From: an uncultured Gammaproteobacteria bacterium
GTDB taxonomy: Bacteria > Patescibacteriota > Patescibacteriia > Magasanikbacterales > GWA2-37-8
Length of the DNA stretch: 62,385 bases
Assembly (NCBI GenBank): GCA_964482695.1
Contig: CAYZYP010000004.1
Span: forward strand, 1 to 62,385
Direction: 5' to 3'
The notes beneath the pieces were generated by a model. It did not search any database, was not told the origin of the DNA, and saw nothing but the letters and a program-made list of their open reading frames with translations. A program made the position numbers and the translations under genes. Shown in pieces: positions 1-62,385 of this stretch. Positions within the stretch are counted from its first letter, which is position 1, and the number at the start of each line of letters is the position of its first letter.

Positions 1-98
1 TTAATTGATAATCCATACATTTCTGAGTGTGTCAGATGTATGGTACCAATACAAAGAATCGAACTTTTTGCAAAAAGGTGATATAATTAGGTTAAATT

Positions 99-1289
99 AT
101 GGACAAAGATACGCAGAAAAAATTAAAAAGAAACATAAAAATATACTACCTATATGAGATCATGGCGGGAATGTTTTTTTCTGTACCAATAATGGTTTTG
201 TTTTGGCAAGCAAATGGTTTAAGCCTAAAACAGATAATGATACTACAATCTCTTTTTTCCTTGGCAACGGTGGTTCTAGAGGTGCCCACAGGCTATTTTG
301 CTGATCTGTTTGGCAGAAAAAAGTCTTTAATACTAGCCGGTGTATTTTGGACACTAGGGATAATCATATATAGTTTGGGGTATGGTTTTTACCAGTTTTT
401 AATAGCAGAATTAGTGTTTGCAATAGGCAATTCTTTTAGATCCGGAGCTGATTCAGCTTTTGTTTACGACACTCTAGTTGATTTAAAAGAAGAGAAAAGA
501 TATAAAAAGATATGGGGCAATACTGTATTTATCAGAGTTATGTCCTTGGCTTTTTCAGCTATTATTGGAGGTCTAATAGCAAAAACAGATTTAAGGCTCA
601 CTTTATATGTATCTATTCCTTTTTTTGCTATACAAATACTGTTGGCGTTTTTAATGAAGGAGCCCAAACGACACAAAGTTATTTTTGAAAAAGGGTATTT
701 ATTACAATTGTTCAATATATTTAAGAAAGTTTTTGTAGATAATAAGAAATTAAAATGGTTAATTATTTATTCAGGCATAGTATATGGTTTTAATCAATCT
801 GCCCTCTGGCTTTATCAGCCGTATTTTAAACTCACAGGTTTAGATATTATGTATTTTGGTTTTGTGTTTGCCGGCTTTAACGCGGTGTCAGCTTTTACTT
901 CAAAATACGCCTATAAATTAGAAGAAAAAATAGGCCAAAAATATTCTTTGATCATGCTGGTTTTTTTAGTTGGTATTAGTTATTTATTAATGAGTAGTTT
1001 TGTATTTTTATTCAGTTTTTCATTTTGTTTTTTACAACAGTTTGTCAGAGGGTATTTAATTACAGTAGTTAATGAGTACGTGAATAAATTAGCTAATTCT
1101 AGTATAAGAGCAACCATATTATCAGTGCAAAATATGTTGGGCAGGCTTTTTTATGCCATGATAATACCGATAATAGGCTGGGTGGCTGATGTATATACCT
1201 TGACTCAGGCCATGACAATTTTAGGTATAACAGTGTTATTGTTAGGATTTCTTAGTTTATTAATGTTAAAAAAAGTAAAAATAATTTAG
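99..1289 (+). CDS. MFS-family membrane transporter
   Basis: 396-aa ORF, hydrophobic throughout (about 12 TM segments). 'GYFADLFGRKKS' between TM2 and TM3 resembles MFS motif A. Confidence 0.7.
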   Translation: MDKDTQKKLKRNIKIYYLYEIMAGMFFSVPIMVLFWQANGLSLKQIMILQSLFSLATVVLEVPTGYFADLFGRKKSLILAGVFWTLGIIIYSLGYGFYQFLIAELVFAIGNSFRSGADSAFVYDTLVDLKEEKRYKKIWGNTVFIRVMSLAFSAIIGGLIAKTDLRLTLYVSIPFFAIQILLAFLMKEPKRHKVIFEKGYLLQLFNIFKKVFVDNKKLKWLIIYSGIVYGFNQSALWLYQPYFKLTGLDIMYFGFVFAGFNAVSAFTSKYAYKLEEKIGQKYSLIMLVFLVGISYLLMSSFVFLFSFSFCFLQQFVRGYLITVVNEYVNKLANSSIRATILSVQNMLGRLFYAMIIPIIGWVADVYTLTQAMTILGITVLLLGFLSLLMLKKVKII

Positions 1290-1399
1290 ATTTATTCTGC
1301 CGTTTAAATTTAGTAAAAGAGTCCTTGTTTTGTTACTTAAAATTTGTTACACTCTTATTTAAGAGATTCAAAAAAATTTATAAATATAAATAATAAATT

Positions 1400-2272
1400 A
1401 TGGATAATTTTGATCGTCGTGGCGATCATGCGATGCAAGAAGGACTTATAAATAGAGCGTATGAATTAGCCAGAAAAAAATTAGAAGAGGGCAGAGTAAA
1501 AATAGCAGATTTTCGAAGTATATATGGAGAAAGCAAAATAGCACAGGATACTAGTTATGTTAGAGAAATGGAAGCCCGTTTTGCGGAAAAGGCACAAGAA
1601 GCGCCCCCGTATCAAATAGAAGCGCAAAAAATGGGTACTATTTTAGAAGCAATAATGGATGATCAAATAGAAATGAGTGATTGGCTTGGACCAGATGTTT
1701 ATACGCACCCAACCTCCAAATTAGATGATATAAAACACGGGGTAGATACTGTGTTAGAAATTGAACGCGAAGAAGGCGCCGCTTTTTTAGCTTTAGGAAT
1801 AGATGTAACTCATTCCGCTCAATTTGTACCGGAGAAATTAAAAAAAATTAAAAGCGAAATTAAACGAGGAGAAATGGCTACCGTAGAATATTTTGAAAGT
1901 GAAACGCAAAGTATAAAAGGTGTGATGGAAAATTTACCACGAGTTGTTGTCTGTGTAGACAAAGAAACATTATTAAAATTAGTTCGTGCTTGGACGGATA
2001 GAACAAAGAAAAAAGATATGGGAGAACATCCTGTGCAGTTGCAAATTATAGATGAAATAATAATGCAATTAGAAACATACCGTGACTATGCCAATAATCT
2101 AAAACACACTAAATTAGTACAAAAATACGAAAGACAAATAAAAATATTTCACGGCATAAGGGATCAGAAAAAATCTCTTTATAAAAAATTGAAGGTAGGA
2201 GAAAATTATAGAACCACTGACCAAGCTTATCAAAGTTTAGAAAGAAGCTTAGAAAATTTTTATAGTTTATAA
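1400..2272 (+). CDS. hypothetical soluble protein (no motif recognised)
   Basis: 290-aa uninterrupted ORF with normal composition that fills the gap between neighbouring genes. Confidence 0.5.
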   Translation: MDNFDRRGDHAMQEGLINRAYELARKKLEEGRVKIADFRSIYGESKIAQDTSYVREMEARFAEKAQEAPPYQIEAQKMGTILEAIMDDQIEMSDWLGPDVYTHPTSKLDDIKHGVDTVLEIEREEGAAFLALGIDVTHSAQFVPEKLKKIKSEIKRGEMATVEYFESETQSIKGVMENLPRVVVCVDKETLLKLVRAWTDRTKKKDMGEHPVQLQIIDEIIMQLETYRDYANNLKHTKLVQKYERQIKIFHGIRDQKKSLYKKLKVGENYRTTDQAYQSLERSLENFYSL

Positions 2273-2294
2273 TTAATAAATAAATATTTTATCT

Positions 2295-3215
2295 ATGGAC
2301 GCGCAAACTGGTTTAACAATTCTATTTGGCATAATTATCGTTGGCTTTTTAGCCGTTGATTTGGGTTATTTTAATAGAAAGAGCCATGTTGTTGGTTTTA
2401 AACCAGCGCTTTATCAATCTTTGTTTTGGATAGCGATTTCTTTAATTTTTGGTTTTTTAATTTTTTTGTATATAGGCAAAGAAATGGCCGTTGAATTTTT
2501 AAGCGCTTATGTTACCGAAAAAATGTTATCAGTAGACAACCTATTTGTCATCATGTTAATTTTTAGTTTTTTTAAATTAGAAGAAAAATATCATCACCGC
2601 GTTTTGTTTTGGGGTATTATGGGCGCTATAGTTTTCCGTGGTGTTTTTATTGGTGTTGGCGCGTATATTATTCATCAATTTTACTGGGTATTGTATATTT
2701 TTGGCGCAATACTACTTTATACCGGCGTTAAATTATTGCGAGATAAAAAAGAAGAACACGTTGATTTTAGACATAACAAAATATTTAAATTGGCTCACAA
2801 ATATTTGCCATTTACCGCCAACCACCATAATGGTAAATTTTATTGCCGCGAGAACGGGCGGTTTATGTTCACCTCGTTATTTTTGGTAATGCTTTTAATA
2901 GAAGGCACGGATATAGTTTTTGCCGTTGATTCTATTCCAGCCGTGTTTTCTATTTCACAAAGTTTGTTTGTTGTTTTTACTTCCAATATTTTCGCTATCA
3001 TGGGACTTCGCGCTTTATTTTTCTTAATAGAAAATATTTTACACCGCTTCCATCATTTACAAAAAGGTTTGGCCTTTATATTGCTGTTTATCGGTTTAAA
3101 AATGCTTTCGGGCATATTTGGCTTTCACATCTCTTCTTTTATCTCTTTTGGCATTATCATGTTTGCCTTATTTTCTTCAATTATTTTATCCGTCATCTTT
3201 CCTAAAAAAATTTAA
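2295..3215 (+). CDS. TerC-family integral membrane protein
   Basis: 306-aa multi-TM ORF. 'KMLSVDNLFVI' and 'EGTDIVFAVDSIPAVF' match the duplicated TerC signature. Confidence 0.75.
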   Translation: MDAQTGLTILFGIIIVGFLAVDLGYFNRKSHVVGFKPALYQSLFWIAISLIFGFLIFLYIGKEMAVEFLSAYVTEKMLSVDNLFVIMLIFSFFKLEEKYHHRVLFWGIMGAIVFRGVFIGVGAYIIHQFYWVLYIFGAILLYTGVKLLRDKKEEHVDFRHNKIFKLAHKYLPFTANHHNGKFYCRENGRFMFTSLFLVMLLIEGTDIVFAVDSIPAVFSISQSLFVVFTSNIFAIMGLRALFFLIENILHRFHHLQKGLAFILLFIGLKMLSGIFGFHISSFISFGIIMFALFSSIILSVIFPKKI

Positions 3216-3250
3216 TTAGAGGCGCAAAATTTTGCGTTTGTATAAAAAAT

Positions 3251-4660
3251 ATGGAAAAAAATTTAAAAAAATTTCCACCAGTGCTCGGTATTAAAAAAAT
3301 TATTGGTCCGAGTTTTGTTATTTTAGCGCTTGGGCTTGGATCGGGCGAAGTAATATTATGGCCGTATTTGGCCTCTAATTATGGTTTGGGTATTGCTTGG
3401 GGAGCAATTTTGGGGATTACGTTTCAATTTTTCATTAACATGGAAATAGAGCGTTATGCCCTGGTAAAAGGCGAGAGCGTTTTTGTTGGTATTGCCAAAA
3501 TTTTCAGTTGGTCTGTTCATTGGTTTATTTTTTCTACTTTTGTTGGCTTTGGTTTGCCGGGTATTATTGCCGCGTCAGCCAAGGTTTTAGCTTCTGTTTT
3601 AGGATTGGCTAATTTTAAATGGCTGGCAATAGCGATGTTAATCATAATCGGAATTATTTTAAGCGCTGGCAAAACAGTTTATGGTTTAATGGAAAGATTA
3701 ACCAAAACCATTATTATTATTGCCGTACCTTTTATTTTTTTATTAGCTATATTTTTAAGTTCAAAAACTGATTGGCAATCTTTGGCAAGCGGTTTAGTTG
3801 GCCGCGGCGAAGGGTTTTGGTTTTTGCCAGTTGGTATTGCTCTGGCGACTTTTTTAGCCGCTTTCGCTTATTCTGGCGCTGGTGGTAATTTAAATTTAAC
3901 CCAATCAATATATATCAAAGAAAAGGGTTACGGTATGGGTAAATACGCGCAGAAAATTAGCGGTTTTTTTCGTGGTAAAAAAGAGGACAAAATACAGCTA
4001 GCTGGTGAAGATTTTGAGGTTAATGAAAGTAATGTCAATAATTTTAAATCATGGTGGAAAATTATCAATATTGAACATCTATTTGTTTTTTGGTTTATCG
4101 GCAGTTTATCCATGTTGTTACTCATGCTTTTGTCTTATGCCACCACTTTTGGTTTGGGTGATAACGCCGAGGGTATTAATTTTGTTATTAATGAAGGTCG
4201 TATGATTGGCCAAAATTTATATCCTATTTTTGGCGTTTTATTTTTACTAGCCGTATCTATTATGCTTTTCCAAACCCAATTAGGCATTATGGATTCAACC
4301 AGTCGTATTATGGCCGAGAATGCGGCCATTGCCAAATTGAAAAGAAATTCTCTCGGTAAAATTAATTTATCAAGAATTTATTTTATTTTTGTTTGGGCGC
4401 AAATCACTTTCGGCATAATTTTATTTTTATTAAATATTTACGAACCAAAAACCTTAATTATTTTAGGAGCGGTTATCAACGCTTTTGCCATGTTTGTGCA
4501 TACTGCCTTGGTGGCTTGGCTCAACCACCGTAGTTTGCCAAAAGTATTTCAGCCCAGTTGGTTTAGAAAAATTGTCATTGCCATTATTTTTATCTTTTTT
4601 GGCTTTTTCAGCGTTGTAGTTTTGTTGGATAAAGTAGGCGTTTTGAATGTTAATATTTAG
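3251..4660 (+). CDS. Nramp/APC-superfamily-like membrane transporter
   Basis: 469-aa ORF with about 11-12 TM segments. The N-terminal 'GLGSGEVILWPY...FQFFINMEIERYAL' resembles Nramp-related transporters, but the canonical DPGN motif is not present. Confidence 0.5.
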   Translation: MEKNLKKFPPVLGIKKIIGPSFVILALGLGSGEVILWPYLASNYGLGIAWGAILGITFQFFINMEIERYALVKGESVFVGIAKIFSWSVHWFIFSTFVGFGLPGIIAASAKVLASVLGLANFKWLAIAMLIIIGIILSAGKTVYGLMERLTKTIIIIAVPFIFLLAIFLSSKTDWQSLASGLVGRGEGFWFLPVGIALATFLAAFAYSGAGGNLNLTQSIYIKEKGYGMGKYAQKISGFFRGKKEDKIQLAGEDFEVNESNVNNFKSWWKIINIEHLFVFWFIGSLSMLLLMLLSYATTFGLGDNAEGINFVINEGRMIGQNLYPIFGVLFLLAVSIMLFQTQLGIMDSTSRIMAENAAIAKLKRNSLGKINLSRIYFIFVWAQITFGIILFLLNIYEPKTLIILGAVINAFAMFVHTALVAWLNHRSLPKVFQPSWFRKIVIAIIFIFFGFFSVVVLLDKVGVLNVNI

Positions 4661-4712
4661 TGAAAAGCATAGTAAATTAGTGTTATTTCGCGTCTCTATC
4701 TTTGAACTATGA

Positions 4713-4741
4713 TTGACAAACTAGTGATTTTGTGCTATACT
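4713..4741 (+). promoter_or_regulatory. sigma70-type promoter of the helicase gene
   Basis: TTGACA (4713-4718), 17-nt spacer ending in TGC, then TATACT (4736-4741). Confidence 0.6.
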
Positions 4742-4809
4742 AAGCTGTTCTAATTAATTTTGGCTGTATAAAGTAGCCAACGACTCGAATCTTTTGTGTC
4801 ATTTTGCGT

Positions 4810-4844
4810 ATGTGGCCCAGTAGAAAATCGGGTCACATTTTTTT
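4810..4844 (+). promoter_or_regulatory. terminator-like hairpin inside the helicase 5' UTR
   Basis: ATGTGGCCC / GGGTCACAT forms a 9-bp stem (one G-U pair). It is followed by T7 and ends 12 nt before the ATG at 4857. Confidence 0.45.
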
Positions 4845-4856
4845 AAATATTTAAAT

Positions 4857-6083
4857 ATGACACAAAAAAAACAGAGCGCGCCTGATTTTAACGAATTAGG
4901 CATCGCTCCAGAATTGTTAGAAGTCTTAAATTTCTTACAATTTACGTCTCCAACTCCAATACAACACCAATGTATCCCAACAGCTTTAGAAGGGAAAGAT
5001 ATTGTTGGCATCGCGCAAACAGGCACTGGCAAAACTCTGGCTTTTGGCGTCCCGATGATTCAATTACTTGGCCAAAACAGTGGACAAGGTTTGATACTGT
5101 TGCCTACTCGCGAGCTGGCTTTGCAAGTAAATGAAGTATTACAGAGTGTTGGTAGAAAATTTGGTCTGCGTACAGTAGTCGTAATTGGCGGCGCTTCTTC
5201 TTATCAACAGATTCAAGCTATACGCCGCAATCCACATATTATTGTTTCTACACCCGGTCGTTTAATAGATCATTTAAAACAAAAAAATCTTTCTTTAGAA
5301 AGAGTAAAAATGGTTGTTTTAGACGAAGCTGACAGAATGCTTGATATTGGTTTTATGCCAGCCATAAAACAAATTTTGGCCGTCGCGCCGCGTGAACGAC
5401 AGACACTAATGTTTTCGGCGACCATGCCAAAAGCAATTGCCGAAATTGCCGCTCGTTACATGAAAATGCCTTTGCGCATAGAAGTCGCGCCATCTGGCAC
5501 GGCCGCCAAAAATGTAGAGCAAGAATTGTTTATTATTTCAAAGGAAGCAAAGATCCAATTATTAGATAAAATTTTAACCGACAATTCTGGCACGGTTCTT
5601 GTTTTTTCGCGCACCAAATTTGGCGCCAAAAAAATCACCGCTAACGTGCGCGCTATGGGGCACACAGCCGCGGATATTCATTCTAACAAGTCTCTAGCGC
5701 AAAGAAAAGCGGCTCTAGAAGGATTTAAGTCCGGTAGATTTCGCGTACTTGTCGCGACTGATATTGCTTCTCGCGGTATTGATGTCAGTAATATTTCGTT
5801 GGTTATAAACTACGATTTGCCGGATAATTTAGAAGACTATGTGCATCGCATTGGCCGCACTGGCAGAGCCGATAAATTTGGCAAGGCAATATCTTTTGCC
5901 ACTCCCCAAGAGCGTGGCGATGTCAGGCAAATAGAGCGTTTAATTAAAAAAACTATTCCTATAATTTCTTTGCCAATTTTGCCTCCACGTCGCGTGGCTA
6001 GCATAGTTGTTCGTGGCAGTGGACAAGATAGGGGAGGCAGACCGCCTTTCCGCGGTCCGCGTAGAAATTTTCGAAGACGATAA
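4857..6083 (+). CDS. DEAD-box ATP-dependent RNA helicase with an Arg/Gly-rich C-terminal tail
   Basis: Motifs seen: Q motif region, AQTGTGKT (I), PTRELA (Ia), VLDEADRM (II), SAT (III), HRIGRTGR (VI), and the tail 'RGGRPPFRGPRRNFRRR'. Confidence 0.92.
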   Translation: MTQKKQSAPDFNELGIAPELLEVLNFLQFTSPTPIQHQCIPTALEGKDIVGIAQTGTGKTLAFGVPMIQLLGQNSGQGLILLPTRELALQVNEVLQSVGRKFGLRTVVVIGGASSYQQIQAIRRNPHIIVSTPGRLIDHLKQKNLSLERVKMVVLDEADRMLDIGFMPAIKQILAVAPRERQTLMFSATMPKAIAEIAARYMKMPLRIEVAPSGTAAKNVEQELFIISKEAKIQLLDKILTDNSGTVLVFSRTKFGAKKITANVRAMGHTAADIHSNKSLAQRKAALEGFKSGRFRVLVATDIASRGIDVSNISLVINYDLPDNLEDYVHRIGRTGRADKFGKAISFATPQERGDVRQIERLIKKTIPIISLPILPPRRVASIVVRGSGQDRGGRPPFRGPRRNFRRR

Positions 6084-6086
6084 AGA

Positions 6087-6461
6087 TTAAATCATTTTCT
6101 TAATAGTATCAATTACTTCTTGAAATCTAATGTTGCTTTTTACAAAGTATTTATTCGCTCCTTTTTTTATCGCTTCATCTATATCTGTTTCTTGACCCAA
6201 GTTAGACAAAACTATGATTGGTGTTTTTTTGTTACCTTCAATGGAACGGAGATCTTTAATTAGCGAAAAACCATCGCCATCCTGTAACATTAGATCAATA
6301 ATAAATAAATCAGGCTTTTTGTCTTTGGTTAATCTAATGACATCATTAGCATTGGGAGTGGCAATTATTTCGTAGCCCTCTTTGTTTAAAAGATTGGAAT
6401 AAAGTTTGAGCGAAAATTGATCGTCTTCAATAATGAGGATCTTTTTTTTGTTGGCGTTCAT
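6087..6461 (-). CDS. single-domain response regulator (CheY-like receiver)
   Basis: 124 aa. Has the 'ILIIEDD' acidic pocket, 'DLFIIDLMLQDGDG' phospho-acceptor Asp region and a conserved Lys region 'ANKYFVK'. There is no output domain. Confidence 0.85.
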   Translation of the reverse strand: MNANKKKILIIEDDQFSLKLYSNLLNKEGYEIIATPNANDVIRLTKDKKPDLFIIDLMLQDGDGFSLIKDLRSIEGNKKTPIIVLSNLGQETDIDEAIKKGANKYFVKSNIRFQEVIDTIKKMI

Positions 6462-7555
6462 ATTTTTGTTGATTTAAATTTAATAAAAAAAGTAGTTTTT
6501 TTGCCTGGTATGCTGTCAAACCAAATTTTGCCCCTATTTAATTCAACTAATTCGCGAGTGATATACATGCCCAAGCCAGTGCCATCGCCAATTTTATTTA
6601 CAGCGTTTTTGGCCCGGAAAAATTTTGCGAAAATAAAAGATTGCTGATCTGGCGGAATACCAATGCCAGTATCAGTACAAGAAAATAATAAATGGCTATT
6701 TTTTTGCTCAACTTGTATAGTAATGATTGTTTTTGGAAAGGAATACCGGATAGCGTTTTCAATAACGTTTTGAATAATTGAACGCAGGTGGTTTTCGTCT
6801 ATTTTAATATAAAGTTGTTTAGGACCAGTGATAGTTTTAATTTTTACGTTTTGTGCTTTAGCGTAAAATTTTGAATCGTCAATAACTTTTTTTATAATTT
6901 GTTTAAAGGATACTTTTTTAGTTAATGGCTTTATTTTTTTATTCTGCAGGCGGGAGACATTTAACAGGTCATTTACTAATCTGTTCATGTTTTTGAGTGT
7001 TTGATAAACATCGCTAAGGTAATCTTTTTGTTCGTTGTTCAATTTGCCTGATTTTTCGGTTAAAATATATTCCGTCGCCCATGAAGCATTGCCAAGAGGT
7101 GTTCTCAAGTTGTGGCTGGCGATGTGGGCAAAGTCAGTATGGTATTCTTCTTGCTTTTTTTCTTCTGTAATATCGCGGATAACGATGATGGCGCCTAAAG
7201 TGGCACCGTTTTCTTTTATAATAGGCGTGGTGGTTATAGAAGCCCAAAAACGCGAGCCGTCTTTTTTGATAAATTGTCGCACGGCATTGTTAATTTTTTT
7301 TCCTTGATTAATTGATTTAAACAAAGCCGCGTTGTGGCTATTTATTGGGTTACCCTTCTCATCAATCGCTTTTAGCAGTGCTAGAGTCAGTTGGCCGGCT
7401 ATTGTTTTTTTGTCGCAATAATCAAGCATTTCGCAAATAGCGTTATTGGCATTAATAATAACGCCATTATTATCGACAACGAGAATGCCGTCACCAATTG
7501 AATCCATGAAAAATTGCATATCACTGGCGACTTTTTTATTCCAAAAATTTAACAT
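6458..7555 (-). CDS. cytoplasmic PAS-domain sensor histidine kinase
   Basis: PAS-like N-terminus. H-box 'FAHIASHNLRTPL', N-box 'QNVIENAIRYS', G-boxes 'DTGIGI' and 'GTGLGM'. It overlaps the receiver gene by 4 nt and has no TM segment. Confidence 0.85.
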   Translation of the reverse strand: MLNFWNKKVASDMQFFMDSIGDGILVVDNNGVIINANNAICEMLDYCDKKTIAGQLTLALLKAIDEKGNPINSHNAALFKSINQGKKINNAVRQFIKKDGSRFWASITTTPIIKENGATLGAIIVIRDITEEKKQEEYHTDFAHIASHNLRTPLGNASWATEYILTEKSGKLNNEQKDYLSDVYQTLKNMNRLVNDLLNVSRLQNKKIKPLTKKVSFKQIIKKVIDDSKFYAKAQNVKIKTITGPKQLYIKIDENHLRSIIQNVIENAIRYSFPKTIITIQVEQKNSHLLFSCTDTGIGIPPDQQSFIFAKFFRAKNAVNKIGDGTGLGMYITRELVELNRGKIWFDSIPGKKTTFFIKFKSTKI

Positions 7556-7687
7556 ATAAATAGTAATTTTTATTTGCCTATATTATATCATATTTATAAA
7601 TTAAGTTAAAGCCAAGATAATATCAATAATGTTCATTTTTCTGATAAAATATGGTATAATATTAACATTGTATTAAAATACGCAAGT

Positions 7688-9379
7688 ATGCAAATTAATA
7701 ATGAAAAATTTAAGCGACTTTTAGTGGATTCTGGCTATGTGGCTGAAGCGAATTTTGACGCGGTTAGTAAAGAGGCTGAAAAAAGCGGTAAAACAATAGA
7801 AGAAATTCTACTGGCTGACGATTTAATTAAAGATGAGCAGTTGGGCCAACTTATAGCCGAAGAGCAGGGTTTTAATTTTGTTAATTTAAAAAAAGAAAAA
7901 ATAAACGAAGAGGTGCTTAATTTGGTGCCAGAACTCATGGCGCGCTCTAAAGGGGTTGTCGCTTTTAGTCGCGATAAACAAGGTTTTAAGGTGGGGATGA
8001 CTAACCCAAACGATTTAGAAGTTAAGCATTTGTTAGAAAAACGTTTAGGTGACAAAATTCAACCTTTTTATATTACTGACAAAGATTTTAATGACGCTTT
8101 TTTCCAATACAAAGCCAGTTTAAAAGATGAGTTTGCCAACGTCCTTAAACAAATGGACGAAGCGTCTCTGTCCCGCCAACAACGAGATGCTCTAACTGTT
8201 AAATTAGTTGATATTTTATTAGAATATGGTTATCAAAATAAAGCTTCTGATATTCACGTGGAGCCATACCCGGCAAAAGTAGTTGTGCGTTTTCGTATTG
8301 ATGGTGTAATGCATGATGTTTTGGAAATTAAAAAAGAATTAGCCGAATTTATAGTTACTCGTATTAAAATTTTATCCAAGATGCGTACCGATGAACACCA
8401 AGCGGCGCAAGACGGTAAAATTCGCTATGTTGGAACAGAAGAAAAAATAGATATTCGTGTTTCAGTATTACCGGTAACTTATGGCGAAAATGTAGTTATG
8501 CGATTATTATCAGCCAAAAGTCGTCAGTTTAATTTGTTAGATTTGGGTTTGGGAGAAGACGACCTAAAAAAAGTTAAACGAGCTATTAAAAATCCGCATG
8601 GAATGATTTTGGCAACCGGTCCAACTGGTAGCGGTAAAACTACTACCTTGTATGCCTTAATAAAGATTTTAAATAAACGAGATGTTCATATTTCAACCAT
8701 TGAGGATCCGGTTGAGTATGATATTGACGGCGTTAGTCAAATTCAGGTTAATCCTAAAACAAATCTAACTTTCGCGCAGGGTTTGCGTTCCATTGTGCGC
8801 CAAGATCCGGACATTATAATGGTTGGCGAAATTCGCGACGAAGAAACCGCCGGTATAGCGGTAAATTCCGCTCTAACAGGACATTTAGTATTATCTACTA
8901 TCCACACTAATGACGCGGCTACTACTTTGCCGCGTTTAATAGATATGAAAGTAGAACCATTTTTAGTCGCTTCTACTATCAAGTTGATTATCGCTCAAAG
9001 ATTAATTCGTAAAATTTGTGAAAAATGTCGTGTGTCGTACAAGATAAACGACGAAATTAAAATGATTTTGGAGAGCGAACCAGTTGTTAAAGAAATATTA
9101 CAAAGCAAGGGCTACAAGAATTTAGAAAAATTACGTTTATACAAAGGTAAAGGTTGTAAGGTATGCGACAATACTGGTTATATCGGGCGAATAGGTATTT
9201 TTGAAATTATGGAAATGACCGATGAAATTAGAAAAATGATTTTGCAAAGATCTTCAAGCGATGAAATAACCGAGCAGGCCTACAAAGATGGTATGCGTTC
9301 AATGATGGAAGATGGTCTTGAAAAAGTTTTAGAAGGACAGACTACTTTGGAAGAAGTGATTAGAGTGGCGAGGAGATAA
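7688..9379 (+). CDS. pilB: type IV pilus assembly ATPase (GspE/PilB family)
   Basis: 563 aa. Walker A 'GPTGSGKTTT', Asp box, Walker B 'IMVGEIRD', His box 'TGHLVLSTIHTN', and the tetracysteine motif CEKC...CKVC. Confidence 0.9.
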   Translation: MQINNEKFKRLLVDSGYVAEANFDAVSKEAEKSGKTIEEILLADDLIKDEQLGQLIAEEQGFNFVNLKKEKINEEVLNLVPELMARSKGVVAFSRDKQGFKVGMTNPNDLEVKHLLEKRLGDKIQPFYITDKDFNDAFFQYKASLKDEFANVLKQMDEASLSRQQRDALTVKLVDILLEYGYQNKASDIHVEPYPAKVVVRFRIDGVMHDVLEIKKELAEFIVTRIKILSKMRTDEHQAAQDGKIRYVGTEEKIDIRVSVLPVTYGENVVMRLLSAKSRQFNLLDLGLGEDDLKKVKRAIKNPHGMILATGPTGSGKTTTLYALIKILNKRDVHISTIEDPVEYDIDGVSQIQVNPKTNLTFAQGLRSIVRQDPDIIMVGEIRDEETAGIAVNSALTGHLVLSTIHTNDAATTLPRLIDMKVEPFLVASTIKLIIAQRLIRKICEKCRVSYKINDEIKMILESEPVVKEILQSKGYKNLEKLRLYKGKGCKVCDNTGYIGRIGIFEIMEMTDEIRKMILQRSSSDEITEQAYKDGMRSMMEDGLEKVLEGQTTLEEVIRVARR

Positions 9380-9409
9380 AATAATTTTTTATATTAAGAT
9401 ATATTAATT

Positions 9410-10483
9410 ATGAAAAAAAATTTTAATATTGAGATTAGTTTTGGTGGCACTGGATTGGTGCCCAAGGCGTTATTTGCCAAACATTTGGCGATTATGTTGA
9501 AATCTGGTTTGCCAATAACCGATGCTTTACAAGTGGCCGCCAGTTCATCTAAAGGCCGGTTCAAGAAAATTTTATTTAATGTTTTGTCTTCTGTCTCGGC
9601 TGGGCATACTTTATCCGCTTCTCTGGCAATGTATCCGAAAGTTTTTTCAGAATCTTTTATCAGCGCCACGCAAGCTGGTGAGTCAGCCGGAACTCTAGAA
9701 GAAAATTTAGCTCATCAGGCTATTCAATTGGAAAAAGAAAAAGAGCTGGTAAATAAAATACGCGGCGCCATGTTTTACCCTTTAGTAGTTTTGGCAGCTG
9801 CTTTTGTTTTGGGGTTGGGCATGGCTTTTTTGGTTTTGCCCAAAATCACTCCTTTGTTTGAAGGTTTAAAAATGAATTTACCAGCTACCACTCGTGCTTT
9901 AATCTGGTTTTCTCATTTTGTTCAAAAACACGGAGCTATTTTGTTTTTAGGTATTATAGTTGCAGTTGTTTTTTTTGCTTGGTTAGTGAAACAAAAATTT
10001 TCTCGGCCAGTGACCCATTTGTTTTTATTAAAAGCGCCGTTTATTGGCAGAATTTCGCGTAATGCCAACTTGGCGCGTTTTGCTCGTACTTTGGGTATGA
10101 TGTTAAAAAGCGGTCTAAATATTGATGAAGCACTTGATATTACCCAGAAAACCGTTGGCAATTATTTTTATCAGAAATTTTTAAACAAGGTTAGTTTGAG
10201 TATTAGTAAAGGCTCTAGATTGTCGGATAATTTACAGTTAGAGACTAATTTATTTCCTAACATGGCGGTTAGTATGATTAGAGTGGGCGAGGAGTCTGGT
10301 AATTTAGAAGAAACTTTGTTGTATTTAGCGGATTTTTACGACGCGGAAGTAGACACTGCTACCAAATCGCTCTCAACAATTATTGAGCCGTTATTGTTAA
10401 TTGTTATTGGTTCGGTTGTAGGCTTTTTGGCCTTGTCTATTATTACGCCAATTTATAATATTACCGGTGGGATGAAACGGTAA
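9410..10483 (+). CDS. pilC: type IV pilus platform protein (GspF/PilC family)
   Basis: 357 aa with two repeats of the T2SF domain ('MLKSGLPITDAL', 'MLKSGLNIDEAL') and 3 TM segments. Confidence 0.85.
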   Translation: MKKNFNIEISFGGTGLVPKALFAKHLAIMLKSGLPITDALQVAASSSKGRFKKILFNVLSSVSAGHTLSASLAMYPKVFSESFISATQAGESAGTLEENLAHQAIQLEKEKELVNKIRGAMFYPLVVLAAAFVLGLGMAFLVLPKITPLFEGLKMNLPATTRALIWFSHFVQKHGAILFLGIIVAVVFFAWLVKQKFSRPVTHLFLLKAPFIGRISRNANLARFARTLGMMLKSGLNIDEALDITQKTVGNYFYQKFLNKVSLSISKGSRLSDNLQLETNLFPNMAVSMIRVGEESGNLEETLLYLADFYDAEVDTATKSLSTIIEPLLLIVIGSVVGFLALSIITPIYNITGGMKR

Positions 10484-10501
10484 AATTTAAAAGTATTATT
10501 T

Positions 10502-10969
10502 ATGATCAGGAGAGCATTTGTTAAAAATGGTTTTACTGCTACGGAATTAGTAATTTCTTTGGGAATAACCGTTATTTTAATTGCGTTGGCTATTCCGGTT
10601 TATGGTAATTTACAAACTTCTGTGCAGTTAGACGAAAACACCTCACAACTTATTCAAACTATTCGTTTGGCCAGAGAGTACAGCCTTTCTTCGTATAATT
10701 CTGCGCGTTATGGTGTAAAAATTTTACCAACAAAATATATTTTGTATCAAGGTTCTTCTTACAGTCTGCGAAATAATCAATATGATCGGGAAACAGATCT
10801 TGGCAGCGCCTTACAATTAAATTGGGATTTAAGCGAGGGGAGTGGAGAGATAAATTTTACCAAAGGATTGGGATTACCAAGTAGCACGGGGACAATAATG
10901 TTTATTCATTCCAGCGCTGGTCAAAAGACAGTTAGTGTTAATAAAATGGGGATAGTGGAAGAGCAGTAA
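10502..10969 (+). CDS. prepilin-type minor pilin / pseudopilin
   Basis: N-terminal 'KNG|FTATELVISLGITVILIALAI' is a class III signal with Glu at +5. Confidence 0.7.
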   Translation: MIRRAFVKNGFTATELVISLGITVILIALAIPVYGNLQTSVQLDENTSQLIQTIRLAREYSLSSYNSARYGVKILPTKYILYQGSSYSLRNNQYDRETDLGSALQLNWDLSEGSGEINFTKGLGLPSSTGTIMFIHSSAGQKTVSVNKMGIVEEQ

Positions 10970-11003
10970 AAATATTTAAAGTACGCGTAAATATAATTCT
11001 ACG

Positions 11004-11073
11004 CGCCAAGGGATATAACTTTTTAGATCGTCCCGCCAAGGCGGGATCGCCCAAAAAGTCATATCCCTTGGCG
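11004..11073. repeat. 70-nt nested GC-rich palindrome (core TCCCGCC-AAG-GCGGGA)
   Basis: CGCCAAGGGATATAACTTTTT...AAAAAGTCATATCCCTTGGCG has 21-nt arms with 1 mismatch. They flank the inner hairpin TCCCGCC/GCGGGA. The element ends 13 nt before the ATG at 11087. Confidence 0.8.
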
Positions 11074-11086
11074 TGACGCATGAAGT

Positions 11087-12748
11087 ATGCTAAATGTAGA
11101 CAAAGATCTTAAAAATTCTGGTTTCACCCTTGTTGAACTTCTTATAGTGATTGCAATCATCGCCGTTTTGGCGGCTTTAATTTTTGTTGCTCTTAATCCT
11201 TTGCAACGTTTTCGTGATGCCAGAAACGCTAAAAGAAAACAAGATATTATTTCAATAGCAGACGCTATTAGGCTTTATCAAGTGTCTCATGGCGGGCAAT
11301 TGCCAATTGGTTTGGATAGTAATTGGCGTATGCTTGGCACAGACACTAGTGGTTGTGATGTAACTTGTGGCGACTTAATTGGTGGTGGAGGCGGTGGCGG
11401 CGGGAGTAGCTCTATAGTTGATGATACTCAAGCGGAATTTAATGATGGCGCTAATTCTAATACTCAATGGGATAATAGCAGTTTATGGTTGGAATTAACT
11501 TCTGCCGGGCAGACAGCTGGCAGTGGTATTTACACGTCGTCTATCAAAGATTCAAGCGCCGCCACTACGACTTGGAGCACTTTATCTTGGATTCCCCAAA
11601 GGCCGACTGGCAAAGAACTGCCAAATAATGGTGGGGTGGAAACTGCCTATGGAGAAGGAAATATCAGCATGAGCGGGAATGTATTGCTTATGCATCTAAA
11701 TGAAAGCAGTGGAAATTTGCTGGATTCTTCTGGTTTGGGAAACAACGCCACCGCTTTAAGCGGTTTGACATATGGCGTTACAGGTAAATTAAATACGGCT
11801 GTCCAATTCAATGGAATAAACGGTTATGCCAGAGTAAACGACAGTCCAAGTCTTAATCCCGGTAGTCAATCTTTTAGCGTATCCCTTTGGTTTCAGTGGA
11901 ACGGTGCAAAACCAAGTACGGTAAAACTGCTTTATAGCAAAAATTATTTATATGCCGGGGCAGTCGTCGGCAGCTCTTTTCGATATGCTCTTGCGCCAAA
12001 CTGGGTTTGGGCTGGAGCGAACACTTTTTCAGTTACCCCCAACCAGTGGTATCACGCGACAATAGTTTACAACAAAACCAATCAATATTTATATCAAAAC
12101 GGCCAATTGGTATATTCCCTTGCCCGAACCGATGATATTGGCACTAATAGTGAAAATTTTTATTTGGGAACCAGACTAAACAACGTCAGCCATCTACCTG
12201 GCGAGTTTTTTCCCGGAATTATAGACGAATTTGCAATTTTTTCTCGCGCTTTATCAGCCACTGAAGTAACTGATATTTATCGTCGTGGCGCTTTGCGCCT
12301 TAAACATCAAGTGCGATCTTGCGATGATAATGCCTGCTCTGGCGAAAATTTTATCGGTCCGGATGGTACGGCTAATACTTTTTATTCAGAAACTCCCAAC
12401 AATGCCATTGGTTTGCCTTCACTAAGTTTATCCAATGTAAATAATAATAGATATTTTCAATATCGCAGTACTCTAGAAACTGACGGTTTAACTCTTAGCC
12501 CAGAACTTAAAAGTATTACTTTTAATTATAGCAGTACCGGAGGTGGTAGTAGCGCCAGCGGTACTTTACAAAGTTCATGTCTTGATCTTTCTACTTTGCT
12601 TGGTTCGCAATTACCATATATTCCTCAAGATCCGTCTACTGGTAGCGCTGGCAAATCATATTATGCTATCAAAAGACAGACTTCTGGCCAAATTAACGTC
12701 AAATCTTGTAGTGCCGAAGGAGGCGAGAGTATTAATACGGCAAAATGA
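11087..12748 (+). CDS. type IV pilin fused to a LamG/concanavalin-A-like lectin domain
   Basis: 'KNSG|FTLVELLIVIAIIAVLAAL' prepilin signal. An 8-codon Gly run lies at 11381-11404. LamG-type block 'LHLNESSG...GIIDEFAIFSRALSATEVTDIYRRG'. Confidence 0.75.
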   Translation: MLNVDKDLKNSGFTLVELLIVIAIIAVLAALIFVALNPLQRFRDARNAKRKQDIISIADAIRLYQVSHGGQLPIGLDSNWRMLGTDTSGCDVTCGDLIGGGGGGGGSSSIVDDTQAEFNDGANSNTQWDNSSLWLELTSAGQTAGSGIYTSSIKDSSAATTTWSTLSWIPQRPTGKELPNNGGVETAYGEGNISMSGNVLLMHLNESSGNLLDSSGLGNNATALSGLTYGVTGKLNTAVQFNGINGYARVNDSPSLNPGSQSFSVSLWFQWNGAKPSTVKLLYSKNYLYAGAVVGSSFRYALAPNWVWAGANTFSVTPNQWYHATIVYNKTNQYLYQNGQLVYSLARTDDIGTNSENFYLGTRLNNVSHLPGEFFPGIIDEFAIFSRALSATEVTDIYRRGALRLKHQVRSCDDNACSGENFIGPDGTANTFYSETPNNAIGLPSLSLSNVNNNRYFQYRSTLETDGLTLSPELKSITFNYSSTGGGSSASGTLQSSCLDLSTLLGSQLPYIPQDPSTGSAGKSYYAIKRQTSGQINVKSCSAEGGESINTAK

Positions 12749-12749
12749 T

Positions 12750-13676
12750 ATGAATAATTCTGGACAATCTATCATGGAAGTTATTATTGCTTTGGCAATT
12801 TTTTCTTTAATTGCCGCGGCAATGGCAACTATGGTTTTGGGTGGTTCGGCCGCTTTAATACAAGGTGGCGAACAGACCGAAGCCGAAGCCTTTGCTCAAG
12901 AAGGCATAGAAGCTGTACGCGCTATCCGTGATCGTGCTTGGAATGAATTAATTTATAGTCGTAGCGGTATAGCCGCTAGTAGCGGACAATGGATTTTCAA
13001 AGGAGCTAGCAGTACTGATAGTTGGGGGAAATATACTCGTGTAATTGATTTTTTTGATGTTTGTCGTGATATTAGTGATGAAATTGTTAATTGTCCCAGT
13101 GGTCAAAAAGATTTACAGACTAAAAAAGTAGCTGTTAACGTAACATGGGATATTAGAACTAACGTAAAAAATGAAGTAAAACAAATAGCGTATTTAACCA
13201 ATTGGCGTTCACTAGATTGGACAGAAGATTTGTCTAATGATTTTAACGATGGTACGTTTACTAATACGGAAATATCTACCCTTGGAGATGGGGATGGAGC
13301 AATAGTGTTAAAAAAAATAAATCCTACCAGCACGGTTTTTATGGCAAGTGGTACTTATATGTCGTCAGTGTTTAATCTGGGAGATAAAAAACCAGTACAA
13401 ATACTTACTTGGCAAAGATCATTTTCTGATTCTAACTGTGGCTTAAATTGTCAGTTAAAATTGCAGTTGCGTGTGGCGCCAGATAATAATGGGCAACCTG
13501 GGACATGGACAGAATGGTATGGAGTAAACGGTACTAGTACTTATTTTATTAGCCCAACCAGCACTCTGTTGTCTACAGATCTAAATTGGCGACAGTGGAT
13601 ACAATATCAAGCGCTGTTTAATGGTGATGGAAGTAGCACACCAGTATTAGAGGACATAAAAATTAATTACAGATAG
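12750..13676 (+). CDS. prepilin-like protein (minor pilin / tip-associated)
   Basis: Start placed at ATG 12750, just after the stop of the previous gene. 'MNNSG|QSIMEVIIALAIFSLIAAA' is a pilin-type N-terminus. The track ORF starting at 12543 overlaps the upstream gene. Confidence 0.6.
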   Translation: MNNSGQSIMEVIIALAIFSLIAAAMATMVLGGSAALIQGGEQTEAEAFAQEGIEAVRAIRDRAWNELIYSRSGIAASSGQWIFKGASSTDSWGKYTRVIDFFDVCRDISDEIVNCPSGQKDLQTKKVAVNVTWDIRTNVKNEVKQIAYLTNWRSLDWTEDLSNDFNDGTFTNTEISTLGDGDGAIVLKKINPTSTVFMASGTYMSSVFNLGDKKPVQILTWQRSFSDSNCGLNCQLKLQLRVAPDNNGQPGTWTEWYGVNGTSTYFISPTSTLLSTDLNWRQWIQYQALFNGDGSSTPVLEDIKINYR

Positions 13677-13712
13677 TAAAAATAGATTAATACAGGATTT
13701 GAAGCTAAATTT

Positions 13713-14237
13713 ATGACTCATCAAATTAAAAGTAACAACGGCTTTACTCTCATTGAAACACTTATTTACATCGCGGTTATTGGCGCGGTGTCGATTAGTT
13801 TTGTTACTTTTAGTTTATCGGTTACTGGTTCTAGAAATAAAACTTATGTTACGCAAGAAGTACAAGCTAATTCCAGAAGCGCTTTAAATTTAGTTAGTCG
13901 GACGATTAAAATGGCTGTAGGCATAAACACTTCAACTTCTGTATTTAATTCTCATCCAGGAACATTGTCTCTAAAAATGGCGAGTAGCAGTGCTAACCCA
14001 ACAGTTATTAGTTTAGATGAAAATAACGATGTTTTACAACTAAAGGAAGGGGATAGTAGTCCGATTAATATTTCTAGCGATGAAGTAAAAGTAAATAATT
14101 TAGTTTTTACTAATTTTACTACTAGTGGCTCTAGTAATATTGGTATTAACATGGCTATTAAATATAATAATACCAGCGGAGATGTATATTATGATTATGT
14201 TCAAGATATACAGACAGCGGTAAGTTTGAAGAAATAA
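13713..14237 (+). CDS. prepilin-type minor pilin / pseudopilin
   Basis: 'SNNG|FTLIETLIYIAVIGAVS' prepilin signal. Confidence 0.7.
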   Translation: MTHQIKSNNGFTLIETLIYIAVIGAVSISFVTFSLSVTGSRNKTYVTQEVQANSRSALNLVSRTIKMAVGINTSTSVFNSHPGTLSLKMASSSANPTVISLDENNDVLQLKEGDSSPINISSDEVKVNNLVFTNFTTSGSSNIGINMAIKYNNTSGDVYYDYVQDIQTAVSLKK

Positions 14238-14241
14238 CTAT

Positions 14242-14628
14242 ATGCTTAAAGACAATCGTGGCGTGGCAGCTTTAATGGTGGTAGTAATAATTGGCGCGGC
14301 AGTGTTACTGATGTCTTACAGCGCTTCTTTGTTAGGTATTGGCGAATTGGATATGGGTTATGTTTCACAACGAGGCCACGAAGCCTTGGCTCTGGCCGAA
14401 GGTTGCGCGGAAGAAGCTCTGATTCGTCTTCGTTTTAATCAAAATTACACTGGTAGCACGTTGAATATTGGCGATAACTCATGTATAATATTTGTAACAG
14501 GCGACACTAATAATAAAATTATTAGTGTTAATAGCACAGTTGATAAATACCACAAAGCTATAAAAGTAACAGCAAGTATTTCTAGCAGTACAGTTCAAAT
14601 ATCCGGCTGGGAGGAAATATCTTTATAA
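14242..14628 (+). CDS. pilus-associated small protein with an N-terminal TM helix (PilX-like)
   Basis: 128 aa. 'RGVAALMVVVIIGAAVLLM' hydrophobic N-terminus without Glu5. The gene sits among the pilin genes. Confidence 0.45.
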   Translation: MLKDNRGVAALMVVVIIGAAVLLMSYSASLLGIGELDMGYVSQRGHEALALAEGCAEEALIRLRFNQNYTGSTLNIGDNSCIIFVTGDTNNKIISVNSTVDKYHKAIKVTASISSSTVQISGWEEISL

Positions 14629-14694
14629 ATTATAAGTCAGTATTTTTTGAATGAAGGGGAACAGCTTTAAATCACAGATTTTAAGTTAAGCGAT

Positions 14695-15759
14695 ATGTGT
14701 TTATTTACGAAACACTCTATTGGCTTGGACATTGCCGACCATACAATAGAAATAGTTGAATTACAAAAAACCGTTGGCAAGGTAAAAGTTAGAGGATTAA
14801 ATAGAATAAAATTAGACAGTGGCATAGTTGAACGTGGTCGGATAAAAAATAAAGAAAAATTAACGCAGGCGATAAAAGATGTCTTTAACCAAGCAAAACC
14901 AAATAAAATTACCGGTAGAAAAGTGGTATTTGGTTTACCAGAATGCCAAGTCTATACCCATATTTTTTCTTTGCCAGTAACAGAAAAAATTAAAAATAGC
15001 GATTTGTGGAATTTGGTGGCAGAAGAAGCCGGCAAAAATATCCCATTAAAAAAAGAAGACATTATATTGTCTTATAAAGTTTTGTCTAAAAGTGAGAGTG
15101 ATTTAGAAATATTATTAGTAGCCACTAGCCGCGAAGTAGTGCGAGAATGGCAGAATTTTTTTCAGGAATTAAAATTAACAGTAGATTTTTTTGATATAGA
15201 AACCATAGCGCTTTTTAGAGATCTTTTTAGTAAAAAGCCAGTCAAACCAGTTTGTTTAATTGATTTGGGAGCCGCTACTACCAATATCGCTATTTTTAAT
15301 AAAATTGGCTTGTGCTATTCTTATACTATAAACACCGCGGGCGAAATTTTTAGCCAAGAGATAGCCAAAATTTTAGAAATTTCTTTAGAAGAGGCGGAAC
15401 AAAAGAAAATAGAAACCGGATTAAACAAAAAAGATAAAAAAATATACCCAATAATTTGTAGATTTTTAGACGAAATTATAGCAGAAGTAAAGATAGCGAT
15501 TAGTTATGTACAACAAAAATACAATCAAGACGAGAAAATAGAAAAAATAGTTTTAGTAGGCGGTTCAAGCCAATTAAAAGGTCTGATAGAATATTTTAGC
15601 GAAGCTTTGCCTGATTTGGTTGTTGCTATAGGTGAATCACAGTTGGCGAAGCAAAAAGTGCCTTTGGAATATATAGAAGCCGTTGGCTTGGCTTTGCGTG
15701 GGTTAAACAGAAAAATTTATCAAGACGAACCAATGATAAATTTAGACGATAAAAAATAA
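14695..15759 (+). CDS. pilM: type IV pilus assembly protein PilM (actin-like ATPase fold)
   Basis: 354 aa. 'IGLDIADHTIEIVEL' phosphate-1-like start, 'IDLGAATTNIAIF', 'VLVGGSSQLKGL'. Typical PilM/FtsA-like pattern. Confidence 0.8.
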   Translation: MCLFTKHSIGLDIADHTIEIVELQKTVGKVKVRGLNRIKLDSGIVERGRIKNKEKLTQAIKDVFNQAKPNKITGRKVVFGLPECQVYTHIFSLPVTEKIKNSDLWNLVAEEAGKNIPLKKEDIILSYKVLSKSESDLEILLVATSREVVREWQNFFQELKLTVDFFDIETIALFRDLFSKKPVKPVCLIDLGAATTNIAIFNKIGLCYSYTINTAGEIFSQEIAKILEISLEEAEQKKIETGLNKKDKKIYPIICRFLDEIIAEVKIAISYVQQKYNQDEKIEKIVLVGGSSQLKGLIEYFSEALPDLVVAIGESQLAKQKVPLEYIEAVGLALRGLNRKIYQDEPMINLDDKK

Positions 15760-15810
15760 TATTTAAATATTGGATATTAAATTTACTTATTTATTTAATT
15801 AGTTATCTCT

Positions 15811-16317
15811 ATGCTTAAGCAAAAAGTAGATTTTAGAGGTTTTACGTTAGTAGAACTGCTAATAGTAATCGCCATCATCGCTATATTGGCGTCAGTGGTT
15901 TTTGTGGCGCTTGATCCATTGACCAGATTTAGAGAGGCGCGTGACTCTAGAAGATGGGCTGATATTTCATCATTGGTTAATGCTGTTAAAGTAGATCAGG
16001 TAGACAATGGTGGCTCGTATTTAACCGCAATAGCCAATATGACTTCTGGTACTGTCTATATGATAGGAACAGCCACTACTGGCTGTGATGACCAAAATAC
16101 TTATTGTGATACTGCGGTCACTAGCGATACTGCCTGCGTCGATACGACGGGATTAGTAACCGAAGGCTATTTGGGATCAGTGCCAATTAGCCCCAATGGC
16201 GCTGGTTCTTGGACAGCTTCTATTACTGGCTACACCTTACAGCGTTCTTCATCCGGGATCATTACCGCCCGCTCCTGTGAATCGGAAAATACCACCGAGA
16301 TTTCATTGTCTAGATAA
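15811..16317 (+). CDS. type IV pilin (probable major pilin)
   Basis: 'FRG|FTLVELLIVIAIIAILASVVFVAL', 168 aa, several Cys in the C-terminal half, and a strong terminator immediately after. Confidence 0.8.
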   Translation: MLKQKVDFRGFTLVELLIVIAIIAILASVVFVALDPLTRFREARDSRRWADISSLVNAVKVDQVDNGGSYLTAIANMTSGTVYMIGTATTGCDDQNTYCDTAVTSDTACVDTTGLVTEGYLGSVPISPNGAGSWTASITGYTLQRSSSGIITARSCESENTTEISLSR

Positions 16318-16340
16318 AAAAGTCAGTATACGGAAATATA

Positions 16341-16370
16341 AAAAAACCTCTCTGGAAAAGAGAGGTTTTT
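16341..16370. terminator. bidirectional rho-independent terminator
   Basis: A6-ACCTCTCT-GGAAA-AGAGAGGT-T5, between convergent genes. Confidence 0.8.
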
Positions 16371-16378
16371 CGTAATTT

Positions 16379-16588
16379 TTAGAGTTTTTCTATATTGCCA
16401 TCAGAACCAATCCTAATCGCGCCTCTTTGTTGCTTTTCTTCAGTAGGGATAGTTGGCTCTTCTGGCGGTAGTGGTGGTGGCACTTCAATCTGTGGTTGAG
16501 GTCGTTCTTCTTCTCGTCTTGGCGGTATCCAAGTTTCTACTGGTTTCCATTTTGGTTTCCATGGTGGCGGTATTTTAACTTCTCCCAT
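16379..16588 (-). CDS. small proline-rich protein (uncertain)
   Basis: 69-aa ORF 18 nt downstream of the PEBP gene on the same strand. Pro/Glu-rich and low complexity, so it could be non-coding. Confidence 0.35.
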   Translation of the reverse strand: MGEVKIPPPWKPKWKPVETWIPPRREEERPQPQIEVPPPLPPEEPTIPTEEKQQRGAIRIGSDGNIEKL

Positions 16589-16606
16589 ATATATTAAAAA
16601 TTAAAA

Positions 16607-17368
16607 TTATTTAGCGTATTTTCCCATTAAACTTGTTTGTGAAAGTATGTGTCCTTGCATAGCCGCTTCAATGCTTGCTTTGGTAGCAGACGAACTAAGC
16701 GAAAGAGTAGTATCTAGAGCGTAAATTTTAAAGTAGTAGCGATGAGTGCCACTAGGCGGGCAAGGGCCGCCATAACTGGCATTGCCCCAACTATTAGTCC
16801 CTTGAGTTCCACTAGGCACGCTGTTTTTGCTAATGACAGTAGTTTTTGGGTCTATGTTAAACACCACCCAATGTACCCACGTGCCATTTGGCGCGTCTGG
16901 GTCGTCCATAATAAGAGCCAAACTTTTTGTTGTTTCTGGCACATTGGCAATATTTATTTGTGGATTAGTGTCAGAAGCGCTGCAAGTATATTCCGCGGGT
17001 ATATTATTTCCATTGATAAATGCTGGACTAGTTATTTGCATAGGTTTTGGTTGTGGTTTAGGAGTTGGTGTTGGTTCTGCCTGTTTGGTTGGTTGAGTCG
17101 TTGTTTTTGTCGGTTCTTTGGCAACATTTTGTGTGTCACCATCTGTTTTGTTTTCTATTGCTTTTACTTCTGGAGCGGAAGTGGTAGCGATAATTACGGT
17201 TGCCGCCAGTTTCTCTGGTTTGTCGGTAGAATTTTCTGTTGCTTCCACATTGGTAGTTGGTTGATTGAAATTGCTTTCAATCTGTTTATTTTTGGCACAG
17301 CCGGCGGAAATAGATATCAAAGCGATAGCCACCAGAAGAATAATTATTCCTATTTTTTTTTGGCGCAT
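16607..17368 (-). CDS. PEBP/YbhB-YbcL family lipoprotein
   Basis: Start taken at 'MRQKKIGIIILL...ISAGC' (lipobox). The C-terminal 'DPDAPNGTWVHWVVFNI...GGPCPPSGTHRYYFKIYALD' is the PEBP signature. Confidence 0.8.
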   Translation of the reverse strand: MRQKKIGIIILLVAIALISISAGCAKNKQIESNFNQPTTNVEATENSTDKPEKLAATVIIATTSAPEVKAIENKTDGDTQNVAKEPTKTTTQPTKQAEPTPTPKPQPKPMQITSPAFINGNNIPAEYTCSASDTNPQINIANVPETTKSLALIMDDPDAPNGTWVHWVVFNIDPKTTVISKNSVPSGTQGTNSWGNASYGGPCPPSGTHRYYFKIYALDTTLSLSSSATKASIEAAMQGHILSQTSLMGKYAK

Positions 17369-17521
17369 AGTTGTTAAGATTATTAAATTAATTCTTAACA
17401 TGTATTCTACTTTAATTTTAGATTATGTCTAGTGATAGGCTGTGAATAGTATTTGTTTGTTAGTTAATAATAAATAGGTTATAATATATTAAATTTTAGA
17501 TAATTTAAAATAGACTATAAT

Positions 17522-17944
17522 ATGTGGTTATTTTACGCTTTTTTATCAGCTATTACCGCCGCTTTGGTGGCAATATTCGGTAAATTAGGATTAAAAAATA
17601 TTGATTCAACCTTGGCCACTACCGTCCGTTCTATTATTATGGCGTTATTTTTGGTTATTACTACTTTATTTCTTAAAAAATGGCAAGGGTTTACCTTGCA
17701 ATCTTTTAGTGGTAAAGATTGGTTGCTTATTTCTTTGGCCGGCATTTGTGGAGCTTTGTCTTGGTTATTTTATTTTTTTGCTCTTAAAACCGGTTTGGCT
17801 ACCAAAGTTGTCGTTATTGATCGTTTAAGTTTGGTGTTTGTGATAATTTTAGCGGCTTTGTTTTTGGGTGAAGCTTTGGGCTGGAAAACAGTTGTTGGGG
17901 CGCTCATGATGATCGGTGGCGCGATTTTAATTTCGTTAAAGTAG
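17522..17944 (+). CDS. EamA/DMT-like small membrane transporter
   Basis: 140 aa with 4-5 TM segments and a single EamA-type repeat. Confidence 0.65.
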   Translation: MWLFYAFLSAITAALVAIFGKLGLKNIDSTLATTVRSIIMALFLVITTLFLKKWQGFTLQSFSGKDWLLISLAGICGALSWLFYFFALKTGLATKVVVIDRLSLVFVIILAALFLGEALGWKTVVGALMMIGGAILISLK

Positions 17945-17953
17945 TAAAAAAAT

Positions 17954-18730
17954 ATGCAACAAGTTTATAATCAATTAATTAAGTTTATGGTGACATCCGG
18001 TAAAAGACTAGCTAAAAGAGCCGGTAAAATAGAAGATATTGGAGTAACTAAAAAATATTTGACAGAAGAAGATATAAAAGTAGAAAGAGGATTTAAAGAG
18101 ATTATCAAAAAAGGATTTCCAACCCATAAATTTTTTGCCGAAGAAGAAAATGATAATTTTTTACAATCTGATGATGTTTGGGTTTGCGACCCCATCAGTG
18201 GTACCAGAACTTTTATAAAAGGACTCGCGCATTATGGCATGGTAATTTCCCATATACACAAAGGCGAGACGGTTTTTGCGGCTGTTTACGATCCCTCTGT
18301 AGATGATTTATATACTGCTTATAAAAATAAAGGCACTTACCTTAATAAAAACAGAATAAAAATCATTGATTCTAATCTATCTAAGCCAAAAATAGTTTTT
18401 CATCCATCTTTAGTTTGGGAAGATAATCAGCCAGACGCGACAAGAGAAATATTTGAGAAACTAACTAAATTTAAGTTATATAGGACGTATAATTCCCAGG
18501 CTATTAATTATTGTCATATGGTAAGGGGTATTTATGATGGAATAGTTTTATTAGCTAAAGATAGTTTTGTTGATTTTGCCGCTTCGTTAATTGTAAGAGA
18601 GGCTGGTGGTAAATTTACTAATTTAAATGGTCAAACAAATATAAATTCTAGCGATAGAGTATTTATAGCTGGGAGTGATTCAGTTTATAAAATACTTAAA
18701 CAATTAGTTGATAGTGTTTTAAAAAAATAA
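17954..18730 (+). CDS. inositol monophosphatase-family phosphatase
   Basis: 'FFAEEE' and 'WVCDPISGT' match the IMPase metal-binding motifs. Confidence 0.8.
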   Translation: MQQVYNQLIKFMVTSGKRLAKRAGKIEDIGVTKKYLTEEDIKVERGFKEIIKKGFPTHKFFAEEENDNFLQSDDVWVCDPISGTRTFIKGLAHYGMVISHIHKGETVFAAVYDPSVDDLYTAYKNKGTYLNKNRIKIIDSNLSKPKIVFHPSLVWEDNQPDATREIFEKLTKFKLYRTYNSQAINYCHMVRGIYDGIVLLAKDSFVDFAASLIVREAGGKFTNLNGQTNINSSDRVFIAGSDSVYKILKQLVDSVLKK

Positions 18731-18751
18731 GATTAGAAATTTTAAAATAAT

Positions 18752-19003
18752 ATGGAAAACATCTCAAAAGAAATAGAATTGATTAAAGAAAGAAATAAAC
18801 GAGTAGAATTGGACAAAGCTTGGGAAAAAAGTTGGACAAGGCGACTATTTATTGCTGGTACTACTTATATAATAGCAGGTTTGTGGTTGGTTTTAATTAA
18901 CGATATTTATCCTTGGCTCAAAGCTTTTGTGCCAGTCGGTGGTTATATTTTATCAACTTTGTCTTTGCCGATTATCAAAAAATGGTGGGCTAAAAATAGT
19001 TAA
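18752..19003 (+). CDS. small two-TM membrane protein
   Basis: 83-aa ORF with two hydrophobic segments. Confidence 0.45.
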   Translation: MENISKEIELIKERNKRVELDKAWEKSWTRRLFIAGTTYIIAGLWLVLINDIYPWLKAFVPVGGYILSTLSLPIIKKWWAKNS

Positions 19004-19012
19004 ATTGTAATT

Positions 19013-19417
19013 ATGATTTTTGTTCCACTTACCGAAATTCAGCTTACTTTTGCCCGCTCATCTGGCGCCGGCGGGCAGAATGTCAATAAAACAGCGACCA
19101 AAGTGGTTGTCCGTTGGCCAGTAGGGAAGTCGCGTGTTTTTAGCCAAGAAGAAAAAGCCAGAATTAGAATAAAGTTAGCAAACAAATTAAACAACCAAGA
19201 CGAATTAGTTGTTGCTTCCGAAGAAGAAAGATCACAAGGCTGGAATCGCGAGTTGGCGATAAATCGTTTGCGATTTTTGGTTAGTAAGGCGCTACTTATA
19301 CCCAAAAAACGTCGCCCAACCCGCCCAACCAGAAGTTCTAAATTAAAAAGGTTAGAAAGTAAAAAAAAGCATGCTCAAAAAAAGTCAGCCAGAAAGGTTT
19401 TGTTAAATAAACAGTAA
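19013..19417 (+). CDS. arfB: alternative ribosome-rescue factor ArfB (peptidyl-tRNA hydrolase, GGQ domain)
   Basis: 134 aa with a 'SSGAGGQNVNKTATKV' GGQ motif and a Lys/Arg-rich C-terminal tail. Confidence 0.8.
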   Translation: MIFVPLTEIQLTFARSSGAGGQNVNKTATKVVVRWPVGKSRVFSQEEKARIRIKLANKLNNQDELVVASEEERSQGWNRELAINRLRFLVSKALLIPKKRRPTRPTRSSKLKRLESKKKHAQKKSARKVLLNKQ

Positions 19418-19441
19418 TGTATATTATCCACAGATTGGCTA

Positions 19442-19471
19442 TTGACACAATTCATACTAAAATAGTATAAT
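19442..19471 (+). promoter_or_regulatory. near-consensus sigma70 promoter
   Basis: TTGACA (19442-19447), 18-nt spacer, TATAAT (19466-19471). Confidence 0.65.
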
Positions 19472-19477
19472 ATACCT

Positions 19478-19575
19478 ATAAATCATTAACCATTAATCAT
19501 ATGACAGGTGGCGGATGCGGATCTTGCTAAGGCAAATCCAAAAAACAATCCCGATTTAATCGGGATTGTTTTTTA
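19478..19575 (+). ncRNA. ~100-nt transcription unit with a 9-codon ORF (MTGGGCGSC, 19501-19530); sRNA or leader
   Basis: The promoter above, the GC-rich hairpin GGATCTTGC-TAAG-GCAAATCC over the stop codon, then a strong terminator. Confidence 0.35.
19544..19575 (+). terminator. rho-independent terminator
   Basis: CAATCCCGAT-TTA-ATCGGGATTG is a 10-bp stem followed by T6. Confidence 0.8.
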
Positions 19576-19633
19576 ATTTTTTTAGGAGTAAAATATAAAT
19601 GTATTTAAATTTTAATTAACTAACCAAAAATTT

Positions 19634-19879
19634 ATGATGTCATACTTTTTGGCCAACGATTTGGCGTTTCCTTGGGCAATAATTAGTAGTTTTGTTTTTT
19701 TTATAATCATAATAATGGTCTGGTCGCTGGTTTGGAAAGGGAAGGCTCTGTGGCAAGCTGCCAGGCGCGGTGAAAAAGCTTGGTTTGTAGTATTTTTACT
19801 GGTCAATACAGCCGGTATTTTAGAAATCTTGTATCTGTATGTATTTGAAAAAGATAAAAAAGAAGAAAAAATAAATTAA
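19634..19879 (+). CDS. small membrane protein
   Basis: 81-aa ORF with two TM segments. 'WKGKALWQAARRGEKAWFVVFLLVNTAGILEILY' resembles a small conserved membrane family common in CPR genomes. Confidence 0.5.
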   Translation: MMSYFLANDLAFPWAIISSFVFFIIIIMVWSLVWKGKALWQAARRGEKAWFVVFLLVNTAGILEILYLYVFEKDKKEEKIN

Positions 19880-19888
19880 TTATTTTAT

Positions 19889-20596
19889 ATGTCCGCTTTA
19901 ATTTTTGACATAGAAACAATTGGCGAAAATTTTGATAATTTAGACGAAACAACTCAACATAGTTTAACGCGTTGGGTAGAACGGGCGGCCAAAAATAATG
20001 AAGAAAAAGAAGTAATGTTAAAAGACGTTAAAAATGGCTTGGGCTTTTCGCCATTAACAGGGGAAATTGTCGCTTTAGGTGTTTTTGATCATGAAAAAAA
20101 TCAGGGAGCCGTATATTATCAATCACCCGGACAGAACCAAGAAGAAACAGAAGAGGGTGGTTGCAAATTAAAGGCCATGACCGAAAAAGAAATATTAGAA
20201 AAATTTTGGGAATTAGCGAAAAAATATGATAATTTTGTTACTTTTAATGGTCGTTCTTTTGATGTGCCGTTTATGATTATTCGTTCGCTTGTCCATAAAA
20301 TTAAACCAAGTAAAGATTTAATGTCCAATCGTTATTTGTTTAGCCAAAAATATGGTGCCAAGCATATTGATTTGTTGGATCAATTAAGTTTTTATGGCGC
20401 TAGTCAACGCAAAGGCAATTTACATTTGTTTTGTCGTGCTCTTGGCATAGCCAGCCCCAAAGGCGAAGTGAGCGGCGATGATGTCGGCAGACTATTTTTA
20501 GAAAAAAAATATTTAGAGATCGCTAAATATAATGTTGGTGATATTAAAGCCACCAGTGAGTTGTATGAATACTGGCAGAAATATTTGAATTTTTAA
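19889..20596 (+). CDS. DEDD-type 3'-5' exonuclease-fold protein (RNase H-like, PolB-exo related)
   Basis: 'LIFDIETIG' (Exo I), 'FNGRSFDVPF' (Exo II) and 'YNVGDIKAT' (Exo III-like). Confidence 0.6.
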   Translation: MSALIFDIETIGENFDNLDETTQHSLTRWVERAAKNNEEKEVMLKDVKNGLGFSPLTGEIVALGVFDHEKNQGAVYYQSPGQNQEETEEGGCKLKAMTEKEILEKFWELAKKYDNFVTFNGRSFDVPFMIIRSLVHKIKPSKDLMSNRYLFSQKYGAKHIDLLDQLSFYGASQRKGNLHLFCRALGIASPKGEVSGDDVGRLFLEKKYLEIAKYNVGDIKATSELYEYWQKYLNF

Positions 20597-20653
20597 AACA
20601 AATCCAAACATCAACATTCCGGCTTACTAGACATGGCGGTTTTTTGTTTTTTG

Positions 20654-23038
20654 TTATAACTGTCTGATAAGTTCGTAATTCGGTAAATACCTAACTTCAT
20701 ATTTTTGCAAGTCGTCTAAATACGGTAAGTCAGCAATGGATATTTTGCCGATATATAAGTTTCGTAAGCCATCCGATAAGTGTTGTTTTATAAAATCAGT
20801 TACCTGCAGATAACCATTAAAATAAACAATATCTCGAGTAAAAGCAATTTTTTTGTTAGTATCTACCAAACCACGTTTTGCTTTTAAACAGGTTATCCAA
20901 GCTGTTTCATCTGTTAGTTTGTAATTATCTTTTAAATAATGAAATAATTCAACAAATGACATTTCGTTTGCCAGATAAACACCAATAGTTCTTAAAGCTG
21001 GCCAAATAGATTTCTCTCCCAAAGCAATATTAAGTTGGTTTTGATTAAAAATCGCTAAACCCTCTTCGGTGGTTAAATAATCAGTAGTACCTTTTTCAAA
21101 TATTTTATATTTTTGTAAACTGCCGTTTTCTAGACGGTAAATATGAGTGCAAATTTCATGAACAATAATAGCTTTTAACCTATTTTCAGAAAAACAACAG
21201 CCTTCTCGCAAAAAGATGGTCCCATTTTTGCTTACAGCTATTTCTGCTATGCGATCGGTAACTAGTTTAATTTTCCATTTGGTTAATTTTTGCTCTGCCA
21301 AAAAATTTTCTATTTTTTTAACAATCGTTTTATTATTTAATTCTTTGCTGTCATCTTCGTAAATGGGGTGTTCGTGAATATAACGAATAGCTTTGTCGTA
21401 TAACATGCTGTCTGCTTGGCCATATAGTTTAACAGAGGCGGTTTGTAAGCCAACGGGGTCGTTAACAGATTCTATAATATCAAGTTTAGCTCGTAATTCC
21501 GCTATTTTTTTAAGATATATTTTGGCCAAAGGATGTTTGAAATCAATTGGCAATGATTTAAGCTCTCTTCTGAATTGGGCGACATCGGCGTGAATGGGGC
21601 GGTAAAAGAAACGCGGTGAATATATCGGATGGCGAAAAAATTCTTCTTTTTCTTTATCTAAATTAGTTGGGCGTAAAGCGCCAATAACGTGAATTTTGTT
21701 TTCTATGTTTCCCAACTTTTTGTCAACATTTTGAATAATTTTTTCGTCAATATCGTGTTTGGTTTTAACTGCGGAAAGATTTTTTTTATCTATATTTTGG
21801 TTAAGATTAAGATCAATTAAAAAATCTTGTAAATATTTACCGGTTAAGATAGCTTGATATTTTTCTTGTCGCAGGTCAGCAAATTTAAAAGGCAAAACAA
21901 GTCTTTTGTTTTTTAATTTTATTTCTATTGTTTTATCCTCATTATCCAGATCGTTTAAAGAGTAATCTATCAAAACTTGTTCGGCGTGCGGGTCTATTTT
22001 GAAAATTACATTACTATGTTTAGTGTTTAAAATATCAATAGGTTCATAAAGGCCAACAACAGGTTTCTCGGTCTTTTTTTCTTCTTTTTCTAATGGGATA
22101 TTGGCGCTAAATAAAGTTTGACTAATTTCTACTCCTTTTTCTGGTGTTGGAACTTTTAAATCAGTCACTTTTTTGAGACGATTTTTAAGCAGCACCTGAT
22201 TAGCTATTTGGATAGCTAATCCAGCGCGTGCGTTTAGTTCTAATATTTTTACGCCACTGTTAGTTATAGCCAAATCTACCGCCAAAAAACCTATTTGGCT
22301 GGCATGTTGCGTTTTGGTAGCCGTTAATAATAATTGAGTCCAATCAGGAATCTGTATATTTTTAATTGGTTCTCCGTTTGGTAATTTTTTAATAAACTTA
22401 TCATAATGTACCGCGTAAGTGGCTCGACCGCTAGCGATATCAATGCCTACGCCCACAGCCCCTAAATGTAAATTGGCCTTGCCATTTGATTCGGTTGTTG
22501 GCAAGCGCAACATAGCAATTACTGGCACGTAGTTAAAAACGATTACTCGCACGTCTGGCAAGCCGTAATCAACATAGCGTTTAAAATAATCGTGTATTAC
22601 AAGCATTTCTTCTATAATTATTTGGTCACCTAAGCCAGAAATAGCGTAGCGGCCATCTAAAATAGAAACCATGTGGCGGTATAAATTTTTCCAATCTAAT
22701 TCTTTGCCATTAATATCAATAAAATTATGTTTATTTTTTTCTTTTATTAACAAAATTCCTTCACCGCCATAACCATGATTAGGCTTGATAACAAAATTAA
22801 CAGGTAGAGAATTGGGATTAAAATTCTTAAGTTCCTGATAGTTTTTAATAATAGTATAAATTTTGGCCACTCCCAAACCCCTGGAACTTAAATAATTTTT
22901 AGTAAAAATCTTGTCATCGGCGAATTTTTTGTTAGTTTTGGAATTATAACGATTGACAAACAAAAGATTGCGGGCGTTCATGCCAAGAATGCCAGAAGCT
23001 TTTTCTAAAAAGGATAAAGGATGTTTGATTAGTTTCAT
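20654..23038 (-). CDS. fusion protein: RimK-related ATP-grasp ligase (N-terminal) plus DUF1704/QEGLA-motif (MATCAP-like) metallocarboxypeptidase (C-terminal)
   Basis: N-terminus 'GILGMNARNLLFV...VIKPNHGYGGEGI...LAVDLAI...ILELNARAG' is ATP-grasp-like. The C-terminus has H-E-I-C-T-H (21143-21160) and 'TTEEGLA' about 25 residues later. Confidence 0.75.
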   Translation of the reverse strand: MKLIKHPLSFLEKASGILGMNARNLLFVNRYNSKTNKKFADDKIFTKNYLSSRGLGVAKIYTIIKNYQELKNFNPNSLPVNFVIKPNHGYGGEGILLIKEKNKHNFIDINGKELDWKNLYRHMVSILDGRYAISGLGDQIIIEEMLVIHDYFKRYVDYGLPDVRVIVFNYVPVIAMLRLPTTESNGKANLHLGAVGVGIDIASGRATYAVHYDKFIKKLPNGEPIKNIQIPDWTQLLLTATKTQHASQIGFLAVDLAITNSGVKILELNARAGLAIQIANQVLLKNRLKKVTDLKVPTPEKGVEISQTLFSANIPLEKEEKKTEKPVVGLYEPIDILNTKHSNVIFKIDPHAEQVLIDYSLNDLDNEDKTIEIKLKNKRLVLPFKFADLRQEKYQAILTGKYLQDFLIDLNLNQNIDKKNLSAVKTKHDIDEKIIQNVDKKLGNIENKIHVIGALRPTNLDKEKEEFFRHPIYSPRFFYRPIHADVAQFRRELKSLPIDFKHPLAKIYLKKIAELRAKLDIIESVNDPVGLQTASVKLYGQADSMLYDKAIRYIHEHPIYEDDSKELNNKTIVKKIENFLAEQKLTKWKIKLVTDRIAEIAVSKNGTIFLREGCCFSENRLKAIIVHEICTHIYRLENGSLQKYKIFEKGTTDYLTTEEGLAIFNQNQLNIALGEKSIWPALRTIGVYLANEMSFVELFHYLKDNYKLTDETAWITCLKAKRGLVDTNKKIAFTRDIVYFNGYLQVTDFIKQHLSDGLRNLYIGKISIADLPYLDDLQKYEVRYLPNYELIRQL

Positions 23039-23050
23039 ATTTAAAGCGGG

Positions 23051-24598
23051 CTATTCTTCGGCGTGTTCTCTAAACAAGCTTTTAAATCTTAAATATTCGC
23101 TTAAACGTAAACCGCTAAATTTACCAATTAATAAAATTAACAGCAAAGGAATGAGTATTAGTTCGGGCCAAGACATTACTAAATTATTAAAAGATGTCCA
23201 ACTAATTAGATAATAACAAGCTGTTACAACAATTAAGGTTTCCAGCACTCCAAAAACAGCCCCGCGAAAACCTTCTTCGGATTGGGCGGCCATAAATTTT
23301 TCGGCCACGCTAGACATTACCAACATTGGAAAAATGCTTACCGACAAATTTACAGACAAGCCAAAAAATAAAACCAACCAGACAACAGTTAAAAAAGACA
23401 AACTAATAATGCTCAAATTTAGAGCCACCTTGGATAAATAAAGCAGTTCAAATTTATTTAGAATATATTTGACAATATAGCCGATTATTACCGCGAACAG
23501 AAAAGTAATAATGCCAAACCAAATACCAAGAATATAAAATGAAGCTGCCGTAATTACCGGAGTATAAATTCCAAAAGTGGAAAGGCCGATAATTTGACGA
23601 AAAAATACTACTACGCAAGCCAAAAATGGTATGAGTAGAATTAAATAAATACTATTTCCAGAAACATCTTTAGCCACAAAACTAGTTATCAGGTTTGATA
23701 AAACAAGAAAATTTGACTTTTTTCCTCGTTCATCAATAACTTTATATTCAACACCCCTGTTTTTTAATGTGTCAGCGGTTTTGGAATAATCTTTAATACT
23801 TAGAAGAGGGGAAAGAGCTTCTTGGCGGGTTAGTAGAATATATTTAGGCTTGATTATTTTAAAAGACTGGTAAGCAAAGTTAGAAGCAACATCCATGTTA
23901 CCATCACTAATGGTGACGAAAAATTTATTTTTAATAATTTCTTTATCTTCATCGGTAGCGTTTTGCCAGAAACGAGTAAAAGCCTGCAAGCCACTAAAAG
24001 ATTTAGTATAGAAGATAAGAACGTCGGTATCTGTTATGTAGTTACTGATTTTAGCGATTTCTTTAACCAGATTGTCCTCGGTTAAAAATTCTGTTAAGAA
24101 CCCCCCACCGCCTTCTTTGATAGTAGAAAGAACCTGCAAAGCGACGCCGTTCTCTGCGGCTTGTAATTTAATTTGATTAACCTCTCCTTCAATTTTTCTA
24201 TCAATAATCAGCAACGCTCTTTTATCATAAACAAATATTTGCTGGCTAACAGAACTGGATTCGTTATTTTGAGTTATGGTTAGCATGACGTTATATTTGC
24301 CAATTTTTTTATACTGGTGCACCGCGTCTTTGCCAACGGCTTGAACATTATCGCCAAAATCCCAAATATATTTTGGCGTGCCAGTTGGTAAAATACTAGA
24401 ATTAACAGCGTCAAAAATTACTTTTTTTTCAACTTGTACAAATTCCTCGGCTTTAATTTTTGCCGTTAATTTGTCAATTTTGGCTTCCTCACCAATGTTT
24501 TCGTTGCCAGTGCTGGTGGTTGCTTTTGTGTTGTCTTGGCCATATACAGGTGTCGCTAAAAATAAAAAAATTAGGACAAAAATTATTACTTTTTTCAT
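23051..24598 (-). CDS. secreted PKD-domain protein anchored by a C-terminal 7-TM module (the 7TM type usually fused to an inactive transglutaminase)
   Basis: Signal peptide, 'PKYIWDFGDNVQAVGKDAVHQYKKIGKYNVMLTI' (PKD), seven hydrophobic segments, and the ending 'GKFSGLRLSEYLRFKSLF'. Confidence 0.7.
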   Translation of the reverse strand: MKKVIIFVLIFLFLATPVYGQDNTKATTSTGNENIGEEAKIDKLTAKIKAEEFVQVEKKVIFDAVNSSILPTGTPKYIWDFGDNVQAVGKDAVHQYKKIGKYNVMLTITQNNESSSVSQQIFVYDKRALLIIDRKIEGEVNQIKLQAAENGVALQVLSTIKEGGGGFLTEFLTEDNLVKEIAKISNYITDTDVLIFYTKSFSGLQAFTRFWQNATDEDKEIIKNKFFVTISDGNMDVASNFAYQSFKIIKPKYILLTRQEALSPLLSIKDYSKTADTLKNRGVEYKVIDERGKKSNFLVLSNLITSFVAKDVSGNSIYLILLIPFLACVVVFFRQIIGLSTFGIYTPVITAASFYILGIWFGIITFLFAVIIGYIVKYILNKFELLYLSKVALNLSIISLSFLTVVWLVLFFGLSVNLSVSIFPMLVMSSVAEKFMAAQSEEGFRGAVFGVLETLIVVTACYYLISWTSFNNLVMSWPELILIPLLLILLIGKFSGLRLSEYLRFKSLFREHAEE

Positions 24599-24753
24599 AT
24601 TATATTTAGTATTTTAATTGTTTGATAGATCTATTATATATGGATTTAGAAAAAAAACAAATTTATCTCTTTTTAATTTGCTTCTGTTTCTAGTTAGTAT
24701 TATAATAATACTATTATATTTAGGTACTCTACAAATAATATGAGCGAAGAATT

Positions 24754-25527
24754 ATGAATTTATTGCAAGTTGTAATTTTGGGCGTAGTAGAAGGCATAAC
24801 CGAATTTTTGCCAATTTCTTCTACTGGACATTTAATATTAAGTTCTAACTTATTAAAATTAACCCAAACCGAATTTTTAAAGAGTTTTGAAATAATTATT
24901 CAATTGGGAGCAATTTTGGCAGTTGTTGTGTTATACGGTCGTAATCTATTGTTAAATAAAGATATTATTAAAAAATTAATAGTCGCTTTTATTCCCACTG
25001 GTATCATAGGTTTGTTGTTGTATAAAGTTGTCAAACAATATTTATTGGGCAATAACGAGGTAGTTTTGTGGTCGTTATTAATAGGTGGTATTTTGTTAAT
25101 TATTTTTGAACTACTTTACAAAGAATCAGAAACATCTATTGATAATATATCTCAACTTTCATGGCAAAAGTCTTTTATTATAGGCATTTTTCAGTCTTTG
25201 GCTATTGTGCCAGGAGTTTCTCGCGCCGCAGCCACTATTATCGGGGGATTACTCATGGGATTAAAAAGAAAGACCATTGTTGAGTTTTCATTTTTATTAG
25301 CCGTACCAACTATGTTAGCCGCTACTGGCCTAGATTTGTTTAAAAGTGCTAACGCGTTTCGGGCGGGTGACTTTTTTTTGTTAGCAGTCGGTTTTGTCGT
25401 TTCGTTTTTAGTGGCTTTCTTTAGTATTAAATTTTTACTTTCTTTTATCAAAAATCATACTTTTATGTGGTTTGGAATTTATCGTATAGTATTGGTTTTG
25501 TTTTTTTGGTTGGTGGTGTTAAGATAG
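24754..25527 (+). CDS. uppP: undecaprenyl-diphosphate phosphatase
   Basis: 257 aa. 'GVVEGITEFLPISSTGHL' and 'PGVSRAAATIIGG' are BacA/UppP signatures. Confidence 0.9.
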   Translation: MNLLQVVILGVVEGITEFLPISSTGHLILSSNLLKLTQTEFLKSFEIIIQLGAILAVVVLYGRNLLLNKDIIKKLIVAFIPTGIIGLLLYKVVKQYLLGNNEVVLWSLLIGGILLIIFELLYKESETSIDNISQLSWQKSFIIGIFQSLAIVPGVSRAAATIIGGLLMGLKRKTIVEFSFLLAVPTMLAATGLDLFKSANAFRAGDFFLLAVGFVVSFLVAFFSIKFLLSFIKNHTFMWFGIYRIVLVLFFWLVVLR

Positions 25528-25591
25528 TTGAAGTTTATTGATATTTTAGGTATAATTTACGTAATAAGCTAGTTTAATAAATTAAAGTATT

Positions 25592-25879
25592 ATGGCGATT
25601 ACTCTTGATGAAGTTCGTAAAATTGCCGGGTTGGCGCGTATTAAATTAACGCCAGCCGAGGAAAAACGTCACGCGGAAACTATTTCCGTTGTTTTAGATT
25701 ATATGAAAATTTTAAACGAAGTAGATATAAACGGGGTTGAAATGACTTGCCAGGTGACGGGGTTAGAAAATATAACACGCGAAGACGCAGTGAGTGATTG
25801 TAATATTAAAAAGGAATTAATAAATGTCATGCCGACGGTTGAAGAAAATGAGTTAAAAGTGCCGGCAGTGTTTGAGTAA
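25592..25879 (+). CDS. gatC: Asp/Glu-tRNA amidotransferase subunit C
   Basis: 95 aa with the typical GatC 'VRKIAGLARIKLTPAEE'. It overlaps gatA by 8 nt. Confidence 0.85.
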   Translation: MAITLDEVRKIAGLARIKLTPAEEKRHAETISVVLDYMKILNEVDINGVEMTCQVTGLENITREDAVSDCNIKKELINVMPTVEENELKVPAVFE

Positions 25880-27305
25880 GTATATGAATTTAAATGAACT
25901 AACAATCCAACAGGCCGCGGAAGGCCTAAAGAAAAAAGAATTTTCTTCGGTAGAACTTACCAGGGCGTGTTTGGCGCGGATAAAAGAGCGTAATTCAGAA
26001 ATAAACGCTTTCATTACTGTTTGTGAAGAAAGCTCGCTTGAAGAAGCAAAAAAAGCGGATAAGATAATAAAAGATAAAAAAGCTGGTTCGTTGACCGGAA
26101 TCCCTTTTTGCGTTAAAGACGCAATTTGTACCAAAGGCGTGCGTTCAACAGCGGCCGCTAAAATTTTGGATAATTATATTCCACCATTTGATGCCAGTGT
26201 AATTAAAAAAATTCGCGAGCAAGGCGGAGTTTTAATTGGCAAAAATAATTGCGACGCGTTTGGTCATGGCGCTAGCAATGAAAATAGCATGTATGGCCCA
26301 GTTAAAAATCCTCACGATCTTACCAAAGTTTCTGGCGGTTCTTCTGGAGGCTCGGCGGCTGCGGTAGCTGATAATATGTCTATTTATGCCATTGGCGAAG
26401 ATACTGGAGGCTCTATCCGTCAGCCGGCTAGTTTTTGTGGAATTGTAGGTTTGCGGCCAAGTTATGGTCGTAATTCGCGTTATGGCATTATGCCGATGGC
26501 TTCTTCACTTGATACTGTTGGACCGATAACAAAAACAGTAGAAGACTGCGCCTTGGTAGAACAAATTATTGCTGGTCAAGACAATTTGGACGCGACAACT
26601 GTTCCTGATAGAGTGCCAGATTACCCTGCAGAATTAAAAAAAGATATTAAAGGTTTGAAAATAGGCGTGCCAAAAGAATATTTTGAACTTACTGGCTTAG
26701 AAGAAGAAACTAAACAAAAAATTACTCAACAAATAGAAAAATTAGCTGAATTAGGCTGTGCGATAAAAGAGGTAAGCTTACCATACACTAAATACGCTAT
26801 TGCGGTTTATTACATAGTAGTGCCCAGCGAAGTTAGTTCTAATTTTGGTAGATTAGACGGGATTAGATATGGAGTGAGAGAAAAAGCTAATAATCTTTTT
26901 GATGTTTACGCGTTGTCTCGCGAACAGGGTTTTCCAGAAGAAGTAAAAAGAAGAATTTTAATCGGCACTTATGCCTTGTCAGCTGGATATTATGATGCTT
27001 ATTATAAGAAAGCGCAAACAGTACGTACGTTAATTAAACGTGATTTTGACGAGGTGTTTAAAAAAGTTGATGCGCTTATTACTCCGACATCTCCTTTCCC
27101 ATCTTTTAATATTGGCGAAAAGTCAGAAGACCCGCTAGCTATGTATTTAGCAGATGTAATGCTCGCCCCATCTTCGGTGGCTGGCATGCCAGCAATATCC
27201 GTGCCAGCAGGTGAAACTAAAAATGGTTTACCAATAGGCGCGCAGATAATCGGCGCCAGGATGAACGATGGAATAGTAATGAGAGTGGCAAAAAATATAG
27301 GGTAA
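25872..27305 (+). CDS. gatA: Asp/Glu-tRNA amidotransferase subunit A (amidase signature)
   Basis: 477 aa with the amidase signature 'GGSSGGSAAAVA' and 'GEDTGGSIRQPASFCG'. Confidence 0.92.
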   Translation: MSKYMNLNELTIQQAAEGLKKKEFSSVELTRACLARIKERNSEINAFITVCEESSLEEAKKADKIIKDKKAGSLTGIPFCVKDAICTKGVRSTAAAKILDNYIPPFDASVIKKIREQGGVLIGKNNCDAFGHGASNENSMYGPVKNPHDLTKVSGGSSGGSAAAVADNMSIYAIGEDTGGSIRQPASFCGIVGLRPSYGRNSRYGIMPMASSLDTVGPITKTVEDCALVEQIIAGQDNLDATTVPDRVPDYPAELKKDIKGLKIGVPKEYFELTGLEEETKQKITQQIEKLAELGCAIKEVSLPYTKYAIAVYYIVVPSEVSSNFGRLDGIRYGVREKANNLFDVYALSREQGFPEEVKRRILIGTYALSAGYYDAYYKKAQTVRTLIKRDFDEVFKKVDALITPTSPFPSFNIGEKSEDPLAMYLADVMLAPSSVAGMPAISVPAGETKNGLPIGAQIIGARMNDGIVMRVAKNIG

Positions 27306-27309
27306 GTAT

Positions 27310-27331
27310 CCCCAGAGTTTGCTCTGGGGTT
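27310..27331 (+). terminator. hairpin terminator after gatA (weak U tail)
   Basis: CCCCAGAG-TTTG-CTCTGGGG is a perfect 8-bp stem followed by TTAAT. Confidence 0.5.
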
Positions 27332-27410
27332 AATACCATTTATAAAATTCTACAAAAACAAATAAATTTTTGAAAATTTTATTACTGATTAATTATAAAA
27401 AAATAGTATT

Positions 27411-28748
27411 ATGTCAGCAACAAACTCAGTAACCGATAAAAATTTACCATTAGAAAAAAAATCATTTGTCACTGCTGGCGCGGTTGTTAATTTTCGCGAT
27501 AGCTGGCGGATTTTTAGAATTATCACTGAATTTGTGGAAGGCTATCAATTTTTGGGAGATTTGACAAAAGAAGTTACCATATTAGGTTCGGCGCGTATTC
27601 CAAAAAATAATAAATATTATAAAATAGCCGAAGATCTGGGATATTTACTAGGTAAAAATGGTTTTACCACTATTACCGGCGGCGGTCCGGGCATCATGGA
27701 AGCCGCCAATAAAGGTGCTTATGAGGCGGGTGGGGAATCTATTGGCTTAAATATTCAATTACCACACGAACAGCGAGTAAATCAATACGTAAAAAAGTCG
27801 GTTGGCTTTTATTATTTTTTTAGTCGCAAAGTAATGTTAACATCACCAGCCAACGCCTTTGTTTTTTTCCCAGGCGGTTTTGGCACGTTAGACGAATTTT
27901 TTGAAGTAGTTGATCATATAGAATTAAAACAAATGCCCAAAGTCCCAATTGTTTTGGTCGGCAAAGAATTTTGGCAGCCTGTTATAAATTTTTTACGGCA
28001 AAAATCAATTAAAGAAGTTGGCTCTGTGCCAGAAGAAGAAATAAATAGCTGGCAAATGGTAGAAACATCAGCCGAGGCTTTTGAATGTGTAAAAGAAACA
28101 GCCGATCGCCCTAATACCTGTGAAGCAGGGTCACTCAATCCGCATTGTCAAGGTGGTTTGGATTGGCGTATTTTTAGAATAATGGCCGAATTAGTAGAAG
28201 GTTTTGAATTTTTAACAAAATTAACCAACGATGTAACTATTTTAGGCACCAAAAGTATTCATTTTGATTCGCCTTATTATCAGTCAGCTTACGAAGTTGG
28301 TAAAATTTTGGCGCAAAATAAAATTACTACTATTACTGGCGGCGGTCCGGGCATTATGGAAGCCGCCAATAAAGGCGCGTTTGAGAACGGTGGCGAAAGT
28401 ATAGGGATAAATATGCGTTTTGAGCGAGGTGAACGAATAAACAGCTATGTTAGTAAATCTATTGGTTTTTATTTTTCTTTTGTCCGCAAGCTGATTATTT
28501 CCGCTCCTTCGCGTGCTTTTGTTTTTTTCCCAGGCGGTTTTGGTACGCTTCATCAATTGTTTGAATTGCTGACTTTGTTGGAAACCAAAAAAATTGAATC
28601 AGTGCCTATTTTGCTTTATGGCAAAGAATTTTGGCTACCTTTGCTTAATTTCATCCACACTTTGCGTTTTGATTTTAAAACTATTAATCAATCGGACGAA
28701 GAACTGTTAAAGGTGATAGAAAAGCCGGAAGAGGTTTTAAACATTTAG
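27411..28748 (+). CDS. tandem-duplicated LOG-family (TIGR00730-like) protein
   Basis: Two ~220-aa repeats each carry 'ITGGGPGIMEAANKGA' and 'FFPGGFGTL'. The nucleotide repeats are offset by exactly 660 nt. Confidence 0.8.
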   Translation: MSATNSVTDKNLPLEKKSFVTAGAVVNFRDSWRIFRIITEFVEGYQFLGDLTKEVTILGSARIPKNNKYYKIAEDLGYLLGKNGFTTITGGGPGIMEAANKGAYEAGGESIGLNIQLPHEQRVNQYVKKSVGFYYFFSRKVMLTSPANAFVFFPGGFGTLDEFFEVVDHIELKQMPKVPIVLVGKEFWQPVINFLRQKSIKEVGSVPEEEINSWQMVETSAEAFECVKETADRPNTCEAGSLNPHCQGGLDWRIFRIMAELVEGFEFLTKLTNDVTILGTKSIHFDSPYYQSAYEVGKILAQNKITTITGGGPGIMEAANKGAFENGGESIGINMRFERGERINSYVSKSIGFYFSFVRKLIISAPSRAFVFFPGGFGTLHQLFELLTLLETKKIESVPILLYGKEFWLPLLNFIHTLRFDFKTINQSDEELLKVIEKPEEVLNI

Positions 28749-28764
28749 TCTAATATATTTTAGT

Positions 28765-30876
28765 ATGCCTCCAGAATCAGCAACACAACGTTTATCATAT
28801 TTAGAAGATCCTTCACAGGCCGATCCAGAAGAACATGAAAATAAAGAAGCCGAGCTAGGAGAAACTTTTTCTGAATTTGAAAAAGATAACCCAGGTCATT
28901 TTGACGCCAATGAATTATTAGCTGATTTTAAAAAAAGCAGCGAAGAAAAAGAAAGAAAAGAAAGCTGCCGAAGATCAATCAGAAAAATGTACGGCAACCC
29001 TTTTTATTTAGAAACTCTATACGATCGTTTGGAACATTTGCAAGGTTTAGACGAAGAAAATGAAAAGTATATAAATGAAATAAAGATAACAATTGACTTG
29101 CTAACGTCAGAGACTATAGAAAAAGAACAGCTTGGTTTAGGATTACATCAAAAAGGAAAAAAAGAAGGAGTAGATAATATTTCAGAAAGGGATTTGCAGA
29201 CAATGGATCGTTGGTTAGAACTTTATGCTAATAATAATTATCGAGACAGAATAGGTAAATTAATAGGATTGTCAGTAACAAAGGCAAAAACTTCGCGTAA
29301 TTATATTTCTAGACTATATGTTTTGGCTTATGGAGTGGTAAGAACAAGCGACCCAGAAATAATAAAAGCTGGTTTAACTTTTTTAGCTCGCGAAGAAGAA
29401 AATTTACCAGGTGATTTAACTGATATTGACAGATATATTGCCGCGACTTTAGAACCAGACAATGATGTGACAAAAATGAGTTTTGATACTGATGCGGTAT
29501 TTACTGCTTTTGCTAGTAGATATTTACCAGAAGGTATTAGGCGTTTTAAAGAAAAGTCAGCAGATTTATCCGATAGATTGTTAAAGTCAGGAAATGTTTT
29601 GGATACAAGGTTACATACCGGTCGTTTGATGCAAGAGGTTGCTACCGCGCAACTGGAAGGTAGGATAGAAGATCCAAGAATCCAGAAGATAATAGCTTTG
29701 ATGAAATTTAACGATCAAATAGGTGGTGTGGTTATTGCCGGAAGAAGTGATGAAAATGATCCAAGCAGGTTTGACTTTTCTACTGTTGAAGAAGCTCCTA
29801 CTCCTAGCGGTAGAGTTAATGTCGTAGGCTCCGAAGAAGATTTTGAGAATTTTATACCAGCTGGCGCGACCACAAGGCAAAGAGAAATTGCTATCAAGGA
29901 ATTGAGAAAAAAATTACTGACAATGGAAGAATATCCAATTATTCTTGTTACTCAAGAAAGTGAAATGACTAATTTGCGCCGAGATTTTAGCAGTAGAATG
30001 GCAGCTGTGAGAACCGCGGAAAACGGCGCTGTTTATCGGGCAGTATATTTACCTAGACAAGGAGAGTCTAATTTACAAATACCGTCGAATTTAGAGCAGA
30101 GACGAAAAATAGCACAAAGGGGTTTTAATGATGAAAAAGCCGCGAACAAGGTAATACGAGAAGATACTATATTTGAATTAATGGCTTTATTATTTCCTAA
30201 TGTTACCGCGGAAAAGAGAACTAATTTGGTATCAAGAATCGTAGAGTTAAAAAGACAGTTGCGAGAAGATATTAGACAATTAATTAGTCCGCGAGGCGAC
30301 CATATTGAAATAGAGGATGAATTATTATCTAGAGAATTAGGAATTACCTCAATAACTTTTAAACCAACCACTTCGGTTGTAGATTTAGATATTATAATTA
30401 GAATTGGTAACGTAGATTGCATGTTGCATATAGACGATCAATGCAATCTTAAAAGAGCGGAAACAGATCCTAAAAAAATTAATCGTCCTCTAAGGGTAGT
30501 GCCCGATACTCATTTATTAATTCAAGAGTTAGTTTACTCTCATTTGCAGGCTATTCTTTGTAAAGAGACGGTATCTGTTGGTAGTAGCACTGAACGTGGA
30601 TCAGGATTAGAAGAAAAAGTTGTGAGTCGACGAGCCCACCTAAGGCGTTTACCAGTTGGCCAGCGTTGCTCCGAACAGCAGATAAGGTTAGCAAGCGAAT
30701 TTTGTGATCTGCTTGCTTTTAATCGTAGCCGTGGTTTAACTGGAGAAACCGAAGAAACCAGGCAATTTACTTTTGTTAAGGCAGTAGAAGTAGAATATAT
30801 TGATGAAGAGTCCAAAACACAAGATCCAATTAGAACTAGAATCAAAGATGCTTCAGAATTGAAAAACGTATTATAA
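28765..30876 (+). CDS. large hypothetical protein with an acidic N-terminus
   Basis: 703-aa uninterrupted ORF, 16 nt after the LOG gene and 7 nt before lgt. No motif recognised. Confidence 0.5.
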   Translation: MPPESATQRLSYLEDPSQADPEEHENKEAELGETFSEFEKDNPGHFDANELLADFKKSSEEKERKESCRRSIRKMYGNPFYLETLYDRLEHLQGLDEENEKYINEIKITIDLLTSETIEKEQLGLGLHQKGKKEGVDNISERDLQTMDRWLELYANNNYRDRIGKLIGLSVTKAKTSRNYISRLYVLAYGVVRTSDPEIIKAGLTFLAREEENLPGDLTDIDRYIAATLEPDNDVTKMSFDTDAVFTAFASRYLPEGIRRFKEKSADLSDRLLKSGNVLDTRLHTGRLMQEVATAQLEGRIEDPRIQKIIALMKFNDQIGGVVIAGRSDENDPSRFDFSTVEEAPTPSGRVNVVGSEEDFENFIPAGATTRQREIAIKELRKKLLTMEEYPIILVTQESEMTNLRRDFSSRMAAVRTAENGAVYRAVYLPRQGESNLQIPSNLEQRRKIAQRGFNDEKAANKVIREDTIFELMALLFPNVTAEKRTNLVSRIVELKRQLREDIRQLISPRGDHIEIEDELLSRELGITSITFKPTTSVVDLDIIIRIGNVDCMLHIDDQCNLKRAETDPKKINRPLRVVPDTHLLIQELVYSHLQAILCKETVSVGSSTERGSGLEEKVVSRRAHLRRLPVGQRCSEQQIRLASEFCDLLAFNRSRGLTGETEETRQFTFVKAVEVEYIDEESKTQDPIRTRIKDASELKNVL

Positions 30877-30883
30877 TTTCTTT

Positions 30884-31684
30884 ATGATCCCATACTTTCA
30901 ATACAATTCTTTCCTCTTTGGTCCAATCGCCATTCAAGTATGGGGGATTTTTGTTTCTTTGGGGCTTTTGGTGGCAATAATATTTGCCTATCGGTTAGCG
31001 CGTAAATATTTTTTATCAGGCGAAGTGATGCTGGATTTGGCTATTTGGGTTTTAATAGGCGGGTTTTTAATGGCACGCGCCTTTCATGTGATTTTCTACG
31101 AACCAACTTACTATATTGTTAATCCATTGGATGTAATTAAATTTTGGCAAGGCGGCGCTTCTTCTTTGGGTGGGTTTATTGGCGCTGGCTTGGCCGCTTG
31201 GTTGTTTTTTAAAAAACGGCATTTTAAGTTAAAAGAAGCATTGCCTTATTTAGATATTGGCGTTTTAAGTTTGTGGTTGGGATGGGGGATAGGTCGCATT
31301 GGTTGTTTTATGATTCACGATCATCCCGGCCATTTGACCAACTTTTTTTTAGCAGTTAATTTTTCTGGCGGCGCCAGATACGATTTAGGCTTGTTGGATT
31401 CGTTGCTAGGTTTTTTACTATTTACTATTTACTATTTACTATTTACTCGTTTGATAAGAATTCGCTGGGGGTTAGTCGCCCTACTATCTTTTATGGATTA
31501 CGCCTTGGTAAGATTTTTATTTGATTTTCTTCGCGCTACTGATTTACCACAAAGTGACATTAGATATTGGCTACTCACTCCGGCGCAGTGGGGGATGACA
31601 GTTTTATTTTTTATCTTGACCATTATCCTAATTTACGGTATAAAAGTACAGAACGTTGCTAAGAAAGAAGTTAAAAGTATATAA
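30884..31684 (+). CDS. lgt: prolipoprotein diacylglyceryl transferase
   Basis: 266 aa, multi-TM. 'WGIGRIGCFMIHDHPG' corresponds to the Lgt 'GRxGNFxN' region. Confidence 0.85.
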   Translation: MIPYFQYNSFLFGPIAIQVWGIFVSLGLLVAIIFAYRLARKYFLSGEVMLDLAIWVLIGGFLMARAFHVIFYEPTYYIVNPLDVIKFWQGGASSLGGFIGAGLAAWLFFKKRHFKLKEALPYLDIGVLSLWLGWGIGRIGCFMIHDHPGHLTNFFLAVNFSGGARYDLGLLDSLLGFLLFTIYYLLFTRLIRIRWGLVALLSFMDYALVRFLFDFLRATDLPQSDIRYWLLTPAQWGMTVLFFILTIILIYGIKVQNVAKKEVKSI

Positions 31685-31694
31685 CTATATCACT

Positions 31695-31779
31695 GGAGGA
31701 TTCGCCTAGTGGTCTATGGCGCCGCCCTGGAAAGGCGGTTGGTCGAAAGGCCTCGTGGGTTCGACTCCCACATCCTCCG
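31695..31779 (+). tRNA. tRNA-Ser (anticodon GGA), no encoded CCA
   Basis: Acceptor GGAGGAT/ATCCTCC, 3-bp D stem, anticodon stem CCGCC/GGCGG with loop CU-GGA-AA, long variable arm, T arm GTGGG-TTCGACT-CCCAC, discriminator G. Confidence 0.9.
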
Positions 31780-31866
31780 CCTTCGGTCGCCGAAGCTTTA
31801 GCGACGGCGACCTTGTAAAATAGCGAATATTGAAAAGGTGTATATTCTAATTTAGAAAGTGGAATA

Positions 31867-32070
31867 GTGAAAATTTTAGCGCCGGCTGTCAAAAAAGCGA
31901 AAAAGATGCCTGGTAATTTAGTTAACAACGCGGTAAAAATTGATGTCAAAATGGTAACAGAAAAATTAAAAATTAATCCACTAATAAAAAAGCTAGTCCA
32001 AAAAAAACAGCTTAAAATAGTTGGGGCGTATTATCATTTAGAAAGCGGGATGGTAGAGATTTTAAAATAA
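31867..32070 (+). pseudogene. C-terminal remnant of a beta-class carbonic anhydrase
   Basis: The GTG-initiated 67-aa ORF ends '...PLIKKLVQKKQLKIVGAYYHLESGMVEIL', like the last ~55 residues of beta-CAs. The ~150 N-terminal residues carrying the zinc ligands are absent. Confidence 0.45.
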
Positions 32071-32074
32071 TTTT

Positions 32075-32731
32075 ATGTCCGACATTATCACGACCTATAA
32101 ACTTGATGACTTGGATCAACCAATGCCAATGAACAGAGAAGAGTTTTACCAAGAACAGATAGAGGTATACAAAGAAACAGGCAAACCAACACGCGCCACA
32201 GCGATCGTGCAAATTCTTTTATTTACCCCGGGTAAAGAAATTATTGTTCAAAAACGTTCTAATACTAAAAAACACAATCCAGGTTTAATGGACAAAAGTA
32301 TCGGTGGCCATATTCTTTTTAGCGATTCAGCCAATTATACAGCTATGGTGGAAACACTGCAGGAGCTAACAGTGCCATCTATTGTTTTGCCCAATGAAGA
32401 AAATTTTAAAAAGACTTTTAAATTATTGAAAAATTTTCTTAATAATCTAACAATAGTTCAGTTTATAGATAGTCACACCAATAATTTTATAAAAGTTTTT
32501 GAAGAAGGGTCAGCTAAAATAGCTAGCAAATATTATTTTTATTTAGGGATTTATGGCGGGGCTATCAAACCATCAGACAAAGAAGCGGCTGGTGTTTTAT
32601 TTTATAAATATGACAATTTAAAAAAAGAATTAAACAGTGACAAAACAAGAGGGTTGTATACCGATGATTTACATTTTTTTATCAATAAATACGACGGTCG
32701 GATTCAAGAATTTTTGCGGATTTTAGAATAA
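32075..32731 (+). CDS. Nudix-fold protein with a degenerate Nudix box
   Basis: 'GGHILFSDSANYTAMVETLQELTV' loosely follows GX5EX7REUXEEXGU, but several catalytic positions are substituted. Confidence 0.4.
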   Translation: MSDIITTYKLDDLDQPMPMNREEFYQEQIEVYKETGKPTRATAIVQILLFTPGKEIIVQKRSNTKKHNPGLMDKSIGGHILFSDSANYTAMVETLQELTVPSIVLPNEENFKKTFKLLKNFLNNLTIVQFIDSHTNNFIKVFEEGSAKIASKYYFYLGIYGGAIKPSDKEAAGVLFYKYDNLKKELNSDKTRGLYTDDLHFFINKYDGRIQEFLRILE

Positions 32732-32800
32732 GGTTATAAATACAAAAATTTGACATTTGTTTTTCAATGTAGTTAGATAGATATAATAAGCAGAAAAAAT

Positions 32801-33109
32801 ATGTGGCAAAAAATATTTCGTTTTATTTTCCCTTCTCTTTCCCCGCAAGAATTAAAGAAAAAATATAATCTGCCAGCTAGTTTAAAGTTGGATTTTAATA
32901 TTACCAAAGATGGTTGGTATACAGCCGAATGTCCGGAAATTCCTGGTTTATTCACGCAAGCTCGCAGCCAACAAGAATTACTAGAAATGATTAACGACGC
33001 GATATTAACTTATTTTGATATTCCCAAGAAAGAAGCAGATTACGTGTATAATCAACTAAACATCAATGGCCAAGTAGTGCGTTATAATGCTCAGTTGCAG
33101 ACTGCTTAA
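32801..33109 (+). CDS. HicB-like (UPF0150) antitoxin-fold protein
   Basis: 'DGWYTAECPEIPGLFTQARSQQELLEMINDAILTYF' matches the HicB N-terminal fold pattern. No C-terminal DNA-binding domain is present. Confidence 0.55.
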   Translation: MWQKIFRFIFPSLSPQELKKKYNLPASLKLDFNITKDGWYTAECPEIPGLFTQARSQQELLEMINDAILTYFDIPKKEADYVYNQLNINGQVVRYNAQLQTA

Positions 33110-33131
33110 ATAGCCAAAAAGAGGGGGGATT

Positions 33132-33389
33132 ATGGGAGGGTATAATTTTAATCGTAAACAATGTGTACATTCTTTAGAAAAGATTGGTTTTTGTTTAGGA
33201 AATAAAAGAAGAGGCAGACACGATAAATATAACGCGCCACAAAAATATCTGAATAATTTACCACTAACCGCTTGTCCGTTTGTTATGGTACCACGCCACA
33301 ATGAGTTAAAATTGCAAGAAAAAATAATTAAAGAGATACGTTTAATAGGGGGCCAGGAGTTGGTAGAAAATTTTTTAAGAAATTTATAA
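33132..33389 (+). CDS. HicA-like mRNA interferase toxin
   Basis: 85 aa. 'CVHSLEKIGFCLGNKRRGRHDKY...VPRHNELKLQEKIIKEI' follows the HicA/YcfA pattern (GxH catalytic region). It sits 22 nt after the HicB-like ORF. Confidence 0.55.
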   Translation: MGGYNFNRKQCVHSLEKIGFCLGNKRRGRHDKYNAPQKYLNNLPLTACPFVMVPRHNELKLQEKIIKEIRLIGGQELVENFLRNL

Positions 33390-33443
33390 CAAAGATTGTT
33401 AAAAAAAACTCTTATTGAGATTTTTTTTTGGGGGGGTCGGCCA

Positions 33444-33472
33444 TTGACAAAAAGTTATTTTTGTGCTAGTAT
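33444..33472 (+). promoter_or_regulatory. strong sigma70 promoter (extended -10)
   Basis: TTGACA (33444-33449), 17-nt spacer ending TGC, then TAGTAT (33467-33472). Confidence 0.65.
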
Positions 33473-33479
33473 AAACACA

Positions 33480-33640
33480 TCTTTAAAACTTATGATTTTT
33501 CTTTCCTGCTTTCAGTTGGCAGGTGGCTCCTACAAAGGGCACAAATTGTGTTTATTTAGAGAAAAAGCATAAGTTTTAAACTTCAAAATTTACTTTAATT
33601 TACACAAAAAAGCACCGCTCAGACCGGCGTTTTTCTTTTT
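33480..33640 (+). ncRNA. structured leader or small RNA
   Basis: TTTAAAACTTATGATTTTTCT (33483-33503) pairs with AGAAAAAGCATAAGTTTTAAA (33559-33579) with 1 mismatch. Inner hairpin CCTGC-N9-GCAGG. A weak hairpin plus T5CT5 lies at 33611-33640. Confidence 0.45.
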
Positions 33641-33675
33641 GCGCGTTTTGTGGGGGCCAACACAAGGAGAGAACC

Positions 33676-33966
33676 ATGGCAAAGCGACTTCCCAAGGTGT
33701 TACGAGGCAATCCACTGATTAGGCAAATGATGGAGGCGACCGATCCTGAAGATGCAATGTTCGGCTATCCGCCGATTCCTCGGACATGTGATTTCTGTTT
33801 TTACCGCCATCGAGCAGGGTACCCCAAGGATCCGGACTGCATGCTGGCCTCGAAGGAGGCGAAAAAGCAGTTTGGCATTCCCGAAAACGAGCCGATGCCA
33901 GAAAAAATCGACGGAGTACCCGTCGGTTTTTATTGTCGCAATTGGACGGACTTTGGCGCGGAATGA
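33676..33966 (+). CDS. GC-rich small Cys-containing protein of unknown function
   Basis: 96-aa ORF preceded by AAGGAG (33664-33669). One 60-nt line counted by hand is 32/60 G+C, against 11/60 in the flank. Confidence 0.6.
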   Translation: MAKRLPKVLRGNPLIRQMMEATDPEDAMFGYPPIPRTCDFCFYRHRAGYPKDPDCMLASKEAKKQFGIPENEPMPEKIDGVPVGFYCRNWTDFGAE

Positions 33967-34008
33967 ATCAGGGCAAACTAGCTAAAAAAACCAAAAGGAG
34001 ACAAAAGA

Positions 34009-34134
34009 ATGAAGCAAACGAGTCTGGCAACCACTTGCGGACTCACTATGTTTTTAAAATTTGAAAATATAGTGAGCAAGTGGTTGTCAACAACTAAAGA
34101 TAGATTGAAGTGGCTTGAAAAAGAAAAATCATAA
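34009..34134 (+). CDS. 41-codon ORF (MKQTSLATTCGLTMFLKFENIVSKWLSTTKDRLKWLEKEKS), uncertain
   Basis: GGAG lies 8 nt upstream. The ORF body contains an 18-bp interrupted hairpin (34028-34086), so it may be an RNA element instead. Confidence 0.3.
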   Translation: MKQTSLATTCGLTMFLKFENIVSKWLSTTKDRLKWLEKEKS

Positions 34135-34146
34135 TTTTAAATTAAA

Positions 34147-34175
34147 AACGTTCCGATTAAGTCGGAGCGTTTTTT
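34147..34175. terminator. rho-independent terminator (usable from both sides)
   Basis: AACGTTCCGA-TTAAG-TCGGAGCGTT followed by T5 and preceded by A5. Confidence 0.75.
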
Positions 34176-34236
34176 AGTTTTTTTAATTTCTGTTTTAATT
34201 AAACTAGACCAATAACCAGACTAATTATAGACTGAT

Positions 34237-34608
34237 TTACTTTTTCTTCTTACCAATATTTGGCTCACCGCTATAGGTGGGAGAAATATATTGGCCAACA
34301 GGTTGTTTAAGAAGTTTGGGTATTAATTTTTGAATAGAATTACTTTGTTCGTTGTTAATAGCTAAAACAGGAATTTGTAGAGTATAGGCCAGCGTATTGG
34401 CAACCACTGCCGCGATACGCGTACTGGTAAAACCGCCAGCGCCAACCACGCACATAATGCCGTTTAGTTTTTGTTTTTGTAAAATATCATCAATACATTC
34501 CAATAATTCACGATTCTGGCCGTGATATTTTTTTTCACTGTATTTTTTTTCGTCAAACAACGCCAAATGGGCAATGTCTTTTTCCGAAAGATTGATTAAG
34601 AGGTACAT
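34237..34608 (-). CDS. tsaB: short TsaB/YeaZ-like protein (t6A biosynthesis partner, N-terminal domain only)
   Basis: 123 aa. 'LLINLSEKDIAHLALF...VVGAGGFTSTRIAAVVANTLAY' matches the YeaZ N-terminal domain. Confidence 0.65.
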   Translation of the reverse strand: MYLLINLSEKDIAHLALFDEKKYSEKKYHGQNRELLECIDDILQKQKLNGIMCVVGAGGFTSTRIAAVVANTLAYTLQIPVLAINNEQSNSIQKLIPKLLKQPVGQYISPTYSGEPNIGKKKK

Positions 34609-34611
34609 ATT

Positions 34612-34798
34612 TGAACTGGTTTAGTGTTGTTACTCGATTTTATTTTGAATTAGCCAATATAATGGCGTCAAATTTCGCCTGTCATTCCGACGACACAGGA
34701 GGAATCTCTGTCTCGCCAAATTGGCCAATTGGACAGAGATCCCTCACCCCTGCGACGGGGATTCGGGATGACAATTGTCGAAATCCTAAATGAGTTCA
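34612..34798. mobile_element. MITE-like element A (GC-rich nested palindromes between 14-nt inverted termini)
   Basis: Termini are TGAACTGGTTTAGT (34612-34625) and CCTAAATGAGTTCA (34785-34798). Internal dyads: GTCATTCCGA/TCGGGATGAC, GGAATCTCTGTC/GACAGAGATCCC and GCCAAATTGGC. Confidence 0.5.
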
Positions 34799-34831
34799 TT
34801 GTATTTTTAATTATCGTCTTTTTTTAATATA

Positions 34832-34860
34832 TTGTCAATAAAAATATAATATGTTATACT
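34832..34860 (+). promoter_or_regulatory. sigma70-type promoter
   Basis: TTGTCA, 17-nt spacer ending TGT, then TATACT (34855-34860). Confidence 0.5.
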
Positions 34861-34954
34861 TTAATATATAGAATTGGTAGTGAGTTTTGGCTAATTTTAA
34901 ATATATTTTAAAGATAAATCACCACGAGTTCACATTATTCTTAATCAAAAAAAT

Positions 34955-35440
34955 ATGCTCATTGGCATCATCAGTGACACCCATGATAATATTTGGAATT
35001 TAGAAAAAGTTTTAAATAAACTAAAGGCAAAAGGAATTGAGACGCTAATTCATTGTGGTGATTTTTGTGGTCCTTTTATAATCAATATTTTGGCAGAAAC
35101 AAATATGCAAGTACATTGTGTTTTTGGCAATACCGATGATCAATTTAAAGCAACCAGGTTTGCTGACGCGACTAAAAATGTCACTCTGCATGGCGAACTA
35201 GCGGAGATTGAATTAGGCGGTAAAAAAATTGCTTTTACTCATTTACCACAATTTGCCGAAGGCTTGGCTTATACTGGTAAATATGACGTGGTATTTTATG
35301 GTCATACTCATAAAAAAGATAATCAAAAAATTGGTAATTCTTTACTTGTTAATCCAGGTGAAGTTATGGGCAAAGCTGGGGCGCCAACTTTCGCAGTATA
35401 TAACACAGAAAATAACGAAGTTGAATTTAGTGAAATTTAG
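34955..35440 (+). CDS. YfcE/MJ0936-type metallophosphoesterase
   Basis: 161 aa with motifs 'ISDTHDN', 'HCGDF', 'GNTD' and 'GHTH'. Confidence 0.8.
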   Translation: MLIGIISDTHDNIWNLEKVLNKLKAKGIETLIHCGDFCGPFIINILAETNMQVHCVFGNTDDQFKATRFADATKNVTLHGELAEIELGGKKIAFTHLPQFAEGLAYTGKYDVVFYGHTHKKDNQKIGNSLLVNPGEVMGKAGAPTFAVYNTENNEVEFSEI

Positions 35441-35441
35441 T

Positions 35442-35470
35442 TTGCCTATAAAAATAAAATGTGCTACACT
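35442..35470 (+). promoter_or_regulatory. sigma70-type promoter of gdh
   Basis: TTGCCT, 17-nt spacer ending TGC, then TACACT (35465-35470). Confidence 0.5.
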
Positions 35471-35474
35471 TTAA

Positions 35475-35495
35475 ACAACCACCCAAGTGGTTGTT
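35475..35495 (+). promoter_or_regulatory. 5'-terminal stem-loop or operator-like dyad
   Basis: ACAACCAC-CCAA-GTGGTTGT begins about at the predicted +1. The same CAACCAC/GTGGTTG arms recur at 34028-34086. Confidence 0.4.
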
Positions 35496-35527
35496 TTAGA
35501 TAAAGAAACATAAAAATATAATAATTT

Positions 35528-36796
35528 ATGATCACGCAAAAGCAAAAAGGAGACGCGAAGGTTCAAGCCGACGCCTATAGCGGCGCTTTAAAACAATTGG
35601 AAAAGGTCAACAAAAGCATTAATTTAGAGGTAAATATTTATGAACAATTAAAATCACCGCATCGAGTTATCCAAGTTTCAATACCGGTTAAAATGGATAA
35701 TGGCCAAGTAAAAGTTTTCAAAGGGTATCGCTCACAATTTAATAATGCTCGCGGCCCGTACAAAGGTGGTATTCGTTTTCACCCAGAGGTAAACGAATCC
35801 GAAGTAAAAGCCCTAAGCATGTGGATGACTTGGAAATGCGCGGTTGTTGATATTCCACTTGGCGGCGGCAAAGGCGGGGTAATTGTTAATCCTAAAGAAT
35901 TAAGCGTTAGCGAATTAGAAAAACTGTCTCGCGGCTATATGCGCGCCGTTGCCAAATTTATTGGCCCTAATTTAGACATACCAGCCCCAGACGTTTATAC
36001 TGATCCACGAATTATGGGTTGGATGTTAGATGAATACGAAAAAATAGTTGGGTTTCACGCTCCAGGAGTTATAACCGGTAAACCATTAAGTATTGGTGGT
36101 TCAAAAGGGCGTGGTTATTCTACTGCCCAAGGTGGCTATTATGTATTAAACGAAGCGGCTAAAAAATTAAAAATAAAAGAAGGTTCTGACGTGGTTATTC
36201 AAGGTTTTGGCAATGCCGGGGCAAATATGGCAAAAATAGTTAGTGAAAATGGCTATAAGGTAGTAGCTGTAAGCGATTCCAGAGGCGCGGTACAAAATTC
36301 AAAAGGTTTGGATATTAATGCTTTGTTAAAACACAAAGAAAAAACCGGCGGTGTAACTAATTTTAGCGGCGGGAAAAATTTAATTAGTGATATTTTGGAA
36401 CAAGAAGTAAAAGTTTTGGTTTTAGCTGCTTTAGAAAATGCTGTTACTTTGGATAATGTTAACAAAATTAAGGCGCCGTTAGTTATTGAATTAGCCAATG
36501 GCCCGATTAATTTAGATGCTGACGAAGTTTTGGCTAAAAAAAATATTACTGTTGTACCAGATATTTTGGCCAATGCCGGCGGTGTGGGCGTTAGTTATTT
36601 AGAACAAACACAAAACGCGTATAATTATTATTGGTCCGAGAGCCATGTTTTAGAAGAACTACAAAAAATGATGATCAAAGCCTTTGACGAGGTTTGGACA
36701 AAAAAAGAACAATACAAGACCGATGTCCGCATGGGCGCTTATGCCTTGGCTGTAGAACGCGTGGCGCAGTCCATGAGAGATAGAGGGTGGACTTAA
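35528..36796 (+). CDS. gdhA: glutamate dehydrogenase (Glu/Leu/Phe/Val dehydrogenase family)
   Basis: 422 aa with 'GPYKGGIRFHP', 'PLGGGKGGV' and a 'GFGNAGANMA' Rossmann motif. Confidence 0.88.
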   Translation: MITQKQKGDAKVQADAYSGALKQLEKVNKSINLEVNIYEQLKSPHRVIQVSIPVKMDNGQVKVFKGYRSQFNNARGPYKGGIRFHPEVNESEVKALSMWMTWKCAVVDIPLGGGKGGVIVNPKELSVSELEKLSRGYMRAVAKFIGPNLDIPAPDVYTDPRIMGWMLDEYEKIVGFHAPGVITGKPLSIGGSKGRGYSTAQGGYYVLNEAAKKLKIKEGSDVVIQGFGNAGANMAKIVSENGYKVVAVSDSRGAVQNSKGLDINALLKHKEKTGGVTNFSGGKNLISDILEQEVKVLVLAALENAVTLDNVNKIKAPLVIELANGPINLDADEVLAKKNITVVPDILANAGGVGVSYLEQTQNAYNYYWSESHVLEELQKMMIKAFDEVWTKKEQYKTDVRMGAYALAVERVAQSMRDRGWT

Positions 36797-36805
36797 AAAT
36801 ATTTT

Positions 36806-37507
36806 ATGTTATCTTCTTTTTGGCACATATTTCTTTACCAGCCAGTTTTCAACGCCTTGATTTGGATTTATACCAATATAGCAAATTTTAATTTAGGCTG
36901 GGCGGTAGTGTGGTTAACAATTTTTTTGCGTTTAATTTTACTTCCACTTACTTTTATATCCGAACGCGACGCTGTTAAACAAGAAAAAGTAAGAGAAGAA
37001 GCAGAAAAAACAGCCTTGTCCTTTAAAAACGATCCGGTTGCTCGCAAAGAAGAAATAAGGCGTATAATGAAGAAAAATCGCATTTCTCCTTGGGCCAAAG
37101 TATTAACTCTGGGTATTCAATTATTAGTGTTAGTTTTACTTTACCAAGTGTTTGTGGGTGGCATAACTGGCCAAAAGATGTATAAAAATTTATATTCATT
37201 TATTGATTTTCCAGGCAAGGTAAATATTGATTTTTACGGTTTTGATATAGGGAAAAGACATGATAGTTTTTGGGCAGGGATATCAGCAGTTTACATTTTT
37301 GCCTATATTTTTTGGACCAATCGCCATGACAAGAGTTGGGAAGTTTCTAAAGCCGCTTATTTAGTGCTTTTTCCACTTTTTACTTTTTTTGCTTTGTGGC
37401 TGTTACCAATGGTAAAATCCCTTTTTATTTTGACTTCTATGATATTTTCTGATATAATAAGCGTATTCAGGCTGATTTTTTTTCCAGCCAAAAAAGTTAA
37501 ACATTAA
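36806..37507 (+). CDS. yidC: membrane protein insertase YidC (short form)
   Basis: 233 aa. 'GWAVVWLTIFLRLILLPLT' is followed by a charged loop and further TM segments. Confidence 0.75.
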   Translation: MLSSFWHIFLYQPVFNALIWIYTNIANFNLGWAVVWLTIFLRLILLPLTFISERDAVKQEKVREEAEKTALSFKNDPVARKEEIRRIMKKNRISPWAKVLTLGIQLLVLVLLYQVFVGGITGQKMYKNLYSFIDFPGKVNIDFYGFDIGKRHDSFWAGISAVYIFAYIFWTNRHDKSWEVSKAAYLVLFPLFTFFALWLLPMVKSLFILTSMIFSDIISVFRLIFFPAKKVKH

Positions 37508-37512
37508 AAAAT

Positions 37513-38085
37513 ATGTCCGCTGACTCACTAGACAAATTAATGTACTCGTTCGTCATGGACGATGTTTTAAAAGGTATTTTTATTAACGTGCCACCTGGTT
37601 ACGTGGCTTGTGTTTATGATTTAGGCAGGGGAGTGCTAAAAAAAGTTTTAACCCCAGGCTTGCATTTAAAAATTCCTTTTTGGCAAAAAGCAAAATTATT
37701 TAATACACAGACACTGGAATATAGCATTTCTCGCCAATTTAATTTAGATCACGAAAAAGCTTTGGGCGATGTGCCTATAGCGGCAATTACCCAAGACAGC
37801 CAACGAGTAGCAGTAGAAGGTACTATCTTATTACGTTTAGATGTACATCAAATACCATCTATTTGGCAGACTATTGGCGAGGATTTTGTTGCAAAAATTG
37901 TTCGCCCAACTATTCGTAGTCGTGTGCGAATGGTGTTTAGCCATTTTGATTATCAGGATATAATTACTGCCAAACGTGATACAGTAGAAATGGAATTAAA
38001 AAATGAATTAGAAAGGATATTTTACGCGCGGGGAATATACGTAGAAAATGTCTTGCTTAGTGAAATCGGCAGAATCGCGGCGTAA
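37513..38085 (+). CDS. SPFH/band-7 (prohibitin-like) domain protein
   Basis: 190 aa. The pattern 'GLHLKIPFWQKA...ITQDSQRVAVEGTILLRL' is typical of SPFH. Confidence 0.65.
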   Translation: MSADSLDKLMYSFVMDDVLKGIFINVPPGYVACVYDLGRGVLKKVLTPGLHLKIPFWQKAKLFNTQTLEYSISRQFNLDHEKALGDVPIAAITQDSQRVAVEGTILLRLDVHQIPSIWQTIGEDFVAKIVRPTIRSRVRMVFSHFDYQDIITAKRDTVEMELKNELERIFYARGIYVENVLLSEIGRIAA

Positions 38086-38132
38086 GTAAAAGCTGGGTGA
38101 AAAGCCCAGTTTTAAATTTAAATTATATATCT

Positions 38133-39299
38133 ATGCGTATTGCCATGATCGGCCTAAAGGGCATTCCATTTAGCGAAGATGGTGGCGGAGTGGAAAGACA
38201 CGTAGAAGAATTGTCTACTAGATTAATAAAACTTGGCCATGAAGTGATTGTTTATGTTCGCCCAAGATTCACAGAAAAAGGATTAACAATGTATCAGGGG
38301 ATTGAATTAATAAGTACACCTTCGGTATCTACAAAAAATTTGGATACCATTACCCATACTTTTTTTTCTGTTTTGAATGTTTTATCGCAAAAAGTAGATA
38401 TTGTTCATTTTCATGGAGTTGGACCTTCGACATTGGCTTGGTTAGTTAGAATTTTTAAACCAAAGGCCAAAGTAGTGGTTACTTTTCATAGCATTGATCG
38501 TTTTCATAAGAAATGGGGTTTTTTTGGCCGGCTTTATTTGGCTTGGGGCGAGTGGACCGCTTGCCATTTTGCTCACCAGACAATTACTGTTTCGCGCGCT
38601 TTAGAACAGTATTGTTTGCACAGATTTAAAAAAGAAACTGTTTATATCCCCAATGGAGTTAGTTTGCGAAAACACAATTTGAATAGAGATAATAAAATAA
38701 AAATATTTGACATCGCCCGCGGTGAATATATCTTAACAGTGGCGCGTTTAGTTAAACACAAGGGCATCCATTATTTGATCCAAGCGTATAAAAAATTAGC
38801 AGAACATTTTGGCGCCGATGCGTCTAATTGGCCGGGCGGTATTAAACGTAAGTTGGTAATTGTTGGCGCGCCAAGCTATACCCACAATTATTTAGCCTAT
38901 TTAAAACAGTTGGCAGGTGAAAACAAAAATATTATTTTTGCTGGTTTCCAGGGCGGCGAAACATTAGCTCAATTATTCGCCAATGCCTATTTATATGTTC
39001 ACCCGTCCGAAGCAGAAGGTTTGTCTACTACTATTATAGAAGCCTTAAGTTATGGCAAATGTGTGTTGTCTAGCAATATTCCAGAGAATTTAGAAGTTTT
39101 AGATCATGGTGGCTATTCTTTTGAATCCAAAAATGTTAATGATTTGTTTGAAAAATTAGTTTATTTGTTTGATTTTGAAGAAGGGGTTAAACGCCGGGGT
39201 GAACATGGATTTGAGTTTGTTAAATCACACTTTGATTGGGAAAAGATAGTAAAAGATGTGGAAAAAGTATATAGCCAAGTAAGTAATAATTTGGCTTGA
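38133..39299 (+). CDS. GT4-family glycosyltransferase
   Basis: Start taken at ATG 38133 ('MRIAMIGLKGIP'), after a hairpin. 'GGVERHVEEL' and the C-terminal 'PSEAEGLSTTIIEALSYGKCVL' (E-x7-E) were seen. Confidence 0.8.
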   Translation: MRIAMIGLKGIPFSEDGGGVERHVEELSTRLIKLGHEVIVYVRPRFTEKGLTMYQGIELISTPSVSTKNLDTITHTFFSVLNVLSQKVDIVHFHGVGPSTLAWLVRIFKPKAKVVVTFHSIDRFHKKWGFFGRLYLAWGEWTACHFAHQTITVSRALEQYCLHRFKKETVYIPNGVSLRKHNLNRDNKIKIFDIARGEYILTVARLVKHKGIHYLIQAYKKLAEHFGADASNWPGGIKRKLVIVGAPSYTHNYLAYLKQLAGENKNIIFAGFQGGETLAQLFANAYLYVHPSEAEGLSTTIIEALSYGKCVLSSNIPENLEVLDHGGYSFESKNVNDLFEKLVYLFDFEEGVKRRGEHGFEFVKSHFDWEKIVKDVEKVYSQVSNNLA

Positions 39300-39350
39300 T
39301 TATCTTAATTATTTATGATAATATAGCGTGGCTTTAAAAGGCCATTTTTT

Positions 39351-42098
39351 ATGTCATTTTTAACTAAAATTTTCGGCGATCCTAATAAAAAAGTAATAGA
39401 AAGTCTTCAGCCGATTGTTGAAAAAATTAATTCTCTTGAGCCAGAGATGGAAAAATTAAATCTCGACCAATTACGCGAAAAAACCGCTATTTTTAAAGAT
39501 CGTTTAAACAAAGGCGAAACTTTAGATAATATTCTGCCAGAAGCTTTCGCGGTTGTTAGAGAAACTTCCAAACGTCTAACTGGCATGCGCCATTATGATG
39601 TCCAGCTAGTTGGCGGTATAGTGCTTCATCGTGGCCAGATATCTGAAATGCGTACTGGTGAAGGTAAAACTTTGGTAGCCACTTTGCCAATATATCTAAA
39701 CGCCTTAACTGGTCGTGGTGTGCATTTGGTTACTGTTAACGATTATTTGGCCAAGCGCGACGCTGTTTGGATGGGGCAGATTTATAGCGCTTTGGGTTTA
39801 AGTGTTGGTATTATACAACAGCAAATGGGTTCTTTTAAACTTAAAAATTCAACAAGTAATAAAGAAAATAAACAAAATTCAGAAGAACAAAATCAAAATT
39901 CCGAACAAGGTGTTTTTAAAGTAGAGAATGAATTTTTAGAAAATTGTACTCGCCAAGAAGCCTATAATTGCGATATTACTTATGGTACTAACAATGAATT
40001 TGGTTTTGATTATTTACGCGATAACATGGTTGGTGCTTTGGAACAAATGTCGCAAAGGCCTTTTTATTATGCCATAGTAGACGAAGTAGATTCTATTTTA
40101 ATAGATGAAGCTCGTACCCCACTGATAATTTCCGCTCCAGCCGAAAAAGCCACAGATAAGTATTACAAATTCGCTGAATTAACCAGACGTTTAAAAGAAA
40201 ACGAAGATTATAATGTAGACGAAAAAATGAGATCTGCCACTTTGTCGGAAGTTGGAATAAATAAAATGGAAAAATGGTTAGGAGTAGAAAATATTTACGC
40301 CGAAGGTGGAATTTCGACAGTCCATCACGTAGAACAAGCTTTGCGCGCGCAAACATTATTTCAACGGGATCGTGATTATATTATAGAAAATGGTGAAATA
40401 ATAATTGTTGATGAATTTACTGGTCGTAAAATGCCCGGCAGGCGTTATAGCGAAGGTTTACATCAAGCTATAGAAGCCAAAGAAAACGTCGATATTCAAC
40501 AAGAAAGTCAAACCATGGCAACAATTACTTTTCAGAATTATTTTCGTATGTACAAAAAGTTGGCTGGTATGACTGGCACGGCAGTAACCGAAGCCGAAGA
40601 GTTTGGTAAAATTTACAATTTAGAAGTAGTGGTTGTCCCTACTGATAAAACTAGCCAGAGAATAGATTATCCAGATAGAATTTATAAAACAGAAGAAGCA
40701 AAATTTAAAGCGATTGTCCAAAAAGTTAAAGAATCACAAGCCAAAGGCCAGCCAGTTTTAATCGGTACTGTTTCTGTAGACAAAAACGAGCTATTAAGCG
40801 AATATTTAAACCAAGAAGGAGTTTTGCACGAAATTTTAAATGCCAAAAACCATGAGCGTGAAGGAGAAATTATCGCTCAAGCTGGCCGAGCCGGCAAGGT
40901 TACTTTAGCAACCAATATGGCTGGTCGAGGCGTTGACATTATTCTTGGTGGTAATCCTCCAGATAAAACAGAAGCAGAAAAGGTAAAAATGGCTGGCGGT
41001 TTATTAGTAATTGGTACTGAACGCCATGAAAGTAGGCGTATAGACAACCAACTACGCGGTCGTTCTGGCCGTCAAGGCGATCATGGCCAATCACAGTTTT
41101 ATCTTTCAACCGAAGATGATTTAATGCGTATTTTTGCCGGCGATCGCATTCGCAACGTAATGAATACGCTTCGTGTGCCCGACGATATGCCAATAGAACA
41201 AAAAGCTATTACTCGAATTATCCAGTCCGCGCAAAGTAAAGTTGAAGGCATTCATTTTGACACAAGAAAACACTTATTAGAATATGATGATGTTTTAAAT
41301 CGCCATCGCGAGGTTATTTACGGCAAAAGACGCGAAGTGCTGGATGTTTATGCCAAACAAAAACAAGCTAACGAAAATATAGACAAAACCTTGCGCCAAA
41401 TAATTTTGGGAATGATTGAACAGGAATTAGAACAAATAGTTTCTTTTCATACCAACAGCGAAGCAAAAGAGGATTGGGATATAAAAGAAATCAGTGAATC
41501 GGTTGTTACTATTTTCCCAGTAATATCCACAGAAAAAGATAAAATAGCCGAATTTACCAAATCAATTGGACAAGAAAAAATAGACGAAATTACAGCTCGT
41601 ACCAACATTATTGAATATTTAGTTTCTTTGTCAAAACAAAAATACGAAGAATTGTTAGTAAAACAAGTACCAGATCAAAATATATTGCTAGAAATAGAAA
41701 AACAGGTTTTATTGCGAGCAATTGATAATTTGTGGATAGATCATTTAGTAGCAGTTGATTATTTACGTACAGGTATTGGTTTGCGTGGTTATGGCCAACA
41801 CGATCCTTTGGTAGAATACAAGAAAGAAACTTTTCACATGTTCAATGAGTTATTAAGTCTTATTCAAAAAGAGGTTGTTTATTTAATTTATAAAGTAAAT
41901 ATAGGCATTCAATTAGCGCCGTCTATTATGGCCAAAGAAAATATGATTTTAAAGGGTGCGGAAAAAACCACTGGCGAGGGTAATCAGCAATTAAATTCTA
42001 ATAATAAACAGCGCGATGCCAGTGGCAATAAGATAGGTCGCAACGATCCTTGCCTGTGTGGAAGCGGCAAAAAGTTTAAGCGCTGTTGCGGAACGTAA
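39351..42098 (+). CDS. secA: preprotein translocase ATPase SecA
   Basis: 915 aa with 'MRTGEGKTLVATL', 'DEVDSILIDEARTPLIIS', 'TNMAGRGVDI' and the C-terminal zinc motif 'CLCGSGKKFKRCCG'. Confidence 0.95.
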   Translation: MSFLTKIFGDPNKKVIESLQPIVEKINSLEPEMEKLNLDQLREKTAIFKDRLNKGETLDNILPEAFAVVRETSKRLTGMRHYDVQLVGGIVLHRGQISEMRTGEGKTLVATLPIYLNALTGRGVHLVTVNDYLAKRDAVWMGQIYSALGLSVGIIQQQMGSFKLKNSTSNKENKQNSEEQNQNSEQGVFKVENEFLENCTRQEAYNCDITYGTNNEFGFDYLRDNMVGALEQMSQRPFYYAIVDEVDSILIDEARTPLIISAPAEKATDKYYKFAELTRRLKENEDYNVDEKMRSATLSEVGINKMEKWLGVENIYAEGGISTVHHVEQALRAQTLFQRDRDYIIENGEIIIVDEFTGRKMPGRRYSEGLHQAIEAKENVDIQQESQTMATITFQNYFRMYKKLAGMTGTAVTEAEEFGKIYNLEVVVVPTDKTSQRIDYPDRIYKTEEAKFKAIVQKVKESQAKGQPVLIGTVSVDKNELLSEYLNQEGVLHEILNAKNHEREGEIIAQAGRAGKVTLATNMAGRGVDIILGGNPPDKTEAEKVKMAGGLLVIGTERHESRRIDNQLRGRSGRQGDHGQSQFYLSTEDDLMRIFAGDRIRNVMNTLRVPDDMPIEQKAITRIIQSAQSKVEGIHFDTRKHLLEYDDVLNRHREVIYGKRREVLDVYAKQKQANENIDKTLRQIILGMIEQELEQIVSFHTNSEAKEDWDIKEISESVVTIFPVISTEKDKIAEFTKSIGQEKIDEITARTNIIEYLVSLSKQKYEELLVKQVPDQNILLEIEKQVLLRAIDNLWIDHLVAVDYLRTGIGLRGYGQHDPLVEYKKETFHMFNELLSLIQKEVVYLIYKVNIGIQLAPSIMAKENMILKGAEKTTGEGNQQLNSNNKQRDASGNKIGRNDPCLCGSGKKFKRCCGT

Positions 42099-42145
42099 AT
42101 TATCCACTTGCTTTTTTTAATGAAAAGAGTAAAATTAACCACCAA

Positions 42146-42310
42146 CGAACTCATTTAGGATTTTCTATTTAACGCCTCATACATACTGATTTTTTTCCGC
42201 CAAAACTCGTCCCGCCTTTGGCGGGACTTCGCCCCCTCGGGGGTTTCCATTGGCGAAAAAAATCAGTATATATTTTGGCTTAAAATATAACAAAACACTA
42301 AATGAGTTAA
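42146..42310. mobile_element. MITE-like element B (same termini as element A, in inverted orientation)
   Basis: Termini CGAACTCATTTAGG (42146-42159) and ACTAAATGAGTTAA (42297-42310) share an 11-nt perfect inverted core. Inner 20-21-nt arms span 42183-42269 around TCCCGCC-TTTG-GCGGGA. Confidence 0.5.
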
Positions 42311-42339
42311 ATAAGATTATCTTGAAATTTAAATTATAT

Positions 42340-44412
42340 ATGTCAAATAAACGTCCTCAAGTAAGACAGGCTACTAAAAAACAGGTAAAATTAAGGGTAT
42401 TAGGCGCGGCTGTTTTGGCAATTTTAAGTCTAGTGGCAGTTTTCCCTAATAAAATTAATATTGGTATTAATTGGGTAAATAAAAAGACTAATTTAGGCGT
42501 GCCAGCCTTGCCAAGCAAAGGTTTTAATTTGGGTTTGGATTTACAAGGCGGAGCGCATCTGATTTATCAAGCCGACACCACTGTAGTAGAAGCCAAAGAT
42601 CAGGCTAGTTCGGTAGAAGGCGTGCGTGACGTAATTGAAAGGCGCGTAAGAGGAGGCCTTGGAGTGGCCGAACCATTGGTGCAGACTACCAAAGTAGGAA
42701 ATGATTATCGGGTTATAGTTGAATTACCAGGGGTTCAGGATGTTTCCAAAGCAATTAAAATGATAGGTGAAACACCATCTTTGGAATTTAAAGAAGAAAA
42801 TAACGCTCCAGCCAGAGAATTAACAGCCGAAGAAAAGAAACAATTGGCTGATTATAACAAAAAAGCAGAAAATAAAGCCAAAGAAGCCTTAAATGAAGTT
42901 AACAAGCCAGGAGCTGATTTTGCTAAGTTAGCTGTAAAATATACCGAAGACGAACAATCAAAAAATAATAATGGTGATTTGGGTTTTATAGACGACAGTA
43001 TCTATCCAGAATTATATGCTTGGGCCAATCAGCGCAAAGATGGCGAAGTGAGTAAAGATTTAGTAAAAAGTAGCACAGGTTTAAACATAGTTAAAAAAAT
43101 TTCTTCGCAGGATGGCGAAACAGAATATTCTGCCGCTCATTTACTTGTTTGTTATAAAGGAGCGCAGATGTGCGATAATCCTAAATATTTAACAAAAGAC
43201 GAAGCAAAAAATAAAATTACCGAAATTAAAAAAGAAATAACTGCTAAAAATTTTACTGATTTAGTTAAAAAGTATTCTACCGAACCGAGCGCCACAACCA
43301 CTGGTGGTAATTTAGGTTGGTTTAAAAAAGGGGACATGGTGTCTGAATTTGAAAACAAAGTTGTTGCCATGGCTACAGGCACTATTTCCGATATGGTAGA
43401 AACTCAATTTGGTTATCATTTAATTTATAAAAAAGATGAACGAAAAGCAAAAAATTATCAAGTGGCAAGGATATTTGTAAAAACAAAACAAGCGACAGAT
43501 ATTGTCCCTCCGGCCGAACAATGGAAAAGCACCGGCTTATCCGGTAAACAATTAAAAAGAGCCGAGGTTCTCCAAGATCAGCAAAACGGTCAGATTCAAG
43601 TTAGTTTGAATTTTGATTCTGATGGCACTAAGCTGTTTGCTGATATTACTACTCGCAATACAGGAAAACCAGTAGCGATTTTTTTAGATGGCGAAGCCAT
43701 TAGTGTGCCAAATGTAAACGAGCCGATACTTAGCGGCAGTGCCGTGATTACCGGTCGTTTTACCTTTAACGAAGCAAAATTATTAGCTCAACGTTTAAAT
43801 TCTGGCGCTTTGCCAGTGCCAATTAAATTGGTAGCCCAGCAAACCGTTGGCGCCACTCTTGGCTCTGATTCTTTAACCAAAAGTTTAAAAGCAGGATTAC
43901 TTGGTTTTTTGGCGGTCATATTATTTATGATATTATACTATCGCTTGCCCGGCATATTAGCTGTTTTGGCTTTGGGATTATACGCGGTATTAAGCCTAGC
44001 TATTTTCAAAATAATTGGCGTAACCTTAACTCTTTCCGGCATCGCTGGTTTTATATTATCTATTGGTATGGCAGTAGACGCCAATGTTCTTATTTTTGAG
44101 CGTCTAAAAGAAGAGTTGCGTTTAAAAAAGAGCTTGCGTTCTGGTTTAGAAGAATCATTTGTTCGTGCTTGGCCGTCTATCCGTGATAGTAATATTACCA
44201 CTTTAATTAGTTGTATGTTTTTAATTTGGTTGGGCGGTGGCTTTGTGCAGGGTTTTGCTGTAACTTTGGCCATAGGTGTTTTGGTTAGCATGTTTACAGC
44301 CATTACTATCACTAGGAATTTATTACGTTTTATTTGTCCTTGGTTTAAAGAAAATGGCAATTGGCTGTTTTGGGGATACACAAAACAAGAAATTCAAGAT
44401 CCTAAATCATAA
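42340..44412 (+). CDS. secD: SecD with a ~230-aa parvulin (PpiC-type PPIase) insertion in the periplasmic head
   Basis: Start taken at ATG 42340 because the track TTG start lies inside the repeat element. SecD blocks 'GLDLQGGAHL' and 'VIVELPGV' plus C-terminal TMs were seen. The insert has 'GGNLGWFKKGDMVSEFE...QFGYHLIY'. Confidence 0.85.
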   Translation: MSNKRPQVRQATKKQVKLRVLGAAVLAILSLVAVFPNKINIGINWVNKKTNLGVPALPSKGFNLGLDLQGGAHLIYQADTTVVEAKDQASSVEGVRDVIERRVRGGLGVAEPLVQTTKVGNDYRVIVELPGVQDVSKAIKMIGETPSLEFKEENNAPARELTAEEKKQLADYNKKAENKAKEALNEVNKPGADFAKLAVKYTEDEQSKNNNGDLGFIDDSIYPELYAWANQRKDGEVSKDLVKSSTGLNIVKKISSQDGETEYSAAHLLVCYKGAQMCDNPKYLTKDEAKNKITEIKKEITAKNFTDLVKKYSTEPSATTTGGNLGWFKKGDMVSEFENKVVAMATGTISDMVETQFGYHLIYKKDERKAKNYQVARIFVKTKQATDIVPPAEQWKSTGLSGKQLKRAEVLQDQQNGQIQVSLNFDSDGTKLFADITTRNTGKPVAIFLDGEAISVPNVNEPILSGSAVITGRFTFNEAKLLAQRLNSGALPVPIKLVAQQTVGATLGSDSLTKSLKAGLLGFLAVILFMILYYRLPGILAVLALGLYAVLSLAIFKIIGVTLTLSGIAGFILSIGMAVDANVLIFERLKEELRLKKSLRSGLEESFVRAWPSIRDSNITTLISCMFLIWLGGGFVQGFAVTLAIGVLVSMFTAITITRNLLRFICPWFKENGNWLFWGYTKQEIQDPKS

Positions 44413-44427
44413 ATTTGAAATTATTTT

Positions 44428-45333
44428 ATGAATATTCCTTTTATTAAATATTCCAAATTACTGTTAGTTGTAAGCGGTATAATAGTAGTTGTTAGCATTT
44501 TTTTCTTGTTTAAATGGGGTTTAAAACCAGGTATTGATTTTACCGGTGGCAGTTTAATGGAATTGTCTTTTAGTGAAAAAGTTCCAAAGAGCGAAGAAAT
44601 TTCGGCTATTTTTTCTGATAATAATTTAAAAGATGTTGTTCCGCAAAAGTCTGGCGAAAAATCATACATTGTGCGTACTAATTTTATCGACGAAGAAGCG
44701 CACCAGAAAATTTTAAAGCAAGCCAGAGATAAATATCAAAAAGATAAAAATTTAGTACGTGAAGAAAGATTTGAAACCATTGGTTCATCTGTTAGCCAAC
44801 AATTGCGTCGCCGTGCTATTTGGGCCATTATTTTTGTAAATTTAGGTATTATAGCTTATGTAGCTTACGCTTTTAGGCGCGTTTCTCGGCCAGTAGCCAG
44901 TTGGAAATATGGTGTTTTAGCCATTGTGGCTTTGGTGCATGATGTTTTATTAGTAATGGGTGTGTTTGCTATTTTAGGACATTATAGCGGCGTAGAAGTT
45001 GACATACCATTTGTGGTAGCGATTTTAACAGTACTAGGTTATTCTGTAAACGACACCATAGTAGTTTATGATCGTATTAGAGAAAATTTATTAAGACATA
45101 GCGCCGAGGCTTTTCCAGAAGTTGTCAATAACGGCTTAAATCAAACATTAATGCGTTCTATTAATACTACGACAAAAACCTTATTGCCATTATTAGCCTT
45201 GTATTTTTTTGGTGGAGTAACTATTCATAATTTTGTCTTAGCTTTGCTTATCGGTATTGCAAGTGGCGCTTATTCTTCTATATTTATTGCTAGTCCGCTA
45301 CTTGTTGTGGTAGAAAAGTGGCAAAAGAGATAA
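44428..45333 (+). CDS. secF: protein-export membrane protein SecF
   Basis: 301 aa with 'GIDFTGGSLMEL' and the 'LGYSVNDTIVVYDRIREN' SecF signature. Confidence 0.9.
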   Translation: MNIPFIKYSKLLLVVSGIIVVVSIFFLFKWGLKPGIDFTGGSLMELSFSEKVPKSEEISAIFSDNNLKDVVPQKSGEKSYIVRTNFIDEEAHQKILKQARDKYQKDKNLVREERFETIGSSVSQQLRRRAIWAIIFVNLGIIAYVAYAFRRVSRPVASWKYGVLAIVALVHDVLLVMGVFAILGHYSGVEVDIPFVVAILTVLGYSVNDTIVVYDRIRENLLRHSAEAFPEVVNNGLNQTLMRSINTTTKTLLPLLALYFFGGVTIHNFVLALLIGIASGAYSSIFIASPLLVVVEKWQKR

Positions 45334-45349
45334 AAATTTTGATTTTAAT

Positions 45350-45382
45350 ACAGGCTGGTGAAAAAACTAGCCTGTTTTTTTT
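45350..45382 (+). terminator. rho-independent terminator after secF
   Basis: ACAGGCTGG-loop-CTAGCCTGT followed by T8. Confidence 0.7.
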
Positions 45383-45473
45383 GCAAAAGGTGTGATATAA
45401 TTATAGTTATAAAGTTCACAAAGTACTAGAACTTTATAAATTTTATAACTTTTAACTTTATAACTAAAGTTTT

Positions 45474-45644
45474 ATGTCTGAATCATCTGTTCGCCACATG
45501 ATAGCGATTTTAGCTACTTTAATTTGTCTGATGGCTTATTATAGTGGGTACGTATCAGGAAAGTTCGGTTGGTGGTGGACGGTTTTTGGAATTTTGATAA
45601 TTTATGGCGCTGTATATAAAATTATTAATACCGGCGGCCATTAA
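45474..45644 (+). CDS. 56-aa two-TM membrane protein (below the ORF-track length cut-off)
   Basis: ATG 45474 to TAA 45642-45644 gives MSESSVRHMIAILATLICLMAYYSGYVSGKFGWWWTVFGILIIYGAVYKIINTGGH. It ends 5 nt before the next gene. Confidence 0.45.
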   Translation: MSESSVRHMIAILATLICLMAYYSGYVSGKFGWWWTVFGILIIYGAVYKIINTGGH

Positions 45645-45649
45645 ATTTT

Positions 45650-47125
45650 ATGTCTCCACTTGTTATAGATTTACCATTTGGCATAAGCGTAGACCTTTCC
45701 TTTTGGATAGGCATTTTCCAATTAGGAAGCTGGGAGATGTTTAAGACAATTTTTGCTATAATTGGCTGGGAAGTTCTGGCTGTTGTTTTTATTTACATGG
45801 GGGAAATAATGTGGTTGAAATACCGCCAAAGCATGTATGAATCACATTGGAAATGGGTGTTACTGGCAGTGGACATTCCAGAAGAAACTATCCAGAGTCC
45901 CAAAGCCGTTGAACAAATTTTTGCTCATTTAAGCGGCGCACTACTACACACCAATATTGCAGAAAAGTATTGGCACGGTGAAAAGCAAAAATGTTTTAGT
46001 TTAGAAATTATTAGCATAGAAGGTTATATCCAATTTTTAATACACACCGAAGCGGCTTTTAGAGATTTGGTTGAAGCGTCTATTTATGCCCAATATCCGC
46101 AAGCAGAAATTACCGAAGTAGAAGATTATGTTAATAATATTCCTCGTAAATATCCAAACGACACCCATGATGTTTTTGCTGTTGAATTTGGCTTAAATGC
46201 CAATGAAACTTTTCCTATTCGTACTTATAGTGAATTTGAGTACAGTATTAGTAAAGATGTGGTATTTAGTGACCCGATGGCATCATTGTTGGAGACTTTT
46301 TCGCGTGTAGGAGCCGGAGAAAATTTTTGGATGCAAATTATTATTGAGCCAACTGGTAATTCTTGGAAAGAAAAAGGCGTTGAATTAGCTAAAAAAATTA
46401 TAGAACATCGCGGTTTGGATATAAGCGGCGGTCATGCCCATAATTCTTGGGCGAGTAAGATTGGAGAAATACCAATGAAATTAATGCAAGAATTATTTAA
46501 TATTTGGCATTGGCAGTTTGAGCCAAGCGAAGAACACGCTGTTGAGGTTGAACCACTAGGTAAGATGCAAGAGTTAACTCCAGGGCTAAAAGACGCTGTT
46601 GAAGCGATAGAAACTAAAATTTCACGCGTTGGTTTTAAGAGTAAAATTAGAGTTTTGTATATTTCACGGAAAGAAATTTATAATCCAATGAAATTAATTA
46701 AAGCGTTTATTGGTTCAATTAATCAGTTTTTTAACAGTACTCGCAATGGTATTGTCCCAAAATTAGCCACGCAGTTTCATTATGCCTTTAAAAAATCAAG
46801 AACTGCTCATGCCAAAAATAGACTTGTTAAAGCTTATATAAAGAGAAAAATAAAAACTGGCATTAATCCATATATTTTAAATACCGAAGAATTAGCCACT
46901 GTTTGGCATTTCCCGTTGCCATTTGTCAAGGCACCGTTGGTGCAAAAAGCATCTACTAAACGCGTAGAACCGCCAATAAACTTACCTTTAGAAACTTTTG
47001 AAGATTTTCCACTAGTTATTGATGAGGATAAAAAAGATAATTCAGATATCAAAGCTGATACTAATCGCAGTGATAAAATAACCACCGATAGCGGCTCTTT
47101 TCCCAATGATATTAATTATGGGTAA
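45650..47125 (+). CDS. hypothetical membrane-anchored protein (two N-terminal TM segments plus a large soluble domain)
   Basis: 491-aa ORF. No catalytic motif recognised. Confidence 0.5.
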   Translation: MSPLVIDLPFGISVDLSFWIGIFQLGSWEMFKTIFAIIGWEVLAVVFIYMGEIMWLKYRQSMYESHWKWVLLAVDIPEETIQSPKAVEQIFAHLSGALLHTNIAEKYWHGEKQKCFSLEIISIEGYIQFLIHTEAAFRDLVEASIYAQYPQAEITEVEDYVNNIPRKYPNDTHDVFAVEFGLNANETFPIRTYSEFEYSISKDVVFSDPMASLLETFSRVGAGENFWMQIIIEPTGNSWKEKGVELAKKIIEHRGLDISGGHAHNSWASKIGEIPMKLMQELFNIWHWQFEPSEEHAVEVEPLGKMQELTPGLKDAVEAIETKISRVGFKSKIRVLYISRKEIYNPMKLIKAFIGSINQFFNSTRNGIVPKLATQFHYAFKKSRTAHAKNRLVKAYIKRKIKTGINPYILNTEELATVWHFPLPFVKAPLVQKASTKRVEPPINLPLETFEDFPLVIDEDKKDNSDIKADTNRSDKITTDSGSFPNDINYG

Positions 47126-47141
47126 AGATAAATGGAATTTT

Positions 47142-47678
47142 TTAATAGTTATTTTTTTCATCTACAGTTTGGAGTAATAACTTAGATGATTTAATAAAAT
47201 ACAAAAGTTCAAGGCCACCGATTAGAACAAAGGTATAAAATAAATCTCCTAACAAACTATTGCGGAAAAAGGGGACAGCCATGTAGTAACTTTGCAAAAG
47301 ACCATAAAAATTATGGGTATACATTGAGCCAAAAGCCCAAACCGCCCAGTTGGTAATTAAAAAAAATAAAATACTGCCTAGCAAAGCTCCACCTAAGATA
47401 GTGTGAAATTTTTTATTTTTCTTGATATAACTGCCAATAACTGCTATCAAAACAAAAGCAGTATAAACCGCCAACATTATCGGCCAATTATAGAACCCGA
47501 TAAATAAATCGCTGATAAACATCGCGGGCAGAGTGATAAGCAGAGACCATCTGGTTGGCAAATAAATGGCCCCAAACAGGGCAATAGCACCAATAGGGGC
47601 AAAGTTAGCTGGGTGGGGTAGGAAGCGGCAAATAACGCCTAACATGATAAGTAAGACAATAGGGATGTATTTTTGCAT
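47142..47678 (-). CDS. small 6-TM putative vitamin (cobalamin) transporter, ECF-S-component-like
   Basis: 178 aa with 'RFLPHPANFAPIGAIALFGAIYL'. It is the last gene of the riboswitch-controlled operon. Confidence 0.5.
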   Translation of the reverse strand: MQKYIPIVLLIMLGVICRFLPHPANFAPIGAIALFGAIYLPTRWSLLITLPAMFISDLFIGFYNWPIMLAVYTAFVLIAVIGSYIKKNKKFHTILGGALLGSILFFLITNWAVWAFGSMYTHNFYGLLQSYYMAVPFFRNSLLGDLFYTFVLIGGLELLYFIKSSKLLLQTVDEKNNY

Positions 47679-47715
47679 ATAAATTTTTCAATGATTTTTT
47701 AAGTTCTATGTTTAA

Positions 47716-49524
47716 TTATACAATATACTTCAACAATTTCCAACCCAAGTATAGTCCAAGAATAAGGGCGCCAGAACCAGAGGTGGCGGCTACTTTTTTG
47801 GCAGTAGAACGAGCGGATGAAGTTGGTATTAATTCAGTAGGGGTTTCTTTTGCAAGTTGTTGTTTTGCTTGCCCGCTATTTGTGTAAGTAAAATTATTTT
47901 TATCCTCAGTTGGTTGTTGTTTTTTTGTTTTACTAGTTTCAGTTATTTTTGTTAATTTGGGTTTTGCTATTTCTTTGGTACTGTTTGCGACGTTCAATTT
48001 TATTTTTTCAATCACAGTAGATGTAGTGGTTGTACTAGTAGTCGCGACGCTACTTGAAGCAGTGATTGATATTAAAATAGTGCTAGTTGTTGTGATGGCA
48101 GTTGACGAAGAAACAGTAGAGGTTGTAAAAATAATTGTTGTTGTAGGTATGGTTACCGTTGATGTAGTTGAACTTGTGTTATTGTTTAATTGTTCAAAGT
48201 TGGGATTGGCGCCGGAATATTGATTTTGTGAAAAACGCGGTTCAATTGGCCAACTTTGGCCTAATAACGCTGGTACACCATGCTTGGTGGCAAACCAATC
48301 TGTTGTGCCAGGCGCCCAGTTTGGTTCGTAATAGCCACTGTTATTTAAAGTCTCTATTAATATATTCCATGGATTTTTATTATCTTTAAACCAATCTGTC
48401 TGGCTTTCGTTTAATGAGCTTATACCCATTATAGCCCAGCTAGTGGTTAAAGCATCACTACTAAAATAACCCCAGCCGCCATCGTCTAACTGTTGTGTTT
48501 TTAAATAATTTTTTGCTTTTGTGAAAATTGTTTCATCTAAGTTTATTCCTTTATTTCGCGCGTATTTGAGAGTGTTAACAGCGCCGCCGGTAATATCAGC
48601 GCCAGGCCAGCCATCCCAAGTAAAAGCGCCATCTACAGTTTGATCCTCTGTGATAGTTTTTATTATATCTTGAATAATATTTTCGGCAATGTCAGTGCCG
48701 GCAGAAAGAAGCGCTATTAGTCCAAAAATATCGTCGTTTATACCTCTTTGTCCATAAAGATTATTTAAATAACACTTGCTTTTAATGTCGTTGATTATTT
48801 GTCGCATTAGGTTATCCGAGGTATCTAGGCCAGAAGTATATAGGGCTAGATAATGGCGTGGATAAGCCGCGCAGATATTTATGTCGCTAGCATCGGTAAA
48901 TTGATAATTTTTAGCATATTCAAACAAAGATAATCCGTCGTATTTTTTTATTTCCGCAGGATTTTGTCCAGCGGCCACAAAAGACATTATAGACCAGTCG
49001 GTAATACCAGCGTCAATAATTTTTCCGGTTTTATCTTGTTGGAATTTTAGATAGTTTAAAATTTTATTTACTGCTTGATTTATTTGTTCGCTGGATATTA
49101 TAGTTGGCGCGGTAGAAGAAGTTGTTGCGGCGGTATCGGTAGTGTTAGTGTCAATAGGAGTGGAAGTGGTAGCGGGCGAACCGCCAGTAGAATGGTTAGT
49201 GTTAGAGTTAGTTTGGCCTTGATTAGTAGTAGTGGAGTTGGTTGAAGTGGTGTTTGTTGTGGTACTTGTTGTGCTAGGTAAAGTGCTACTAGTAGAGGTT
49301 ATGGTGGTTGACGACGCGGTCGCGGTGGTTGTAGCTGTCACAGTTGTTGTATTTGTAGATATGGTAGAGGTAACAGTCGTGCTAGTTGTGGCAATGGTTG
49401 TGGTCGTGGCAGTGTTAACAGTAGAAGTTGTAGAGGAAGTGGTTTCTGCGTTAGAAAACGATACAAAAAACAAACAGCCGGCAAGAACAATGGTAGCGAA
49501 TAATAAATTATTGGTAGTTTTCAT
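47716..49524 (-). CDS. surface-anchored alpha/alpha-toroid (prenyltransferase/squalene-oxidase-repeat-like) protein with Thr/Ser-rich stalks
   Basis: Signal peptide, two Thr/Ser low-complexity regions, the repeat signature 'QQLDDGGWGYFSSDALTTSWAIMG', and a C-terminal TM anchor. Confidence 0.6.
   Translation of the reverse strand: MKTTNNLLFATIVLAGCLFFVSFSNAETTSSTTSTVNTATTTTIATTSTTVTSTISTNTTTVTATTTATASSTTITSTSSTLPSTTSTTTNTTSTNSTTTNQGQTNSNTNHSTGGSPATTSTPIDTNTTDTAATTSSTAPTIISSEQINQAVNKILNYLKFQQDKTGKIIDAGITDWSIMSFVAAGQNPAEIKKYDGLSLFEYAKNYQFTDASDINICAAYPRHYLALYTSGLDTSDNLMRQIINDIKSKCYLNNLYGQRGINDDIFGLIALLSAGTDIAENIIQDIIKTITEDQTVDGAFTWDGWPGADITGGAVNTLKYARNKGINLDETIFTKAKNYLKTQQLDDGGWGYFSSDALTTSWAIMGISSLNESQTDWFKDNKNPWNILIETLNNSGYYEPNWAPGTTDWFATKHGVPALLGQSWPIEPRFSQNQYSGANPNFEQLNNNTSSTTSTVTIPTTTIIFTTSTVSSSTAITTTSTILISITASSSVATTSTTTTSTVIEKIKLNVANSTKEIAKPKLTKITETSKTKKQQPTEDKNNFTYTNSGQAKQQLAKETPTELIPTSSARSTAKKVAATSGSGALILGLYLGWKLLKYIV
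47995..48190 (-). repeat. second low-complexity Thr/Ser-coding tract (approximate limits)
   Basis: Encodes 'TSSTTSTVTIPTTTIIFTTSTVSSSTAITTTST...'. Confidence 0.6.
49090..49445 (-). repeat. low-complexity Thr/Ser-coding tract (approximate limits)
   Basis: Runs of ACN/AGY/TCN codons encode 'TTSSTTSTVNTATTTTIATTSTT...'. Confidence 0.6.
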
Positions 49525-49556
49525 AATTGAAATGAGTGAAAGAAAAACGAATGAAA

Positions 49557-50141
49557 TTATATCTTAATATATTTCCAAGTGATGATATCATTAGATCTGA
49601 TAATATAACTAGATATACCTACTTTGGCAGATTCATCATTAATATAGTAAACCCAGTACTTATTTTGTTGGCCATTTTTAATACCATTAATTTCTTCTAT
49701 CAAAAATCCTAAACTTCCATAATCTTTGCTTTTAAAATCAAGGCTAGCGTTTTGTTGTAACAACAGCATGGCGTTATAGGCTGTTGTGGTAGCTGTAAGC
49801 TGGAGATTATAAGTTGTCTCTGCTATTTTTATTTTAGAATTCAAGCAATTTTGTTGGCAATTAACAAATATTTTATTTTCATCTTTGTTTTTTGCCGCTG
49901 GCTTTTTGTTGGTTGGTGAAGACGATGTTATTGTTTGTTGTTTGATTTCAGCGGTATTTTTGGTTGGTATTTTTTGAGTTGTAGTAGTAGAGTTATTGGT
50001 ATTATTTGGTTCGTTGGTTTTGTATTCTGTGTTTAAAGGGGATGTAGTAGCCAAAGCATACCAGCCACTAATAGCTGTTGTTAATAACAGGGTTATAAAT
50101 AAAATTAAATGATATTTGTGTTTTTTAGCAAATTCGCGCAT
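49557..50141 (-). CDS. DUF4430-type (transcobalamin/intrinsic-factor beta-domain-like) secreted protein
   Basis: N-terminal TM/signal. The C-terminal 'GSLGFLIEEINGIKNGQQNKYWVYYINDESAKVGISSYIIRSNDIITWKY' matches the DUF4430 pattern. Confidence 0.7.
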   Translation of the reverse strand: MREFAKKHKYHLILFITLLLTTAISGWYALATTSPLNTEYKTNEPNNTNNSTTTTQKIPTKNTAEIKQQTITSSSPTNKKPAAKNKDENKIFVNCQQNCLNSKIKIAETTYNLQLTATTTAYNAMLLLQQNASLDFKSKDYGSLGFLIEEINGIKNGQQNKYWVYYINDESAKVGISSYIIRSNDIITWKYIKI

Positions 50142-50154
50142 AAAATACTTGTTT

Positions 50155-50184
50155 AAAAATAAAATCTTCCCAAGTAGGAAGATT
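50155..50184 (-). terminator. riboswitch expression-platform terminator
   Basis: Minus strand reads AATCTTCC-TACTTG-GGAAGATT followed by TTATTTTT. It ends about 14 nt before the ATG at 50141. Confidence 0.6.
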
Positions 50185-50225
50185 AAAGATAAAAAATAAT
50201 CAGCATTTCCTGCTCGGAATACACA

Positions 50226-50319
50226 TATATTTGAAGACCGGACTTATTCTCCCGCCAAAGGCGGGGGACTTTACCGTTGCGGCACAGTGGAGGAATTTTA
50301 CCTCACTTCCACAAATATA
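50226..50319 (-). promoter_or_regulatory. cobalamin riboswitch aptamer (compact, class-II-like)
   Basis: Minus strand reads TATATTTG-[GTGGAAGTGAGGTAAAATTCCTCCACTGTGCCGCAACGGTAAAGTCC...AAGTCCGG...]-CAAATATA. GGAA...GGTAAAATTCC...CCACTG...ACGGTAAAGTCC resembles the Cbl core, closed by an 8-bp helix. Confidence 0.6.
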
Positions 50320-50337
50320 CGGATGAATTGTAATTCT

Positions 50338-50366
50338 AGTTTAATGAGTTTACTAGCGTCTGTCAA
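50338..50366 (-). promoter_or_regulatory. sigma70 promoter of the riboswitch operon
   Basis: On the minus strand: TTGACA (50366-50361), 17-nt spacer, TAAACT (50343-50338). Confidence 0.6.
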
Positions 50367-50442
50367 ACAGGGGTGTGGATAACATTAAATTATTTTTTCA
50401 CTTTTTTGTCAAAATAACCGTAAAAATTATAAAAATATGACT

Positions 50443-51162
50443 TTATTCTTTATATTTCAGTAACTCAGATATTGTAACAAAAATATAGCCTTTTTCTTTT
50501 AATCCGCTTATAATTTTTGGTAGGGCTTCTCTGTCTGATTCACAATTTTTTCCGCAAAAAGGATGAAGTAATATTATTGACCCTGGCCTGATATTTTCAA
50601 AAACATTTTTTACAATAAGATTTGTATTGTTAGAGAAATATGTATCTGGTTCTAAATTCCACATAATTGTCTTAATATTATTTTGGCTAAGATACCAAGG
50701 CAAACCAAATAATTTTTTACCATTTGGAGGGCGAAATGTAATTTCACCGGTGTATCCAGCATTGCGAATAAGCAAATCAGTCTTTTTTATTTCATTTTTA
50801 ATAAATGATTGGGATTTTAAAATAAAACGTTTATGTGAATATGAATGGTTTCCGAGTTCATTTCCTTGTTGGACAATCGCCTTGGCTTGATCGGGATAAT
50901 TTTCTAAAGATTGGCCAATAGCGTAAAAAGTAGCATGGACATTATTTTTTGATAATATTTTTAAAACCTCATTTGTATATTCTGTGGGTGCATCATCAAA
51001 TGTTAATGCCACAACTTTTTGATCAGTATTTACATGACTAATTAGGACTCCAAAAATTTGTAAAGTCCTTGATTCGCTTAGCTCAAATAACCCATAGACA
51101 ACCATTGCCAGTATAATCAACAGTAATGAGCTTGCTAAATATTTATTACAATTAATTTTCAT
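50443..51162 (-). CDS. membrane-anchored polysaccharide deacetylase (NodB homology domain)
   Basis: 239 aa with an N-terminal TM segment. 'LTFDDAP', 'HSYSH' and 'RPPNG' motifs seen. Confidence 0.85.
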   Translation of the reverse strand: MKINCNKYLASSLLLIILAMVVYGLFELSESRTLQIFGVLISHVNTDQKVVALTFDDAPTEYTNEVLKILSKNNVHATFYAIGQSLENYPDQAKAIVQQGNELGNHSYSHKRFILKSQSFIKNEIKKTDLLIRNAGYTGEITFRPPNGKKLFGLPWYLSQNNIKTIMWNLEPDTYFSNNTNLIVKNVFENIRPGSIILLHPFCGKNCESDREALPKIISGLKEKGYIFVTISELLKYKE

Positions 51163-52016
51163 TATTTCGTTGTTTGAAAATATTTATTTACGACTGCTTT
51201 CCAATCGTCAATTCGAGCATGGTTTTTTTTTGTTCTGCCTATAATTTTTAATAGTTGATCATACATTTGATTATCCTGCGTTTTTTTTAGCTTTAACAAA
51301 AACAAACGTAAGGGATCTTCACTACCTTGCACACAAGATGCCTTAAGCGCTCTAAAAAGTCCTTGGTCATCTGGACACTGCGCCCAGAGATAGTTAATCA
51401 TGTGACGTTCAAAGTAACCACTGTTTTCGATTTCTTTGAGTTCTTCGTCACTGAAAACCTTGTCATCTGCTGCAATCCAGTCTGTTACTGCCTCCCAAAA
51501 TAAAAAGCGTTGATTGTGATATTCTACCTCTTCAAAAACGCTAGGTACAGAAGATAAATCAACAGAATTAGTTTCGTCTCTGAATCTTTTAAATTTATAT
51601 CCGCCGACATAATCATAAAAAGTTTGCATATCTAATTTTCTCATTGGATCATGTGGCACAAAAACAGGTTTTGGTGTCATCAAATGCACAGACTCATGTA
51701 AGAGTGTATGTAAGGTGTTAGCACGGGACGACCCCATCATTACGATCGGGACACGTTTGACTTCTGTCTCACTGACCTCAAGACGCATGAGTCCGTCTGC
51801 GCCAGCATCTTTAGGGTTAGTTTTTGCGATTTCTGTCATTCGTTCAGGTGTAACGAATTGTATATTATTAATATCTAGCAATCTTTTTTCCAGCTCCGCA
51901 CTTTCTAAAACGTCACTAAAAATATCACGGAGTTCACGTCGCGCAATTATTTTGTATTCTGTTTGTTGTATTTCTATTTCGGCTGTTGTTTTATGTTCAG
52001 AATTTCGATTTTTCAT
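51162..52016 (-). CDS. hypothetical protein with an HExxH motif (possible metallopeptidase)
   Basis: 284 aa with 'TLLHESVHLM'. Its stop overlaps the deacetylase start (TAATG at 51160-51164). Confidence 0.5.
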   Translation of the reverse strand: MKNRNSEHKTTAEIEIQQTEYKIIARRELRDIFSDVLESAELEKRLLDINNIQFVTPERMTEIAKTNPKDAGADGLMRLEVSETEVKRVPIVMMGSSRANTLHTLLHESVHLMTPKPVFVPHDPMRKLDMQTFYDYVGGYKFKRFRDETNSVDLSSVPSVFEEVEYHNQRFLFWEAVTDWIAADDKVFSDEELKEIENSGYFERHMINYLWAQCPDDQGLFRALKASCVQGSEDPLRLFLLKLKKTQDNQMYDQLLKIIGRTKKNHARIDDWKAVVNKYFQTTK

Positions 52017-52196
52017 ACGATAATTTTAAAAAATCGTGATCACTTTCCGGATGAATTTGAAATCCGACATAATTGTTATTTTCATATTTTTATCTTTCGG
52101 CGTTAAGATACCAAATTTTATAAACCTATCAATTACAGCTCAGTCACATTGCCATTGTGGTAACCGAGTAATTTTTTGTGCTTTTTAAGTTATTTT

Positions 52197-53621
52197 TTAT
52201 TTGTTATTCATCAAAACATCCTTTTCCACCAAAAACACGCCATCATTCTTGGCTAGTTTTACCATTTCAGGCGTAAAACCACTCTTGCTAAATAAAATAA
52301 GATATTCCTTTCGGTCATTTTTATTCCACTCTACTTTTTTCGTTTTCTTTTTTAATTCTTCGTAAATATTTGTGCCCACCGGCTTTTCCGACCACTTGCA
52401 TTCGCCAAAAATTATTTTATTTTCGGAAGAGCTGAATCCCACGACGTCAATTTCTTGATTATTGTCCCAATAACGACCCACTCGTTCAAACGCAAAAATC
52501 TTGTCTCGCCAAGTCGTTAACAGCTCAACTGCGACTCGTTCATACACTTGCGCGGCAATACTTTTAAAACCGGAATTTACCTTGTCGTCATATTTTAAGC
52601 CACTAAACATCTTTTCCAGTACATAATCATAATTGTCCATTTCCAAATAGCTTTTGTAGGGGAAAATATATTGAAACCAAAAAACAAAAAAATTATCGGA
52701 AATTTTGTATAGCCCTTTGCGAGATTTATCCGGCTTATCTTCGGTTATTGGCACTTCGCGTTTTACCAAGCGCAGATTGATCAGCACGGAAAGATACTTA
52801 TTAGCGGTGGCCTTGTCCAGTCCAGTTTCATTAACGATTTCGCTTAATTTTCTTTTACCGAGCGCAATGGCGCGTAAAATTGCCAAATAATTTTTAGTTT
52901 CGCGCAGTTCTTCTTTGAGGGTGAATTCCACCTCGTTGTACAAAAAAGCGGTTTTGTTAAAAATTTTTTTCTTAATTTCATCGGAAATTTCTCCACCACC
53001 CTCAAACTGTTTAAGATAGGCGGGCATGCCGCCGGTGATGGTATAAATATTAAGAAAATCAGAAAAATTTTTTTTCGGGAAAAATTTTTGTGCTTGCGAA
53101 AAATTTAATGGATCAATCAAAATTTGGCCGGTGCGACGGCCAAACAGGGGAGCGCTTTGACTTAGTGTTTCCGATTCCATCATGGCGATACTTGATCCAG
53201 ACAATATTAAAAATATTTTGGTATTTTTCAAGTATTCATCCCAGCCCTTTTGAAAAAGAGAACTGGTGGATTTATCGTTTTCAGTAAGATAAGGATATTC
53301 ATCTATCGCCAAAATCAGAGGCTCGGTAGTTGCTTTTGTTTTTAAATATGAAAATACTTCTATCCAATCACCAAAGCCATTTTTGATTAAAATTTCATCT
53401 TTAAAGTAACTGCCGACGATTTGGCCCAACTCTCGCAATTGATCTGCGGTAGTGCGCTTGTCGGCCAGAAAATATAGTGCTGACTTGTCTTTGATAAATT
53501 GTTTAATCAATTCAGTTTTACCAACGCGTCGTTTGCCGTAAATAATAAAAAACTGGGCAATATTGGATTGCCATTTTTCATTAAGCACCTTTAATTCTTG
53601 TTCACGGTTGATAAAAGGCAT
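52197..53621 (-). CDS. AAA-type ATPase with a C-terminal wHTH/DUF234-like region (archaeal-ATPase family)
   Basis: 474 aa with Walker A 'IYGKRRVGKT' and Walker B-like 'LILAIDEYPYL'. The later region 'LAILRAIALGKRKLSEIVNETGL' is wHTH-like. Confidence 0.75.
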   Translation of the reverse strand: MPFINREQELKVLNEKWQSNIAQFFIIYGKRRVGKTELIKQFIKDKSALYFLADKRTTADQLRELGQIVGSYFKDEILIKNGFGDWIEVFSYLKTKATTEPLILAIDEYPYLTENDKSTSSLFQKGWDEYLKNTKIFLILSGSSIAMMESETLSQSAPLFGRRTGQILIDPLNFSQAQKFFPKKNFSDFLNIYTITGGMPAYLKQFEGGGEISDEIKKKIFNKTAFLYNEVEFTLKEELRETKNYLAILRAIALGKRKLSEIVNETGLDKATANKYLSVLINLRLVKREVPITEDKPDKSRKGLYKISDNFFVFWFQYIFPYKSYLEMDNYDYVLEKMFSGLKYDDKVNSGFKSIAAQVYERVAVELLTTWRDKIFAFERVGRYWDNNQEIDVVGFSSSENKIIFGECKWSEKPVGTNIYEELKKKTKKVEWNKNDRKEYLILFSKSGFTPEMVKLAKNDGVFLVEKDVLMNNK

Positions 53622-53728
53622 ATTTTTAGTGTTTGTTCAATATACTTGTAAGTAGTATACCTTATGAGTATACTATGTGTCAATAGTGCATTTTTTATCA
53701 TATTTTAGCCAAAAAGCGGGGCAAGTTA

Positions 53729-54190
53729 TTAAGAAATCGTTTTAGCCATAACAAAGATTTCCAATTTTTTATCATTTACAGGATGTAAATCTTTTTTTAT
53801 GACTTTATATCCTTGTTTTTTGTAAAATTCTTTTGCGGTGACTGTGCCTTTTAATGTAACTCTTTTACATCCGTGTTTTTTGAGCGAGTCTTCCGCAACT
53901 TTGAGGAGGCGAGAACCAATGCCCTTGCCAATATAATTCTTGTGAATATACAAACCCCACAGTTCACAATTAAATCCATGATCGCAAAAGCCGACTATTT
54001 TATCATCTTCTATTGCGACCCATCTTTTACATTTATAAGCATTACTACGAAAACGTTCTGCATTTGTTCGAGCCGACCAAGCATAAATTTGATCTCCTGT
54101 ATAATCTTTGGAATTTACATTGCGAATTGTTTGTCGGTGAAGACGAGCGATTGCCACATAATCCCCATCTCTTGCTAAACGAATTCTCAT
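53729..54190 (-). CDS. GNAT-family N-acetyltransferase
   Basis: 153 aa with the acetyl-CoA motif A 'IHKNYIGKGIGSRLL'. Confidence 0.85.
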   Translation of the reverse strand: MRIRLARDGDYVAIARLHRQTIRNVNSKDYTGDQIYAWSARTNAERFRSNAYKCKRWVAIEDDKIVGFCDHGFNCELWGLYIHKNYIGKGIGSRLLKVAEDSLKKHGCKRVTLKGTVTAKEFYKKQGYKVIKKDLHPVNDKKLEIFVMAKTIS

Positions 54191-54212
54191 AACGTTTTAA
54201 ATTTAAAAATTT

Positions 54213-54248
54213 ATTTCGTACAATGTTCCTGCGTATGCGATGTTTTGC
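54213..54248 (-). repeat. intergenic repeat X, copy 1
   Basis: ATTTCGTACAATGTTCCTGCGTATGCGATGTTTTGC, 22 nt upstream of the GNAT start. Confidence 0.6.
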
Positions 54249-54268
54249 TAAAAATAGTTCACCTTAAT

Positions 54269-54763
54269 TTACGAGCCCTTTCGAAACGAAAAATTTTTCA
54301 CCGCTTTTTGTATATCGTCTTCAGCTTGTTTATTTGATTCATAATGAATTACTGTCAAACCAGCTTCTTTGGCCGCATTAATATTTGCTTGCTTGTCATC
54401 TATATACAAAATCTCTTCTGGTTTGAGGTCGATTTTATCAGCAATAATTTTGTATGTTTCGACATCAGTCTTTTTTAGGCCGAGGCGAGCAGCGCTAAAA
54501 ACGCCTTTAAAAATACCTTCCATTTTTGGTTGCAACGCTGGATGTTCTTGAATATACTCTGAAGTAAAAACAAAAACATCAATCTGTTCGCCGATAGTTT
54601 TGTAAAAAGCAAGCAAATTCTGGTTTAATTGGAAGAATTTCCAGAAATCATAGTCACCTTTGGCAGATAGTTCTTTGTGTAACAGATTAAGTCCGCCAGC
54701 ATAATTTTTATCTACTGGTGATAGAATAACTCTAGAAAAGTCACTAACTAATGCTTTTATCAT
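54269..54763 (-). CDS. HAD-superfamily hydrolase
   Basis: Start taken at 'MIKALVSDFSRVIL', because the longer track ORF begins inside a repeat. The C-terminal 'ILYIDDKQANINAA' is HAD motif IV-like. Confidence 0.7.
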   Translation of the reverse strand: MIKALVSDFSRVILSPVDKNYAGGLNLLHKELSAKGDYDFWKFFQLNQNLLAFYKTIGEQIDVFVFTSEYIQEHPALQPKMEGIFKGVFSAARLGLKKTDVETYKIIADKIDLKPEEILYIDDKQANINAAKEAGLTVIHYESNKQAEDDIQKAVKNFSFRKGS

Positions 54764-54770
54764 AAAATTT

Positions 54771-54822
54771 TTCGTTTTGGCGAGGTGCAGAGGGGAACGA
54801 AAGGGGTGAGTGCCACCTGTAG
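54771..54822 (-). repeat. intergenic repeat Y, copy 1
   Basis: TTCGTTTTGGCGAGGTGCAGAGGGGAACGAAAGGGGTGAGTGCCACCTGTAG, directly upstream of the HAD start. Confidence 0.55.
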
Positions 54823-54832
54823 CCATATCGTT

Positions 54833-55927
54833 TTAAATAATTTTATAGCGCGCGCTCCTTCCCAACCCGATTCTTTCAATCTTTTTTAACCTAAGCAAAA
54901 CATCCAACGTTTGTTTTACCGTTGGTCTAGCGATTTTAGTATTTTCCGCAATATCACCTGTGCCGGTTTCTTTTATTTTTTCAATATATTGCCAAACAAT
55001 TAGTTGTTTTTTTGACAGAATTTTTTCTATATTTTCCTTTGACAACAGTTCTACTGCCATTTGTGACTGTTTTAAAACAATATCCAAAAAGAAATCTAGC
55101 CAATCGGTAATATTTTCATTTTCAGTACCAATAGTTTTTTGACTTCGGCGTAAGGCAACATAATAATCTGGTTTGTTGTCTTCCACTAATTTTTCATGAG
55201 AGACATATGGTACATACAAATATCCAGCTTGCAGTAAAAGCATGTTTGTAAGCACGCGAGACAGTCGTCCATTTCCGTCGCTAAAAGGGTGGATCTTTAA
55301 AAATTCAACTAAAAAATTTCCAGTTACCAATAATGGGTGGAATTTATTTTCTAACAATATTTTTTGCGTCCATTCTACCAAATTTTGCATTTGTCCAGGA
55401 GTAAGATATGCCGGCGTGGTGTCAAAAAGAATGCCGACCGACTGACCCGTCTCATCTATCATGTGTACTTTATTTTCACCTTTTTTGTAATCACCACGAT
55501 GTTTTTCGTCTTTATCCACATATTTCAGGAGTTCTTGATGAAAATGTTTAATTGTATTTTCGCTAAGTTTTAAACCCTTCCACGAATTAAAAACATATTC
55601 CAGCAGTTCGTAATATCCTTGCGCTTCTTGTTTATCACGGTTAGTGAATTTTTGAATGTTAATACCGCGCATTAATTTCTCAATATCTTCGTCAGAAAGA
55701 CGAGAACCTTCAATGCGGGTAGAAGCGCCGGTTGAGGTAACCAAAACCGACTTTTTTAACCTGCCCAAAACCTGCGGGCTTAAACGAGCCCCAGTTATCC
55801 ACTGTCCTTTTAATTCATCAATCTTGGCGATTTTAGAGACAATAACAGATGAAATTTGTTCAATCCGCTTGGAAAAGTTGTCTGTGGGTAGGTGTTTTTC
55901 TGTTAGTTTTTGGCTATGTTCAGGCAT
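54833..55927 (-). CDS. Fic-family protein (AMPylase-type) with a C-terminal wHTH
   Basis: 364 aa with the Fic motif 'HPFSDGNGRLSR'. The C-terminal 'TGDIAENTKIARPTVKQTLDVLLRLKKIERIG' is wHTH-like. Confidence 0.9.
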   Translation of the reverse strand: MPEHSQKLTEKHLPTDNFSKRIEQISSVIVSKIAKIDELKGQWITGARLSPQVLGRLKKSVLVTSTGASTRIEGSRLSDEDIEKLMRGINIQKFTNRDKQEAQGYYELLEYVFNSWKGLKLSENTIKHFHQELLKYVDKDEKHRGDYKKGENKVHMIDETGQSVGILFDTTPAYLTPGQMQNLVEWTQKILLENKFHPLLVTGNFLVEFLKIHPFSDGNGRLSRVLTNMLLLQAGYLYVPYVSHEKLVEDNKPDYYVALRRSQKTIGTENENITDWLDFFLDIVLKQSQMAVELLSKENIEKILSKKQLIVWQYIEKIKETGTGDIAENTKIARPTVKQTLDVLLRLKKIERIGLGRSARYKII

Positions 55928-55982
55928 ATTTTTAATTGGATATTTTAACTATGTCCAATTATATCCAATTAGAAGGATTGTG

Positions 55983-56498
55983 TCAATTGCTTAAGGAGTA
56001 TATTTTTTTGGCAATAAAATTATCCGTCTCGCTTCTGGTTTTTAAGCAAATTATTTTATTTTCAAATCCTTTGATTGCTTCTTCAATTTCCGGTCTTTCT
56101 CCACGTTTCCACATGATTTTTAAAAAATTCCAGTCAAATTTTTCAATGCACCCAGCCGCCATTTCCGGTCTGGTTTTACCTCGGCATTTCCACCACCTGT
56201 TTAAACCACCCCAAAATGCCAGCCAACCAGAATAATCCAAGTAAATTATAATATCCGCATTTTCCAATTTACTTTTGGCGGCTGGGTGGATAAACCCTTC
56301 GATAATCCACTTATCTTTTTGGATTACTTCTTCAAGTTTTTGCTCTACTAATTTTTCTTCTATTTCTTTCCAGTTTTCACCCCAAACAAACTCATCATAA
56401 TGGGTGACTGGAATTTTTAAAAAGTTGGAAAATTTTTTTGCCAACCTTGTTTTACCTGTTCCGCTTATTCCGATGATTAAAACTTTGTTTATTGTCAT
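55983..56498 (-). CDS. P-loop NMP-kinase-like protein (adenylate kinase / topology-modulation family)
   Basis: Start taken at 'MTINKVLIIGISGTGKT' (ATG 56498). The upstream part of the track ORF is repeat sequence. Confidence 0.65.
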   Translation of the reverse strand: MTINKVLIIGISGTGKTRLAKKFSNFLKIPVTHYDEFVWGENWKEIEEKLVEQKLEEVIQKDKWIIEGFIHPAAKSKLENADIIIYLDYSGWLAFWGGLNRWWKCRGKTRPEMAAGCIEKFDWNFLKIMWKRGERPEIEEAIKGFENKIICLKTRSETDNFIAKKIYSLSN

Positions 56499-56510
56499 AA
56501 AAAGTTTATT

Positions 56511-56546
56511 ATTTCGTACAACGTTCGCGCATATCTGATGTTTTGC
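56511..56546 (-). repeat. intergenic repeat X, copy 2
   Basis: ATTTCGTACAACGTTCGCGCATATCTGATGTTTTGC. 30 of 36 positions match copy 1 by hand alignment. It lies 12 nt upstream of the kinase start. Confidence 0.6.
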
Positions 56547-56584
56547 GGAGCGTAGCGGAGAAAGTCCACCCCCCCCACTCACAG

Positions 56585-57451
56585 CTATATTTTTCTCGCC
56601 ACACAATTAAATGCTTCCCATTTAGTATTGTGCTTATAGCTAATACTCAATTCAATGACATCATTTTTTGAAACCTGAATATCTTGTTTGATTGGAAATA
56701 CGATAGGAGGCATTAGGCTGTCGGAAAAATTAAAGTTTATTTTTCCATGAACTTGCAAGGGGGAAGTTAACCTCACGCTATTCAGGATGCCATCGGAATT
56801 AACTTGGACTTTGATTTTTTTATTAACAATCGGTGAATTCTGTTTTGCAAGATCAATCTCTTCAAACAAATTTTTTGCTGATAGGATTTTGCTTTTTTTG
56901 ATTCCAGTAAATTCAAAATAGTGTGTTCTTAAATCGATAACATTTTCGAATCTATATTGAGATTGCACTAACTCGATGTAGTTAAAAATTTTCGCGGGTA
57001 ACACAGCGCTATTTTTTTTTGCTAAAAATTTGTTGATGTGATTCATGATTTGAATTTGCGGTTCGGTAACCTGCCATGTGCTTAGATTCTCAGCAATTAC
57101 CACATCAACTCTTTCGTCATCAATATCTTCTATTTTTACTTTTTTAACATCGCTCTCAATTAAGGTAATGATGTTTTGGTACCCTGCTTTTTTAATATTT
57201 TTTCGTGCAAATTTCGCAACTTCCCCGTCTATTTCTACTGCATATACTTTTTTAGCACCTGCTTTGGCTGCGAGTATGCTTAAAATACCCGAACCTGTTC
57301 CGCTTTCCAAAACTCTTTTACCTTTGCATGTAGTGAAAATCGATTTTCTAAATGGCGTTACTCTTTTTTTATCCGAAACCATTTCATAATGGTACGGAAG
57401 GCCTAATGCCTCCGAACTTTTTGGATTGTTGTACTGGATTCTTGATGTCAT
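56585..57451 (-). CDS. class I SAM-dependent methyltransferase with PRMT-like motifs
   Basis: 'VLESGTGSGILSILAAKAGAKKVYAVE' (motif I plus post-I) and 'VDVVIAENL' (the double-E-loop position) resemble protein arginine methyltransferases. Confidence 0.7.
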   Translation of the reverse strand: MTSRIQYNNPKSSEALGLPYHYEMVSDKKRVTPFRKSIFTTCKGKRVLESGTGSGILSILAAKAGAKKVYAVEIDGEVAKFARKNIKKAGYQNIITLIESDVKKVKIEDIDDERVDVVIAENLSTWQVTEPQIQIMNHINKFLAKKNSAVLPAKIFNYIELVQSQYRFENVIDLRTHYFEFTGIKKSKILSAKNLFEEIDLAKQNSPIVNKKIKVQVNSDGILNSVRLTSPLQVHGKINFNFSDSLMPPIVFPIKQDIQVSKNDVIELSISYKHNTKWEAFNCVARKI

Positions 57452-57584
57452 AAGATTTGTTGGTTAATGAATATTTATAAAGTTTATTGTTTATGTGGGT
57501 GGGGGTGTATTGCACATAATGCGATAGTTGATCCGAAGTATGAGGAAATTATATCATAATTTTCTAATATTTCGGATAGCGGGA

Positions 57585-57647
57585 GTTATGCGAAGTCGCG
57601 AAGCGATATGGGTGTAGCGATCAATGGGAGCGAAACCGTATATATGC
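57585..57647 (-). repeat. intergenic repeat Z, copy 1
   Basis: ...GTCGCGAAGCGATATGGGTGTAGCG...GGGAGCGAAACCGTATATATGC. Confidence 0.45.
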
Positions 57648-57703
57648 TTTGTCATATGCTGTTCCGCTCGATTTAATCAGATTATTTCTCTTTATTTCAC
57701 AAT

Positions 57704-58603
57704 CTAATTTGTAATTTTTGATTTAAACAATTTAGTGCTTAAATACTTTTCTCCTCTATCTGGTATTATAACAACTATATTTCCTTTCTTCAACAATCCG
57801 CCTGTTTGGCTGGCTGCAAAAAGGGCTGCTCCTGAACTCATGCCTACAAAAAGCCCTTCTTCTTTGGCGACTTTTCTGGTCATTTCAAACGCCCCTTCTT
57901 TAGAAATATGGAAGTGTTTATCTATTAAGTTGTTGTTATATATGTCGCCACTGAAATCTTTTTGAGGATTTTGCAGCCCTTGAATTTTGTAGCCAGTAGG
58001 AGGAAAGACCCCAATGATTTTTGTTTGAGGTGAATCCTCTTTAAACCTATTTGCAATTCCAATTATTGTACCGGAAGTGCCGATTCCCGCAATTAAATAA
58101 TCAATGTTAGGAACTTCATGTAGTATCTCTGGGGCAATACCTTGATAGTGAGCTTGAACATTGTCTTGATTATTGAACTGATTAGAAAACCAGTATAAAA
58201 GAGGCGAGCTTTTAACTAATCCCTTTGCTTTGGTGATTGCTCCTTCAGTGCCAAATTTTTTGTCTGTTAGTATTAATTTTGCTCCAAGTGCTCTAAGCAT
58301 AGTTTTACGTTCATCGCTCATGCCTTCTGACATGACAATGTGAACTTCATATCCTTTGTTGGCTCCGATCATTGCAAGGGCAATCCCCATGTTACCACTC
58401 GTGGCTTCAAGAATGATCTTGCCTTGTTTAAGCTCGCCTCTTTTTTCAGCTTGTTCAATCATATATAAAGCCGCTCTATCTTTTATCGAGCCACCTGGAT
58501 TTTGCCCCTCCAGTTTTGCAAATAGGTTTATATTCTTATTGCTTAGAATCTTCTCCAATTTGATCATTGGGGTGTTTCCGATTGTTTGTAATAAATTTTT
58601 CAT
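57704..58603 (-). CDS. cysK: cysteine synthase (PLP-dependent, CysK/CysM family)
   Basis: 299 aa with 'NPGGSIKDRAALYMI' (PLP Lys region), 'ATSGNMGIALA' and 'GIGTSGTIIG'. Confidence 0.9.
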   Translation of the reverse strand: MKNLLQTIGNTPMIKLEKILSNKNINLFAKLEGQNPGGSIKDRAALYMIEQAEKRGELKQGKIILEATSGNMGIALAMIGANKGYEVHIVMSEGMSDERKTMLRALGAKLILTDKKFGTEGAITKAKGLVKSSPLLYWFSNQFNNQDNVQAHYQGIAPEILHEVPNIDYLIAGIGTSGTIIGIANRFKEDSPQTKIIGVFPPTGYKIQGLQNPQKDFSGDIYNNNLIDKHFHISKEGAFEMTRKVAKEEGLFVGMSSGAALFAASQTGGLLKKGNIVVIIPDRGEKYLSTKLFKSKITN

Positions 58604-58627
58604 AATGTTTAAGTTAATTGAATAAAT

Positions 58628-58651
58628 AAAAAACCCTCGGTGTTCCGAGAG
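58628..58651 (-). terminator. attenuator terminator in the cysK leader
   Basis: Minus strand reads CTCTCGG-AACA-CCGAGGG followed by T6, about 25 nt before the cysK ATG. Confidence 0.7.
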
Positions 58652-58680
58652 CCTTCTTTGTCTAAATTCTTATGAATTTA

Positions 58681-58767
58681 CTACAAACACAAACAGGCGG
58701 ATCTCGGAACGATTCCAAGATTGCAACAACAATTATTTACCTGATTGTAATTGTTTATGGACTTCAT
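58681..58767 (-). CDS. Cys-rich leader peptide MKSINNYNQVNNCCCNLGIVPRSACLCL
   Basis: 28 codons with 5 Cys, including TGT-TGT-TGC at 58731-58723. The alternative RNA pairings lie immediately downstream. Confidence 0.6.
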   Translation of the reverse strand: MKSINNYNQVNNCCCNLGIVPRSACLCL

Positions 58768-58773
58768 TTTGTT

Positions 58774-58801
58774 ATCTTAACATAAAGTAAAAAAATTGCA
58801 A
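58774..58801 (-). promoter_or_regulatory. promoter of the cysK leader
   Basis: On the minus strand: TTGCAA (58801-58796), 16-nt spacer ending TGT, TAAGAT (58779-58774). Canonical spacing puts +1 at the A of the leader ATG (58767). Confidence 0.5.
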
Positions 58802-58850
58802 ATTTTAAAATCCCAATTATCTTGTTTAGCTGAAATAGTAAGGGCGGGAA

Positions 58851-58885
58851 TGGTATACGATGTGCGCGCGTATGTGATGTCCCGC
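58851..58885 (-). repeat. intergenic repeat X, copy 3 (diverged)
   Basis: TGGTATACGATGTGCGCGCGTATGTGATGTCCCGC. Confidence 0.4.
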
Positions 58886-58940
58886 GAAGCGGGATATGGG
58901 TGGAGGCTTACTGTTGGGGAAGCCGGAACCAGATACACGC
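58871..58940 (-). repeat. intergenic repeat Z, copy 2
   Basis: ...GTCCCGCGAAGCGGGATATGGGTGGAGG...GGGGAAGCCGGAACCAGATACACGC. It shares the blocks CGCGAAGCG, ATATGGGTG, GGGA(A)GC and GAA(A)CC with copy 1. Confidence 0.45.
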
Positions 58941-59018
58941 TGTTAGCTGTTGTATTTGTTTTTCTTTATTACGACCGCAGTCGGAATTACTCGTAAAAAT
59001 AATTCAATTTTGTTTTTT

Positions 59019-59066
59019 GTCGTTTTCGGCAAAGGGGGGGTTAAGGGGTGAATGCCCCCTGAAGCC
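59019..59066 (-). repeat. intergenic repeat Y, copy 2
   Basis: GTCGTTTTCGGCAAAGGGGGGGTTAAGGGGTGAATGCCCCCTGAAGCC. Confidence 0.55.
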
Positions 59067-59112
59067 GTATTATAGCTTAAAATTCGCGTTTTTAAAGGGT
59101 TTTCCACAATCA

Positions 59113-59141
59113 TTGACAACTTGCGATATGTCGTATATAAT
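59113..59141 (+). promoter_or_regulatory. perfect consensus sigma70 promoter, antisense to the surrounding gene orientation
   Basis: TTGACA (59113-59118), exactly 17 nt, TATAAT (59136-59141). Confidence 0.7.
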
Positions 59142-59147
59142 AAGTTC

Positions 59148-59266
59148 AGAAGATAAGTCCTTAGGGTAAAGCTTCGTGGAGGGCGTTCTCTATCAGGAAC
59201 ATCCCGTTGAAACGAAGATATTCCCAAAAGGCTCTTTTACATGAATCCGCTTTACAGCGGGTTTTT
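59148..59266 (+). ncRNA. orphan small RNA (~115 nt)
   Basis: Bounded by the consensus promoter and the terminator ATCCGCT-TTAC-AGCGGGT plus T5 (59245-59266). The body folds as one long irregular hairpin (CCTT/AAGG, GGG/CCC, CTTCGT/ACGAAG, GGG/CCC, GTTC/GAAC). Confidence 0.55.
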
Positions 59267-59400
59267 GATTTGTATTAATCTAAATCCAATATCTTCAAAT
59301 ATGTGGCTTGAATCAGTTTGATATTCTTTGTAGAAAGTATTGGAAACAAAATCGGATTCTTTTTAAGAGCTGGGGCGATAGCCCTAAAAGGAAAACATGT

Positions 59401-59436
59401 ATTTCGTATAACGTCGCCGATATGCGATGTTTTTGC
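59401..59436 (-). repeat. intergenic repeat X, copy 4
   Basis: ATTTCGTATAACGTCGCCGATATGCGATGTTTTTGC. About 29 positions are shared with copy 1. No gene follows it. Confidence 0.55.
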
Positions 59437-59605
59437 GACCAACGGGAGCAAAAATACGGGAGAGGAAAATAGCGATTCCGTTGAAAATATTATTTATCGC
59501 TATTTTCTGAACCGCATATACCGTGTTGTACGATGTAAATTTTTTGTCGTTTTTTATATTTTCCCGTGTCGCCGTCTCGTTATTGTTAATCGCGAACAAA
59601 ATTTT

Positions 59606-59650
59606 TCCGTTTTGGATTTTGGGCAGAGGGGTCAGGGGTGAATGCCCAAA
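59606..59650 (-). repeat. intergenic repeat Y, copy 3
   Basis: TCCGTTTTGGATTTTGGGCAGAGGGGTCAGGGGTGAATGCCCAAA. Confidence 0.55.
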
Positions 59651-59670
59651 AGACAAAATACTTAATTATT

Positions 59671-60975
59671 TTATGTGGCAAACGCAAATAAGCGTTGTTG
59701 TGCAAAAATTGGTTCACAAACTTCTTCCTCAATAATCTCACCTTCTAACATTTTTATGATTGTATCACCAATATAGTACCCAAGATTTACCGGGACAGCA
59801 TTTCCGATTTGTTTATATTGGTGGCCAATAGAACCGGCAAATTCCCAGTCATCTGGAAATGTTTGAATTCGTGCGTATTCTCGAACAGTAAGAGGTCTCG
59901 TCTCGTCAGGATGACACCGTTCAGTCTGTTTTTGAGCAGGACTGCATGTCAAAGTGAGCGATGGTTCGTTCCATGATAATCGTCGTGCCATGCCTGTTTT
60001 ACCACCGCCCATGTAAAAACTGGCACCCATGTATTCTTTTTGTAAATCTTCCGGCAATTCCCTCCAATATCCGCCAGGCGGGATCATTTTCATTATTTTT
60101 TTCTTTTTTTCTGGATATTCTTGACCTGATGATTTTGGGCACTTGTGCAATGCCTCGCGAAGGGGGACAATATAGTCTTTTTCTTTTGGGAATGAAATTG
60201 GGATATTCAGATCTTTTCTAACGCCAATAATTATGAGGCGTTCCCTTTTTTGTGGGATATCTAAATATTGAGATCGCATTACTTTGTATTTTACATTGTA
60301 CCCAAGTTCTTCTAATACCTCAACCATTGTTTTTAATGTTCGTCCATTATCATGATTAAGTAGTCCTTTTACGTTTTCACCGATTGCTATTTTTGGTCTT
60401 ACTTCTTTTACACATCTCGCAAATTCAAAAAATAGCGTACCGCGTATGTCATCAAACCCCATTTTTTTACCAGCGTATGAAAAAGTTTGGCAGGGAAAAC
60501 CTCCCTGAACAATATCTGCTTGTCCTTCTGTAAATTTAAGATTTCTTACATCTCCTTCGATTACATTCCATTCGGGTTTATTTTTTCTAAGAGTTTCGCA
60601 AGCATGTTTATCATATTCGTTGAGCAAAATATGTTGAATACCAGCATTTTCCATTCCGAGTGCCGTACCGCCCGCACCGGCGAATAGTTCAATTGCAGTA
60701 TAGGAAGATGTTTTCTTGTTTTTTAAAATTTTGAATTTACTTTTTTTATCGCCTTGAGTTTTATTTTGTATTCTTTTTATTTCGTCCAAACTAAATATAC
60801 GGTCATTTCTTTCATTTCGAAAAGATCTGATTAATCCTTTTTTATCCCATCTGCGGATGGTATCTATGGAAAGCCCTAATTGAATAGCGACTTCTCCAGC
60901 AGTAATAAATTTAACATTGTTTAGCATATAATAATGATAGGGGATTAACCTATCATTATTATACCAAATAACCAT
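59671..60975 (-). CDS. DNA (cytosine-5)-methyltransferase with an N-terminal MerR/excisionase-type HTH
   Basis: Motifs 'ELFAGAGG' (I), 'GGFPCQTFS' (IV), 'ENVKGLL' (VI), 'QKRERL' (VIII) and 'GNAVPV' (X). N-terminal 'ITAGEVAIQLGLSIDTIRRWDKKGLI'. An alternative start lies at 60927. Confidence 0.9.
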   Translation of the reverse strand: MVIWYNNDRLIPYHYYMLNNVKFITAGEVAIQLGLSIDTIRRWDKKGLIRSFRNERNDRIFSLDEIKRIQNKTQGDKKSKFKILKNKKTSSYTAIELFAGAGGTALGMENAGIQHILLNEYDKHACETLRKNKPEWNVIEGDVRNLKFTEGQADIVQGGFPCQTFSYAGKKMGFDDIRGTLFFEFARCVKEVRPKIAIGENVKGLLNHDNGRTLKTMVEVLEELGYNVKYKVMRSQYLDIPQKRERLIIIGVRKDLNIPISFPKEKDYIVPLREALHKCPKSSGQEYPEKKKKIMKMIPPGGYWRELPEDLQKEYMGASFYMGGGKTGMARRLSWNEPSLTLTCSPAQKQTERCHPDETRPLTVREYARIQTFPDDWEFAGSIGHQYKQIGNAVPVNLGYYIGDTIIKMLEGEIIEEEVCEPIFAQQRLFAFAT

Positions 60976-60989
60976 TGCATAGGCAAAGG

Positions 60990-61697
60990 TTATTCTGTGG
61001 AAAAGGCCATTTTGAATAATTCGAAGTATTGTAACGCCTCGTTTTTGCTCAATTTAAACTTGTATTCGTCGACTAATATGTGAGATACTGCTTCAAACAA
61101 CTCTTTTAGAGCATGTTTTCGTCCAGTAGCTAATTCATAGAAATTTTTTCCATCAATAACCCTTATATGTTTGTTGGATGGTCGTCTTTTTTTAGTTTTA
61201 TTGTCCGGCGGGACAAAAGGTTTGTCGTATGTTTTTTTGCTCTGTGGGATAACTTCAACAAAATAACCAATATAATCTGTGTATGTTTCAGTTTTAAGTT
61301 TTGATTTTATAGCATCGTATACTTCTACTTTATGGTTACCTTTTGTAGTATTGAATTTATTTTTTACCTCTGCAATAATTTTCATTTCTGAATTCACAAC
61401 ATCTAAACCACCACCTGCGCCTAGATTTGACCAACCAGGGATGGCACCGAGTACTTCTTGGTGAAAATCGCCAATCGCATTTTGCATTGTTTTTTGCGAC
61501 TGCCTAGCCTTTTCTTGTTCAATCCATTCCTTGTAAGTTATGGCATGCGTTACGCCATGAAATAGGGCGGAAAATGGATCAATTACATTTTTATGCAGAT
61601 TGTTATCTGCTTCGTGTTCGGCCGTTTCAATTATTTTGACAACTTTGCCAACGGCGGAGATTAATTGTTTGTTGGTGATAAATTTGAGATATGGCAT
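60990..61697 (-). CDS. type II restriction endonuclease (PD-(D/E)xK; Eco47II-like by memory)
   Basis: 235 aa immediately upstream of the methyltransferase. 'NVIDPFSALF', 'IGDFHQEVLG' and 'LDVVNSEMKIIAEVKNKFNTTKG' (a D...E-x-K pattern). Confidence 0.6.
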   Translation of the reverse strand: MPYLKFITNKQLISAVGKVVKIIETAEHEADNNLHKNVIDPFSALFHGVTHAITYKEWIEQEKARQSQKTMQNAIGDFHQEVLGAIPGWSNLGAGGGLDVVNSEMKIIAEVKNKFNTTKGNHKVEVYDAIKSKLKTETYTDYIGYFVEVIPQSKKTYDKPFVPPDNKTKKRRPSNKHIRVIDGKNFYELATGRKHALKELFEAVSHILVDEYKFKLSKNEALQYFELFKMAFSTE

Positions 61698-61699
61698 AG

Positions 61700-62359
61700 T
61701 TATGTTTTAATACTTTTTAATGTTTTTAGTTTTTTAGTATAGGCGATTAAATTAATGGTAATACAAATTATAGCAAGAAGAATGGTTATTATCAATGTTT
61801 GTGCTATAAAATTATATAATTCAAAGTTTAAGTAAATAATTGCAGACCATGCAGAGTATATTAACCCAAAAGCCGTTGACTCCAAGAATGTTAGTAAATA
61901 GTATTTGTAGATTTTCCCCACGTAGTAATATTTAAAAATTTTATTATTGAGATAATAAGCAAAAGAAAATAGAGTCATTCCTAACATTGGTCCAATAATT
62001 TTTAAGTAGTTTGATAATTGTTCTCTGTAAATTAAAATTAAATATTTCCACGCAAAGTAAATAAAAAATCCCATTGTAATTAGAACTACCGAACTTAGAA
62101 AATCTGTTGAAATATAAGATAATCTAATTTTTTTCTCAAATTTTTTTTCTAGTTTTATAAAATATAGATAAAAAATTATCATTATTGCCGATATTGATAT
62201 AGTTATAATGATTAACCATAGCATTTGCATGTAAAACAAAGCTATTTGTGCATCTTTGCTCTCTGGTTTAGAAATTGAAATAAAAATAGCTCCAATAGCC
62301 GTAAGTAATCCGGCAGCTTCCAATGCGCTTTTCTTTTGTTCCCAAAATTCTTTAAACAT
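61700..62359 (-). CDS. polytopic membrane protein of unknown function, first gene of the R-M operon
   Basis: 219 aa with about 6 TM segments. Its stop lies 2 nt before the endonuclease start. Confidence 0.5.
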   Translation of the reverse strand: MFKEFWEQKKSALEAAGLLTAIGAIFISISKPESKDAQIALFYMQMLWLIIITISISAIMIIFYLYFIKLEKKFEKKIRLSYISTDFLSSVVLITMGFFIYFAWKYLILIYREQLSNYLKIIGPMLGMTLFSFAYYLNNKIFKYYYVGKIYKYYLLTFLESTAFGLIYSAWSAIIYLNFELYNFIAQTLIITILLAIICITINLIAYTKKLKTLKSIKT

Positions 62360-62385
62360 AATATAAATCTGTTTTTTGCCTGTTC

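Follow-up and report, generated by a model that had tools for sequence, protein, structure and literature searches.

The classical leader-peptide transcription attenuators are the trpL, hisL, leuL, thrL, pheL and ilv leaders of the amino-acid operons of Proteobacteria (reviewed in PMC1183508). For cysteine, leader peptides with runs of Cys codons, unaccompanied by terminators, were predicted in Actinobacteria (Seliverstov et al. 2005, PMC1262725). In mycobacteria, polycysteine leaderless sORFs, grouped under the name of "Cys ribulon", are Cys-responsive translational attenuators (Canestrari et al. 2020, bioRxiv 10.1101/834739); at the one locus analysed in detail, a duplex that masks the Shine-Dalgarno sequence (SD) of the next gene is opened by ribosome stalling, and conserved terminators were not found (bioRxiv 10.1101/834739). 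A combination of a Cys-Cys uORF with an intrinsic terminator is represented by uORFC-8-2, located upstream of cysS in Rhodobacterales and described from prediction only (Brewer et al. 2021, PMC8632094).

The present study concerns a leader located upstream of a cysteine synthase gene in the window, i.e. the whole stretch of 62,385 nucleotides that was analysed, from a Peregrinibacteria-like bacterium of the CPR. A previous sequence-only reading of this DNA had interpreted the leader as a switch between terminator and antiterminator, operated by ribosomes through Cys codons, adding that Cys-specific leaders are rare and that none was known from CPR-like bacteria. The latter statement agrees with our full-text literature searches, in which no such element was found described for CPR, Patescibacteria or Peregrinibacteria; the rarity claim has to be moderated, considering that Cys leaders are proven in mycobacteria (bioRxiv 10.1101/834739) and predicted in Rhodobacterales (PMC8632094).

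Organisation of the cysK leader and comparison with described systems

The gene concerned encodes a cysteine synthase of the CysK/CysM type, the product of which matches PALP with an E-value of 3e-67 and reaches 341 bits with the TIGR01136 (cysKM) model, for a cut-off of 344. The features of its leader are collected in Table 1. The two promoter-like hexamers are separated by 16 nt (N16), and TAAGAT is followed by the 6 nt aacaaa and then by the leader ATG at 58767. The leader ORF contains five Cys among its 28 residues and ends 77 nt upstream of cysK, and 24 nt separate the U-run of the terminator from the cysK ATG (58603). Within the whole 62 kb window, this is the only mini-ORF with a Cys run in intergenic DNA, the other ones having been rejected as they all lie inside longer ORFs. 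Cys represents 18% of the mini-ORF versus 0.63% across the 54 long ORFs of the window, and a search of the window with the covariance model R1 found no second copy of the leader. When the window was read again, all the sequence features, coordinates and pairings of the sequence-only reading were present as it had given them, and the terminator that it had placed at 58651-58628 was also recovered by a terminator scan, as 58657-58628.

Table 1. Features of the cysK leader of the window (nt positions in the window; segments 1 to 4 are numbered in the order of transcription)
Feature	Position	Strand	Remark
-35-like hexamer TTGCAA	58801-58796	minus	sequence read
Extended -10, TG-T-TAAGAT	58774..58782	minus	TG at 58782-58781, hexamer TAAGAT at 58779-58774
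Leader peptide ORF MKSINNYNQVNNCCCNLGIVPRSACLCL	58767-58681	minus	28 codons plus stop (58683-58681)
Regulatory Cys codons TGT TGT TGC (codons 13-15)	58731-58723	minus	sequence read
Segment 1, TCTTGGAA, also given as UCUUGGAA	58720-58713	minus	begins 2 nt past the Cys run
Segment 2, TTCCGAGA, also given as UUCCGAGA	58709-58702	minus	pairs with segment 1, 8 bp, one G-U
Helix P1 (1:2), 9 bp	58721-58713 with 58709-58701	minus	RNAfold, -8.5 kcal/mol
Segment 2, both roles	58701..58710	minus	P1 3' arm (58709-58701) and antiterminator 5' arm (58710-58702)
Segment 2 extended, GTTCCGAGA / GUUCCGAGA	58710-58702	minus	perfect 9-bp complement of segment 3
Second Cys codon pair, C25 and C27, in the conserved UGUUUGUGUUUGU tract	58687..58695	minus	sequence read
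Segment 3, TCTCGGAAC, also given as UCUCGGAAC	58650-58642	minus	antiterminator 3' arm and terminator 5' arm
Terminator (3:4), CUCUCGG-AACA-CCGAGGG plus U6	58651-58628	minus	terminator scan reports 58657-58628
cysK/cysM-type cysteine synthase gene	57704..58603	minus	299 aa, PLP enzyme, monocistronic

The organisation is in large part that of the trp, his and leu leaders. As in these, a short ORF with tandem codons for the end product is associated with 1:2, 2:3 and 3:4 helices, the 3:4 helix is an intrinsic terminator located just upstream of the first structural gene, and a stalled ribosome would mask segment 1 whereas a terminating ribosome would block segment 2. The window leader departs from them by the amino acid concerned, Cys, by a predicted leaderless mRNA devoid of 5' UTR and SD, by the control of one gene instead of an operon, and by its host, a CPR bacterium whose genes almost all lack an SD. 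It also differs from the leader families of Rfam, with which it shares neither sequence nor covariance-model similarity. Using Rfam 15, no family match was obtained with the gathering thresholds over the whole window or with E-values up to 10 over 58200-59700, apart from chance-level matches that were rejected, namely BSnc120 (E = 0.12), which corresponds essentially to the terminator, and a leu/phe leader (19 bits, E = 3.9).

With the mycobacterial sORFs, the leader shares a short ORF as first cistron (leaderless there and probably so here), at least two to three consecutive Cys codons, a location upstream of a gene of Cys metabolism and a sensor that would consist in ribosome stalling at the Cys codons. 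Unlike them, it combines a canonical terminator with a covarying antiterminator, has no SD, occurs in another phylum and displays no sequence similarity. The resemblance with uORFC-8-2 concerns the tandem Cys codons near positions 14-15, the presence of two stems, the second one being a terminator with a U-run, and the proposed dependence of read-through on Cys-tRNA. However, the two traits by which uORFC-8-2 is recognised, Cys codons in stem 1 and a position upstream of cysS, are both absent from the window leader: its Cys codons are located just 5' of the stem and not inside it, and it precedes cysK in a CPR bacterium, whereas uORFC-8-2 precedes cysS in an alphaproteobacterium and has not been proposed to have a leaderless start.

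The Cys T-boxes likewise submit cysK, cysS or cysE to tRNA(Cys) charging through a terminator and an antiterminator, but they bind uncharged tRNA directly and do not need translation, and the window leader has neither T-box sequence nor specifier loop. In agreement with this, the T-box model RF00230 gave no match in 58200-59700 even with E-values up to 10, the same model being able to detect weak T-boxes in three other loci of the present study (L208-L210). Compared with these systems, the window element combines the polyCys ORF of mycobacteria, probably leaderless here as well, with the terminator logic of Rhodobacterales, upstream of cysK in a CPR bacterium. Its probable mechanism is classical and not unprecedented, and Cys leader ORFs were known before.

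Conservation and covariation of the leader among cysK loci

A genome scan, carried out with the CysK protein as query on one genome per GTDB species, returned 80 loci. Fourteen of them (L001-L014) have a CysK at least 60% identical to the query and all fourteen possess the leader module, cysK being preceded in each of them by a mini-ORF rich in Cys codons and by a hairpin with its U-run. Several of these genomes are labelled as Peregrinibacteria or Peribacteria, and the labels of other MAGs look unreliable. The module was present in none of the 66 more distant cysK-like loci (approximately 50% identity), including when they were searched with the covariance model R1; these loci are mostly from Deltaproteobacteria and mostly encode fusion proteins of approximately 770 aa, and are therefore not orthologues. 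A metagenome scan with a DNA pattern of the leader core yielded at least 10 true leader loci, every one directly upstream of cysK, amounting to seven distinct sequences, five of which were new (L110, L113, L140, L160 and L172); approximately 110 of the 120 matches listed were rejected as chance matches inside unrelated genes.

Structure tests were performed on 20 leaders, including L001-L014 and the five new metagenome loci. Most of the 20 are close relatives, and their effective number of sequences is 3.6. They share the same order of elements: a promoter, a short ORF with a Cys cluster, the 1:2 helix, the 2:3 antiterminator, an intrinsic terminator and cysK. The Cys cluster reads CCC in 16 of the 20 loci and CCIC, CC, CIC or CSC in the other four. 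Among the genome loci, L001-L010 carry CCC and the remaining four read MDNCCICLGIVPRRVHPR, ...HCCSVPEIVTGSACSCPV, MKVNVKSCICLESVPGCCFLL and ...TACSCSLEYASRDLCLC. The genes flanking the module vary from locus to locus, the leader and cysK thus forming a self-contained module that moves as a unit. A Cys-rich mini-ORF upstream of cysK orthologues, which the sequence-only reading had proposed to look for, is hence found in all 20 leaders. Neither of the two losses that it had named as speaking against it was observed, the Cys cluster being kept in 20 out of 20 and the 2:3 pairing being maintained with compensatory changes.

The 2:3 pairing was evaluated on an alignment (A2) of the 20 leaders produced by MAFFT and not fitted to any structure. 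In this alignment, 97.8% of the antiterminator cells are paired and both sides have changed in six of the nine pairs; none of 500 shuffles was as good, and slid controls reached at most 61%. P1 and the terminator were assessed on another alignment (A4), which was fitted by the covariance model R1, and showed 94.4% of paired cells with four pairs changed on both sides and 98.2% with two such pairs, respectively. The strongest single case is L014, in which CUCUUGAG, CUCGAGGG, CUCCUUGGGG and GGGGC-UCG-GCCCC constitute the same three mutually exclusive helices with a largely different sequence. The covariation is carried mainly by L010-L014 and the set is phylogenetically shallow. As expected from an attenuator, the antiterminator is mutually exclusive with the terminator on one side and with P1 on the other.

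The geometry of the promoter is also conserved. The distance from the end of a -10-like hexamer to the leader ATG is 6 nt in 14 of the 20 loci and 7-9 nt in another five (L006, L007, L008, L012 and L013), the TG of an extended -10 is found in 15 of the 20, and a TTGCAA, TTGCAT or TTTACA box with a spacing of 16-17 nt is present in most of them. This geometry predicts a transcription start at the A of the leader AUG or within 2-3 nt of it, and the leader mRNA is thus probably leaderless, as the sequence-only reading, which had put +1 at the first base of the ATG, had suggested; a short 5' UTR is possible in L011 and in L172. The missing SD was not taken as an argument for a leaderless start, given that SD motifs are found in only three of the 55 ORFs of the window and that the other 52 lack them anyway. 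A conserved element upstream of the leader promoter was not retained as structured, RNAalifold proposing only seven weak pairs for four sequences.

The leader ORF displays several signs of translation when the loci are compared. Its frame is open in all 20 leaders and the other two frames are mostly closed, the N-terminal residues of the peptide vary freely, and the coding indels of L008, L009 and L010 are multiples of three. The ORF length ranges from 26 to 30 codons and its position relative to the RNA segments is well constrained: throughout the 20 leaders, -1 to 5 nt separate the cluster's last Cys codon from segment 1, the stop codon is 14-23 nt past segment 2, and segment 3 begins 19-34 nt past the stop codon. 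A ribosome covers roughly 12-15 nt on either side of its decoding centre. With such a footprint, stalling on Cys codon two or three would place the ribosome over segment 1, and a ribosome positioned at the stop codon would abut or overlap segment 2, occupying the site where the 2:3 loop closes.

The second pair of Cys codons (C25 and C27) is mostly conserved but it is absent from L011 and L113, and is therefore not essential. These codons are located downstream of segment 2 and are not accounted for by the attenuator model; a ribosome stalled there would favour termination, which counts against this model. Their conservation may reflect a constraint at the RNA level, for instance from a pause site or from the interior of the antiterminator.

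Alternative folds, proposed mechanism and competing explanations

The 167-nt leader of the window folds at -43.6 kcal/mol, versus -27.6 +/- 3.6 kcal/mol for dinucleotide shuffles (z = -4.4), and none of 200 shuffles folded as well. The minimum-free-energy fold of the full-length leader consists of P1 and the terminator. It becomes the 2:3 antiterminator when the RNA is truncated from its 5' end as far as the Cys run, and the antiterminator is also the minimum-free-energy fold of the RNA masked to 14 nt beyond a Cys codon; masking of a ribosome footprint at the stop codon brings back P1 and the terminator. When the same stall was simulated for all 20 leaders, by masking to 14 nt past the last Cys codon of the cluster, the antiterminator won in 15 of them; in the remaining five the 2:3 helix exists and the terminator is thermodynamically stronger. 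An outer helix formed by ACAAUUACAAUCAGG and CCUGUUUGUGUUUGU in the window fold was rejected, as L113 and other leaders do not keep it.

The sequence-only reading had also suggested comparing the free energies of the three pairings, which were computed for the window at -8.5 kcal/mol for P1, -12 to -15.9 kcal/mol for the terminator and -25.8 kcal/mol for the extended antiterminator (58710-58642). Moreover, RNA that ends short of segment 4 and carries no ribosome already has the antiterminator as its equilibrium fold. P1 is the weakest of the three helices, and its stability alone is therefore an unlikely basis for termination when Cys is plentiful, which would probably depend on kinetics and on a ribosome that has reached the end of the ORF.

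Considering that the arrangement is conserved in 20 related loci, the leader is very probably a ribosome-mediated switch of cysK. The elements expected from an attenuator, i.e. a leader ORF, tandem cognate codons, a terminator, mutually exclusive helices and an appropriate spacing between codons and segments, are all present. From the comparison and folding of the sequences, we consider it highly likely that this switch attenuates transcription of the monocistronic cysK in the trp/his/leu manner, through ribosomes that respond to the Cys supply. Conservation in the 20 loci and the covariation of the 2:3 pairing support the terminator/antiterminator switch that the sequence-only reading had proposed.

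According to this model, a scarcity of Cys-tRNA(Cys) would stall the lead ribosome when Cys codon two or three occupies the A site, and the ribosome footprint would cover segment 1. Segment 2 would then be free to pair with segment 3 once the latter is made, within an extended antiterminator of about -26 kcal/mol, the terminator could not form and RNA polymerase would continue into cysK. With sufficient Cys, the ribosome would reach the stop codon, where it would abut or cover segment 2 inside the would-be 2:3 loop; the 1:2 helix could re-form behind it, segment 3 would pair with segment 4 and transcription would end at approximately 58628. More speculatively, P1 and the U-rich tract following it could be a pause site that synchronises the ribosome and the polymerase. 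CysK itself is devoid of Cys residues in the window, as are 12 of the 14 leader-carrying homologues, and could thus be made during Cys starvation.

Other readings of the same features were weighed against the attenuator. The mini-ORF could encode a functional small Cys-rich peptide (metal- or redox-binding, RiPP-like, or trans-acting like peTrpL), with the hairpin as its own terminator and an independent cysK, in line with the good conservation of the C-terminal half GLGIVPRSACLCL among the closest 15 loci and with the second Cys pair being mostly kept. However, the conserved half overlaps RNA segments 1 and 2, and the peptides of L011-L014 diverge while compensatory changes preserve the pairings. 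Furthermore, the 24 nt between the U-run and the cysK AUG leave no room for a recognisable promoter, the ORF is always linked to cysK whatever the neighbouring genes, and the 2:3 covariation would be left without explanation, which makes an independent peptide gene very unlikely. A trans role of the peptide in addition to attenuation is possible.

Translational attenuation in the manner of the mycobacterial polycysteine sORFs, where the stalled ribosome would open the cysK start with termination being unaffected, is favoured by the fact that the closest experimentally proven Cys system works so (bioRxiv 10.1101/834739) and has the leaderless polyCys architecture in common with the window leader. 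The sequestered ribosome-binding site that characterises the mycobacterial system is nevertheless lacking here: the region in which cysK translation starts (58627-58604) is rich in A/U and stays unpaired in every fold, a genome stretch with so few SD motifs offers nothing to sequester, and a terminator is found instead, in the form of a canonical hairpin with U6-9 in all 20 loci. We thus hold this translational reading to be highly improbable. Finally, alternative helices by themselves are no proof of the involvement of a ribosome, and the nucleotide sequence itself is conserved in the UGUUUGUGUUUGU tract and upstream of the Cys run, as it could be if the switch were set by a small ligand (riboswitch-like) or by an RNA-binding protein, the ORF being incidental. 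Against this stand the lack of any Rfam family match even at E-values up to 10, the shortness of the element (approximately 140 nt), in which an additional aptamer could not be accommodated, and the maintenance in 20 out of 20 loci, including those with divergent sequences, of the start codon, the frame with its multiple-of-three indels and the fixed distance between the Cys cluster and segment 1; a ligand or protein switch is accordingly extremely unlikely.

To our knowledge, almost nothing is known of gene regulation in CPR bacteria, which have not been cultured and in which few transcription factors can be recognised. A transcription attenuator of this kind would imply that Peregrinibacteria couple transcription to translation and use intrinsic terminators, that leaderless mRNAs are probably translated efficiently in these organisms, and that Cys is monitored via tRNA charging. 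It would also support the view that their CysK/CysM-like enzyme really makes cysteine, and would fill a gap in the catalogue of leader peptides, in which Cys versions with a true terminator were so far only predicted (cysS of Rhodobacterales). In addition, the element would provide a compact (approximately 140 nt) Cys-responsive part that could be tested in heterologous or cell-free systems.

Leaders of cysK in other lineages

In L208-L210, which belong to Parcubacteria/Moranbacteria-type CPR and carry a CysK of a related clade, cysK is followed by cysS. The two genes are preceded by T-box-like leaders with a GGUGGAACCACGGGA box and a terminator. RF00230 matches them with E-values of 6.7e-5, 1e-4 and 0.028, the gathering score being reached in none of the three. 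If these leaders are Cys T-boxes, cysK would have been independently coupled to tRNA(Cys) charging in a second way, which would speak in favour of the attenuator reading of the window leader.

Among archaea, mini-ORFs ending with CCC-stop were observed upstream of cysK homologues of Woesearchaeota (L022 and L201-L204). They encode MRSKLTKKAHSCCC in L022, MRSKLTLNAHSCCC in both L201 and L202, MTSKLTLKSHSCCC in L203 and MKAILAVRICCC in L204, the latter with an unrelated nucleotide sequence, and each begins 22 nt downstream of a TATA-like box. No CCC-stop mini-ORF was found upstream of cysK in the archaeal-type loci L205-L207, and the "MRCCN" mini-ORF of L021 was rejected as an artefact, since it lies inside an upstream gene of 509 aa.

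It is tempting to see in these leaders a habit shared across domains, by which the small-genome CPR and DPANN that keep cysK would each wire it to tRNA(Cys) charging, through a leaderless polyCys leader with terminator in Peregrinibacteria, a T-box in the Parcubacteria type and a leaderless CCC-stop mini-ORF in Woesearchaeota; we propose it tentatively and find it, on balance, rather doubtful. If functional, the archaeal mini-ORFs would, as far as we know, be the first case described in Archaea of leader peptides that sense an amino acid. In three of the Woesearchaeota loci, the sequence immediately 3' of the mini-ORF stop codon has a predicted pairing with the start of cysK.

Cysteine codons and other leaders ahead of cysK

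In Woesearchaeota (DPANN archaea), the cysK homologues of the loci L022, L201, L203 and L204 are preceded by mini-ORFs with a CCC-stop ending, the one of L204 being unrelated in nucleotide sequence to those of the other three. A TATA-like box lies 22 nt ahead of the start in each case, a position which suggests that their transcripts are leaderless. For L022, L201 and L203, base pairing is predicted between the cysK AUG region and the sequence lying 3' of the mini-ORF stop. These mini-ORFs may constitute an archaeal Cys-sensing leader peptide. No CCC-stop mini-ORF was found ahead of cysK in the archaeal-type loci L205-L207; an archaeal RNase P RNA adjoining the Woesearchaeota-type cysK confirms that the L205 contig is archaeal.

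The gene order of the Parcubacteria/Moranbacteria-type CPR loci (L208-L210) is cysK then cysS, with a divergent T-box-like leader located 5' of cysK. Against RF00230, these leaders all score well under the gathering threshold (93 bits); they contain the GGUGGAACCACGGGA box and a terminator.

Coordinates of the features identified in the window and in the other cysK loci
Feature	Location	Strand	Remark
CCC-stop mini-ORF MRSKLTKKAHSCCC	L022:2213-2257		ahead of cysK
CCC-stop mini-ORF MRSKLTLNAHSCCC	L201:572-616		ahead of cysK
CCC-stop mini-ORF MTSKLTLKSHSCCC	L203:4-48		ahead of cysK
CCC-stop mini-ORF MKAILAVRICCC	L204:622-660		ahead of cysK
RNase P RNA	L205:167-476	minus	RF00373, 138.8 bits
T-box-like leader	L208:219-382		RF00230, E = 1e-4
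T-box-like leader	L209:340-581		RF00230, E = 0.028
T-box-like leader	L210:350-517		RF00230, E = 6.7e-5
AdoCbl (cobalamin) riboswitch	window 50195-50336	minus	RF01482, 52.4 bits vs gathering score 50
CysK	window 57704-58603	minus	299 aa
Promoter-like site TTTAAA-16-TATAAT	window 59096-59069		promoter-like
Promoter TTGACA-17-TATAAT	window 59113-59141	plus	perfect consensus
GTG ORF	window 59176-59244	plus	22 aa
Intrinsic terminator	window 59243-59264	plus
C-5 cytosine methyltransferase	window 59671-60975	minus	N-terminal MerR-type HTH
Eco47II-family endonuclease	window 60990-61697	minus

A cysteine synthase devoid of cysteine

The CysK of the window contains no cysteine residue, for a mean Cys content of 0.63% among the window's ORFs, and the protein is likewise Cys-free in 12 of the 14 leader-bearing homologues (L001-L014). 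The ~50% identical "CysK" matches of L015-L080 (Syntrophales/Desulfobacterales), which served as negative controls, correspond to the N-terminal part of multidomain proteins of ~770 aa with 4-10 Cys each and do not represent stand-alone cysteine synthases.

Non-coding elements and translation starts in the window

The ~870-nt gap separating the DNA methylase gene from the cysK leader (58815-59660, minus strand) is non-coding and harbors an element of 240-270 nt in two direct copies. The 5' motif of this element, GGGCATTCACCCCTnAnCCCC, occurs at 59057-59037 and 59647-59627, for a chance expectation of 0, both copies share the 3' motif ACATCrCATA..ACrTT/CGTATAC, and the TTTAAA-16-TATAAT sequence lies ahead of copy B. 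The 3' 150 nt of the element are kept directly upstream of the leader promoter in the leader-bearing loci L002 (68% identity) and L001. No Rfam family matched the element and the RNAalifold signal for a conserved structure was weak (n = 4 sequences); it may represent an ncRNA of unknown kind or else a mobile element of small size. The methyltransferase and endonuclease genes form a type II restriction-modification pair (59671-61697, minus strand).

On the plus strand, the TTGACA-17-TATAAT promoter is followed ~100 nt further by the intrinsic terminator. The predicted ~120-nt transcript (region 59113-59270), which encloses the GTG ORF and matches no Rfam family, would adopt a fold (-38.4 kcal/mol, z = -3.2) made up of a rod-like hairpin and the terminator, and may be an sRNA.

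A Shine-Dalgarno-like motif lies no more than 20 nt from the start codon in only 3 of the 55 long ORFs of the window, the upstream sequences being A/T-rich; translation initiation in this organism apparently proceeds without Shine-Dalgarno pairing. Lastly, the cobalamin riboswitch is located directly upstream of an ORF at 49557-50141 (minus strand).
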